Source: Haliotis rufescens (taxonomy: Eukaryota). Taken from it: 64,000 nucleotides of DNA. Position 1 is the stretch's first letter. Every line of letters starts with the position of its first letter. The notes beneath the pieces are model-generated. The model was not told the DNA's origin. It did not search any database and saw only the letters and a program-made list of their open reading frames with translations. Shown here piece by piece: positions 1-64,000 of the stretch. The position numbers and the translations under genes are program-made. The stretch covers positions 4,030,001 through 4,094,000 of the forward strand of contig NW_025963780.1 of assembly GCF_023055435.1 (NCBI RefSeq), written 5' to 3'.

Positions 1-2085
1 TTCGAGTGTTATCGGTGTGGTTACAGACTTAACAATCGATGTTTTTAAAGAGTTGGAACTAACTTGAGGGATGGAAACTCAATGTGGTGTGTGTATTTAC
101 AATAAAAATGATATAATTATCAAAATAATTTTATTCCATTTGCCACTCTCAATCGAAAAATAATTAGGTTTAATGATGAATATAAAACAGAAAATATAGA
201 GTTGCCGGAATGATGAAGTTTCTTCTAAATGCGTGCGTTTGTCTGATAGCACCTAATAAGGTGGAGGGAAATGTTTGCGTTTCCAACGCACAGCATGACA
301 GACGCGTGTGTCTTCAACCAGGATATGGAATGACACGGCCCGAGCGGGCGCGAGGACGTGGGGCAATGTGGATGTCAAGGTCGGTGACAACACGGAGCCA
401 TGACATATGCTGTTAATAACATTACCGACGCCCGTGTCCTCTGATTTTGGGCAAAAGGCAAACCAGATTTCTGTAAGACGGAGTACGTTTGAGGCAGTCT
501 TCATAAATCTGCCGTACCGGTTTCTTGCGTGATGTTCCATTTCAAATTTTGTTTGTTTGTTGAATAACGCCGCACTCAGCAATATTCCAGCTATATGACG
601 GCGGTCTATCAATATTCGTGTCTGGTCCAGAAAACCAGAGACTGCCATCATGAGTATTGATCTACGCAATTGGAATACTATGACATGCATCAACCAAGTC
701 ATCACGCCGGACCACCCGATCCCGTTAATTGGTTCCTTTAACAAGGATGGATTGCTGAAGACCAATTCTTCAAGGGTGTTGATGCGTGAACATATAGTGT
801 AACAAAGCGGGATCATCCTCGATAATCAAGGGTATTATATACCCATTCTACCCATTAAATACCCTCGATTCATTCACCACCATAACTTCGTAACCTTATC
901 GATGATGAAGCTGCGTATGTCTGCTCATTTTCGTATCGTTTTCTATACTGTATTGATAACGTTATTGATGATATGGATGAACACGAACATAGAGTGAGTG
1001 AGTGAGTTGCATTCTGCGCCGCTTAAGCAGCATTCCAGCCAAATCACGCCAGGCCTAGAGACACCAAAATGGGCTTCACACATGCAAGGATCTTGACGTA
1101 ACAAGCTAATACAAGTGATCGCTTGACTACCCACCGCGCTTTAAAATCCTGAAAAAAACACAACAAAATTGTTTTGGTTAGCTCTTACAACTGACACCGG
1201 AAATTGGCTTCACACATTCTACCCAAGGGGGAATCGAACCCAAGTCTTTGGCGTGACTAGCGAACACTTTAACCACTAGGCTACCCCATCGCCCCTCAGC
1301 TAAAATGATGATTAGGTGGTTATAAGGTGTGATCTGGCTGAGTGTCATCATATACCCGACAGTGTGGTCATTGCTCATGCTATCAGCCACTTGTTTGTCG
1401 ACCCGTGAAGATCCGGGTAGAGGATAGGTCTTCAGAAACTCTTGTCGTTAGAGGCGACTGTGCGTGTCGTCAGAGGCGACCGACGGGATGGGGTGGTCAG
1501 GCTCGCTGACTTAGTTGATGATGTCATCGTATCCCAGTTGTGTAGATCGATGCTCATGATGTCAATCACTGGATTGTCTGGTCCCGACTCCATGATCTAC
1601 AGACCGCCGTCATATAGCTGGAATACTGCTGAGTGCGGCGTTGAACAGCAAACAAAATAAAAACTTGTCTTTTTAGACTCGAGTGTATGGGTTTTATTGA
1701 CCCAGATGTGGAACTAACCTATTTTTGTAAGGCCGACTCATAACCCCATCTAAACGGGTTAAAACAAATACCTGTTTTCACGAGGTTGTTGCCGTGATAC
1801 GCGTTTTGGCTTCAGCAATCGTAATAAAATAAAGTGCTGTTTAACATCCTCCCGAGATAAAAAGCGAATCGTGTTTGTGTAGTTGACAAGAACGACAAGA
1901 TCAACCTGTCTGGTGAACCTCCATTAAGTTTATTTTGGGACTGTCACCCCTCGCTGTTCTGCTGCGGGACAAAACCTGGCTATGCGACAAGTAGCTCTCC
2001 ACGTGCTTCTCCGCATGGAGGTGCAGGAGAGTAAATACTTACCCAGAGACAAGTACATTTACATATCAAGCCTTCCTCAGGACGC

Positions 2086-2357
2086 GGGGGCACGGGTGGC
2101 CCAGTCGTCTAAGGCACCGCGATTCGCTGTGCAGAGTTGCGTCCCTTGGGCACGCCAGACGCCTATGATTGTGGGTTCGAATCCCGGTTCGCCCAGATTA
2201 TGTTTCTAGGTTTGTCAGCACCATATCCGTGGGTTTCACCGAAGTGGTAAACGTCTTAGACCTGCATCACTTCGGGCTTTCCTCCAACATTAAGCTGACA
2301 CGCCGTGATATAACTGTATTACTGTTAAAAGCGGCGTTAAACCCAACTCACTCACTC
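2086..2357 (+). mobile_element. SINE family C (tRNA-Leu-like head, V-domain-like core, about 280 bp)
   Basis: A box tggcccagtcgtctaagg, B box gggttcgaatccc, core ..gtgggtttcacc...ttcgggctttcctcc(c)ac resembling the V-SINE domain, (CACT)n tail. Other copies at 7167-7404, 21242-21483, 45875-46095 and 46165-46437, with decayed copies near 5370-5565, 7410-7640, 9320-9560, 16940-17180, 35205-35420 and 36190-36360. Confidence 0.85.
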
Positions 2358-2370
2358 CTCATGACGCTGA

Positions 2371-2541
2371 GTGAGTGAGTGAGTGAGTATGGTTTTACGC
2401 CGCTTTTAGCAATATTCCAGCAATATCACGGCGGGGGACACCAGAAATGGGCTTCACACATTGTACCCATGTCGGGAATCGAACCCGGGTCTTCGGCGTG
2501 ACGAGCGAACGCTTTTAACCACTAGGCTACCCGACCGCCCC
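2371..2541 (-). mobile_element. SINE family A, full length, with TSD
   Basis: Reverse copy flanked by the direct repeat tcatgacgctga; lies tail-to-tail with a family C SINE. Confidence 0.9.
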
Positions 2542-3475
2542 TTCATGACGCTGAAGTTCCATGTTCCATGTTCTTCATTGTTTCACATCTAACGTGGAGA
2601 CATTTTTAGATGAACTCGAGTCCTACGTCAAAGATACGAGTGCTCGACTCGATTCACTTTCTAACGGGTGATGCTGACACGGAATAGCAACGGGACAGTG
2701 TCTGGACGCAGTTTGACTTAGATGGCTGTCTGTCATATTGTTTTGAAATCGAGTACTCGAGTCTGGACAAATCCCCTTTTTAATACTGCTACCCCACTGA
2801 GATGCCATGCCGCAGTTTTCACATGAATACCCCACTCAGACACAGAATACTGACTCCGAGCCGACCAGATTTTGTTTTATCCCCGTAAAGCCGAGCGGCT
2901 GGCAGGGAAACAACAAGTACCATCCTTTAACGTATTTTGGTTTGACACGGTCGGGGATCGAACCTCCGACCTTCCGCTCTTTTGACTGACGCTTTGTCCA
3001 CTAGACCTCGAAGGCGGTCCAATGGGGGTTGGTGTGGAATGGACGTAGGTTGGCCACGTGATTAAAGCGTTCGCCCATCACGTAAAACCGTTTTCACTTA
3101 CTTTTAATTGGGAGGTAGTTCGATAATTTGGAAGTATAAAATTTGTATCCAAAAGTATCATACAATTTTACCCTTTGTCTCGAAGTTTTAAAATAATCAA
3201 TTAATCTGCTGTCAGTATTTTCGGGTAAGCTTATCAACAAAACGCCTGGACGGATTCCTTAGACTCGAGGTCCGTTCGACAAGGCTTGTTGCCGGGGCGA
3301 AACTCAATGACGTTTAAAAATATCCATGAGACTTTAATTTATCCGTACTAGTTAGACAACCTTGAGGTGTACTTTTTATCCCCCCGTCTTCCCCGAAGTT
3401 ATAGTCGCAAACGCAAAACCATTTAATTAAATAAAATGAGAGAGATAACCCAGTCACCCAGCACCTCAAGCGCCG

Positions 3476-3738
3476 GTTTGTTTGTTGTTGAACGCCGCAC
3501 TCAGCAATTTTTCAGCTTTATGACGGCGGTCTGTAAATAATCGAGTCTGGACCAGACAATCCAGTGATTGACATCATGAGCATCGATCCACGCAATTGAG
3601 ATACGATGACATGGATCAACCAAGTCAGCTAGCCTGACCACCCGATCCCGTTAGTCGCCTCTTACGACAAGCAAAGTCGCCTTTTGCGGCAAGCATGGGT
3701 TGCTGAAGACCTCTTCTACCCAGGATCTTATCACGGGT
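3476..3738 (-). mobile_element. SINE-like family B with TSD
   Basis: Reverse copy flanked by the direct repeat caagcgccggt. Confidence 0.88.
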
Positions 3739-4724
3739 ATCCCAAGCGCCGGTACGCTGACACTGCTAAAATGTCACTAACGGATGACATTTAAAATGGC
3801 TTTAAGAGGGAGCGCCACTACTTGGATCAAATAGGAATACAATGGAATCCAATCGTTCCAGTTGAATCCGTCTCGTAGAAGCCTACTCCTTACAGCGCTC
3901 CGTTCCAAAGCACTACTAAAGTCGTAAGTCTATGTTAAAGTTACTCTGATACCACCCCTTAAGGTATGCAAAGACGACATTAACAGTAATCGTCTGTAGG
4001 CAGGGGTCCGGATTAAAGACGTTTCACAGTGGTCCGGGTCCTCAAAACGTCCCTTAGGAGCCAGCGACGGTCCCGTTCCACAAAGTGCTTTTAGCATTAC
4101 GATTGTCGAAAGTCCATGTTAAAGTATTGGAATTACGATCGTCTTTGCTCTACGATCGCTTTAAATGTTTAATCATCAGGCTGACATGTCAAAGATCTGT
4201 AGTTCGTCCTCATTGCGGTCATATCAACGCTGACTCAAGGACAAAGCAGACTGCCCAAGGCAACGATGTCAATATTTGGGACTGGTCATTAATTATATGA
4301 CAGTCATTGGGCAGCAGCGTTCCACATCAAATACATACCTTTACGCACTCCACTCTGAAATGACCTCCGCCCAGTCAACACTCCTCTTCACGGGTCTTAG
4401 TGTCGAGGTAATTATTTCTGCTTTGAATTAGAATTGTTCCTATAGTTTGTGATGGGTCAACATGGCTGTGTAAAACGGGTAATGTGATATAAATGACAGA
4501 GAAGTGTTCGTTAGTTTGTAGGCTTACCTTCGAACATGCGTCCAAGTTTGCCTACGGTACGGGGTTCGTTTACAACTCGAGAGCACAAAGACGTGTTTTG
4601 AGAGGAACTGCGCTCGGGCACATTTGCGAATGTTTGGAGTTTGGTTCAAGTCTTCACAGATTTCAGAACTCGTGAAACGAAGATTTCATTCGTTTGACCT
4701 TTTAACAAGTATGGCCTTTGAACC

Positions 4725-4950
4725 AATTTGGTATCATAACCAGTGTTGCTTTACAATCAGTTTGGCATTGCAACAAGCCTGGCATTATAACCAGTTCAGC
4801 ATTATAATCAGCCTGACATTATAACCAATTTAGTTTTTTAATCAATCTGGCATTATAACTAGTTCAGTTTTATTAACAGTGTGTCGTTATAACCAGTTTG
4901 GCAATTAAACTAGTTTTGCATTATAACCAGTTCAGCATTATGACCATTTG
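4725..4950. repeat. Degenerate about 16-bp tandem repeat (ggcattataaccagtt-like)
   Basis: Recurrent cattataaccag motif. Confidence 0.6.
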
Positions 4951-5098
4951 GGCCAACTGTTAATTCCACGGCAAAGTCGTTTGGGCAGCTAAAAGGTTGA
5001 TGTGATCGCTTGCCATGCCAGTATCGTGAGTAGACATGAGTTCCAGCTCCTAAATAGTATTCCTGTTTAAACATGGCGTGTCAGTTTAATGTGGAAGG

Positions 5099-5362
5099 GA
5101 CCTGTGAAGATCTGGGGTAGAATAGGTCTTCAGCAACCCGTGCTTGCCATAAAAGGCGACTATGTTTCTCGTAAGAGGCGAAAAACGGGATCGGGTGGTC
5201 AGGCTCGCTGACTTGGTTGATCCATGTCATCGATCCCAATTTCGTGGATCGATACTCATGATGTCAATCACTGGCTTGTCTGGTCCAGACTCGATTATTT
5301 ACAGACCGCCGTCATATAGCTGGAATATTGCTGAGTGTGGCGTTAAACAACAAACAAACAAA
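5099..5362 (+). mobile_element. SINE-like family B
   Basis: Full-length copy with (CAAA)n tail. Confidence 0.85.
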
Positions 5363-5893
5363 TAATGAGGAAGGAAAGCCCAAAGAGATACAGATTGTAT
5401 GTTGTAGTCGTTTACCGCTTTGGTTAAACCCACGAACTTGGGAGTGGTGCGGACACTCTGTGATTGTTATCAAGGCAAATCTGACACATTCGAACACGTG
5501 CTAAGCACATAAATCTAAGCACATATAAGGGACGTAACTCTGGACGGCGATATTCGACGCCCCATACCACAACTCAACCTCTGCTCCAGTCATGACAACC
5601 TACACATTGTTCAATTCATTTTTTTGACAATCTTCCCAGATTTCAATAAAAGGAAATATTTCCTGAAATAAGAGGGTTATTTTCCGGTTGCGTCGTTTCC
5701 CTGATACGGTTTACACTTGCGTAGCTTTGATTTATTTATAGATTAGTTTTAGCAAAAACAGGCAATATCGTGTATCTATCAATCCAGTGATTGACATCAT
5801 GAGCATTGATCAACGCAGTTGGGATACGGTGACATGCATCAACCAAGTCAGCGAGCCTGACCACCCGATCCCTTAAGTCGCCTCTAACGACAA

Positions 5894-6056
5894 GGGGCGT
5901 TCGGGTAGCCTAGTGGTTAAAGCGTTCGCTCGTCACGCCGAAGACCCGGGTTCGATTCCCGACATGGGTAGAAAGTGTGAAGCTTTTTCTGGTGTCCCCC
6001 GCCGTGATATTGCTGGAATATTGCTAAAAGCGGCGTAAAACCATACTCACTCACTA
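5894..6056 (+). mobile_element. SINE family A inserted inside a family B element
   Basis: Flanked by the direct repeat taacgacaag; family B sequence continues on both sides (about 5781-6131, -). Confidence 0.88.
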
Positions 6057-6839
6057 TAACGACAAGCATAGTCGCCTTTTACAGCAAGCATGGTTTGCCG
6101 AAGAACAATTCTAACCCGGATCTTCACGGGTTGATGATGTAATGAGCAGAGTGAAGCGGGTATTGTCATGATCAGTTTGAGTTGGTTCACAGATACACAT
6201 TCAGCCTAGTTTTGATAACGTTTGTAGTTATTTGGTCAAATCCAATTTTCAAGTGTACACTTTCACATATGCCCTGCAGTTTACTTTAGCCTTGATTCCG
6301 ACACTCAAACGTCATCTCGAGTTTCAACAAAATCATGCCATATGGGACATTTGTCGTCAGTTTCCTAAATGCCAGGGTTGTAGTGTTTGTAAAGCACGCT
6401 GTGTGTAAATATACCGGACATCTCAACACACTATCACAGACCACGTCCGATAATTGGAGAAGTTGTGCCCGTGTTACAAGTCAACCGACATCACTTGAAA
6501 ACTGAAGGATGTGACAGTGACTGATCGGCACAACGCGTGGGGTTGTACATTTCATTACGTAACACACAGGTACGTGTATTTGCCTCCGTGACTTGTCTTC
6601 ACAAACCGGTGAAGTGGGTCCGTGTTTGCTTTTGTATTGTGTACTCTGATAACTAAGTAGAGCAATATAATCTGTAAGGTATTGCATGTGACCGTTGCCA
6701 GACATTACCTTTATAATAATTCCCAGTTCAATATGTAACGAATATGCCAAGTAACGTGAATGGGTCGTTTTCGACGCAGAAAAAGTCCATCTATGTCACA
6801 GTGGCCTGTAAATAACCGAGTCTCAGCCAGACAAACCAG

Positions 6840-6946
6840 GGTCCCGTTCCTCAAAGCGATCTTAGCACTACGATGATCCTAAGCCTATGTTAAAGTATGG
6901 GACTTACAATCACCTTAGTGCTAAGATCGCTTTGAGGAACAGGGCC
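6840..6946. mobile_element. About 110-bp palindromic MITE (PIF/Harbinger-like)
   Basis: TIRs ggtcccgttcctcaaagcgatcttagcacta / tagtgctaagatcgctttgaggaacagggcc; this copy is flanked by CAG on both sides. Related copies at about 36916-37022, 49570-49677 and 53147-53254, with fragments near 3897 and 4069. Confidence 0.8.
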
Positions 6947-7756
6947 CAGGAGTTGACAGTAACAGGGGGGATCGACGCCGTCGGTGAACGAAGACATTTG
7001 ATCAATAATGTCACATATTGTGACCACCCGATCCCCTTCATTCTGCGTTGAACTATTCTATCCGGCAAACCAACGGGTCCTTACGACCGTATGTAGGTGG
7101 AGCGAAGTATTCCATTTGAATGATCATGTTATTCAGTATTATAGAGCACTATTTCCAAAATTTGAGCGCACGGGTGGCCCAGTCGTCCATGGCGCTATTC
7201 AGTACGCTGTGCAGAGTTGCGTCCCTTGGGCACGCCAGAATTTGTTCTCGGTGTCAGCACCATACCCGGGCTCGTGGGATTCACCAAAGTGGTAAACGCC
7301 TAAGACCTGATCACATATGGCTTTCCTCCCACGTCAAGCTGACACATCGTGATATAACTGGAATACTGTTAAGCGGCATTAAACCCAATTCACTCACTCA
7401 CTCGCCGTCAAACGCGGTGCAGAGCTGCATTCCTTACGCATATCAGAGACCCTTGTCGTGGGTTCGTATCCAAGATGCCCCTGACTGGTTCTAAGTCTGT
7501 CAGGACCGTATCGTCCTCGTACGTTTCACCAGAGTGGTAAGCGTCTAAGACCTGCTTCATTTCGGGATTTACGCCCACATCAAGCTGACACGCAAGGATA
7601 TAACAGAAACTCTTCAAATCGTTGTTAAACCAACTCACATATATACATGTGATAAGGGTCATATGATTTCCTTGTCCAACAATTGATTGCCAACAGACAG
7701 GAACTTGAAATTTTTACCAGCAGTTAATTCACATGCTCTGTCCAATTCGGTAGAAG

Positions 7757-8421
7757 GTTGTATTAATAATTTTACAATAATGGCAAACTGTTATTAATAA
7801 TTGTACAATAATGGCACACTGTTATTAATAATTTAAAATAATGGCACACTTTTTAATAATTTTACAATAATGGCACACTGTTATTCATAATTTTACAATA
7901 ATGGCACACTGTTATTAATAATTTTACAATAATGGCACACTTATTAATAATTTTACAATAATGGCACACTGATATTAATAATTTTACAATAATGGCACAC
8001 TTATTAATAATTTTACAATAATGGCACACTGTTATTCATAATTTTACAATAATGGCACACTGTTATTAATAATTTTACAAAAATGGCACACTTATTAATA
8101 ATTTTACAATAATGGCACACTGTTATTAATAATTTTACAATAATGGCACACTGTTATTAATAATTTTACAATAATGGCACACTTATTAATAATTTTACAA
8201 TAATGGCACACTTATTAATAATTTTACAATAATGGCACACTGTAATTAATAATTTTACAATAATGGCACACTTATTAATAATTTTACAATAATGGCACAC
8301 TGTTATTAATAGTTTTACAATAATGGCACACTTATTGATAATTTTACAATAATGGCACACTGTTATTAATAATTTTACAATAATGGCACACTTATTAATA
8401 ATTTTACAATAATGGCACACT
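7757..8421. repeat. AT-rich 29/31-bp minisatellite, about 22 copies
   Basis: Unit (tg)ttattaataattttacaataatggcacac. Confidence 0.95.
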
Positions 8422-10631
8422 ATATTCCGTAAGCCAAACTTCTTTTCTTTGACAAGCTTCTTCTATAAAGCATCTGGCGCATGCCTTGTCGTTTTGAAAT
8501 GTGATCATACAAAACTGCCTGGCAAAAGAAAGTATAAAGTTCAAAATCGGATTAGACCAAACTAATACAGACGTTATGAGAACTTGACTATGTTGAAAAC
8601 AGTCGCAGAGACACTGCAAACATCAGGTTCAAAACACAAGTATGATTCTCGCATCAAATACATCACAATCGAGTAAACATATGTTTTGTTTATGTCATTT
8701 TAGCCACCATCAAACATGCGTGTATACTTTCTGTCGCCCGGCGGTTTGCATGCATATTTATTTATTAATAAATGACACAACAATCGGTCAAACAAATATT
8801 TAGCTCGTGATGTGTTCGGTGGGACGTATCGGAATGTGGCCATACTTGTCTTCTAATTTCCATTCAAGTTGTATTTTTGCCTCATTTTGTATCACTGAGG
8901 TCATTCAGTTCTGTGACAACATTTCCATACTAAATAAATGCATATTCAGTTTAAAATATGACAAAAGTTCACAAGAAAAAGTTAAGGGATTTATTAAGTC
9001 TGGGCGTTGTGACAGATTTATGTCTGTCGTTATATAAATTTCAGGACAAACTTCCGTTTTAGTTTTAGTTTTAAAAGAAACGTTGACACGGACTAGATTA
9101 AAGATGAATTTGCTTTGTCAGTTATATCGTGAGTCGGGCAGACACGTGTTGAGGATTGGTTTTATCTGAAGACCTTTAAGATCCCTTCCTTCCTCCATGA
9201 GATGGCAGCACTGAGTATAGCATATATGGCATAACTCTTATTGTGCTGACCATGATGATAAATATCATGTCATTCTTCATCATGCGATGTCATGTCAATG
9301 TCTGGAACAGGGAAATTAAACAGTGGGTGGGGGAGGTGAGTATGGTAAACGCGGATGTCCGTTTCATGACGAGGTGTCTGCATGTCAGCAGCTCTATGTG
9401 AGATAAGAGCCCAAAGTGACGCAGCTTGTCGACGTTTATCGCTTTGATGAAACCCGCGAGCCCGGGTAAGGTGCTGATAAACCATGTGGCATAATTGAAA
9501 TCCTGGCACTAGTAAGGGACGCAACTCTGCAAGTTATCCATGGCGCTTTAGGGGATTTGGTCGTCTTTGCCATTTGCTCAGTGTAGAATGATACAAAGGT
9601 GTTCATGAGAGAACCCGTGAAGATCCGGGTTAGAGTTGGTCTTCAGCAACCAATTCTTGTAGTTATAGGCGATTACGCTTGTCGCAAGAGACGACTAACA
9701 GTTTCGGGTGGTCAGGCTCGCTCATTTGGTTGATGCATGTCATCGTATCCCAATTGCGTGGATAGATGTTCATGATCTCAATCACAGGATTGTCTGGTCC
9801 AGAGTCGATCATTTACAGACCGTGGAATATTCACTCAACACTATTCCAGCTATTTCACGACGGCTAGTTCAAATTCGAGTCTGAACCACATCAACCACGG
9901 GGAGTGAGTGAGTATGGTTTTACACCGCTTTTAGCAATACTCCAGCAATATCACGGCGGGGGACACCAGAAATGGGCTTCACACATTGTACCCATGTCGG
10001 GAAATCGAACCCGGATCTTCGGCGTGACGGGCGAACGCTTTAACCACTAGGCTACCCGACCGTCCCCACAAACCACGGATTGATAGTACGAGTAACTTGA
10101 CATGCAATCAACTAAGTCACCGACCCTGATCATTCGATCCATCTAGTCGCCTCTGCGACCAGCATATGTTGCTTGGGACCTATTCTAAATATTCTGCCCT
10201 TTCCTGGTGTCCACAGAAAAACTCACTCACTCACTCACATACTCACGCACTCACTCACTCTGAATAACCTGTACAATACTCGGTACCCGGTAGTACAGAT
10301 CAGTTATATTGCACAAGTTCCCCGTGCCACGTTGTTATTACAATATTCGTGATGATATAAATGTAATATGCTTGTTTCATCCAGTGCATATATTAGCATA
10401 TATGCCGGAAATATATTCATGTACACATTTTACGTGTATATTCCTACAGATAATTGGATAGCCATTTCCACTGCATGGTGGTCTAATGCAGTGTTTAATT
10501 CGTGATCAGGCTTCAATTAAATCAATTTGTCGTTGCTTCTTCTAGCCCTGGCGAATCCAGATAAGGGGGCGGGGAGCACCACACACCTACATCTTATATG
10601 CGCCCCCGGCCAAATCGCTTGTATTTTGGGT

Positions 10632-10892
10632 GACCCGTGAAGATCCGGGGTAGAATAGGTCTTCAGCAACCCATGCTTGCTGTAACAGGCGAATATACTT
10701 GTCATAAGAGGCGACCAACGGGATCGGGTGGTGAGGCTCGCTGATTTGGTTGATGCATGTCATCGATCCCAATTGAGTGGATTGATGGTCATGTTGTCAA
10801 TCACTGGGTTGTCTTGTCCAGACTCGATTATTTACAAACCTGCATATAGCTGGAATATTGATGAGTGCGGCGTTAAACAACAAACAAACAAA
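10632..10892 (+). mobile_element. SINE-like family B
   Basis: Full-length copy starting gacccgtgaagatccggggtag. Confidence 0.85.
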
Positions 10893-11372
10893 CGTAACTT
10901 GGGTGTAATGTGCGAACCTCTTTTTCCAAATTTTGGATGACTTAGATCAAATGAAAGTCAAATAGGTTTGCGAAATGCTATCATGCTTGTTTTAGCAGAT
11001 ACGTATAAGGAAACATTCATTCGGGTTCATCATAAGGTCATACTTCACATTTATAATCAGTTGGTCCCATGTCCAGATATCCTGTTTCGTAATAGGGTGA
11101 ACACGATTTCTTCAAATGTCTCGTGTTCCATAACAGAGTGGGCAACAGCACGATATCTGGAGAAACAGGATGAAGCGCGTGCTGTTGTAGTGAGATATCA
11201 AGAATTCAAAAACATCCATAGCGCAACAGCGCTGGTCGTATATGTCCATCCATAGAGTCGTACATATATTTATATATTTTTTTTACAATTGTAGTTTATA
11301 ATTTTATTTTCAAATACAGACATTGAATAGCAGGAGTATTACTAAATAACACATATGAAACATGGAGAATGT

Positions 11373-11580
11373 TATCTGGTATCTAGGAATAATAACATAA
11401 ATAATGCTCGAGTTGCTGGTCGACTATTATGCGTATATATCTGGTATCTAGGAATAGTAACATAAATAATGCAAGAGTTGCTGGTCGACTATTATGCGTA
11501 TATATCTGGTATCTAGGAATAGTAACATAAATAATGCTCGAGTTGCTGGTCGACTATTATGCGTATGTATGTGGTATCTA
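11373..11580. repeat. 65-bp tandem repeat, about 3 copies
   Basis: atctaggaat recurs at 11381, 11446 and 11511. Confidence 0.9.
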
Positions 11581-11836
11581 TGGAGTTAAATGTATGCATT
11601 GTTGACGCAAATCATGCAAAGGTTGACGTAAGTTGTAGTACAAGATTAAGTTAGTGCTAGTAGTTTATCTATTCCTCTCCGCCACTATCGGCTCTATTCT
11701 TGGCGAGGCAAACCGATGACTGAAAGCATGAGCATGCAGGGTACAATCGGGCCAATCACTCAACTCACCTTACCTCGCCAACTCATCCATTTAATAATTA
11801 TTCGCCTCTTACGACCAGAAATAGAGCGCCTCGGTT

Positions 11837-11855
11837 ATAGTGGTAGTGGTAGTTT

Positions 11856-11894
<39 letters not shown>

Positions 11895-11973
11895 CAGTAG
11901 TAGGTGTTGTTGTAGTAGTAGCAGAATTATAGTTATAGTAGTAGCAACAGCAGCAGTAGTAGCAACAGCAGTT

Positions 11974-12006
<33 letters not shown>

Positions 12007-12170
12007 TGGTGGTAGTAGTAATTGTAGTGGTAATAGCAGCTGCAGTAGAAGTAGCAGCAGTAGTAGTTACATGAGATGTAGTACATCGACATCAGTGCAT
12101 ATATAGTGCAGCAGAGTAACAGTAGCAGTAGATACCACACGTCCATGCAGTTGTAGTGGTAGTAGTCGTT
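11837..12170. repeat. Compound (TAG)n/(CAG)n microsatellite
   Basis: Runs of agt/agc triplets. Confidence 0.9.
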
Positions 12171-13030
12171 GCAATGACGACGAAGTAGGATGTACCAACG
12201 TAGGTAGAAGGAGAAGCAACCTTAACGCACTCCTCGTGAAACGCCAACCTCATAACTAGTTCCATTTTATACTGCTTTATACACTGACACACAATGAACG
12301 TAGTTCTTTTCCTTGCCTATTTTCTCTTCTATTGTGTGTACCGAAAGAACAAGGTATTACTGTTAGTTTGTCAAAAGCATCCTCATTCCAGGTAAATGAC
12401 GTGAAAGCCTGACATGTCTGTGTAGCCGGAATACACCATTAAATACCATCATGCTCACGGCTGAAGCATGCGGCTTTCATTATGCCAATAATCTCCTTCC
12501 ACTGTTCGTAAAGGGCCTGTCTGTCACGCTTCAGTATACTATATCTCGGAGACACAATTAAATGTAATTATAGATGATAACATCTGTCAGAATTGAACAA
12601 GGTACGTATGGTCGGACTTCGTGGTTTATGGGTGCGGAACATTGCGGTCTATTGCATTACTAAAAAGGTGACAGCTTGGCTTCTGTGGTAGTGATTTATG
12701 AGTATGAGTTATGGCTTGGTTGCGCTGAATTTGGGGGTTAATGTGTTAATATTGATTGTTACAATATGGTGAGAAATAACATGGGGTGATCAATAGGTGT
12801 GATGGTGTCTCCATGAGTTAGTGAGTGAGTGAGTGAATATAGTCTTACGCCGCTTTTAGCAATATTCCAGCAATATCACGGCGGGGGACACCAATAATGG
12901 GTTTCACACATTTTACCCATAGGGGGGAATCGAACAGTGGCTTTCATCGTGACGAGCGAACGCTTTAACCACTAGGCTACCCCATAGGTCTGATGGGCTA
13001 TCAGTAATGGTTTTAAGGTTAGAGAACACA

Positions 13031-13276
13031 TCCGCGATTATCAAGTGTATTATAACTCCGTTCCATTACGAGTGAGTATGTTTTTACGCCGTGTTTAGTA
13101 ATATACCAACAATACCAACGGTGGGGACACCAGAAATGAGGTTTACACATTGTATCCATGTGGGGAATCGAACCCGGATCTTCCTGGTTAACTACTAGGC
13201 TGCCCCACCTCCCCTCTATTACGATAAATACCTATCGTAATAGAATGGAGATATATTACACTGGATAATCGAGGGT
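13031..13276. mobile_element. Palindromic MITE-like element interrupted by a family A SINE
   Basis: Left arm cgattatcaagtgtattataactccgttccattacg is mirrored by cgtaatagaatggagatatattacactggataatcg. A related fragment lies at about 817-870. Confidence 0.6.
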
Positions 13277-16200
13277 GGTGAGAACAGTCAGAGGGGAATG
13301 TGACTGCAATAATTTAAATTTAAAAGACCGCTAGGCTCGTTGCAATGGGAGTTCTAGCAAGATTCATTAAAGTTTATGGTTTATATCAATCTGTAGCTAG
13401 CAAATACAGTCAGACATCGTTGTGTCAAAGTCAAAAGTCAAATATCTTTATTGTATCAAAGGCCATCGGCCCACATACAAGTTCAGATAAATACAGTGGG
13501 TGAGAATTTACAGATTGGGAGATACAACAAAAATTATATAAATATAACATTCATTTAACAATCGGTGATAATCATGAGGACTTTCTAGGGTGAGGTAATT
13601 AAAATTATGAATTTCCACTCAACATGTTATTTCGTAGTTCCATCCCATGTTTTACAAATAAAGATAGTTTAAACTTGTGTCGAAGTTGAAGGAACATACG
13701 TAAATTCTTCGAGTCATCCGAAGTTCGAATTCCACACAACCGAAAATTATTAATAGAACTTTAACTTAGAGACAAGCGTAAGTTCGACACATTTAAGTTC
13801 GACACAATGGTGTTTAACTGTAATATTACCTCTAATTTCAGCTATTTTTCATATATGGCTGTACTTCAAGCATCTAACGCTACACTTGTAATGAGTAACA
13901 GACCCGAGTGAAAAATTCCTCTTTGACGTGAAATTCGATTCACTTGTGAATATAATCATTTGAAATGACAGCACAAAGCCCTATTCATGCTGATCGAGGT
14001 AATTGAAGGGTGTACCTCGTTACCTTGTTTTCCTGTAAACATTTGGACAGCTCCTGTGCAGATGGCAAAAGTACATGGTATATTGCCTGACTGTAGTGTG
14101 TATGTAGCGCATAAAACATCTCTCACACTCTCTGTATCAACGTAAATACGTTATAAAATGTGCAAGCTTAAGACCAAAGTCCTCATAACACCATCGCTAC
14201 CGCCCAACATTACTGGCCTCAATTATTGTTGAAGGCTTTGACCCAAGCCCAAAGAAGAAATAATTTTCTTCTTATCCATTGATAATACTTTCTCCTCGAC
14301 TATTTCTCAGTTGTAACCAGTGGTGACAAGTGAAAAACTATTGTCCTCACAACATATATAAGCCCTGCTGGATAGACCTGAAAAGGATATTCTGAATTGT
14401 ATAATATGCTTCAGTTCAGTGGCCCATTGACAGGGACCATGGCTTGACTATGAACTTTCTTCAGTACGATATTTTAAACGGACTTGCCTTGAAGTTTAAA
14501 GTAGAAGTACTTCGCATCAGGTGTGGATGTTTCAAAGGCTCTGCGTTCAAAATACTAGGATATCTAAAATTCATTCATTGAACAGGGGGAGGCGTCTGAT
14601 AATACAACTGAAATGTACGTATCTATTATTGATTAGCTCAAGGGCGTATAGTGTCATTCTGAATACAAATATGGTAATAAAACCTGTTCTCAACAAAGTA
14701 TTTTGCTTAGCTCACACCGAAAAGAGAAGGACAGCGCTATTTATTTTCGTTACACAACTAATGTCCGACTTTGTACGCGGTACACCGAAAACTGATAACG
14801 ATCAAAATTATTTCTTCGTTTGTTGTGTTCCTCAGCAACATCAGTACCAGTAAATAATCAAGTCTGGGTCATACAGTGGCTGACATTATGAGGAACGGTC
14901 CACGCTCCAGGTTTACGAGGACATGCAATCAACCAAGCCACTGAGCTTGACCAGCCGATCCATTAGTCACCTCTTAGGAAAAGCATAGGTAACTTGGGTA
15001 TATATCATTTCTGCCCCCACAACGGTGCTTATCAATAGGGCATGAAAAAGCAAGCACCATAAGGGGCATAAACAAGGTTATAAACAGTTTTCATTTATGA
15101 TTTTGAATTTGTTTCAATATATTTCTTTAGCTTAGCTCAGTTAAACAGCAATTAACTAAACTCCTCAAAAATATATATATGAGTTTTGAATTATGTACTT
15201 AAAGAATCACAATATGATGAAATAAGGACATACTGACGGTTAAGTATACAGTGCTTGAGATCACTCCGTGTACGTAAAAAAATCTTGTTGGTGAACTAAC
15301 TTTATTTTGGGGACCAATATGCCAGTCCATATGTTAACTGCAACTGACATCATTCTCGTAGGAAATAGTACTCTTGTGTTAGTGACCCATATCTCCATAG
15401 CCAGTAGGTATACCGAGGTTTCCGCTGACACAGCTATTTCGGGCAGAACTGCTGAATTCCATTTTAATCATGCCCGAATTAGTGAGTGGGAGGATAGATT
15501 TTTACACCACCTGAAAAGGGTTTCACACATTGAACCCATGATCGGAATCGAACCCTCTTCTTCAGCGTGACCTGCCAACGCCTAATGTGTGGAATGAGTG
15601 GCCAAAGTCCATGCAGTTCTTGACGCGTACCCGGCCTCCCCGCCCCCGACACAAATATGTGATTCACTGCGCCAATGCTGTACACAACCTTTGTACCCGA
15701 TACACACGCCCGTGACCTGCTCCGTACACAAATATTAAAGCATGGAATGGCTGTGGAGGCCGACGAGTAGACACAAGCTGAGTCTGTCCCGTGTTGAGTA
15801 CACGAGATAAGCTTAAGTATATACAAGCCGCTGGCGAGTACCTGACCGAAATTTCAAACACCCTACACAGAGAATTAACCACCTACTCCTTCATTCTGGC
15901 ACGGATGTCGGATTTGGGTGAAGTTCAGCCCTTTCAGCGCTCACATTTGGGCGTGGTTCGACCCGTGTACTCTCGGAATTATACCAGTGTCTGATTTTAC
16001 CTCTGTTTGCCTCGAGTGTGGAACAGTTAGATGTTAGTGAGATAGGTTAGCTATATGTTTTTCTGTTTGTAGTTTAACTCCGCACTCGGCAATATCCCAT
16101 CTATACAACAGAGTTCTGTATATAATCCACTCTGGACCAGACAATCCAGTGATTGGTGTGAGCAGCTTTCTCCGCCGTCGGGGTACGATGACATGCTATC

Positions 16201-16351
16201 AACCAAGTCACCGAACTTTATCCAAGCCCCATGAATACTTGAATTTGAAGTAGAAGTACAGTAGATATTGCAGTAGATGTTACAGTAGATGATGTTGTAG
16301 ATGCAGTAGGTGTTATTGTAGATATAGAAGTACGCTATCGTTTGTGTGTCG

Positions 16352-16605
16352 GTTTGTTGTTTAACGCCACACTCAGCAATATTCCAGCTATATGACGGCG
16401 GTCTGTAAATAATCGAGTCTGGACCAGACAATCCAGTGACATCATGAGCATCGATCCACGAAATTGGGATACGTTGACATGCATCAACCAAGTCAGCGAG
16501 CCCGACCACCAGATCACGTTAGTCGCCCCTTACGACAAGCATAGTCGCCTTTTACGACAAGCATTGGTTGTTGAACACCTATTTTACCCCAGATCTTCAC
16601 GGGTC
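16352..16605 (-). mobile_element. SINE-like family B
   Basis: Full-length reverse copy. Confidence 0.85.
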
Positions 16606-17357
16606 AAAATGCTATCATAATATTTCTGATTTCCATGGAGCCCGGGTAGATGACACCTGAAAATACAACTGACTTTGTGTCGATACGTATCCCAACGTTT
16701 CCCAAGGGAATTGGTCAGAATGGTTCACTTGACCCATACATATTCCCATCAATCTGAAGCTCTATTATCTGAAAATAACTAAGTGACAATTAGTTTACTA
16801 CATGCGCACCAATTGTGCAGCCGTTCGGCGTGTGGTAATGATCGCCATAATATTCCTGTCATTGAGTAGTGAAGAATTCCAACCCTGCACATACACTCAT
16901 TTCTGGTGATACACGTTTGTGATCTGACGTGTGTCGTATCCACCTTTTTGAGTAAGTGTTTTGCTCTGAACGGTAATGCGAATATATCACGGCGTGTCAG
17001 CTTGTAAAGACAGAAGTGATGCTGGTCTCAGGCTTTTAGCAGTTTATTTACAACCACGACGGATGTGGTGCTGACAAACCTAGCAATATAACCAGTAAGC
17101 TCTTGATTCGAACCCACAATCCTAAGTGACGCAACTTTGCATAGCGAATTGCAGCTGCTCTGGGGAACTGGTCACCCAGTCCGTCCCATGAGTTTGTCAT
17201 TCAGACCAGATTAAAAACAACATCCTTAAGCTAGAATGTCTAACACTGTCTCTTAATCCATCAACATCTATTAAACATCGTGTTATAAAGCCCTTGTCAT
17301 TGTCTTTAACAAATTACATTTGTTTTCCAGATCTCAAGCGGCTTGTGACGTCACAAG

Positions 17358-18719
17358 ATGGACGGGAAGGATGAGAACAACCATTTGGAGGCCATCAGCC
17401 GGGCGATGTACAAGTTCCGGGATTACGTTATCCACGTCATGTCATTCCTCATGTACAGATTCACGCGCTCAATCATTGTCACGTTCCAGAAATTCACGTG
17501 GGCTGTCACGGGCGTGGAGCGAATCCGTCGTGACGCCAAACGGGGATTGCAATTCAAACAAAGTGCGCATGTGCAGGAGATATTCTGGAAGCGGAAGTTC
17601 CTGCCTACCACCATTGCGGACCCTAATAACTTTATCGCCCTGCATAAAGGATTCAAACACCCAAACTATGTTCTCAAGCCTTTCGTATCGCTATACTGCA
17701 TGACGAAAGATGAAGCAGTGTTTGTTGAAACTCCCGAAGGTGTTAACATATACCGTGACAAAAAGTCAAGACCTTTATACGAGGCTCAATTTGAGCATGC
17801 GACAAAGATGATAACGATGCCCTTAGCTTCCTTCCACAAAATTGCTTCTGATGTTGGGGACCCCCGAACGAGGGTGGTCTGGTTGTCCAGCACAGATCAC
17901 TGCGGGTCATCCCTCTTGGCCCAGGTATTCTCTAGGGTGCCTGGGATGATGGTCATTTTGGAACCAGACGCCATAACGAAACTTGGGTTCCTGTGGAAAT
18001 ACCACATTTTGAAGAAGGGGGAATATGAACAGCTGCTAGCTAGCGCAGTTCGTCTGCTCTGCAAACCAGACGACAGGGCGGGGATGATCTGCGTGAAAAC
18101 CCGGTCATGCGCAACACGCCAGGTCGAAGACATTGTGATGCTGTTCCCCAAGATAAGACAACTCTTCATGTATAGAAACAGCCTCAAGACCCTTGTGTCA
18201 TCCCTTAACATGTTACAAATAGACCCGGCGGCTAAGGCGATGCGATTCGTAATGGATAATGACATTCTATCCACAATATTTCCATGTTTTAGGTCAATGA
18301 TGTACAATTACTACGTTAGACTCAACGAGAAGCAGATAGACACTCTCAGACCATCCAAGATGTCCACCGTAGGCATCTTCACCGCGGCGTGGGCAGCGGC
18401 CGTAGCCAGAGTCGTGGAGAATAGGGAGAAGGGCTTCCACATCATGCCCGTTCTTTATGAAGACATCATGAAGGATCCCAGAAGGAGTTGCGCCATTCTG
18501 TTTGACCGTCTTGACATTCGCAAGGAAGCGTTGGCGTTAGCTCTGGAGGCGTTCAAAGTGGATTCGCAGAGGAGTGCGGTGTATGGTTTAATGAACACGG
18601 ATACCCGTCGCGCTATCCCACAGGAAAGTAGGATAGAGGCGGATACTATTCTCAAGAAGTATGGACTTCTCAAACTAGGGGAGAGGTTTGAGATTCCTGG
18701 TTTGATCAAGCTGGATTAA
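17358..18719 (+). CDS. Sulfotransferase-like P-loop protein, 453 aa, single coding exon
   Basis: Long uninterrupted non-repetitive ORF. Motifs resemble the PAPS-dependent sulfotransferase fold: VVWLSSTDHCGSSLLAQVF (5'-PSB-like loop), LEPD, LFMYRN (3'-PB-like) and YEDIMKDP. A splice acceptor (ttgttttccag, ending 17330) lies just upstream, implying an upstream 5'UTR exon. Family assignment is by motif recognition, not an HMM search. Confidence 0.85.
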   Translation: MDGKDENNHLEAISRAMYKFRDYVIHVMSFLMYRFTRSIIVTFQKFTWAVTGVERIRRDAKRGLQFKQSAHVQEIFWKRKFLPTTIADPNNFIALHKGFKHPNYVLKPFVSLYCMTKDEAVFVETPEGVNIYRDKKSRPLYEAQFEHATKMITMPLASFHKIASDVGDPRTRVVWLSSTDHCGSSLLAQVFSRVPGMMVILEPDAITKLGFLWKYHILKKGEYEQLLASAVRLLCKPDDRAGMICVKTRSCATRQVEDIVMLFPKIRQLFMYRNSLKTLVSSLNMLQIDPAAKAMRFVMDNDILSTIFPCFRSMMYNYYVRLNEKQIDTLRPSKMSTVGIFTAAWAAAVARVVENREKGFHIMPVLYEDIMKDPRRSCAILFDRLDIRKEALALALEAFKVDSQRSAVYGLMNTDTRRAIPQESRIEADTILKKYGLLKLGERFEIPGLIKLD

Positions 18720-21700
18720 TAACATTAAATTATAAAAGGCGGTTCTATTCTACAGACAATGATTGAAAACGCTCAGGGCACGTTTTTGTGCCTAACAGCT
18801 GACAGCGTTTTATGCGTGTACCAGCATGTATTTGCAGCTGAATAACATCTTGAACGCCGCGGACGCTCATCCTACCTTAAGATCCAAGTTTAAAAATCAA
18901 AAGCATCGTCATGAAAATATTGGAATCAAACCATCTTGAACAATGCAACTCCACATCACTACCTTTGAACTTCCGCTTGATTATGAATCATGAAGACATT
19001 TGAAAAGCATAATCATAAATTATGTTAGAAATTGAACCATGCATCTTGAAAAGTTTAGCATCATAACAGTAATGTTTGGTAAAGGTCTCAGGACCACCTT
19101 TACCTGAGACATCCATCTTTAACAAGGCGCCTGAACTTGCCGTTCAGTCCAATAGTACCTCGGACTGCATTAGGAGGAATCCATTGCCACTCGAGGTATA
19201 TCTCGTCAGCGGAATAAGCCGAGTGATCCCGAGTGCCTACCAAAGAAGCAGGCATCTTCTCCGGGAGGATGGAAATCAGGAATGACAGTGCTAATGCATT
19301 GAGAACAGGACGTTAGTAATATAACATATAAGCGGCACTAGGCTCCCTCAGATTCTTGCCCATACCCACAACATGCCATATGTTATACTGAGACATTGCC
19401 CCCGTGGAATCAGACATAATTCATCAACTACCATTTGTCCAAAAAAATTGAATCAGGTTTGCTTAGTCTGCTAAATGGAGTCGAGTTGCCCTTTAAGCCA
19501 CGTGTACATATCGCTTGTTGCTGGCCGTAGGATAGTAATGTAATATAGGCTAGTTGTCCTGCTGGATTTGTGGAATAGGTACATAGACGTGTAGAAAATA
19601 TGTTGGAATGTGAGGATGTGTGAGAAGAGTCTAGTCCCTCCATTGAACGTTATTCCCATGAGGCACGGGTTAGAATTGGTCCCCGGTAATCTATGCTTGT
19701 CGTAAAGGCGAATAAAATGTACTGTAGGTCTGGCTCGGTGATTTGGGTGCGTGTCATCGCACCCAGACAACGCCAGATGGTGGTTGTAATATCCATCACT
19801 TGGTTGCTTGGTCTAGTTTCGATATTTGACAGATCGTCGTCATAAAGCTGGAATATTGCTTTCAATGTCAGCGAGCACTTCTCCGTTGCAAGTGCGATTG
19901 GGACGCCTTGTGGTTAAAGCGTTTGCTCACAACGCCGAGGACCCAGTTTCGATTTCTTGAGCCTAAAACCATAGATTAACCATCGTTAGAAGGACGTAAT
20001 GAGTGAGTCAGTATGGTACGCTGCTTTTAGCAATATTGATGATATCTCAAAGCGAATGTCACAAAGAAATAGCCTTCAGACATTGTACAAGTAGGGATAT
20101 AAACTTGCATCTGAACTCTTGATCCACTAAGCTTCCCAATCGCCCGAACGTGAATGCGAGATGACATTCTGTCGTTGTATTAAATCAGAAGGGTTGCGTT
20201 GTCGTTCCTTTGGTATTTAAGCTAATGTTGAAGCTCGATCACATGATAGATGAGTTTAAATGCTTATAACTACTTAAATACATGTTATTCATTATTGGAA
20301 TGCATTGGCAACATTTCATAACTACTTAATAAACCCCTCGTTGTTCGTGTTTTAGTTTGCTTTCGGAAGTCAAATGGAATCTTTTGATCCAAAATGCTTA
20401 AAAACTGAAAAGTCACTGAAAAGAAAAGTTTAGGTTGTAAAACGATACAGGTCGTGTATCCGCGTCGCTTTCGCTCACCACATTAACGTCCTTCACGAGA
20501 GGACAAAACATCGAAGAGGTTAGGAAAGATATTTCTGAGTCATTGAGCTTGGTCGACGTCTTTCTTTGTGCCATTGGAGGGTGTGTGTGTTGTATATGAT
20601 AGCACGTAAAGCGTTTGCTCGTCACGCCGAAGCCCGGCTTCGATTCCCCACAATGTGATGCTCATTTCTGGTGTCCCCAGCCGTGATTTTGCTAGAATAT
20701 TGTTATAAACGGCGTAAAACCTTACTCCCTACTAATGCCTGGTCATTGTTGTGGCAGTCCTTGGTCGTCTCATGGGAGAACTCGAAGTACAGCTCAGCCA
20801 TGTACAGTACGGCCGACAAATAACCAACACGTGTCTGCCTTTATTTACACTCCCTGATTGTTCACTGAAGCCCGCGGTTAGTCTTGCGTTTCAGTTGCAA
20901 GATTTCTAGAATTTCACAAAACTGAAATGTCTCGTACAAAGTCCACCTTCGTTTAGATAGTTTAGGTGGCCGTCATTTCATGTACCGACCACACGTTGAG
21001 TACGTGACGATATGTACTGCAACCATGATCGCGTCACTCTCTCCGGAAAGTCATCCCTGTTTCACATTCAGTTACAACATAATAGTTCTTAATTCCTTCT
21101 TTAGTTTCTATCATAAATCAGCTCTCTTAGGTAAATATTTGAGCTTACTAGTCTAGTTCCATTCCATCCCTTTCTTGTGTAACAGCATTCTATGACAAAA
21201 TTTAGGTACTGTATATTAATGTTGGTGCCAATTTTATGCACGGGGGCACGGCTGGCCCAGTCGTCTAAGGCGTCGCAATTCGCTGTGCAGAGTTGCCTCC
21301 CTTGGACACGTAAGAAACATGTGATTATGTTTCTAGGTTTGTCAGCACCATTTCCGTGCTCGTGGATTTCACCGAAGTGGTAAACGTCTAAGACCTGCAT
21401 CACTTCTGGCATTCCTCCCACATTAAGCTGACACGCGGCGATAAAACTGGAATACTGTTCAAAGCGGCCTTAAACCCAACTCAAACGATTTTCTGCCACA
21501 CCCTTACACCCTCACCGACAAATTCTCGGTCTTCTTTGAATATTAAAGCATGAATATGTGACGCATGAAGAATGTGTGTTTCGTTGCCTTATATCACAAT
21601 TGTATATTTAATACGTATATATAATCATAATTGGCGACATTCTGAATCATGTTATCATACGATTACTAATTGCCAATTTGTACCATATAATTGTGTCTAA

Positions 21701-23002
21701 TTGTGTTACATGTGTCATCAGATGTATTTCATCTCACATGTTTATGATTGTTGGTGATTGTGGCATTTTGTGTGTGCTTTCACAATGAAAACGATTCGAA
21801 ATGTTATTTTGTAACATGCGTTTGATATAAAACTGACGTTATTAAAGTTGTTCCAGTTAGTTTTTCTTTCACGAATTCGTCAATGAGTTGACATGTATTA
21901 AAAAAATATGCTGAATTTAGTTTGGACAGATTATTGTTTGCGACCGAGACACCAAAACGCTCAACTCAAAATATTGTATGGCCTCTGCCATCTACAGAAA
22001 CTGTAAGAATTGACAGAAATAGAAGTAAAACCGTTTCCGGCAAATATATTATTGTGAAACGTGGGACTGCCTGCAGCAATCTGATTGGTTGACAAACGTG
22101 ATTTGGTAGGATTCGAAGCCCGGTAATCTAGACTGTTCACTGCGCATGAATATTTTTCTAAATACGTTTTTTTTCTTCTCAGTCCCCAATTTGAAAAATG
22201 TGCCATTCGGCTTTGCCACGTTAATTAAATATGTAGTAAGTAAATATTATCACGTAGAGAGAAGGTGCTTCAGAAAATGGCTGGTAACTATTGTATTTTT
22301 CAATGTCGATAAACAATAAGTGTTCTCAGATTTGCGGATGTTATGGGTCATTATAAGCAATCGTTGAACGAGTACAGATAATATCACCATTTTATTTGAA
22401 GCAAATGCAAGTGATATGAGAGGTGGCATCTGATTGTCAATAGGAGGGACATAGAAGGGACACAACTCATAATAGCCACTGGTGACTCTACGATTGAGCC
22501 CAGAAATTCCAGCCAAGTTCAGCAAGGGTGGAAACTGGACTTTCACAGTCAGTTAACTCCCTTGCCTCGGGAAGATGGAACTTGATATGACACTTACAGA
22601 TGAATATGAAATAGATCGTGTCTGAATGTCTCATCCGACAAATGTTGAAGCTCACACAAATACCCACTGTAGTGTGGAGGCTATAGCAGGCTTACGTAAA
22701 ACATACGATTCGGTTCTTTGCAATGACCCAAAACATTCTGTTCATACACTCTCGAATATAACATGATATTGAATGCTTGTTGTTTGGACATGTTTCGGAT
22801 AAAGGATAAGTCAGTGAAATAACTTCATAGAAAGTGTGTTCAAACACAAGGCATGAATACATTGAACCGGGCCAACCCGCCCTGTTTTCTCGTGCAGCTC
22901 GTGTAGCTCGTGCTAGTGACAAAGGCCATTGCAACATATCACGGCATGGGAAAGTGCAGGTGTGAAATAAACTACTATGACATACCAATATGCCAGGACT
23001 GA

Positions 23003-23281
23003 ATGAGTGAGTGAGTTGGGTTTAACGGCGCTTTTAACAGTATTACAGTTATATCGCGGCGTGTCAGCTTAATGTGGGAAGAAAGCCCGGAGTGATGCAG
23101 GTCTCGGACGTTTAACACTTCGGTGAAACCCACGAGCACGGGTATGGTGCTGACAAGCCTAGAAACATAATCGGGGCAAACCGGGATTCGAACCCACAAT
23201 CATAGGTTTCTGGCGTGCCCAAGGGACGCAACTCTGCACAGCGAATCGCTTCGCCTTAGACAACTGGGCCACTCGTGCCAC
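23003..23281 (-). mobile_element. SINE family C with TSD
   Basis: Reverse copy flanked by tgccaggactga. Confidence 0.88.
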
Positions 23282-23463
23282 CTGCCAGGACTGATCAACT
23301 ACAGTAATATGAAAGAATCATGTGGTACTTAACTTCAAATTATGATTATGTCCACACAATTATCACGAGGTTTCTCGTAACTTTGAAATTAGATGTTTCC
23401 ATTAGACCAAAATTCTAAGTAACATGGCCTTCATATTCAAGTTTTATTGATGTGAAGATTCAT

Positions 23464-23542
23464 CTACACCCAGCTTAGTTCTCCTTCAATCGGCGTGTCG
23501 TGTTCATCAAGGTCACAGATCTCGAACTTGAAACGACGGTCC
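23464..23542 (-). CDS. Dermatopontin/HAAF-like gene, last coding exon
   Basis: Acceptor ctcattttaag|, then (E)DRRFKFEICDLDEHDTPIEGELSWV*, completing the third H-x-N-x-x-E-D-R repeat. Spliced CDS 223+132+124+79 = 558 nt = 185 aa plus stop. Confidence 0.88.
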
Positions 23543-23606
23543 CTTAAAATGAGATAATTGCATAAAAGTCAGTAATATAAGCATACCAAGTTTCATAAGT
23601 TTAAAC

Positions 23607-23840
23607 ACCCGTGAAGATCCGGGGTAGAATAGGTCTTCAGCAACCCATGCTTGTCGTAAGAGGCGACTAACGGGATCGGGTGGTCAGGCTCGCTGACTTG
23701 GTTGATGCATGTCATTGATCCCAAGTGCGTGGATCGATGCTCATGATATTAATCACTGGATTGTCTTGTCCAGACTCGATAATTTACAGACCGCCGTCAA
23801 ATAGCTGGAATATTGCTGAGTGCGGCTTTAAACAACAAAT
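23607..23840 (+). mobile_element. SINE-like family B (single-hairpin variant) in the last intron of the dermatopontin-like gene
   Basis: TSD ataagtttaaac; starts acccgtgaagatcc. Confidence 0.88.
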
Positions 23841-24514
23841 AAGTTTAAACTGCCCATTTGAGAAATATACACGTTACGGAATAAAAGAACAGCAACCTGT
23901 AAATCCATGTATACTAAAAGAATAAAACGCAATGTATTCCAGCTTGATAACGGTTGTCGACCTGTGATGATCTGGGTTAGAATAGGTCTTCAGCAACCCA
24001 TGCTAATGTAAAAGGCGACAATATGCTTGTGTGCGAAGCGACTAACGGGATCAGGTGCTCTGGCTCGCTGACATGCAAGTCATCGTATCCCAATTGCGTT
24101 GATCGATGCTCATGTTGTCAATCACTGGATTTCTTGTCCAAAATCGATTATTTACAGACCGCCGTCATATAGCTGTAATATTGCTGAGTGCAGTGTTAAA
24201 CAACAAACAAACAAACACATATACAAACAAACAAACATGATAACGGTGTCAGAATCTCCATCGAAATGTCGCTATATGCAATAAACCAGAAGTTGTTATC
24301 CATAAGGTTGTACGGAACCTCTTTTTAAAGAAAGTATTGTAGCAAAACAGATAAAAATACACGTGTTTAGCATTAAATATCCATATTGCGTTAAAGTGAC
24401 ATACGCGACCGACATGGATATCTTCCAACAAACAATACGTATATGATTACATGTGATGTGTGTTTATGCGCGTACAGACATTTTAAACTGAAATATATAT
24501 CGAAGACAACTCAC

Positions 24515-24638
24515 TCTTCCTTGTTCTCGTGGTAGCTGTCGATGCCGCGCATGACTTTCCCGGAAGGCACAACGTAGTCCATGTGCTCGTCGAACTTGTT
24601 GACGTAAGCCGTGAAGTAGCAGGACCCAGTTATAAAGC
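24515..24638 (-). CDS. Dermatopontin/HAAF-like gene, coding exon 3
   Basis: Acceptor caacgcag|, then (G)FITGSCYFTAYVNKFDEHMDYVVPSGKVMRGIDSYHENKE(E), phase-2 donor GA|GTGAGT. Confidence 0.88.
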
Positions 24639-24654
24639 CTGCGTTGAAGCATTT

Positions 24655-24777
24655 GATAATAATAGTAATAATAAACATCATCATCATCATCATCAACATC
24701 ATCCAAGCAGCAGTAGCAGTAGTGGTAGTTATAATAATGGCAAGAAGGATGACGACGCTGACGGCGCGGCCGACGAA

Positions 24778-24823
<46 letters not shown>
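24655..24823. repeat. Compound trinucleotide microsatellites (AAT, CAT, AGC/AGT, GAT) in dermatopontin-like intron 2
   Basis: Directly visible runs. Confidence 0.9.
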
Positions 24824-24825
<2 letters not shown>

Positions 24826-24959
24826 ACTGCGTGCATGAGCCGAGCCAAAAAGTAGTGATCGTGGATTCGTATCCAATGTTTCGAGGAGAGTTGGAGTGAC
24901 TTGAATACAACTTGCTATAATCGCTAACAGGTCTCACCGCGTTAAACATCCACAATTAC

Positions 24960-25091
24960 CTGATATTTCGCAGCAGTAGAACTTGAAACGACGATCTTCA
25001 TAATGGTTGTCATGGATACTGCTAATTCCCGCAATGATGCCATCACTTGCACATTGGAAGGTTAACGGTTGATCAAAGTCATTTTCGTAAT
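24960..25091 (-). CDS. Dermatopontin/HAAF-like gene, coding exon 2
   Basis: Acceptor tttcatag|, then (D)YENDFDQPLTFQCASDGIIAGISSIHDNHYEDRRFKFYCCEIS(G), donor G|GTAATT. 132 nt, phases 1/1 match the neighbouring exons. Confidence 0.9.
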
Positions 25092-26332
25092 CTATGAAAT
25101 AGATAGCATGTGACACTGATAGAATAGATAATAGTAGTGCAAAATATACGTTCTGTCGCTCTGCCGTGTGACGATTACTGTTTCATTGCAGACGTATGTT
25201 CAAAAGGCATTCTATCAATTAATATTTCACTCAAAGTAACATATTCACTACAATATTGTTTTTTTTATATATAATTTCTTTATTTTTCTAAAGCATTTAC
25301 ATGGTTTTGCAAAACAATACATTCAAAGAAATAAAGCATGGCAGCTTGACCAAAGTTTACTGAAGTAAACTCTATGACAATTAAAGACCGAAGCATAATT
25401 TATTAGCTTATAAAAATCAGTGAGATCCTGCAGAAACTGGAATGTTGGTGGATAGTTATTATTTCTTAAGATGAAAATGATTCGTTTTGACAAAATAATG
25501 ATATAAGGTTTAACGGATTGTTATTTCTCGATAAATAACCAAAAAAATAATGCACTGCAAAACGTTGGTGGACGATGCGTGCTTTCCCTGGGTAGCGGTA
25601 AGCAGTACCCCGTTGACGTTGTGCTTTGCCATTAGCGTTGCATACTACAAATCTCGGACCACATCGTTACGCTGCCACCTACAGATGGTAATCTCCCTGC
25701 CAGAACAACGAGTTGCACATTCTTCCCGTTGAGTGAGTATGGTTTTACGTCGCTTTTAGCAATATTCCAGCAATATCACGGCGGGAGACACCAGAAACTG
25801 GCTTCACACATTGTACCCATGTCGGGAATCGAACCTGGGTCTTCGGCGTGACGAGCGAACGCTTTAACCACTGGGCTACCCGACCGCCCCGATGGTGTGT
25901 TTAAGTTCCTCTACTCTGAAAAGGAGCTGGCTAAGATAGTAATTTTTTATCGCTGGTTTAAGGCCAAACTGTGCACACATGTACACGTAATAGCTGTTGG
26001 ATGCTCAGTTAATTCTGTTTTTTAATATAGCGTTACTATATAAGTCTATGAGAAAACGTTTCTGACGGAACAAGCTTCCGTGTGGCCCGTCCTGTCGACA
26101 TAAATGGCATATTACTGTTGGTCTCTGGTCTCTTCAAGCATTGATGAATATTGTGAACTGTTTGTACACCCATATCCGTCTTGTGATGTCTGCTCGTGTT
26201 TTTCAAACGTCAGCGAATAAAGTCATTTGACTTGAAGTTCCGTGAACTAAAGCGAGAATTCCAGTTGCATTTCTGCGATTGGTTTGGGAACATCATTTTT
26301 TTCATTTTGGCATAGTTTCTTTTGATCGTCAG

Positions 26333-27190
26333 TGTAGCTTACCTGTCTATAGTGACTTATCTGTATGTAGTGCCTTACCTGTCTATAGTGGCTTACCTGT
26401 TATAGTGACTTACCTATCTATTATGGATTACCCGTCTATAGTGACTGACCTGTCTATTTTTGGCTTACTTGTCTACATTAGCTAACTTGTCTATAGTGGC
26501 TTATCTGTCTATCGTGACTAAGCTGTCTACAGTGGCTTACCTGTCTATAGTGACTGACCTTTCTATATTGGCTTACTTATCTGCAGTGGCTTACCTGCCC
26601 ATCGAGGCTATCTGTTTATAGTGGCTTACCCGTCTATCGTGGCTTACCTGTTTATAGTGACTGATCAGTCTATATTGGCTTACTTATCTATAGTGGCTTA
26701 CCTGCCCATCGAGGCTTACCTGTTTATAGTGGCTTACATGTCTACAGTGGCTTACTTATCTGCAGTGGCTTACCTGCCCATCGAGGCTTATCTGTTTATA
26801 GTGGCTTATCTGTCTATCGTGGCTCACCTGTTTATAGTGACTGACCTGTCTATATTGGCTTACTTATCTATAGTGGCTTACCTGCCCATCGAGGCTTACC
26901 TGTTTATAGTGGCTTACATGTCTACAGTGGCTTACCTGTCTATAGTGACTGACCTGTCTATATTGGCTTACCCGTCTATCGTGGCTTACCTGTCTATCGT
27001 GGCTTACTTGTGTATTGTGGCTTACCCGTCTATCGTGTCTTACCTGTCTATAGTGACTGACCTGTCTATATTGGCTTACTTATCTACAGTGGCTTACCCG
27101 TCTATCGTGGCTTACCTGTCTATCGTGGCTTACTTGTGTACTGTGGCTTACCCGTCTATCGTGTCTTACCTGTCTATCGTGGCTTACCTG
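26333..27190. repeat. 18-bp minisatellite, about 47 copies, abutting the exon-1 donor of the dermatopontin-like gene
   Basis: Plus-strand unit agtggcttacctgtctat; on the gene strand atagacagGTAAGccact. Confidence 0.95.
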
Positions 27191-27410
27191 TCCATTCACA
27201 GTTGCTCATATTGGTACTGGTGTATGGCGGGGCTCTACACGAGAAATCCCACACTCGGTCCTCAAAGTGGTTGTCATGGCTACTGACCACATGCGACAAT
27301 GAGGTTTCAGGGGGACATGTGAAGTTGAACGCCTGATCGAATTGGTTAACCCAGGCCGTCACGTGACAGACCAGAGCCCAGAGGATGATCTTGAGTGAAG
27401 AATACAACAT
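27188..27410 (-). CDS. Dermatopontin / hemagglutinin-amebocyte aggregation factor-like gene, coding exon 1 (signal peptide plus first repeat)
   Basis: ATG at 27410; MLYSSLKIILWALVCHVTA-WVNQFDQAFNFTCP...SSHDNHFEDRVWDFSC is typical of the dermatopontin family. Phase-1 donor ACAG|GTAAGC at 27188/27187. Confidence 0.9.
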
Positions 27411-27581
27411 AGTTACTTCATCGTTGTTGTTTTAGGGACCGACTATTCAATATTCTCGAGGTGAGGTCGGGGGTAGGTTTTGTATCGAGTTTAAATATTT
27501 TAGCTACAACTAAAAAAACAGATTTTTTGGCATTTAAAAACATGAACTTGATATTTTTAAAGAGAAACACATTGCAATAAA

Positions 27582-27851
27582 ACCCATGAAGATTCCGGGG
27601 TAGCCGAATAGGTCTTCAGCAACCCAAACTTGCCGTAAAAGGCGACTATGTTTGTCGTAAAAGGCGACTAACGGGATCGGGTGGTCAGGCTCGCTGACGT
27701 GGTTGATACATGTCATCGATCCTAATTGCGTGGATCGATGCTCATGGTGTCAATCACTGGATTGTCTGGTCCAGACTCGATTATTTACAGACCGCCGTCA
27801 TATAGCTAGAATATTGCTGAGTGCGGCGTTAAACAACAAACCAACCAACCA
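27582..27851 (+). mobile_element. SINE-like family B with TSD
   Basis: Flanked by the direct repeat acattgcaataaa. Confidence 0.88.
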
Positions 27852-28348
27852 ACATTGCAATAAATGTCATTTTTGTCCACCACCCACCACAACCTCAGAA
27901 TGCCAAATGGTCGGTCCATTAGTATGTTTCAATTCTTTCGAACAAGAATATCTCCGGGCGCAAACCATGGAGGCGGTCAACGTTTCCGAGGGTTTTACTT
28001 TAATTTAACTGGTAAAACTGGTAAAACTTGACAAATGTGTCAAGCGCGCGTCCTCTCGTTCAGTGGCACCGGGTCCTGTGGATATCACAGATGCTTTGGG
28101 CTGATGACCAGTGATATTTATGAGAAAAATCTATTTACCTACCTTTCTCAACGATTCCATTACGCCTAATATCAAGTCTGTGAATACAGAACAAGTTGTC
28201 TTGCTGATAGGAGTTTATGCAATACTTCGACGTGCATATGTTACAGGTACAACATATGTTGACTTCAAATCTTATCAGTAAAAGTACTTGGTCGGATTTT
28301 TAATTTCGTACATTTTTTGAAGGGATTGCAGTGCTAGTTTGCTTTGGA

Positions 28349-29357
28349 TTATATTTCAGTTATATCATGACCTGTCTGTATATTGTGGGAGTACAGCCCA
28401 GATGAAGGTCCTACACGTTTACAACCTTGGTGTATATTTCAGTTATATCATGACCTTTCTGTATATTGTTGGAGGACAACACAGATGCAGGTCCTATATG
28501 TTTACAACCTTGGTGTATATTTCAGTTATATCATGACCTGTCAGTATATTGTTGGAGGACAGCCCAGATGCAGGTCCTACATGTTTACAACCTTGGTGTA
28601 TATTTCAGTTATATCATGACCTGTGAGTATATTGTTGGAGGACAGCCAAGATGCAGGTCATACATGTTTACAACCTTGGTGTATATTTCAGTTATATCAT
28701 GACCTGTCAGTATATTGTTGGAGGACAGCCCAGATGCAGGTCCTACATGTTTACAACCTTGGTGTATATTTCAGTTATATCACGACCTGTCTGTATATTG
28801 TTGGAGGACAGCCCAGATGCAGGTCCTACATGTTTACAACCTTGGTGTATATTTCAGTTATATCATGACCTGTCAGTATATTGTTGGAGGACAGCCCAGA
28901 TGCAGTTCCTACATGTTTACAACCTTGGTGTATATTTCAGTTATATCATTACCTGTCAGTATATTGTTGGAGGACAGCCCAGATGCAGGTCCTACATGTT
29001 TACAACCTTGGTGTATATTTCAGTTATATCATGACCTGTCAGTATATTGTTGGAGGACAGCCCAGATGCAGGTCCTACATGTTTACAACCTTGGTGTATA
29101 TTTCAGTTATATCATGACCTGTGAGTATATTGTTGGAGGACAGCCCAGATGCAGGTCCTACATGTTTACAACCTTGGTGTATATTTCAGTTATATCATGA
29201 CCTGTCTGTATATTGTTGGAGGACAACACAGAAACAGGTCCTACATGTTTACAACCTTGGTGTATATTTCAGTTATATCATGACCTGTCAGTATATTGTT
29301 GGAGGACAGCCCAGATGCAGGTCTTACTATACACGTTTACAACCTTGGTGTACATTT
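28349..29357. repeat. 83-bp tandem repeat, about 12 copies, followed by (AG)n at 29359-29420
   Basis: Unit gtatatttcagttatatcatgacctgtcagtatattgttggaggacagcccagatgcaggtcctacatgtttacaaccttggt. Confidence 0.95.
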
Positions 29358-29421
<64 letters not shown>

Positions 29422-30048
29422 ATGAGAATTTTAAAATGATTCAATGTAACAAAATCCACAAATTTCCTTTATTATGACATCAAAATATGCATTACATATG
29501 CTTCCACTGTCTGCCAACTGTCAGATATAGAACAGGTGCATGACATAAAGTATGCACAGATGAGGGGATACGTAGATGACGAAACAACACTCCGAGGTTT
29601 TGGTTCACATCGTTTAACCTGAAGCAAGCAGTGACCGAGCTTGTAAAACAGAAGGTGTCAGCACGAAGTTTTACTAGCCAGTTCACTGCCGCCCGAAGGT
29701 TTGACCATGTCAACAAAAAACGAGGAGTTTTTTATCCGACATATTAACCGTCGAAAAAACATGTATTAATATGTGTTACATATTATGCATAAAAGTGCGA
29801 TACGACAGTCTAAAGAAACACTCGTAAAATATATCTGGATAAAAATATACGCTGAATATAGTACCTTCTGACAAAGCGCATCTTCAGCCAGTCCTGTAGA
29901 CAGGAGATTGTGAGTTCGATTCCCGTCAACCATAATGAAAACATTTCGTATCTTGTCCTTGAGTTTAGAACATTAGACGTTGAAAACACAAAGTCCAACC
30001 TTCTTCTGCATCTCATCAGCTCTTACGACGATAAAGGAAAACTTCATA

Positions 30049-30224
30049 CAGTAAACTACGGTTATAACGAACTCATGGGGACTACTAATTTTAGTTCGTT
30101 ATAACCGTAGTTTGCCATAAGCATATATACATAATAACCACAGCAAATTGTCGGTAAAAAATAAGTAAGTTCGTTATATCCGTCAGTTCGTTATAAGCGT
30201 GCTCGCTATAACCGTAGTTTACTG
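30049..30224. mobile_element. Tc1/mariner-type MITE
   Basis: TIRs cagtaaactacggttataacga / tcgctataaccgtagtttactg flanked by TA on both sides. Confidence 0.85.
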
Positions 30225-30512
30225 TATGTGTGTGTGTGTCTGTGTGTGTGTGTGTAAACATTTACATTACCGTTACAAATACAAAAAGCAGCACGACATG
30301 ACAAAATGCTCTCAATAGTGAATTAGTGAATTGTTAAATTGTTGAATAGTGAGTGAGTATAGTATAGTATTTCAGTCACATCAGGGACATGGTTTCACAT
30401 GTAGTAATAACATAGGGATTCGAAACCGGGTCTTCTGCATGAATAGCGAACGCTTTACCACTAGACTACCCGCAGCCCCGGTTGGCTATGGGTATTAACT
30501 ATTTCATTCCTT

Positions 30513-30994
30513 TCAGCAGGAACTTGTTTCACACTTTTCCTCTTTTCGGACAATCTCGGTGTGGCAAACTCTTCTCTTCCGGTCCATGAAACACTCCAGG
30601 ATTCTCTGAACATCCGCCATGACGATCACCCCAAACACAAGCCCTAAGATGGTTGCCCCGGAAGCGCCCATGTAACGCGAGGATGGTCTGACGTCATACG
30701 CGCTGGTCAAGCGCCGTCGGACAGCGGACAAGTTGGATTTGATGAGAGTGAGGCTGTGGCGGTATCTCGCGATCTTCTGCTCGACGCTCAGGTTGATCTT
30801 GCCGTTGATAGGCCAGTCGCACGGGCACCAGAAGGTGCCAGGATTGTCTGTCGGGGTCGTTTCCGGGATGGTCACGTGACTTGATGACGTGAAGCCTGTT
30901 TCCGTTGGCGAAGGTAAGATTTCTAGACTGGGCGTTTGACTGGTTCGGTCGCTCTGTTGCATTGACATTTGGATACTACTGGAGGTCTCTGTGT
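30513..30994 (-). CDS. FAMeT-like-domain membrane protein, last exon: S/T-rich linker, CxC, juxtamembrane motif, TM helix, short tail
   Basis: Acceptor ttttttttaag|, in frame with the listed ORF 30513-30968. WCPCDW...LTLIKSNLSAVRRRLTSAYDVRPSSRYMG is followed by hydrophobic ASGATILGLVFGVIVMA. Spliced CDS 46+432+570+482 = 1530 nt = 509 aa plus stop. Confidence 0.82.
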
Positions 30995-32194
30995 CTTAAA
31001 AAAACAAAAAACATTTTAAAAATATTTTCATCATATTACAATACGATTCTGGTTTTATCATATAATAGGTAGGTTTCTCGGCATGATAAATCCAACGGGT
31101 AAAAACGATATCCGTTGGGGTCATATGCGGATAGAGATGCAAATATCAAAGGTCAAGTGGGGACAACTTTCAGTGTTTACAAACAAACATGGCGTCGCCC
31201 TTGTTATTCGGCGATAGAGTCAGCATTAATTGGGCCGAAATATGTTACTTTGTTTCGTTTTGTCGCTGTGTGTACATCTGACTGCACTTCTTAACGTTAT
31301 GACAGGACAGGCCGACAGTCAACAACGTCTGAACATGACTGTCACTCATTTTAGACTTTGTCTCTGGGTAACGAGTTAGTGAGTGAATGTTATTTTACTC
31401 TGCAATATTCCAGCTATACCACGACGGCCTGTAGACGAGTTGCACCAAGCATGCCAGTGTTGACAGCAGGAAGAGTGATACATGCCTTTGAGTTTCGATG
31501 AGGTTGATATCGTGATATGTGTCGCGAGATATATGGCTTTATCATATACTAGTAATGGGAATGTTTCTCGACAGGGAAAAGCCAAAGGATAAAATGGTAT
31601 TCGTTGGGGTCATATATATTAAAGATGCAAATATGAAAGGTCGGGTAGGTACTACTTTCAGTGTTTACAAACAAACATGGCGTCGCCCTTGTCAATCGGC
31701 GATCGAAGCAGATTTCACCATCGGGAATCTAGAGAAACTAGTGGGATAATTGTTATTATCATCAAAACAATTGTCAAACATAGTGAAATCAGTGTCTAAC
31801 CGGGACGTAGCTGAGGCATGCTACAAATTGGGCAAATTTGGAGATATAAATTGAGAAATAATTTAGCGAGGACATAGGCCTATACCGGGCTCAGTTTCCA
31901 TATCCGTGCGTGTGGACCTGTGTGGCCTGTGGCAATTTCCCCAGTTTAAAAAGTTGGATTTGGCCTAAATATGGCCGAATTGATATACCTTCTTAAATTT
32001 TGTCTATGTGTGTCCATCTGACGGCACCTCGTAACGTTATGACAGGAGAAGCAGACGTCTCTCAGACTAGTGTTAGAGTAGAGTAGCCCCCCTTAGATAA
32101 AGGGCAGTTACTCTAGCGGGCGGACCGACGGATAGCCGCGAAAGCAAGTTTGTCTAGGTAATTTTTAGTTATGTAGTTACGGCACTGTCTGAGG

Positions 32195-32362
32195 GAGTGA
32201 GTGAGTGAGTATAGTTTTACGCCGCTTTTAGCAATATTCCAGCAATATCACGGCGGGGGACACCAGAAATGGGCTTCACACAATGTACCCATGTCGGGAA
32301 TCGAACCCGGATCTTCGGCGTGACGAGCGAACGCTTTAACCACTAGGCTACCCGACCGCCCT
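32195..32362 (-). mobile_element. SINE family A, full length, with TSD
   Basis: Flanked by the direct repeat actgtctgag; inserted into an older element. Confidence 0.9.
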
Positions 32363-32646
32363 ACTGTCTGAGAAAAAGGTTTCTGTTGGAACTATATATT
32401 GACTGTTGTCACTGTCCGACTGACAAAGCATTGACCTTCTGATGTTTTATACATTAATGCTCAAATTCCAATTTAGGTATTGTTTACAACTGAGAAATTA
32501 GAACAGGTTTTTCGACGACAGAATTTAGGAATGAAATTATATTATAAAGAGGTTATCACGCTTGTGTGTGTTGGGCTCGCTAAACATGCTAAATACAAAG
32601 TTTATTTATATTACAGTATATCTACCATCCCAAAACACAGTAGCGT

Positions 32647-34513
32647 ATGGCAAGCCGTTTTCACATTTATTACGGAATTACAGATATCTTAAATTGTTTT
32701 AAAGATATCGGTATTTTATTTAAAGATATCAATAATGTTTTTAAGATATCAAAAAATAAATAGAGGTTATCACGCGAGTGTGTTTGGGGATGGTAAATAT
32801 CCTGCATTAGGAATAAACATTGTATTTAGCGAGCCTTGGCGAGCTAAATACATAGTGTTTATTCCTAATACAGGATATTTACCATCCCCAAACACACAAG
32901 CGTGATAACCTCTTTATCATATAATGTCATTATTTAATTCTTTGCTTGAAAATCGCTTTCCCTCTCTCACAAACATTACCGAAACATTTCCTAGAATGCG
33001 CGCATTAATATTTATTACGTCACAGGGTAGGTGATGTGTCAGTCGGACAGTGACAGTAGCCAATATAGTTCCAACTGAAATCTGTTTCTTATACAGTGGC
33101 GAAGCAACATATACGCAAAACAACAATTGTTTTTAATTGCCTTTCGCGGCAATCCGTTGGTCTGTCCGCTAGAGTAACTGCCCTTCGTCAAAGGGAAGCT
33201 ACTCTAACCCTAGTCTATGAGACGTCGCGGCCACGGTCAGACGTTGTTGACAGTCGGTCTGTCCTGTCATTACGTTAAGAAGTGCAGTCAGATGTACACA
33301 CAGCGAAAAAACGAAACAAGGTAACAATTCAAACATATTTCGGCCAAATCCAACTATTTTAATTTGTGGAGAAGGTTTCAAGCCGCAGAGGTCTACAAGC
33401 ACAGATATGGCTACTGATCCCGCTTGGCTAGGCCTCGTGCCCTCGCAAAATTGTTTCGAAATTTATATATCCAACGTTGCCAAAACTTATAAAATGCCTT
33501 AGCTACGTCACAGTTAGACACTGATTTTCAGTATATTAGACTGTTCTTTTGATAATGATAGCAATTATCCCTGTAGTTTATCCAGATTCCCGATGGTTAA
33601 TTCTGATTCGATCGCCGAATGACGAGGGCGACGCCATGTTTGTTTATAAACAGTGAAAGTAGTCCCTACTTGACCTTTGAAATTTGCATCTCTATCCGCA
33701 TATGACCCCAACGGATATCGTTTTTATCCGTTGGCTTTATCCTGCCGAGAAACCTACCCATTATATGATAATTAAAGATATCTAAATTCATTTCTAATAT
33801 CCATAATACAATTACTGATATCTTAAAATGTTACGGTGATATCAACAATTACAATCCTACAGTACATAAATATATATGAAATAAATTCAAGATATCTTAA
33901 ATTCAATTCAAGATATCATGAAATAAGTTATACATAGCCACAAATGCATTAAAGATATCTTTAATTCAATTAGAGTTATCTTTAATTCAATTCAAGATAT
34001 CATTAATTCTGACCGTTACTGATACCAAAAATCCAATTCAAGATATCATTAATAATTTTGATGATATCTTTATATCAATTATTGATATCAGTTATCTAAT
34101 TTAAGTAACATTATTAATGTAACATCTTAAATAATGGCAACAATTGAAGATATCAATAATTAATTATTGATATCTGTATTTAGTTTCAAGATATCAGGAA
34201 TTGAATTAATGACATCATAACAAAACATTACATTTTGATATCTTTAAATCATATTTTGATATCAATAATCGAATTTAAGATATCAGCAATTCTTTTCAAG
34301 ATATCAGTAATACGCTTCATAATATCCTTAATTCATTTCGTGATATCTTCAATTTTATTGCAGATATCTACAATTATCTGCATTTAAGATATCTTCAATT
34401 CCATTCAAGATATCTTCAACTCCATTCAAGATATCTTCAATTCATTTCAAGATATCTTTAAAACAATTGAAGATATCTGTAAATCCGTAATAAATGTGAA
34501 AACGGCTTGCCAT
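32647..34513. mobile_element. TIR element with about 60-bp TIRs and many internal GATATC subrepeats
   Basis: atggcaagccgttttcacatttattacggaattacagatatc... at the left is mirrored by ...gatatctgtaaatccgtaataaatgtgaaaacggcttgccat at the right. The flanking direct repeat is agtagcgt (8 bp, or 6 bp gtagcg if the TIR starts at TATGG). Confidence 0.85.
32755..33771 (-). mobile_element. Non-autonomous element with 13-bp asymmetric inverted repeats and a long terminal hairpin (HINE/Helentron- or Crypton-like)
   Basis: ttatcatataatg (32914-32926) and cattatatgataa (33759-33771), plus a hairpin of about 70-bp arms at 32762-32913; no TSD. Two older copies in the opposite orientation at about 31053-31335 and 31537-34535 (interrupted). 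Confidence 0.7.
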
Positions 34514-34572
34514 AGTAGCGTGATAACCCCCGTATACCGCTATTAAAAATCGAATGATAACAATCAAATTAC

Positions 34573-35142
34573 CAAAGACAACCAAGGAGGAAGTCTCCAT
34601 CGACGTCATCAAACTTGCTTCCGATGACGTCATCAAACTTGCTTCCGATGACGTCAGCAAACTTTCTTCCGATGACATCATCATACTTTCTTCCGATGAC
34701 GTCATCATACTTTCTTCCGAAGACGTCATTGATGTCATAACGTCAGAGGAGGAAGACTCATATGTCCCCCATATGTTACAGGTTGTCACGACAGCACACC
34801 TCAAGCCCGAAGCGTGTGAGGCATGCGCACTGCTGTACACAGGTTTTGATGATGTAGGATAGTACACAGGTTTTGATGATGTAGGATTGTATACAGGTTT
34901 TGATGATGTAGGATAGTACACAGGTGTTGATGATGTAGGATTGTACACAGGTCTTGATGATGTAGGATAGTACACAAGTTTTGATGATGTAGGATAGTAG
35001 ACAGGTTTTGATGATGTAGGATAGTACACAGGTTTTGATGTTGTAGGATACACTGGGAGGTTATACGTCACATTATTTGTTGTACATTGGTCGTATCCGT
35101 CCACGTTGTAGTCACTGTCGCCGAGAGGCTTGTGGTCGAAAT
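34573..35142 (-). CDS. FAMeT-like-domain membrane protein, exon 3: repetitive Tyr/Pro/Thr/Ser and Ser/Met/Glu stalk
   Basis: Acceptor cgtttcag|, open 570-nt frame, phases 1/1. Contains about 7 x 9-aa (K)PVYYPTSS and about 6 x 8-aa MTSSEES(M/L) units. Donor G|GTAATT. Confidence 0.78.
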
Positions 35143-35516
35143 CTGAAACGACAAGAAGCAATGTGCGAAATTTAAAAGTGGTTATAATTTCGAAGCTTCA
35201 GGTAGGCACGGGTGGCTCAGTCGTCAAAGGCACCGCATGCCTCTGTGAGGAATGTGAGCCTTAGCCTTGCCAGACTCTGCTTTCCTGGGTTCGAGTCCCA
35301 GATTCTTCAGTTTCCCAAAATGTTCAAGGCCTGCAACCTGCATCACTTTGGACTTATACCTCCGACACAAAGCGGACATGCCGTGACATAAGCGAAATAC
35401 TGTTCAAAACGGCGCTTAACAAAACTATTTCAATCACTGTAAAACAAGAAAAAAAAGAGTCAGGTCTTATTGCACTCTAAAATGTTTTAAGTGTCGCAAA
35501 CTACAACAGCACTTAC

Positions 35517-35948
35517 TGAAAACCCACACTCCCAGGTGGTCGTATCCGGTCGTTATGGCTACCTTGGTCACAGGCCCGAGGTCAGTCTCAACCTGAATGA
35601 AGGGGTTGACGCCGACCTCGAAGCCGTAGCCAGCACTGAGCGGGTTGTTCCAGCTGACCCAGAAGGTGTTGAACTTGCAACAGCTGAGGGGACTGTTCAC
35701 CACTTCCTTGATATACTCCTCATCCCGACCTCGTCTCACCCTGGACCAAGTGTTGCCCCATCCACCAATCACCAGCTCGTACTTGTAGGAATAAATTCCG
35801 GAACTTACGTCATAGAATCCAAAATGGACGTCACTGCATGCAACAATTTGGAAGGTCAAGGCGGACGTCTTGTCGACGTCTAGCCCAATAGCATTCAGGG
35901 ACTGGTACTTCTTTAACCGTGACGTCAGAACTCGTAGACACGTGCCAT
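35517..35948 (-). CDS. FAMeT-like-domain membrane protein, exon 2: farnesoic acid O-methyltransferase (Methyltransf_FA)-like domain
   Basis: Acceptor ttattccag|, open frame with TFQIVACSDVHFGF...YELVIGGWGNTWSRVRRG...PLSCCKFNTFWVSW...AITTGY...VWVF, the hallmark motifs of this domain. Donor A|GTAAGT. Confidence 0.9.
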
Positions 35949-36465
35949 CTGGAATAATAAAGTGTTTTCAATTAATTAATGTTATATCGGACTGAATCTT
36001 TGGAACATCGCGTGTCATGGCACCCATATTCAATAACATAGTTGGTAAAGCTTGTGCTATGATTGGCCCAAACATATAAGGGGCCCCAAGACGAACCTTG
36101 TTTACCCATCCAAACTCCAATGACCTTTGCTACAAAAAAAAAAGGGGACGTGCGGATTATTACTTCTTGAAGCTTCAAAGGGACCCTAGGGAGACCAGTC
36201 GTCATTTCTCTGTGAACCCTTTCGGCTTTCAACCATGCCAGACTGGGCTTGTCGTGGGTTATAGTCTCATATTCTTGAGAGTTTTACCCAAAGTGGTTAA
36301 CACAAAAGACCTGCACCACTTTGGAATTTCCTCCCACAATGAGCTGACTTGGTGTGATACAACGCAACGTTCAAAAAAGGCCAAGACCCAGAAAGACCGG
36401 CATAGAGAATTCGCCGTGAACCATTTGACAGTCATACAAAGCTTGATTCAAATCCCACAACCAAC

Positions 36466-36803
36466 GACCGCCTCCTTGGTCTAGTGGTAGAGCGTCTGCC
36501 CGGAGGGCGGAGGTCCGGGATTCGATCCCCGGCCACGTCATTCCAATGACATTAAAAGATGGTACGTGTTGTGACCCTGCCTGGCGCTTGGCCTTAGGGG
36601 CTAAAACAAGGACTGGTCGACTCAGAGTCAGTATACTGAGTGGGGTATACATGTTAAAATGCGGCATGGTATCTCAGTGGGCTAGAACTTAAAAATCGGC
36701 ATTCGTCCGGACTAGTTCAAGCAGCCACACACACGTGCATGCTCGTCGCAATATAAGTGCAATAATCTTGGACGCGACGTTAAATCCCATTTAACCTCAC
36801 CTC
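36466..36803 (+). mobile_element. SINE family D (tRNA head, Meta/MESC-like core, (CACCT)n tail, about 340 bp)
   Basis: A box tggtctagtgg, B box gattcgatccc, core ...cctgcctggcgct...aaacaaggactggtcgactcagagtcag...; TSD aatccc(a/t)caaccaa. Superfamily assignment is from recalled similarity. Reverse fragments at about 2750-3020 and 45665-45825. Confidence 0.82.
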
Positions 36804-37029
36804 GAATCCCTCAACCAATTTATAATTCAAATATAACAGTAAATCATTAACCCACTTTAACAGTGCAGAGGTCGAAATTTCACACTCTAAAACTTAAAAC
36901 TAGGCAGGAAAATAAGGGCCTTCTTGCACAAAGCGGTCTTAGCGCTAAGATGATCGTAACTCCCATACTTTACATAGGCTTACAATAGTCGTTGCGCAAA
37001 GGTCGCTTTGCGCAAGTGGGCCCAGGTGA

Positions 37030-37860
37030 ATAATAATGCATTGAATTATACATGCCCTAGAAGCAATACATTGAATTAAGCATGCTCTGGACTCAATGTA
37101 GTGAAATAGACATGCTCTAGAGGCAATGCATTGAAAGAAACATGCCCTAAAAACAATGCAGTGAAATAAATATGCTCTAGAAACAACGAACTGAAATATA
37201 CATTATCTAGAAACAATTCGTTGCAAATACAGGCTCTCGAAACAATGCCTTGAATTAGACAAGATCCAGAAAGAACGCATTCAAATACACGTCTTCTACA
37301 ACGCATGCATTGAAATATGCATGCTCATGAAAGAATACATTGAAAGTACATTCTTTAGTAAGAATGCATTGAAATAGACAAGCTCTTGTTACAATGCATT
37401 GAATTATACCGCGAACGGCGATAGTGTATTATAGAAACACGTGGAATATTATTTGTTGTAGAAATTTCCAGCAGCTTGGTAGGCTGTAAAAAAGGAGACA
37501 GGAGCATGCCTCTCGCATCTCTCACACTTTTCATGACTTCACGACCAGCTTTCGTGTGTGGATCACTCATCACCCCTGAATCCCTGCCTAGCTGGACCAC
37601 TTCTGCTGCTGGGTGAATATATTATTATCACTGACTGACCAAAGTATTTTTAATTTGATACTGACCACTGCAATCATAATATGTATTGCCATTGAATATT
37701 TGGGACATGTAACTATTGAAATATACATGTTCCAAAACAATGAAGTGAAATAGACATGCTCCAAAAACAATGCAGTGAAATAGACATGTTCTAGAACGAA
37801 TGCATTCAAATAGACATGCTGTAAATTCAATGCATTGAAATGTAATGCTCCAGGAACAAT
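37030..37860. repeat. Degenerate about 30-bp tandem repeat in two blocks (about 37030-37420 and 37715-37860)
   Basis: Unit like aatgcattgaaatagacatgctctagaaac. Confidence 0.7.
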
Positions 37861-38399
37861 CCTCATCTTTGTTGTTTTGTTGTTGCCATTGTTGTTATTC
37901 TGTAACAACTATCTTACATGTTTATGTTTTGCGTATGCATTAAATATCATTCATGCGCGTTAGTAATATATTCGTCTTCAGTTTGGTGGGTTTTTTAACA
38001 AAACAAAGTTGCCTCCAAAAAGGTTGCTTGATAAAATATATTTTCCCCATCTTTTAACAAATAAAATAAATAGTTCATTGGACATGCTAGGTGTTCTGAA
38101 GTATATTGCGCTGTGGGTCCAAGCAAAATTTAGATGGTCGGCACTGAACTTGAAACTCTCTAGAACTATCTCTATCACCATTAAATATCCTCCTATTTTG
38201 TATTTCTTTAAAATGATTTGTTCTTTTCGTTCGTTTCACAGAAAAACTGTTATGAACATATGAACGAAAAATAGTCTGTCTCTCTATCAAACGTCTCAGC
38301 CCCCAGCCCATGCCGAATAGTTAATGTAAGCTTCCTAAGGAGATGTCGAAATTGTATATTGCTGCCGCTCATTGAATTGTTTTGTAACTACTTTTATCT

Positions 38400-40317
38400 G
38401 TATAAAAGCTCTAGTCATACTCTCTACTTCTGTATGTCAGCTCCAGTCATTCTCCCTACTTCTGTATGTCAGCTCAAGTCATACTCCCTACTTCTGTATA
38501 TCAACTCTAGTCATACACTCTACTTCTGTATATCTGCTCTAGTCATATTCTCTACTCCTGTATATCAATTCTAGTCATACTCTCTACCTCTGTATATCAG
38601 CTCAAGACACTCCCTACTTCTGTGTGTCAGCTCCAGTCATACTCCCTACTTCTGTATGTCAGCTCCAGTCATACTCCCTACTTCAGTATGTCAGCTCCAG
38701 TCATACTCCCTACTTCTGTATATCAACTCTAGTCATACACTCTACTTCTGTATATCTGCTCTAGTCATATTCTCTACTCCTGTATATCAATTCTAGTCAT
38801 ACTCTCTACCTCTGTATATCAGCTCAAGACACTCCCTACTTCTGTGTGTCAGCTCCAGTCATACTCCCTACTTCTGTATGTCAGCTCCAGTCATACTCCC
38901 TACTTCAGTATGTCAGCTCCAGTCATACTCCCTACTTCTGTATATCAACTCTAGTCATACACTCTACTTCTGTATATCTGCTCTAGTCATATTCTCTACT
39001 CCTGTATATCTGCTCTAGTCATACACTCTACTTCTGTATATCTGCTCTAGTCATACTCCCTACTTCTGTGTGTCAGCTCCAGTCATACTCCCTACTTCTG
39101 TGTGTCAGCTCCAGTCATACTCCCTACTTCTGTATGTCAGCTCCATTCATACTCCCTACTTCTGTATGTCAGCTCAAGTCATACTCCCTACTTCTGTATG
39201 TCAGCTCCAGTCATATTCCCTACTTCTGTACGTCGGCTAGAGTCATACTCCCTACTTCTGTATGTCAGCTCCACTCATATTCCCTACTTCTGTATATCAA
39301 CTCCAGTCATTCTCCCTACTTCTGTATGTCAACTCCAGTCATACTCCCTTCTTCTGTACGTTAGCTAGAGTCATACTCCCTGCTTCTGTATGTCAGCTCC
39401 AGTCATACTCCCTACTTCTGTATGTCAGCTCCAGACATAATCCCTACTTCTGTATGTCAGCTCCAGTCATATTCCCTACTTCTGTATATCAACTCCAGTC
39501 ATTCTCCCTACTTCTGTATGTCAACTCCAGTCATATTCCCTACTTCTGTACGTTAGCTAGAGTCGTACTCCCTACTTCTGTATGTCAATTCCAGTAATAC
39601 TCCCTACGTCTGTATGTCAACTCCAGTCATATTCCCTACTTCTGTATGTCAGCTCCAGTCATACTCTCTACTTCTGTATGTCAGCTCTAGCCATACTCCC
39701 TATTTCTGTATATAAGCTCTAGTCATACTCTCTACTTCTGTATGTCAGCTCCAGTCATACTCCCTCCTTCTTTATATAAGCTGTAGTCATACTCCATCCT
39801 TCTGTATGTCAGCTCCAGTCATATTCCCTACTTCTGTTTGTCAGCTCCAGTCATACACTCTACTTCTGTATGTCAACTCTAATCATACTCCCTACTTCTG
39901 TATGTCAGCTCCAGTCATACTCTCTACCTCTGTTTGTCAGCTCCAGTCATACTCTCTACCTCTGTATGTCAGCTCCGGTCATGCTCTCTACTTCTGTATG
40001 TCAGCTCAAGTCATACTCTCTACTTCTGTATGTCAACTCAAGTCATACTCTCTACTTCTGTATGTCAGCTCCAGTCATATTCTCTACTTCTGTATGTCAG
40101 CTCGAGTCATAATCTCTACCTCTGTATGTCAGCTCGAGTCATGTTCTCTATTTCTGTATGTCAGCTCCAGTCATACTCTCTACCTCTGTTTGTCAACTCC
40201 AGTCATACTCCGTATCTCTGTATGTCAGCTCTGGTCATACTCCTTACTTCTGTCTGTCAGGTCCACTCATACTCCTTACTTCTGTTTGTCAACTCCAGTC
40301 ATACTCCCTACTTCTGT
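38400..40317. repeat. 32-bp minisatellite, about 60 copies
   Basis: Unit ctccagtcatactccctacttctgtatgtcag. Confidence 0.95.
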
Positions 40318-43300
40318 AGTGTTTCTAACTACCGTAGTGTCTCTACATACCCACTTAACTACCGTAGTGGTTCTATCCACCCGCTTTACAACCGTAGTGT
40401 CTCTATAAACCCCTTAGCTACCGTTATGTCTCTACATACCCGCTTAATTACCGTAATGTTTCTACATACCCGCTTAACAACAGTAGTGTCTCTACATACC
40501 CGCTTAACTACCGTAGTGTCTCTATCCACCCGCTTCACTACCGTAGTGTCTCTACATACCCGCTTAACTACCGTAGTGTCTCTACATACCCGCTTAACTA
40601 CCGTAGTGTCTCTATCCAGCCGCTTAACTACCGTAGTGTCTCTTCATACCCGCTTCACTACCGTAGTGTCTCTGTAAACCCGCTCAACTACTGTAATGTC
40701 TCTACATACCCGCTTAACTACCATAGTGTCTCTATCCACCTGCTTAACTACCGTAGTGTCTCTACATACCCGCTTAACTACCATAGTGTCTCTATCCACC
40801 CGCTTCACTACCGTAGTGTCTCTACATACCCGCTTCACTACCGTAGTGTCTCTACATACCCGCTTAACTACCGTAGTGTCTCTACATACCCGCTTAACTA
40901 CCATAGTGTCTCTACATACCCGCTTAACTATCGTAGTGTCTCTACATACCCGCTTAACTACCGTAGTGTCTCTACATACCCGCTTAACTACCATAGTGTC
41001 TCTACATACCCGCTTAACTACCGTAGTGTCTCTACATACCCACTTATATATTGTAGTGTCTCTACATACCCGCTTAACTACCGTAGTGTCTCTACATACC
41101 CGCTTAACTACCGTAGTGTCTCTATCCATCCGCTTCACTACCGTAGTGTCTCTACATACTCGCTTCTCTACCTTAGTGTCTCTACATACCCGCTTAACTA
41201 CCGTAGTGTCTCAACATACCCGCTTAACTACCGTAGTGTCTCTACATACCCGCTTATCTACCGTAGTGTCCCTACATACCCGCTGAACTACCGTAGTGTC
41301 TCTACATACCCGCTTATCTACCGTAATATCTCTACATACCCGCTTATCTACCGTAATATCTCTACATACCCGCTTAACTACCATAGTGTCTCTACCCACC
41401 CGCTTCACTACCGTAGTGTCTCTACATACCCGCTTAACTACCATAGTGTCTCTACATACCCGCTTAACTACCGTAGTGTCTCTACATACCCACTTATATA
41501 TTGTAGTGTCTCTACATACCCGCTTAACTACCGTAGTGTCTCTACATACCCGCTTAACTACCGTAGTGTCTCTATCCATCCGCTTCACTACCGTAGTGTC
41601 TCTACATACTCGCTTCTCTACCTTAGTGTCTCTACATACCCGCTTAACTACCGTAGTGTCTCAACATACCCGCTTAACTACCGTAGTGTCTCTACATACC
41701 CGCTTATCTACCGTAGTGTCCCTACATACCCGCTTAACTACCGTAGTGTCTCTACATACCCGCTTATCTACCGTAATATCTCTACATACCCGCTTATCTA
41801 CCGTAATATCTCTACATACCCGCTTAACTACCATAGTGTCTCTACCCACCCGCTTCACTACCGTAGTGTCTCTACATACCCGCTTCACTACCGTAGTGTC
41901 TCTACATACCCGCTTAACTACCGTAGTGTCTCTACATACCCGCTTAACTACCGTAGTGTCTCTGTAAACCCGCTTAACTACTGTAATGTCTCTACATACC
42001 CGCTTAACTACCGTAGTGTCTCTATCCACCCGCTTAACTACCGTAGTGTCTCTACATACCCGCTTAACTACCGTAGTGTCTCTATCCACCCGCTTCACTA
42101 CCGTAGTGTCTCTATCCACCCGCTTCACTACCGTAGTGTCTCTACATACCCGCTTAACTACCATAGTGTCTCTACATACCCGCTTAACTATCGTAGTGTC
42201 TCTACATACCCACTTAATTACCGTAGTGTCTCTACATACCCGCTTAACTACCATAGTGTCTCTACATACCCGCTTAACTACCGTAGTGTCTCTACATACC
42301 GGCTTATATATTGTAGTGTCTCTACATACCCGCTTAACTACCGTAGTGTCTCTACATACCCGCTTAACTACCGTAGTGTCTCTATCCATCCGCTTCACTA
42401 CTGTAGTGTCTCTACATACTCGCTTCTCTACCTTAGTGTCTCTACATACCCGCTTAACTACCGTAGTGTCTCAACATACCCGCTTAACTACCGTAGTGTC
42501 TCTACATACCCGCTTATCTACCGCAGTGTCTCTACATACCCGCTTAACTACCGTAGTGTCTCTACATACCCGCTTATCTGCCGTAATATCTCTACATACC
42601 CGCTTAACTACCATAGTGTCTCTACCCACCCGCTTCACTACCGTAGTGTCTCTACATACCCACTTCACTACCGTAGTGTCTCTACATACCCGCTTAACTA
42701 CCGTAGTGTCTCTACATACCTGCTTAACTACCATAGTGTCTCTACATACCCGCTTAACTATCGTAGTGTCTCTACATACCCGCTTAACTACCGTAGTGTC
42801 TCTATCCACCCGTTTCACTACCGTAGTGTCTCTGTAAACCCGCTTAACTACTGTAATGTCTCTACATACCCGCTTAACTACCGTAGTGTCTCTAAATACC
42901 CGCTTATCTACGGTAATGTCTCTACATACCCTCTTAACTACCGTAGTGTCTCTACATACCCGCTTAACTACCGTAGTGTCTCTAAATACCCGCTTATCTA
43001 TGGTAATGTCTCTACATACCCGCTTAACTACCGTAGTGTCTCTACATACCCGCTTAACTACCGTAGTGTATCTACATACCCGCTTATCTACGGTAATGTC
43101 TCTACATACCCGCTTAACTACCGTAGTGTCTCTACATACCCGCTTAACTACCGTAGTGTCTCTACATACCCGCTTAACTACCGTAGTGTCTCTACATACC
43201 CGCTTAACTACCATAGTGTCTCTACATACCCGCTTATATATTGTAGTGTCTCTACATACCCGCTTAAGTACCGTAGTGTCTCTACATACCCGCTTAACTA

Positions 43301-44160
43301 CCGTAGTGTCTCTATCCATCCGCTTCACTACCGTAGTGTCTCTACATACCCGCTTCACTACCTTAGTGTCTCTACATACCCGCTTAACTACCGTAGTGTC
43401 TCAACATACCCGCTTAACTACCGTAGTGTCTCTACATACCCGCTTATCTACCGTAGTGTCTCTACATACCCGCTTAACTACCGTAGTGTATCTACATACC
43501 CGCTCAACTACCCTAGTGTCTCTACATACCCACTTATCTACTGTAGTGTCTCTTCATACCCGCTTAACTACCGTAGTGTCTCTACATACCCGCTTAACTA
43601 CCGTAGTGTCTCTACATACCCGCTCAACTACCCTAGTGTCTCTACATACCCACTTATCTACCCTAGTGTCTCTACATACCCGCTTAACTACCGTAGTGTC
43701 TCTACATACCCGCTTTACTACCGTAGTGTCTCTATCCAACCTCTTCACTACCGTAGTGTCTCTACATACCCGCTTAACTACCGTAGTGTATCTACATACC
43801 CGCTCAACTACCCTAGTGTCTCTACATACCCACTTATCTACTGTAGTGTCTCTTCATACCCGCTTAACTACCGTAGTGTCTCTACATACCCGCTTAACTA
43901 CCGTAGTGTCTCTATCCAACCTCTTCCCTACCGTAGTGTCTCTACATACCCGCCTAACTACCGTAGTGTATCTACATACCCGCTCAACTACCCTAGTGTC
44001 TCTACATACCCGCTTATCTACCATAGTGTCTCTACATACCCGCTTAACTACCGTAGTGTCTCTTAATACCCGCTTATATATTGTAGTGTCTCTACATACC
44101 CGCTTAACTACCGTAGTGTCTCTACATACCCGCTTAACTACCGTAATGCCTCTATATACC
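40318..44160. repeat. 30-bp minisatellite, about 128 copies, with higher-order structure
   Basis: Unit cgcttaactaccgtagtgtctctacatacc, in exact register over 3.8 kb. Confidence 0.97.
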
Positions 44161-44204
44161 CCTGAACTAACTTGATCTCTCTGTATATCCGCATACTTCC
44201 GTGA

Positions 44205-44952
44205 TGTATGTATAATTCCCGCTTAATCCACTATGGAAGAACATCACTGTGTGATCACTATTACAGACGTTGTATTAAGTACTGGTGTCGACTACTTAGA
44301 TTACATAAAACAAGATATCCGTATGCCTGTTACCATATGTTAAAAGCATTTGACGAAAATGGTCAAACTAACTGGGTTTCTTATATGAGACAATTTTTGT
44401 TTCAAACTGGGTTTTCATATGTGTGGATATCTCAGGATTGCGGCAATTTGAAAACTAATGCTTCGTGGTTATATTCAAACAACTATGTAAAGATATTGAA
44501 TTGGCGTTACAAAATCCCAAATTCTTCTTTCCTTGATGTTTATTCATCTTATAAATGACTATTCGAACCAGACAAATACCTGTCTACTTTCGCATGTGAA
44601 AGAGATCTATGAGTTTATGTACGAAATGTAACCGCTATGAAAAAGAAAATGGATGTCATTTTTTGGTAATTTGTCCTTTTTATAAAAGTAGTAGAGAAAA
44701 TTTAATTCCAAAATGTTACCATGTGCAACCATCTGTCCCAAAATTTATCAGTTTTCTATCTACCAGAAATGATTGTATTATTAAAATCCTGGCCATATAT
44801 TTAAAAAGACATTTACCTATGTAAATACAAATGTCAATAAAGATGAACGTTTGTTGTAAGAAAATATGTGCATGTGCATAGTATATATTATTCCTGTAAA
44901 TGAACTCTGGGCCATGTGGCTTTCATTCGTGAATAAACTTCTTCTTCTTCTT
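44205..44952 (+). mobile_element. 5'-truncated, decayed LINE (ORF2 C-terminal region)
   Basis: Frames give YYRRCIKYWCRLLRL...RYPYACYHML...NWVSYMRQFLFQTGFSYVWISQ and CTKC...ENGCHFLVICPFY, typical of non-LTR ORF2 downstream of RT. Broken by stops and frameshifts; ends aataaa(ctt)n. Confidence 0.8.
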
Positions 44953-45116
44953 ATCCACTATGCCCTCGTTAATATCCCTTCAACCATTTCGTTGGGTTCG
45001 AATCTGAAATTCATTGTTCATAAGACAATCTGCTGTAGTGAGTCATAATCACCAATGTTCTCTTCGTTGATACATAAAACACTCTCAATAAACCAAACAA
45101 AAAGGAGAATACTTAC

Positions 45117-45162
45117 ATGTAACGAAAAGCAAAACCATATAGAATGAGACACTTCCAGCCAT
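45117..45162 (-). CDS. FAMeT-like-domain type I membrane protein, coding exon 1 (signal peptide)
   Basis: ATG at 45162 gives MAGSVSFYMVLLFVT, with a phase-1 donor T|GTAAGT. It joins in frame with the exon at 35948 to complete a signal peptide (...LLFVTYGTC-LRV). The pairing across a 9.2-kb intron is inferred. Confidence 0.65.
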
Positions 45163-47749
45163 AGTCAACGCCTCGACTTGTGGTCTTCCCAACTGCACAC
45201 GAATCAGCTCTTCTGGTTTGTTCGTGAAGGTCCTTCCATCGACTGCTCAGAATCAGTGCATCTGGTTTGTCCGTGAATCCTCCATCGACTACTCAGGGTA
45301 ATGTTGTATACAGCCTCGCCATTGATTCTGGGCAGCGTATCAGAGGTACATGCTCGCACAAAGGCCCCGCGTGGCAGAGCATGACAGAGCATGACAGAGC
45401 ATGACAGCTACGTCATGGCAAGAACATGGCGTTTTTGTGTGTATGGCTTCATTTGCGATGTTAAACAGCAGGGTTCCTAATGCTTGTTCTGTTTTGTTCA
45501 TTTTTCAGTTTTTAGCATGTCAGTCATGTCGATTGTCTTGGGTAATTACTGAGGGTGTAAATGATTTTGTAAAACATGTGCTTGTTAATCTGCGTGTGTG
45601 TTTGTACTAGTTCGGATTAATGTCAGTTTTATAGTGCTCGCCTGGCATGCCATTCATCAGTTTAACATGTATACTGACTCCGAGTCGACCAGTCCTTGTT
45701 TTATCCCCTAAATGCTGATCGCCAGGCAGGGTGACAACATGTACCATCTTTAGGTATGACACGGTTGAGGATCGAACCACAGACCTTTCGCTCTCTGGAC
45801 AGACGCTCTATCCACTAGACCACGGATGGACTATGTGTCTAATCGGGACGACTGGGACATCCAAGCCTAAATTGACCCGGTCATCTAAGGCGCCGCAATT
45901 AGCTGTGCGGAGTTGCGTCCCTTACGCGTCCTGTCTTTGTAGGTTCGAAGGCAATATTCGCCCTTATAATTTGTTTTGGTTTGTCTGAGACAAAGACCTG
46001 CATCACTTTGGGGTTTTCCTTCCAAATGAAGCTGACAGGCCCTGATATAACTGAACTAATATTCCAAGGGGCGTAAACCAAAACCCACTCACTCAATATA
46101 CAGTAAATAAACAATATATACAAGATGCTTGTATGAATCGCGGAGGTTTAGGTCGGACGATGCAGGGGCACGGGTTACCAAGTGGTCCTAGTGCGCCACT
46201 ATTCGCTGTGCAGAGTTACGTCCCTTGAGGGCCCCCAGAAACCTATGATTATGTGTTCGAATCCCGGTTCGCCCTAATCATGTTTCTGTTTGTCAGCACT
46301 ATACCCGTGCTCGTGGGCTTCACCAAAGTGGTAAATGTCTGACATCTGCATCACTTCGGGTTTCCCTCCCACATTGACGCACCGTGATATGACTGGAATA
46401 ATGTCAAAAGCAATGTTAAACCCAATTCACTCACTCAAAAGACGTTGCCATACTTATAAACAGCAGTGTTTTACACTACGACTCACGTAACTATTCACGC
46501 TATGAAATGGCCCCTTTTACGTGCCATACAATGGACTTCGCCATACCCTTAACCGTAAACAGCATCGTTTCGCGCCGAGCCATCACTTACTGAAAGTTAC
46601 ACCTGTGTATATGCCAACGACAAAGGATTCACACCTGAAGGTACAATAACTATGTCTTAAAGTGTTCAACTATATATATCAATGTTGATGTACCCTCAAC
46701 GCCCATCATTGATTCGCATCAACACCATTGATGCTGCACGAAGTCAAGACGTAATTGGTCATATTTATCGACTGGTACGCGCTGCAGTGTACTTGGTGCA
46801 TGTACAACACCATTGAGGGTTCGGAAAATAGAAATCGATAAAATTACATCAACCGTGCACACAGCTGATTTGATTTTTAAGTACTTGTTGACACACAAGT
46901 GCTAAATGAATGCTAGTAATGTGCGAATTCGCCCTTGGAAAATGTGTTATGTATTCTGTTGGGCAAAAGAAAGACAGCCATGGTGGCTAAAATGAAGCAA
47001 ACAAGAAATAGTTATTCGATGGGCTGTTTGTTTGTTTGTTTGTTTGTGTTTTTGTTTGTTGAACGCCGCACTCTGCAGTAGTCCAGCTATATGACGGCGG
47101 TCTGTAAAAAATCGAGTCTTGACCAGACAATTCGGTGATTGACATCATGAGCATCGATCTACGCAATTGGTATACGTTGTTATGCATTAACCAAGTCAGC
47201 GAGCCAGACCAACCGATCCCGTTAGTTGCCTCTTACGACAAGCATTTTCACCTCTTACGGCAAGCATGGTTGCTGAAGCCCTATTCCAACCATGGTGATG
47301 TATTTCATACGGGCCTTAAGACTGCAGAGCTTCGGCGACTGTTGTAGTCCGGTAAAGTTTTGATAAGGTTTGTAATGCTTTGTTCATTACGGAATTTCAA
47401 ACTATGTTGCAAAATGCAAAACTTAGATGTTCATTTGTTGGCTCTGACTTACTTGAATTAGTATTGTTACTTTACTCTGATGACATTTGTATTTTTGATA
47501 ATAGTGGTTTAAAGCGGCGCTGACTCCAACTCACTCACTCACTGATGACAGTGTTATTGCTTCACAAAGAAAGATTGACATCCTCCATCAGTTTTGTATA
47601 TTTTGAGGGTTAGAAGTTAATATGAATAAAAGGGAGATTTTACTTTTTTTTGAAATAGTGGTATTTTCCGATCATATATAATAGGGTCATTGACGTTAAT
47701 CGTCGAAGGCGTCTACGTATTATAATTACCTAGGGTGTTATTTTCAACC

Positions 47750-48330
47750 AGATTATCTTGGACAAAGTTAACTGTTTCCATTGTTAACAAACTAGTAAGG
47801 CGCCACTAGTTATTTAAAACCTATACAGTAAATTGCCAAATTTGCATGTGAATGTGCTATTGGAAATATCTGAGAGCACGATGAAGCTAGTGTTATTATA
47901 TAGAGCTGAAGTATGACGACCCCATGAAAGAAAGGTTCTAGACAGATTTCACACAAATATCTGTAAATATGTTTTGGGAGTTGGTAAACATGGTTAAACT
48001 AATCTATTTTAGCAGAATATGGGAGAACAGGCATGTATATTAATTATTATTTGAAATGTGTAACTTATAAGTGTAATTTATTGAAAATACCGGAGGTCGT
48101 TATCCAAAATATTTTTATTGACTTATGAAAAACTTAGACGTGACAGGAAGACATACCAGGGCGCCATTTTTAAAAACATTGTTCTGTTCATATGGTTTTG
48201 GTTTGTCTGGTATAATCAAGCCGTGAGCAGTGTTAAACACTTTAGTCTACTTTCAAGCAAAGGCTAGTGCATTGTGATAAACAACAGGTGTTTTGGAAGA
48301 TTATAGATGCTCCACATTTCGTACATTATA
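47750..48330 (+). mobile_element. Highly decayed LINE ORF2 fragment
   Basis: Remnant peptides LLYRAEV, DRFHTNICKYVLGVGKH and LAEYGRTGMYINYYLKCV resemble the same post-RT LINE region. Confidence 0.55.
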
Positions 48331-48592
48331 AACAGATTCGCTGTTAGGTGTTGAATATTGTGTGGCTAACATTCACGTAAAAGAGGTCAGAAGATATATG
48401 TGTCTACCGACACGACATGCTTACAGCGACAATTTAACAACTGTTCTTTCTGTAAAATGTGTTCATTTCAGTGACGAGAACGTTCTTTTGTTTAGAGTTT
48501 GGAGTTTGGAGTCCAGAATCACGGTCAAAGCTGCACAAAAGTAGAACTATTTCAGACACTGTTTTAGATATTTCTGACGGGGACACTGTTGT

Positions 48593-49446
48593 GGCCTTGT
48601 CACACTACAACGTATAGCAGTAACGTATGGCGACATATGAGTTTTTTGGCAAAACGCCGGCAACGCTTAAACACGCTATGGATAAGTTAGGTGTAACTTG
48701 TATACGTTAAAAGCACGCTGGTATACGTTGTAGTACGCCGACGCTTAAAAACATTTTTGTGCATGCACAAAATTTTCGGCGTATGGGAACGTATGCAGGT
48801 ATGAATTATACGTTAGGCATACGTTAGACGCACGCTCCAAATATACGTTTACATACGTTTTAGGCACCTTTCCCCTGCGCTGAGCACGCTAGTCATACGT
48901 TATTCATACGCTGTGCATACGCTGGCCATACGTTGAGTGAGTGAGTTGGGTTTAACGCCGCTTTTAACAGTTATTACAGTTATATCGCGGCGTGTCAGCT
49001 TAATGTGGGAGGAAAGCCCGAAGTGATGCAGGTCTCAGACGTTTACCACTTCGGTGAAACCCACGAGCACGGGTATGGTGCTGACAAACCTAGAAACATA
49101 ATCGGGGTGAATCGGGATACGAACCCACAATCATAGGTTTCTGGCGTGTCCGAAGCGACGCAACTCTGCACACAGTGAATCGCGGCGCCTTAGACGACTG
49201 GGCCACCCGTGCCCCCGGCCATACATGCCAGACACATGCTGGCAATACGCTTTTATACGCTGTCATAAGTTATGTATAAGTCAGTGATACGCTAGTAATA
49301 CGTCAGACATGCGTTACATATACGGTAAAGTCTCGTTACGGATACGCCAACATCATGTTTTTTCGGTGAAAGCTCGGCGTATGACAGCGTACTAACTGTA
49401 CACGCTAGGTGCAAGTTACTCTAAAACGTTGTAGTGTGACAGGGCC
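48593..49446. mobile_element. Non-autonomous TIR DNA transposon with internal 'atacg' subrepeats
   Basis: 21-bp TIRs ggccttgtcacactacaacgt ... acgttgtagtgtgacagggcc; interrupted by a family C SINE. No clean TSD seen. Confidence 0.8.
48934..49217 (-). mobile_element. SINE family C inserted in a TIR element
   Basis: Flanked by the direct repeat ggccatac inside the 48593-49446 element. Confidence 0.88.
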
Positions 49447-50068
49447 ATTAGCAGGATTTCAAGTTTGATAAATTTGATAGATCTGATGTAGACCGAAACG
49501 TGAAAGGAGCATCTGATACTCCCCAGACAGGTTGTCCCACGGATACGAGATGCCAAGCTGACATCATCAGGGCCCACTTGCACAAAACGATCTTAGCACT
49601 AAGATGATCGTAACTCCCACACTTTAACATGGGCTTACGCCAGTCGTAGCGCTAAGATCGCTTTGTGCAGGTGGGCACTGGGTAGCAGAAGGTTGATCAC
49701 GCCATGAAAATTCCAACCAGTTTCAGTCAGGATCCAGGAAATTGAGGAAGTACAACCACATGCAGAAAAGGAACTTCGTTCCCTCATTGGCCGAAAATTC
49801 TTGAAAAAAATAATTATGTTTCAAACCTATGAAACCAAAAGAAATTGCCTTTCACAAACATAACATTGTTGCTACGTGTGTTTCTTTTATAAAATCAGGC
49901 ATCGTGCATATTAATCAATAAAACAATCTGGTTTTGCAGCTGAAGCTGGAAAAATATGAAATCAATTATATCGATACAAAATCAAACACTCAATAAGTTT
50001 TGATACAACGATAACGGTGTTTATACCAATCAATGACATAACATTTGCTGACATTGGTCAACCAAGGT

Positions 50069-50893
50069 CACACTCCATCTCGGCTTGGACACTCGGTTAT
50101 GGGCTGGGAAGGCGAAAATCAATCCCTCAGAGTTAGAAATTACGTTCGCCTTCCCGGTCATCACAAAAATTCTTATTATGGCAGATGATCGCCTTCCCGG
50201 TACTTGTTAATTACAAAGAAAACACCAATGAAATGAGGACACTATTTAATCTGGGCAACAAAGTCAATATATAACAAATATAGTATAACATATCATATAT
50301 CATTCATGTATTTGAAGATGTATATAGACATACACGTCCAACCAAGCTCTCCAGCTCATTACCCACAATGAAAGACATCGCCAAGTCACTGCCGCGGGAG
50401 CTTGTCTCCATCCTGGAGCCCCTGCTGGCTTACCGGGTTGGGGACTACTCCCTCAGGACTTCCCATAAGTCCAACTCCTCTACCCTCTCCATCTCCTTTG
50501 ACACTTGCAGTGACTTGACCTTGGTCAAAGGAAGAGGCCCCTGGGCAAAGCTCCGGTTTAGCCCAAGCCTCAGGTGAAACCCACACCGGCATCTGCCTCT
50601 CCTGTCCCCCGCCCGGTGCAAAACCCCGAACCCCTTAGCTTTATTAGATTACACTGTAAAATTTTATATTTTTGGGGGTTGCACTTCTTTATTTATTCAT
50701 TACGCTTTTTTCCCCCAATAGTATAAGTGCTTCCCCGTGTGCGTCTTGTGACCCCCGCCGTGATATTGCTGGAATATTGCTAAAAGCGGCGTAAAACCAT
50801 ACTCACTCACTCACTCCCCGTGTGCGAGATACGCATTAGTCGGAAAGCGCACGTTAAATCTCCCAGATTGATTGATTGATTGATTGATTGATT
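50069..50893 (+). mobile_element. Retroposed insertion with (GATT)n tail and 12-bp TSD
   Basis: Direct repeat gtcaaccaaggt at 50057-50068 and 50894-50905; ends gcgcacgttaaatctccca(gatt)n. Contains a 5'-truncated family A SINE with its own TSD tccccgtgtgcg. Confidence 0.65.
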
Positions 50894-50930
50894 GTCAACC
50901 AAGGTTAATTTTGGTCTCACCTCTGTCAAA

Positions 50931-51100
50931 GGGGCGGTCGGGTAGCCTAGTGGTTAAAGCGTTCGCTCGTCACGCCGAAGACCCGGGGTCGATTCCGGAC
51001 ATGGGTACAATGCGTGAAGCCCATTTCTGGTGTCCCCCGCCGTGATATTGCTGGAATATTGCTAAAAGCGGCGTAAGACCATACTCACTCACTCACTCAC
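50931..51100 (+). mobile_element. SINE family A (tRNA-headed, about 165 bp, (CACT)n tail), intact representative
   Basis: Pol III A box (tagcctagtgg), B-box-like motif (ggttcgattcc in most copies) and tail ...gctggaatattgctaaaagcggcgtaa..actcactcac. Other copies at about 991-1136, 1194-1295, 9902-10067, 12822-12983, 13070-13213, 20600-20730, 25730-25890, 30349-30480 and 50752-50816. Confidence 0.9.
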
Positions 51101-51234
51101 TTAAAGCCGGAGTTGTCCAGTGTTTTGAAATCGAACACGATCTTTGACGAGCCTTCCACAGAACTGTCGCAACCATTTGTGATGTATCTGAACCAAACAA
51201 TCAAATTATACGGTTCACACCCCAAACTGTAAAT

Positions 51235-51587
51235 GACTGCCTCCGTGGTCTTGTGGTAGAGCATCCGCCCGCAGAGCGGAAAGCCCGGCGTTCGATCCCC
51301 GGCCGCGTCATACCAAAAAACGTTTAAAAATGGTATTTGTTGTTACCTTGTCTGGTGCTCGGCATAAAGGGGCTTAAACAAGGACTGGTCGGCTGGGAGT
51401 CAGTATTCTGTGTCTGAGTGGGATATTCATGTTAAACTGCGGCATGGTATCTCAGTGGGCTAGTACTATCAATCGGCATCAGTGCGGGCTAGTACAAGCA
51501 GCCACACACACACACACGTACATGCACGTCGCTATATAAGTGCAATAATCATGGACGCGACGTTAAACCAAATTTCACCTCAACTCA
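51235..51587 (+). mobile_element. SINE family D with TSD
   Basis: Flanked by the direct repeat ccaaactgtaaat. Confidence 0.85.
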
Positions 51588-51931
51588 CCAAACTGTAAAT
51601 TCAACCTAATTACCGCCTTCACCACCAACACTGTCGCAAATTAGGCCCACACCAGTCCTAGATATTCGGGAAAACCAAGACTTAGGAACATTATAGGACC
51701 TAGTGCGAATAGGTCCCAAGTAACTCATGCTATTCGTAACAGTCGACTAAATTGGGGATCGGGTGGTCAGGCGCTGTGACCTGACCGAATGTGTTTCACC
51801 GCCAGGTAAATCGTACCAAGGGAGTTAACTCTTGTAACCTTAGGTAAATTGAACCAAGGGAGATTTAACCATAATCGACTCTTGGGGACCCTCTATCCCA
51901 CTGCCGAATATAGCTACCCGAAAGTCCCAAC

Positions 51932-52205
51932 GATCGCCTCCGTGGTCCCGTTGTAGAGCGTCCGCCCGGAGAGCGGAAGGTTAGGAGTTCGATCCCCGCC
52001 CGCGTCATACCAATTGACGTTAAAAGATGATACGTGTTGTTCCCTGCCTGGTGCTCGACATTAAGGGGCTAAAACAAGGACTGGTCGGCTGGGAGTAGGT
52101 ATTCTGTGTCTGAGAGGGTTATTCATGTTAAAATGCGGCATTGTATCTCAGTGAGCTGGCACTATAAATTAGTCCGGACTAGTACAAGCTACCACACGCA
52201 AACCC

Positions 52206-52236
<31 letters not shown>

Positions 52237-52890
52237 ACATGTGCATGCACGTCGCTATATAAGTGCAATAATCCTTGACGCGACGTTAAACCACATTTCT
52301 CCTCACCCCACATTGTTAAACTGGGGCATGGTATCTCAGTGGACAAGTGCTTCCATACCTGACAAGTATACAAGCTGCCACACACATAATTGCGTGCACG
52401 TTTGCTATATGAATAAAATATTCTTGAACCCCACTTCTTTTTACGTTAAACTGCGGCTTGGTATTTAGTGGACTAGAACTAGCATAACTGGCTAGTACAA
52501 GCAGCCACACACATCAGCATGCACGGCGTTATATAAGCGCGATAATCTTGACAGCGACGTAACCCCATTCACCTCACCTCACCTCACCTCACCTCACCTC
52601 ACCTCACCTCACCTCACATGTAAAACTGCGGCATGGTTGCTCCGGGGACCAGTACTAGCATAACTGACTAGTACAAGCAACCACACACACGTGCATGTAC
52701 GTCGTTATATAAGTGCGATAATATTGAAAGCCACGTTATACCCCATCACCGCACACCCTTGAACTGCGGCATGGTATCTCAGGGGACAAGAAGTGGCTGG
52801 TACAAAGAGCCACACAAACAAGACCGAGCACGTCGGTATATGAATAAAAGCAGTCTTTAACGCGACGTTAAACCCCATTTCACCTCACCC
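51932..52890 (+). mobile_element. SINE family D followed by four diverged tandem copies of its 3' half
   Basis: Full copy 51932-52310, then units starting aaactgcggcatggtatctcag-like at about 52316, 52445, 52620 and 52760. Confidence 0.8.
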
Positions 52891-53264
52891 TATGATGCGA
52901 TGGATGTGGTGATGCAAATCTTCATCCACACAAGCAAACGTGGACCAGTACAGATCACAATGTATTTCTTCTAATTTCATACATCTTTAACTAAATAATT
53001 ATTATGAGCAAATAAACCTTATCACATGTTTCCTATCCAACCATATCGAAGGGCCTGTAGTTTGCATGTGTCTTATTTATAACGAAAAGGAGCTTCTATT
53101 ATGCGTTATTTGTGATCAATTCGTCCAATCCGACAAGCCGACCTAGGGCCCTGTTCCACAAAGCGATCTTAGTGCTAAGACTGCCGTAAGTCTATGGTAA
53201 ATTATGGGAGTTATGGTCGTCTTAGCGCTACGATCGCTTTGTGGAACGGGGTCCTATAAGTTAC

Positions 53265-53535
53265 GGTTGGTTGGTTGGTTGGTTGTTTAACGCCGCACTC
53301 AGCAATAGTCCAGCTATATGACGGCGGTCTGTAAATAATCGAGTCTGGACCAGACAATCCAGTGATTAATTTCATGAGCATCGATCCACGCAATTGGGAT
53401 CGATGACATGCATCAACCAAGTCAGCGAGCCTGACCACCCGATCCCGTTAGTCGCCTTTTACGACAAGCATAGTCACCTTTTACGGCAAGCATGGGTTGC
53501 TGAAGACCTATTCTACCCCGGAATCTTCACGGGTC
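53265..53535 (-). mobile_element. SINE-like family B
   Basis: Young reverse copy with (GGTT)n tail, nearly identical to 54205-54483. Confidence 0.88.
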
Positions 53536-53845
53536 CGGAAAGATACGAGTGGTGACGAAGGATCAGTGAAAGGGAGGTAACTTTTGCAGCCTTAAGAAAA
53601 TTCGCATATAAAGTGATTTGTTAACAGCTGAACTATACGGCTTTAAAGGTCTTCGTTGTTATATAATAATTTCTTCACTAATACAATATCCTCTATTAAC
53701 ATCTTTAAGCGCCATTTAACATTACTTACACAATTTCCACGTTTGTAATCTCAGTCAAATTTCATGATTGATGTGGTGCCTTCAAAGTAGCTATAAATTA
53801 TATGTAGTGAAGTAGTAGATTGACATTAAGACATGCCCCACAATA

Positions 53846-53998
53846 GAGTGAGTGAGTATGGTTTTTACGCCGCGTTAAGCAATATTTCAGCAGGGGACAC
53901 CAGAAATGGGCTTCACACATTGTACCCATGTCGGGAATCGAACCGGGTCTTCGGCGTGAAGAGCGAACGCTTAACCACTAGGCTACCCGACCGCCCCC
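53846..53998 (-). mobile_element. SINE family A
   Basis: Reverse copy with flanking direct repeat ccccacaata. Confidence 0.85.
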
Positions 53999-54204
53999 AC
54001 AATAAAGTATCATGTAAGTGAAAAATTACACAGTTAAGGCAATGATACATAGGAAAACTATAATAATACGAAAATGTAAGGCATAATAGAATATGAATTC
54101 GTACAACGTTTGAAAACGATAGAAATCCCTATTCCTTGACTCCACTTCAGACAACAATAATTGTATCCCTAATCTGCTATAACCTGAATGGCTCCTTAAA
54201 ACTT

Positions 54205-54483
54205 GACCCGTAAAGATTCCGGGGTAGAATAGGTCTTCAGCAACCCATGCTTGCCGTAAAAGGTGACTATGCTTGTCGTAAAAGGCGACCAACGGGATCG
54301 GGTGGTCAGGCTCGCTGACTTGGTTGATGCATGTCATCGATTCCAATTGCGTGGATCGATGCTCACGATATTAATCACTGGATTGTCTGGTCCAGACTCG
54401 ATTATTTACAGACCGCCGTCATATAGCTGGAATATTGCTGAGTGCGGCGTTAAACAACCAACCAACCAACCAACCAACCAACC
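54205..54483 (+). mobile_element. SINE-like family B (about 240-280 bp, no tRNA head, (CAAA/CCAA)n tail), intact representative
   Basis: Starts (g)acccgt.aagat.ccggggtagaataggtcttcagcaaccc and ends ...atatagctggaatattgctgagtgcggcgttaaacaaccaacc; TSD ccttaaaactt. About 20 copies in the window, e.g. 549-775(-), 1399-1657(+), 9613-9830(+), 23959-24237(+), 47025-47290(-), 54822-55052(-). Confidence 0.9.
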
Positions 54484-54627
54484 TTAAAACTTATACCCAA
54501 TGAGATTGAACTTATACCTGGTTGGTGCATGAATATTTTATGTATCATCAATCAACTTGTTGAAAGTGAAAGAAGCACTGGTAAAATGTTGACGATGGCC
54601 GAGCGACTGGGACGGACCATCATAATG

Positions 54628-54800
54628 CAGAGGCGGATACAGCTTTTTTGAAAAGGGGGGGTGCACAATTAAGATCTATTTATTGTCTTTGGTGGTAATT
54701 TATACAGATATAAAGATTTTTTTCCAAATAAAAATGGGGGGGGGGGGGTGTAGCGCACCCCCGCACCCCACCCCACCCCACCCCTCTGTATCCGCCCATG
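54628..54800. mobile_element. Short TIR element (MITE) with G/C tracts
   Basis: TIRs cagaggcggatacag / ctgtatccgcccatg; flanked by the direct repeat taatg. Confidence 0.7.
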
Positions 54801-55974
54801 TAATGTGTTAGATTGTTTTAATGTTTGTTGTTAAGCGCCGCACTCAGCAATATTCCATCTGTATGGCGGCGGTCTGTAAGTAATCGGGTCTTGACCAGAC
54901 AATCCAGTGATTGACATCATGAGCATCGATCCACGTACTTGGGATACGATGACACGCAATCAACCAAGTCACTGAGCCTGTCAACAGATTCCTCCGATCT
55001 CAGGACTAGCATAGTTTGCTGCGGGACAGTTCCAACCAGGGATCTCCACCCGGAGTGTAATGCTTTAGGCCGGTGCACCGTCAGAGAAACACAGAACAAC
55101 ACTCCAATCCACACTAAACTGCAACAATCAAATGACACTAGCAACGGTACTAAACCCCCTAAATGACTTACAGACCTTTAAAGCACCAGGCATATATCTA
55201 ATCAAAACAGGCCTACTCGGCCGCATCTAACAAAGTACAACAAACAAGCTGCTAATAAACCCTAAAATTCTAAACCTATAAACACAAACTCGATTTAAAA
55301 TTTGTTCTCCAAATTAAGTAAGCGACTCTAAAAGCAAGTAAAAGTAAGTAAGTAAGTAAGTAAGTAAGCACCGTCAGTACACGTCATGTGCTTGTGTACC
55401 CAACGTTACACCGTGTCTGGTCGTCATGTAACAAATTTGAATTTATTTTAATTATTTTAATAACTTTGAAAGTTCTGCCAGCGGACTGATGGTCCCGCTC
55501 CCGTAAGAAAGATACGAATTCGTCCATTTGACTTGGGATGTAGACAGGTAGCGCGCGACGTCCTTATAAAATATAAGCTTACTACCAAACTCCCCCTTTC
55601 TCTCATTGTCTCCATATATAGCTCAGACCATTGTCTGTGGTCATCACACATGTATACCCATGTTAAACAACCCTGCGACATCGCACACAAGGAGATCTTG
55701 CGAGTGGCTATCTTAGTGCAAAGTTACCAAATATTACGACATTACGTCGACTGTGTTGGTATAGGGGTCCTTGGTCTGTGCGGTTATCAGATACCACTCA
55801 AGATGATGTAACCACATCGATACGTTTTGCGTGGGAACAGTACACTCTTGAACGATGATGTTCACTGTGGATTAATTTATAAGGGGCAATTATTAATACA
55901 TACGGTATTAGCTTCCTCTCGATAAATGCCATCCTAGGAAGGTTTCATAGGAAACCATATCGAAGGTCGGGTGT

Positions 55975-58855
55975 GGTCGGGTGAGGCGGGTGGGTCGGGT
56001 GGGTGTAGATTGTATGGAGGCGGGGTGGGGTGGCTGTAGATTGTATGGAGGTGGGGTGGGGTGAATGTAGATTGCATGGAGGCGCGGTGGGGTGGGTGTA
56101 GATTGTATGGAGGTGGGGTGGGGTGAATGTAGATTGTATGGAGGTGGGGTGGGGTGGATGTAGATTGTATGGAGGTGGAATGGGGTGAATGGAGATTGTA
56201 TGGAGGTGGGGTGGGTTGGATGGAGATTGAATGGAGGTGGAATGGGGTGGATGGAGATTATCCGGAGGGAAGGTGCATGGGTGGATGGAGATTATCCGGA
56301 GGGAAGGTGCAAGGGTGGATGGAGATTGTACGGAGGGAAGGTGCATGGGTGGATGGAGATTATCCGGAGGGAAGATGCATGGGTGGATGGAGATTGTACG
56401 GAGGGAAGGTGCAAGGGTGGATGGAGATTGTACGGAGGGAAGATGCATGGGTGGATGGAGATTGTACGGAGGGAAGGTGCATGGGTGGATGGAGATTATC
56501 CGGAGGGAAGGTGCATGGGTGGATGGAGATTGTACGGAGGGAAGGTGCAAGAGTGGATGGAGATTATCCGGAGGGAAGGTGCAAGGGTGGATGGAGATTA
56601 TCCGGAGGGAAGGTGCAAGGGTGGATGGAGATTATCCGGAGGGAAGGTGCATGGGTGGATGGAGATTGTACGGAGGGAAGGTGCATGGGTGGATGGAGAT
56701 TATCCGGAGGGAAGGTGCATGGGTGGATGGAGATTGTACGGAGGGAAGATGCATGGATGGATGGAGATTATCCGGAGGGAAGGTGCATGGGTGGATGGAG
56801 ATTGTATGGAGGTGGGGTGGGTTGGATGGAGGTGGAATGGGGTGGATGGAGATTATCCGGAGGGAAGGTGCGTGTGTGGATGGAGATTATTCACAGGGAA
56901 GGTGCAAGGGTTGATGGAGATTGTACGGAGGGAAGGTCCATGGGTGGATGGAGATTATCCGGAGGGAAGGTGCATGGGTGGATGGAGATTGTATGGAGGT
57001 GGGGTGGGTTGGATGGAGGTGGAATGGGGTGGATGGAGATTATCCGGAGGGAAGGTGCGTGTGTGGATGGAGATTATTCACAGGGAAGGTGCAAGGGTTG
57101 ATGGAGATTGTACGGAGGGAAGGTGCATGGGTGGATGGAGATTATCCGGAGGGAAGGTGCATGGGTGGATGGAGATTATCCGGAAGGAAGGTGCATGGGT
57201 GGATGGAGATTATCCGGAGGGAAGGTGCATGGGTGGATGGAGATTGTACGGAGGGAAGGTGCATGGATGGATGGAGATTATCCGGAGGGAAGGTGCAAGG
57301 GTGGATGGAGATTATCCGGAGGGAAGGTGCAAGGGTGGATGGAGATTGTACGGAGGGAAGGTGCAAGGGTGGATGGAGATTGTACGGAGGGAAGGTGCAT
57401 GGGTGGATGGAGATTGTATGGAGGGAAGGTGCATGGGTGGATGGAGATTATCCGGAGGGAAGGTGCATGGGTGGATGGAGATTGTATGTAGGGAAGGTGC
57501 ATGGGTGGATGGAGATTATCCGGAGGGAAGGTGCAAGGGTGGATGGAGATTATCCGGAGGGAAGGTGCATGGGTGGATGGAGATTGTACGGAGGGAAGGT
57601 GCATGGGTGGATGGAGATTATCCGGAGGGAAGGTGCAAGGGTGGATGGAGATTGTACGGAGGGAAGGTGCATGGATGGATGGAGATTATCCGGAGGGAAG
57701 GTGCATGAGTGGATGGAGATTATCCGGAGGGAAGGTGCAAGGGTGGATGGAGATTGTACGGAGGGAAGGTGCATGGATGGATGGAGATTATCCGGAGGGA
57801 AGGTGCAAGGGTGGATGGAGATTATCCGGAGGGAAGGTGCAAGGGTGGATGGAGATTGTACGGGGGGAAGGTGCATGGATGGATGGAGATTATCCGGAGG
57901 GAAGTTGTATGTCTGGATGGAGATTGTATGGAGGGAAGGTGCATGGATGGATGGAGATTATCCGGAGGGAAGGTGCATGGGTGGATGGAGATTATCCGGA
58001 GGGAAGGTGCAAGGGTGGATGGAGATTGTACGGAGGGAAGGTGCATGGATGGATGGAGATTATCCGGAGGGAAGGTGCATGGATGGATGGAGATTATCCG
58101 GAGGGAAATTGTATGTCTGGATGGAAATTGTACGGAGGGAAGGTGCATGGATGGATGGAGATTATCCGGAGGGAAGGTGCATGGGTGGATGGAGATTGTA
58201 TGGAGGGAAGGTGCATGGATGGATAGAGATTATCCGGAGGGAAGGTGCATGGGTGGATGGAGATTATACGGAGGGAAGGTGCATGGATGGATGGAGATTA
58301 TCCGGAGGGAAGGTGCATGGGTGGATGGAGATTGTACGGAGGGAAGGTGCATGGATGGATGGAGATTATCCGGAGGGAAGGTGCATGGGTGGATGGAGAT
58401 TATCCGGAGGGAAGGTGCAAGGGTGGATGGAGATTGTACGGAGGGAAGGTGCAAGGGTGGATGGAGATTGTACGGAGGGAAGGTGCAAGGGTGGATGGAG
58501 ATTGTACGGAGGGAAGGTGCAAGGGTGGATGGAGATTATCCGGAGGGAAGGTGCAAGGGTGGATGGAGATTGTACGGAGGGAAGGTGCATGGATGGATGG
58601 AGATTATCCGGAGGGAAGGTGCAAGGGTGGATGGAGATTATCCGGAGGGAAGGTGCATGGGTGGATGGAGATTATCCGGAGGGAAGGTGCATGGGTGGAT
58701 GGAGATTATCCGGAGGGAAGGTGCATGGGTGGATGGAGATTATCCGGAGGGAAGGTGCAAGGGTGGATGGAGATTATCCGGAGGGAAGGTGCATGGGTGG
58801 ATGGAGATTATCCGGAGGGAAGTTGTATGTCTGGATTGAGATTGTATGGAGGGAG
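55975..58855. repeat. G-rich minisatellite: about 29-bp units grading into about 76 copies of a 34-bp unit
   Basis: Units gtagattgtatggaggtggggtggggtgaat, then ggatggagattatccggagggaaggtgcatgggt. Confidence 0.97.
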
Positions 58856-60893
58856 AAATGTAACAGGGTCAATTTGACTTTCATAACGGTCTAACGTTGG
58901 TTAAGTTGAAAGTCAGTCCTCCAGTACATGTGTGAAGGACATGTGTGTCCACAGACGACGGGGAGTATCAGAGCTACGTATGAAAAAATATATTAACGTG
59001 TAGTTTGAAAACTACCATCACCGTAATGACTACACAATTCACTATCAAAACATATGTTCTGGGATCAAAAATATTACTCGGAACAGCTCTTGCTTATTTC
59101 GAGAAAACCAGTGCATCTGTATGTGCATGCAGATTTGTTCGGCTATTTCCGTAATTCAGAACAAGAAATTGTCAGTGTCTGGTTGCGAACGTTTCACCAC
59201 AGCTTTACAAGCTAATGCAATGTGTGCATGTACGTATTTAACCAGCGTGTTGGGCATACCCTTGTAATTTAACGCTGAAAATAAATACATATCATGAACA
59301 CTATACGTGTGTGTTACGTTTCACACAAATAAATAGTGAGTGAGTGAGTGAGTGAGTGACACAACCAAGCTCCCTCCCTAAATCAATGAATAAAGTAAAT
59401 AAACAATGTCAACAAACAAACAACATAAAACCTGGAAGTCAACATTCTTTTTGACTTGTTTCTGTATAATGTTTTGGGGCCAGATTATTTCCGGCAACAA
59501 TATTCCGGTTAAACATATCATATCACACGACCCAACGAACAAAAAGTGGAACTCTCCATTCAACACCTAACCTCCTAAACTGCATGCGTCTTCTTTCCAC
59601 CTTAACGAGAATTTGCGCCGGGTGGGGTTGGCAATGATGTGATATATATTTCACTTTTCCATGGCTAAAAACTCCGTGTGAACATTATCAAAACGCAAAC
59701 ACGTCACGCCCTCGGCATAATGTCTGTTCGATGCATTGTGCTTCGTAAACATGAGATATTGAAAACAAAATAAGAATCGGTAAACAATACAAAACGTACA
59801 CAAACACTGTGATTTTTAGTCGCCTATTGTGGATGCAGTATTCGATGGCTAAGGTAAATTAACTTTACAGTCTTAGCTAGACTAATATCTAGTCTCTGAA
59901 ATGAAAATATTTTACAGAAAAAAAGAAGAAGTTTTTTTCAGCTATCTTAATAAAAATAGTATACACATGAGCCTAAAAACTCTTATTTTTCAGAAAATTG
60001 CAGTAATCTAGACTTGCAAAGTATATAGACTTACTTGGGCTCTATTTGATATATTTGTTTCAGGGTCTGTATGACAGACTAAGTCCCATCAAAATGTTCA
60101 TTATCGTTAAGTGTTGTCATATTTCAACTTTTTTTTGTTTTTTCAATGCGATATATAGGTACAGGTTCTGGTACTGTTATCAAGCATGTGTTATCACTGC
60201 GCAGCGGCTTGCTGTGAAGCAAAACAAAAGGTCCCTGTCCCGCCATCAATAAATAAACAGGCTGGGGTCTCTTGGTGATATGCTTGATTAATCTTAAATC
60301 AGTTGTTGTCGAAGGATTATCAGAGGATTCCCCAACATCTCATGTTTGTTAGAAATCGCGATTCAAATGAAGATAACCGTTTAATAGCACGTGTCAAGTC
60401 CCTGAACCGTGGCAGCCTTTATTTCGGGCCAGTCAATTGTTTCCTGTCTTTGAAGTTTAATTTTGCGGATTAAAAATATATTACAAAGTTCTGGTAAGTT
60501 TCAAAGTATTTTCAACTCTTCGGACTATAAAATTGGGTTCGAGACAACCGGGAATTCGATACACCAAGTTCGACACATGCGGGTTAAAATAGTGACAACT
60601 ATAGTAGACGGTTCCCAGTCTAAATCTACACATTATTATAAGTGTCAGTCTTGTATGAGACCCTGTCTATGCGTAATGTGGGTAATTATTAACCGTTAGA
60701 TGGATATAGTCATCATAAAAATTCGGAGTTCAATAAGATTCATCTTTTACCGACTTGAATCAAACTTGCTGCTATTGCCATTTGCCCTGGCCTTGTTACT
60801 TTAAACAGAACCTTAAAAATATTACTTATTCAATAAATGTTATAGCTTTGAAAGTCCAAAAACGAAACTAGGTATATATTTGGCGATATACAT

Positions 60894-61053
60894 GAGTGAG
60901 TGAGGTTTTACGCCGCTTTCAGCAACATTCCAGCAATATCAGGGTGGGGGGCACCAGAAATTGTCTTCATACATTGTACCCATGTGGAGAATCGAACCCG
61001 GGTCTTCGGCGTGACGAGCGAACGCTTTAACCACTAGGCTACCCCACCGCCCC
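60894..61053 (-). mobile_element. SINE family A
   Basis: Reverse copy with near-perfect flanking repeat ggcg(a/c)tatacatg. Confidence 0.85.
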
Positions 61054-62806
61054 GGCGCTATACATGTATTCGAAACGTATGGGTAGTACTCTTAGATCTT
61101 CAGCCACTTTGATTATTTAGACTGGTTTAACCCTCACAGGCCCCAACTACTAAATATTAAAAACATCAATGGCTTCACAAGACTCCACAACAAAGGGTAC
61201 TTTTCAATTATATACTATATGAAAAAAAATGTATTAAGACTCTTGTCCCGAAACTACTTTTTAACGTCATTTGAGATTAAAAAGTACAATTATTTTTGGA
61301 TAGAAATTCAGATAACAATGTACAGACCCGGTACAAACACTCCAGTTCCAACGATGGGCGTGTTCTTTAAGTAAGTAATTTAATTACAAAGATTATCGTC
61401 TATTATTCCGAGATATAACAAGATACCACAATCTACAGCTTCACGAGCATTTCCGATTGTATTTTACGGTTCCCGAGAACACTTGAGTGGTTTCCTTTCT
61501 GCATTAAGTTCAAGAGAAGCCCATTCTCGACTTCCGTTACTCTTCAATTGACAAAATCAGTTTCACACGCAACGATTCCCATGTGTGTAGAGCGTATTGT
61601 TGTATATAACAAATAAAAGGTGGAGTTAATGCTCCCATCATGCCGGTTCTGGCAACGTTTCGATAAAATAATATAACAAGTCTACGGATTGACCTAACTG
61701 TTTGTAAAGATGTTTACCCAATTAACTTAAATAGTGAGTTATTTATTTTCAATACTGCATTGCTATATTACAAAATTAAATCCATAGGGACTTAATTTTT
61801 TCGAAAAATAACTTTTATTGAAGAATCATATATTAAGGAGAATTTAATCTAGCATCTATCTTTACTAAAAGAAGACACATACGTTGATTTTGGTAATTTT
61901 GGTAAAGATTTTATAAAAATGGCTAAAATATGTTCATATATAGCAGACCATTAAATAGATCTATGTATGGTCTCTGTATATAGTTAGTCAAACAATATGA
62001 TGTTTAGCCGAACTTAAAACACCTCTGAAAGCACGTACTTGTTGATTATTGAGCGTAAAGTGTTCAACATTGAACAAATACTTTGTAGCTTTAAAACAAG
62101 CGTCTTCAATGGCAGATGTATTCAGCCTTAGTCATCTATAGATAGTGGTTCTTTTAAATATTCTTCCTCTCTGTTTACAATTGTAACAATTGTTTACCAC
62201 GCACAGTGACCGCAAAGTGTTATGAAACTGTGAATCATCCATACCTCTGATCCACTTGAATGACCCCGCATCTATACCTGGCCGAGTTTCAAAACGAGGC
62301 TCAGGTAAAATGTAATCAAGGCCTATAGAGGAAGTCGCTAGCAATGGGTCATGAAAACACGAAGATTGACACGAAATTGGGGGTGATGTAGGGCACTAAG
62401 GGCCTCAATTACGGGATGATCGTGTAATAACAACACCTGTTCTTAATCGACCTCCAACCAGGCGCCGTATAACGAGGATACGGGGGTAAATTCATTCAGA
62501 GAACAAAGTGAAAAGGAAGACTGTCAATTCGAGTGGATTCGTCTCCTCTGCATGGGAAATTCTTGATGATTGCAGACTAATTATCGATGTGGGAATGAGG
62601 AAGAGCTTCGACTTAGGACCATTACTACAACGGGCCGTGGAGTATGGGGCCATGTGATCCTCACAGAGTGAGAGACGGAGTATCAACTTACAAGCGAACG
62701 CTCGGATGAGGTGTTATGAGGAAGAGAGCGACCTGTGGCCGATTCAGAGGACGGCAGTTTAATTTTAAGTTTTCGTGTATTCTTGATATTGTACTGGATT
62801 ATTTAA

Positions 62807-63022
<216 letters not shown>

Positions 63023-64000
63023 TGAAATTTTAATTTTTGAGATGTACCGACACTTTCTGTTCAATTTCAGACAACCAACAACTTTATTTCAGTGTATTTT
63101 TAAAGACAGATGGTCGGGTGACGCCATTTTGGACGGTCACAAAATTTGTTTGTGTTCCGAGGAAGTTGTTGGGTCACTTTTTCAGCGATTATTTAATTTC
63201 TATGAGTATGTGGCTGGGTTGAAACATGTTTTCCATGATTCAATGAATATGTTTTCGTAATGCACCATAGTATATTGCGTAATCTCGTCCCAGGTGCGTT
63301 TTATTTGATTTGAAAGTTTGCGATCCCTTGTCATTAAACTAATCAAGGGAGGCCACTCTGTTGTCGTATCTGTCAACCTCAGGTGGGTGTGGCAATGTGC
63401 CAAGACTCACCTGTTTGTTGATGCTTCGTGGAATAGCTTCAACATATTGCATTTATACTTAAACTATGTTTACTTAATTGAATTGCATTGTTTCATATGC
63501 ATGAAATACATCTAAGCTTTATTGCAATATTTATTTCTGTAATTGAAATCCTATATATTTGTACCCTGGCTTTTTAGCTAGTTGGTCATGTCTGCAAGAC
63601 CAAAATCCATGGTATTTTGTGTTACTATGGTTTCTATAAATCGTACATGTGTCAAACAGTAAGCATAATTTTTATGCATTACCGTGTTCGCTGTTGACAT
63701 TCAACAGTAAAGTATATCCAGTAACAAGCAGGCAACTTAGTTGTCATGTCATATGAGAAATAAAGACTAGGTCTAAAGGTCCTTTAGGACATATTCTAAT
63801 TAAATTGCTGAAAGTCTAACTTAACTAATTAGACATTGTTAGTTCTTGTTTATTTAATGATATATTAGATTGTAGATATATATCTGAAATATTGCCAATG
63901 TAAAGTTAAATTTCATCTCACTCACTAGTATATATTAGGAGTGCTTCTTCAGTTTGCCTTAGAGAATGTATAATCACAATATAGATCAGCACTGGAAATT

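Follow-up and report, generated by a model that had tools for sequence, protein, structure and literature searches.

What fixes the 5' end of a short repeat that is present in very many copies and has no tRNA-derived head? The window, that is, the whole stretch of 64,000 nt analysed, raised this question for Haliotis rufescens, as a ~255-bp repeat was present in it as 11 near-full-length copies and in several fragments. In a 664-kb sample, consisting of the window, its neighbours and 40 arbitrary stretches chosen irrespective of the repeat, 102 repeat 3' bodies were found and the head start was present upstream of 56; genome-wide scaling gave roughly 110,000 full-length copies (~10^5). The preliminary description had proposed that the head is strongly structured and a candidate for a ribozyme or an internal promoter. 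The copy at 23607 and the other copies considered in the window were as follows.

23595..23606, + strand: 5' target-site duplication (TSD), 12 bp, identical to the 12-mer at 23839-23850
23607..23838, + strand: LP-SINE copy, single-hairpin variant, 232 bp, TSD-bounded
23675..23792, + strand: middle body of this copy; no match in the two full-length LINEs compared
23793..23837, + strand: LINE-derived 3' tail and start of (CAAA)n; 45-nt match of 87% identity with the 3' end of the LINE L513 (E 1e-7)
23839..23850, + strand: 3' TSD, the same 12-mer as at 23595-23606
3476..3738, - strand: family copy; a few extra bases separate the TSD from the head
5099..5362, + strand: family copy with TSD
10632..10893, + strand: family copy
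16343..16605, - strand: family copy
23959..24216, + strand: older family copy, neighbour of the 23607 copy
27582..27849, + strand: family copy, 13-bp TSD, two hairpins
53270..53535, - strand: family copy, 97.7% identity to the 54205 copy
54205..54470, + strand: family copy, 11-bp TSD, first base G, two hairpins

The repeat and its partner LINE

The copies named in the preliminary description (23607, 27582, 54205 and the reverse copy ending at about 3738) were all TSD-bounded and started within a few bases of one point, as it had stated. The start, given there as (A)CCCGT, was indeed near-fixed, but its usual form was GACCCG (G at -2 in 20/26 and A at -1 in 22/26), and the 27582 copy began with ACCCAT. 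A TSD survey covered 48 full-length copies, 42 from the 664-kb sample and 6 from other loci; a duplication was called in 18, no call was made in 18, and 12 were unanchorable. Among the 18 calls, 2 or 3 of which look spurious, exactly GA preceded CCCG in 9, while 5 left fewer bases, overlapping with the target, and 4 left 3-14. The hairpin in the head was single in the 23607 copy and doubled in most others, with the hairpin module tandemly duplicated within the head (e.g. window 54247-54290).

ARAGORN found no tRNA and Rfam found no family in the head, in agreement with the earlier claim that a tRNA head is lacking. As to the Pol III boxes, also said to be lacking, the B box was absent from both strands of 3 copies; a loose A-box pattern had 4-7 sense-strand matches per copy in the 3 copies tested and was hence uninformative. 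The possibility that the head is the internal part of a longer, tRNA-headed SINE was rejected, since the TSDs abut the head. A second SINE family, which is tRNA-headed, was present at window 5893-6056, 32189-32361, 2367-2543 and other positions; it had the same LINE-derived tail, the only common part, but ended in (ACTC)n, and one of its copies sat inside a copy of the present family (5780-6131). Two small-RNA libraries, from which 7 and 125 reads were obtained, showed no accumulation at the head. In one library, ~30-nt reads of piRNA-like size accumulated in both orientations at two sites of the SINE body.

Window 53332-53362, + strand: small-RNA pile-up in the SINE body
Window 54367-54396, + strand: small-RNA pile-up in the SINE body

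The repeat fits the published mollusc LP-SINEs, so that the element class is already known (PMC4758252). Matetovici (2016) described Hdi_LP, Hmi_LP, Lsa_2 and Sgl_LP in Haliotis and other molluscs, with a ~70-bp 5' domain common to Nimb-17_LMi, I-3_DR and RTE-9_CPB; a promoter role was proposed for this head but not tested, the partner LINE was left unidentified, and the text consulted describes no RNA structure (PMC4758252). Like these elements, the present repeat was short, non-coding and TSD-flanked, had a tandem-repeat tail, and carried, in place of a tRNA head, a ~70-nt head homologous to a LINE 5' end. The published Haliotis consensus has 255 bp and the present repeat 251 bp to the start of the tail, a comparison of length only (PMC4758252). 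We infer family-level identity with the Haliotis LP-SINE, and likewise the abalone label. The scallop MESC heads in Fig. S2 of the same paper possess, as judged by eye, the same C-run, stem, AGAA linker and hairpin (PMC4758252).

The partner LINE was reached through a scaffold of the bacterial collection (L388), probably host-derived, in which the motif lay ~350 nt upstream of an ORF. With this ORF as query, many intact relatives were found in the repeat's own genome, and the motif was upstream in 15/15 loci. Two of them, L512 and L513, were TSD-bounded 5.7-kb LINEs encoding an ORF1 of 422 aa and an ORF2 of 1226 aa, the latter with AP endonuclease, RT and RNase H domains; the CCHC knuckle of L513 ORF1 scored 16.5 bits, below the Pfam cut-off of 20.8. 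The ORF1 knuckle, the ORF2 domains, the TSDs and the common 3' tail are features of I-group LINEs, and the Nimb-like label suggested here is based on the domain order and on PMC4758252. The head of the 23607 copy shared 80% identity over 64 nt with that of L513 (E 1e-10), and the tail matched as listed above, with the middle unmatched. The preliminary description had considered a bipartite non-autonomous LINE derivative and an autonomous LINE with the same ends, and both were borne out by L513, an intact two-ORF element in the repeat's own genome that matches head and tail. Judged by sequence, the repeat is a non-autonomous derivative of an I-group (Nimb-like) LINE with which it has the head motif and the 3' tail in common. 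Since the tail repeat of L513 is (ACTC)n versus (CAAA)n in the SINE, a sister family of L513 may be the direct partner.

A young (AAGT)n-tailed LINE obtained in an RNase H search (loci L359-L378; G000 C578, C579 and C2:11.42-11.46 Mb) was not the partner, as its 5' end was without the motif; its RNase H matches recurred every 6.4-6.8 kb on several contigs, which suggests head-to-tail arrays. A pattern search for heads outside the SINE led to SINE-like families of greater age and to a single decayed LINE 5' end. The motif-bearing LINEs L506, L509, L512, L517, L518, L520 and L522 were often nested or adjoining in a few regions, and this clustering suggests a target preference for their own kind.

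Predicted fold of the head

Comparison of homologues supports a predicted fold in which an H-type pseudoknot is followed by a near-invariant hairpin. In the 23607 copy, its parts would be as follows.

23608-23611 with 23620-23623, + strand: predicted pseudoknot stem S1, the loop of which is the 5' strand of S2
23612-23619 with 23632-23639, + strand: predicted pseudoknot stem S2, 8 bp; 7/8 pairs changed on both sides (12 rows)
23626..23631, + strand: AGAAUA linker, which would form loop 3 of the pseudoknot; no variation of AGAAT in alignments A1 and A4, partly by construction, as search patterns and locus selection required AGAAT
23644..23674, + strand: second module, made up of P3, an internal loop and P4
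23644-23648 with 23670-23674, + strand: variable stem P3, one mismatch here, judged by eye
23653-23657 with 23663-23667, + strand: near-invariant hairpin P4, loop AAGAG

In 12 rows selected because they aligned well, whose anchors were picked by eye and which, like the larger set, are partly related, 96.6% of the cells were paired, 9/17 pairs were changed on both sides, and covariation was 0.627 versus 0.194 +/- 0.028, while slid registers paired 30-50%. A set of 20 rows, which includes 5 LINEs found without the hairpin pattern and two visibly misaligned rows, gave 86.1% pairing and a covariation of 0.371 versus 0.143. S1 was paired in 93.8% of the cells with 2/4 pairs changed on both sides (12 rows) and in 87.5% (20 rows). 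For S2, all 28 representatives in a fixed ungapped register had 170/224 cells paired versus 126 +/- 6 after shuffling, the maximum being 150 cells in 10,000 partner shuffles. Among the P4 pairs (20 rows), one was changed on both sides, one on one side, and 3 were invariant, an invariance partly built into the search patterns, which contained AGAAT and the hairpin; in the LINEs from the protein search, all five P4 pairs were kept and variation was found mainly in the loop and flanks. Families without the 5' half (~17 of ~120 metagenome loci, L383 and L386) were left out of the alignments. The AGAAUA linker may make minor-groove contacts.

The fold proposed in the preliminary description, which equals the ViennaRNA minimum free energy fold of the 23607 copy, was retained in part. 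The hairpin and the UGAAGAUC/GGUCUUCA stem stood, the latter being strongly supported by covariation, yet as one stem of another pseudoknot. The CCCGU/ACGGG closure and the GGGU/ACCC pseudoknot did not, since 50.0% of these cells were paired across the homologues versus 49.1% after shuffling, and 210/500 shuffles were as high. Nor was the head strongly structured in terms of energy (23607 copy, ViennaRNA z -0.65, with 51/200 shuffles as good). The inability to fit an HDV or hammerhead fold was reproduced, as the head had no Rfam match at E <= 10, including the models of hammerhead, twister, pistol, hatchet and other ribozymes. An HDV-like ribozyme was rejected for the SINE head: the nested double pseudoknot is absent, as are the L3/P1.1 pairing and a first-base preference, and the covariation is that of a simple H-type knot.

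Distribution of the motif

The 5' ends of LINEs were one setting in which the motif was found; the others were the 3' UTR of a LINE inserted in rDNA, a DNA virus and RNA viruses. HDV-like ribozymes of R2, RTE and L1Tc/ingi define the precise 5' end of non-LTR elements, and the motif was likewise associated with a precise 5' end. In most LINE families of the repeat's own genome, a canonical-looking HDV-like ribozyme lay directly before it.

L513:8740-8797, - strand: compact candidate HDV-like ribozyme with a minimal P4; also in most of L473-L522

By eye, these 58 nt upstream of the motif showed canonical helices, an L3 CC with GG and the J4/2 cytosine; Rfam RF02682 scored 28.5 bits on the upstream segment (E 0.14), below the cut-off of 44. 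Ribozyme-bearing copies started at the first G of the ribozyme, straight after the TSD, and the compact candidate opened about 1000 I-group LINE copies in this genome. The last strand of the ribozyme was directly upstream in 1003/1070 exact motif matches in these families. Among the first 100 matches listed, there were 10 exceptions, all with a mutated or partly truncated ribozyme, and 0 copies starting at the motif. Where the ribozyme was lacking, the first base differed among families, being T in 23/23 copies of a LINE family, G in 20/26 copies of the present SINE, and A in 18/24 and G in 10/11 copies of metagenome families, yet all four families started 6 nt before S2.

A 19-letter head word matched 5 viral contigs and looser patterns added 2 real ones; apart from these, looser viral patterns gave chance matches only, the best new one (29.9 bits) lying inside a long coding frame. 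The 5 distinct RNA-virus contigs all carried the motif on the sense strand, located 6, 11, 24, 74 and 101 nt past the last long ORF, with 89-183 nt from the motif to the contig end; a stimulator of stop-codon readthrough was rejected on account of this short remainder. RdRp or capsid Pfam matches were obtained in 3/5 of these contigs, and the motif was found in 3' UTRs of tombus-like and toti-like viruses. One RNA-virus contig possessed a second, incomplete copy in tandem, and tandem copies of the whole motif were observed in L011 and L168. In a DNA-virus contig of 212,482 nt, a size reminiscent of an iridovirus, the motif was situated between two genes. S2 was paired in 51/56 cells of the 6 viral rows and the rDNA-inserted LINE. 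Rfam gave no match on the 6 viral loci, and the motif was not found in the phage collection.

Bacterial assemblies gave 8 matches, 1 of which looks like chance and 7 like host contamination. One of these assemblies contained an insect-type rDNA-inserted LINE (L382), in which the motif starts the 3' UTR, 12 nt past the stop of the RT ORF, and the 3' UTR of ~570 nt runs into 28S rDNA, as is the case in R1 elements. Trimmed 3'-UTR RNA of L382 could be a source of short copies. A short element at L387:1970-2230, which may derive from an RTE LINE, consisted of the motif, here with a longer S1, followed by a short body and an extended (GAA)n tail. A metagenome scan yielded at least 122 stretches with the motif, mostly repeat families, and Pfam had no match to five ORFs downstream of such motifs. 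By eye, ~17 of ~120 metagenome loci kept the linker and hairpin but missed S1 and the 5' strand of S2; L162, L177, L215, L228, L236 and similar loci kept the linker, the 3' strand of S2 and the hairpin. In two repeat families among these loci, another common sequence replaces the 5' half of the knot.

Neither Rfam 15 nor the literature searched contained the fold, its occurrence in viruses and 3' UTRs, the partner LINE or the ribozyme ahead of the motif, which agrees with the earlier suggestion of an undescribed RNA motif; Repbase, Dfam, subscription journals and the LP-SINE figures may hold part of it. The covarying pseudoknot, the partner LINE, the viral and 3'-UTR occurrences and the upstream HDV-like ribozyme go beyond the text consulted on LP-SINEs (PMC4758252).

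Possible functions of the motif

With a probability of about 0.5, the head fold stops 5'-3' exoribonucleases and would thereby set the 5' end of the element. Repeat copies would be transcribed passively as part of host RNAs; once these are spliced, decapped or cleaved, Xrn1 or Xrn2 would trim the upstream RNA and halt at the base of S1, and the trimmed RNA would be copied by the LINE ORF2 protein from the common tail. Ribozyme cleavage leaves a 5'-OH, which is not attacked by Xrn enzymes. In the ribozyme-bearing LINEs, RNA with this end would escape trimming, so that new copies would keep the ribozyme and would have a second barrier in the knot; a passive block depending on a 5'-phosphate thus fits the families with and without the ribozyme. 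In the viruses, the same fold would give a subgenomic 3'-UTR RNA. The invariant hairpin would probably bind a conserved host factor or brace the knot. The exonuclease block is favoured by the sense-strand motif shortly past the last ORF in RNA viruses and in the rDNA-inserted LINE, by the fixed start with a free first base, by the covariation of S1 and S2, and by the retention of the HDV-like ribozyme upstream.

Known xrRNAs are among the closest systems, and the motif combines a pseudoknot in its fold with a 3'-UTR position on the viral sense strand (5/5). The coremin motif (xrRNA-C) is likewise small, sequence-conserved and mostly found in viral 3' UTRs (PMC10520033), and shares a 4-bp first hairpin, an A-rich spacer, a second hairpin and a suspected pseudoknot (PMC10520033; PMC10321173). 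It differs in that the present motif lacks the YGAD loop and has an 8-nt loop fully paired in the 8-bp S2, and in that the coremin hp2 is conserved in structure only, while the second hairpin here is the invariant part (PMC10520033). Flavivirus and tombus/luteovirus xrRNAs also depend on a pseudoknot, lie in viral 3' UTRs and may occur as two copies in one UTR, as in L011, but the present motif has no three-way junction and no Rfam match (PMC5760640; PMC8374639). Thus the flaviviral, LT and coremin classes gave no match (Rfam on the 6 viral loci; YGAD loop absent). xrRNAs form a 15-16-nt ring around the 5' end, and the present motif is defined as predicted pairing only.

Xrn1 halts one nt upstream of the coremin hp1 (PMC10520033), with which the overhang of 0-2 nt before S1 agrees, whereas mosquito-borne flavivirus xrRNAs halt it 5-6 nt before P1 (PMC5760640), a difference that weakens the exonuclease block. 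Known frameshift pseudoknots do not stall Xrn1, so that an H-type knot alone would be insufficient (PMC10321173). Also weakening are the lack of a trimmed-back copy among the first 100 HDV-family matches listed, the near-invariant hairpin, which resembles a binding or catalytic site more than a mechanical block, the metagenome loci (~17 of ~120) without S1 and the 5' strand of S2, and the 30/48 full-length copies without a TSD call. That the motif represents a new xrRNA class, a portable 70-nt module moved among RNA viruses, a DNA virus and several LINE clades, is a tentative proposal which we hold at somewhat less than an even chance.

3' CITEs lie just past stop codons. Given the motif in 3' UTRs of tombus-like and toti-like viruses, it may alternatively be a CITE-like element for cap-independent translation or ribosome docking, active from either UTR, which would bring a conserved host factor to LINE and viral RNAs that have no cap, and through which the SINE RNA could dock near ORF2 synthesis. 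The very high primary-sequence conservation of the hairpin and the position directly behind an HDV-like ribozyme that leaves uncapped RNA speak for this; however, the fixed S2 distance of the four HDV-less starts would remain unexplained. Rfam had no 3' CITE match on the 6 viral loci. We regard this reading as unlikely; instead of competing with the exonuclease block, such an activity could also be an additional function of the hairpin.

Both functions named in the preliminary description are disfavoured, as the upstream ribozyme is kept in 1003/1070 matches and RNA viruses carry the motif too. A new class of self-cleaving ribozyme, weak or conditional, cutting at the base of S1 and silenced beside the HDV-like ribozyme, would suit the conserved core, the few positions at which LINE hairpins differ from the SINE/virus form, and the start at the foot of a helix, which is precise to the nucleotide (23/23), as in HDV. 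Viral copies are compatible with catalysis, since ribozymes are known from UTRs of linear RNA viruses, toti- and tombus-like viruses among them, mostly at the 5' side and exceptionally at the 3' side (PMC13725137). However, efficient cleavage, or a transcription start, at the motif edge would be expected to shed the upstream ribozyme; a cut past the stop codon would remove the 3' UTR of a LINE mRNA or viral genome, the first base and closing pair are not conserved, and the Rfam ribozymes gave no match, so that we consider this reading quite improbable. Slightly less probable still is an internal promoter starting at the first base of the head, with another role for the RNA fold. It was proposed for LP-SINEs in a paper that also cites L1Tc Pr77 as both promoter and ribozyme (PMC4758252), and would account for the 5'-end position and the precise start, but the stem letters vary freely while pairing is kept, unlike in a DNA site, one family has T as its first base, the motif is also present in a 3' UTR and in RNA viruses, which would have no use for a DNA promoter, and the expected HDV-less daughters numbered 0/100 among the first matches listed. 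A binding site for the ORF1/ORF2 proteins (RNP assembly or 5' junction), with viral copies as captured relics, has very little probability: it would suit the motif at 15/15 LINE 5' ends from the ORF1 search and the copy between DNA-virus genes, but the viral copies retain compensatory pairing (51/56 S2 cells, the rDNA-inserted LINE included) at a consistent position and the motif-bearing LINEs span different clades.

Independent of function, the partner LINE missing from the 2016 paper and an HDV-like ribozyme on I-group LINEs of this genome are presented here, and the putative label of LINE promoter is replaced by a defined, predicted RNA structure (PMC4758252). If the motif acts in cleavage or translation instead of in the exonuclease block, it would still connect viruses with mobile DNA as an RNA motif that Rfam lacks. 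A recent review treats cellular xrRNAs as not yet found (PMC8374639), and an Xrn1 block, if true, would answer this open question with an xrRNA in about 10^5 copies of one animal genome. Host nucleases would then trim host transcripts back to the knot, which would be a third way, beside promoters and ribozymes, for promoter-less elements to obtain a defined 5' end; retrotransposon 5' ends, and likewise SINEs that lack a Pol III head, could thus arise by a new route.
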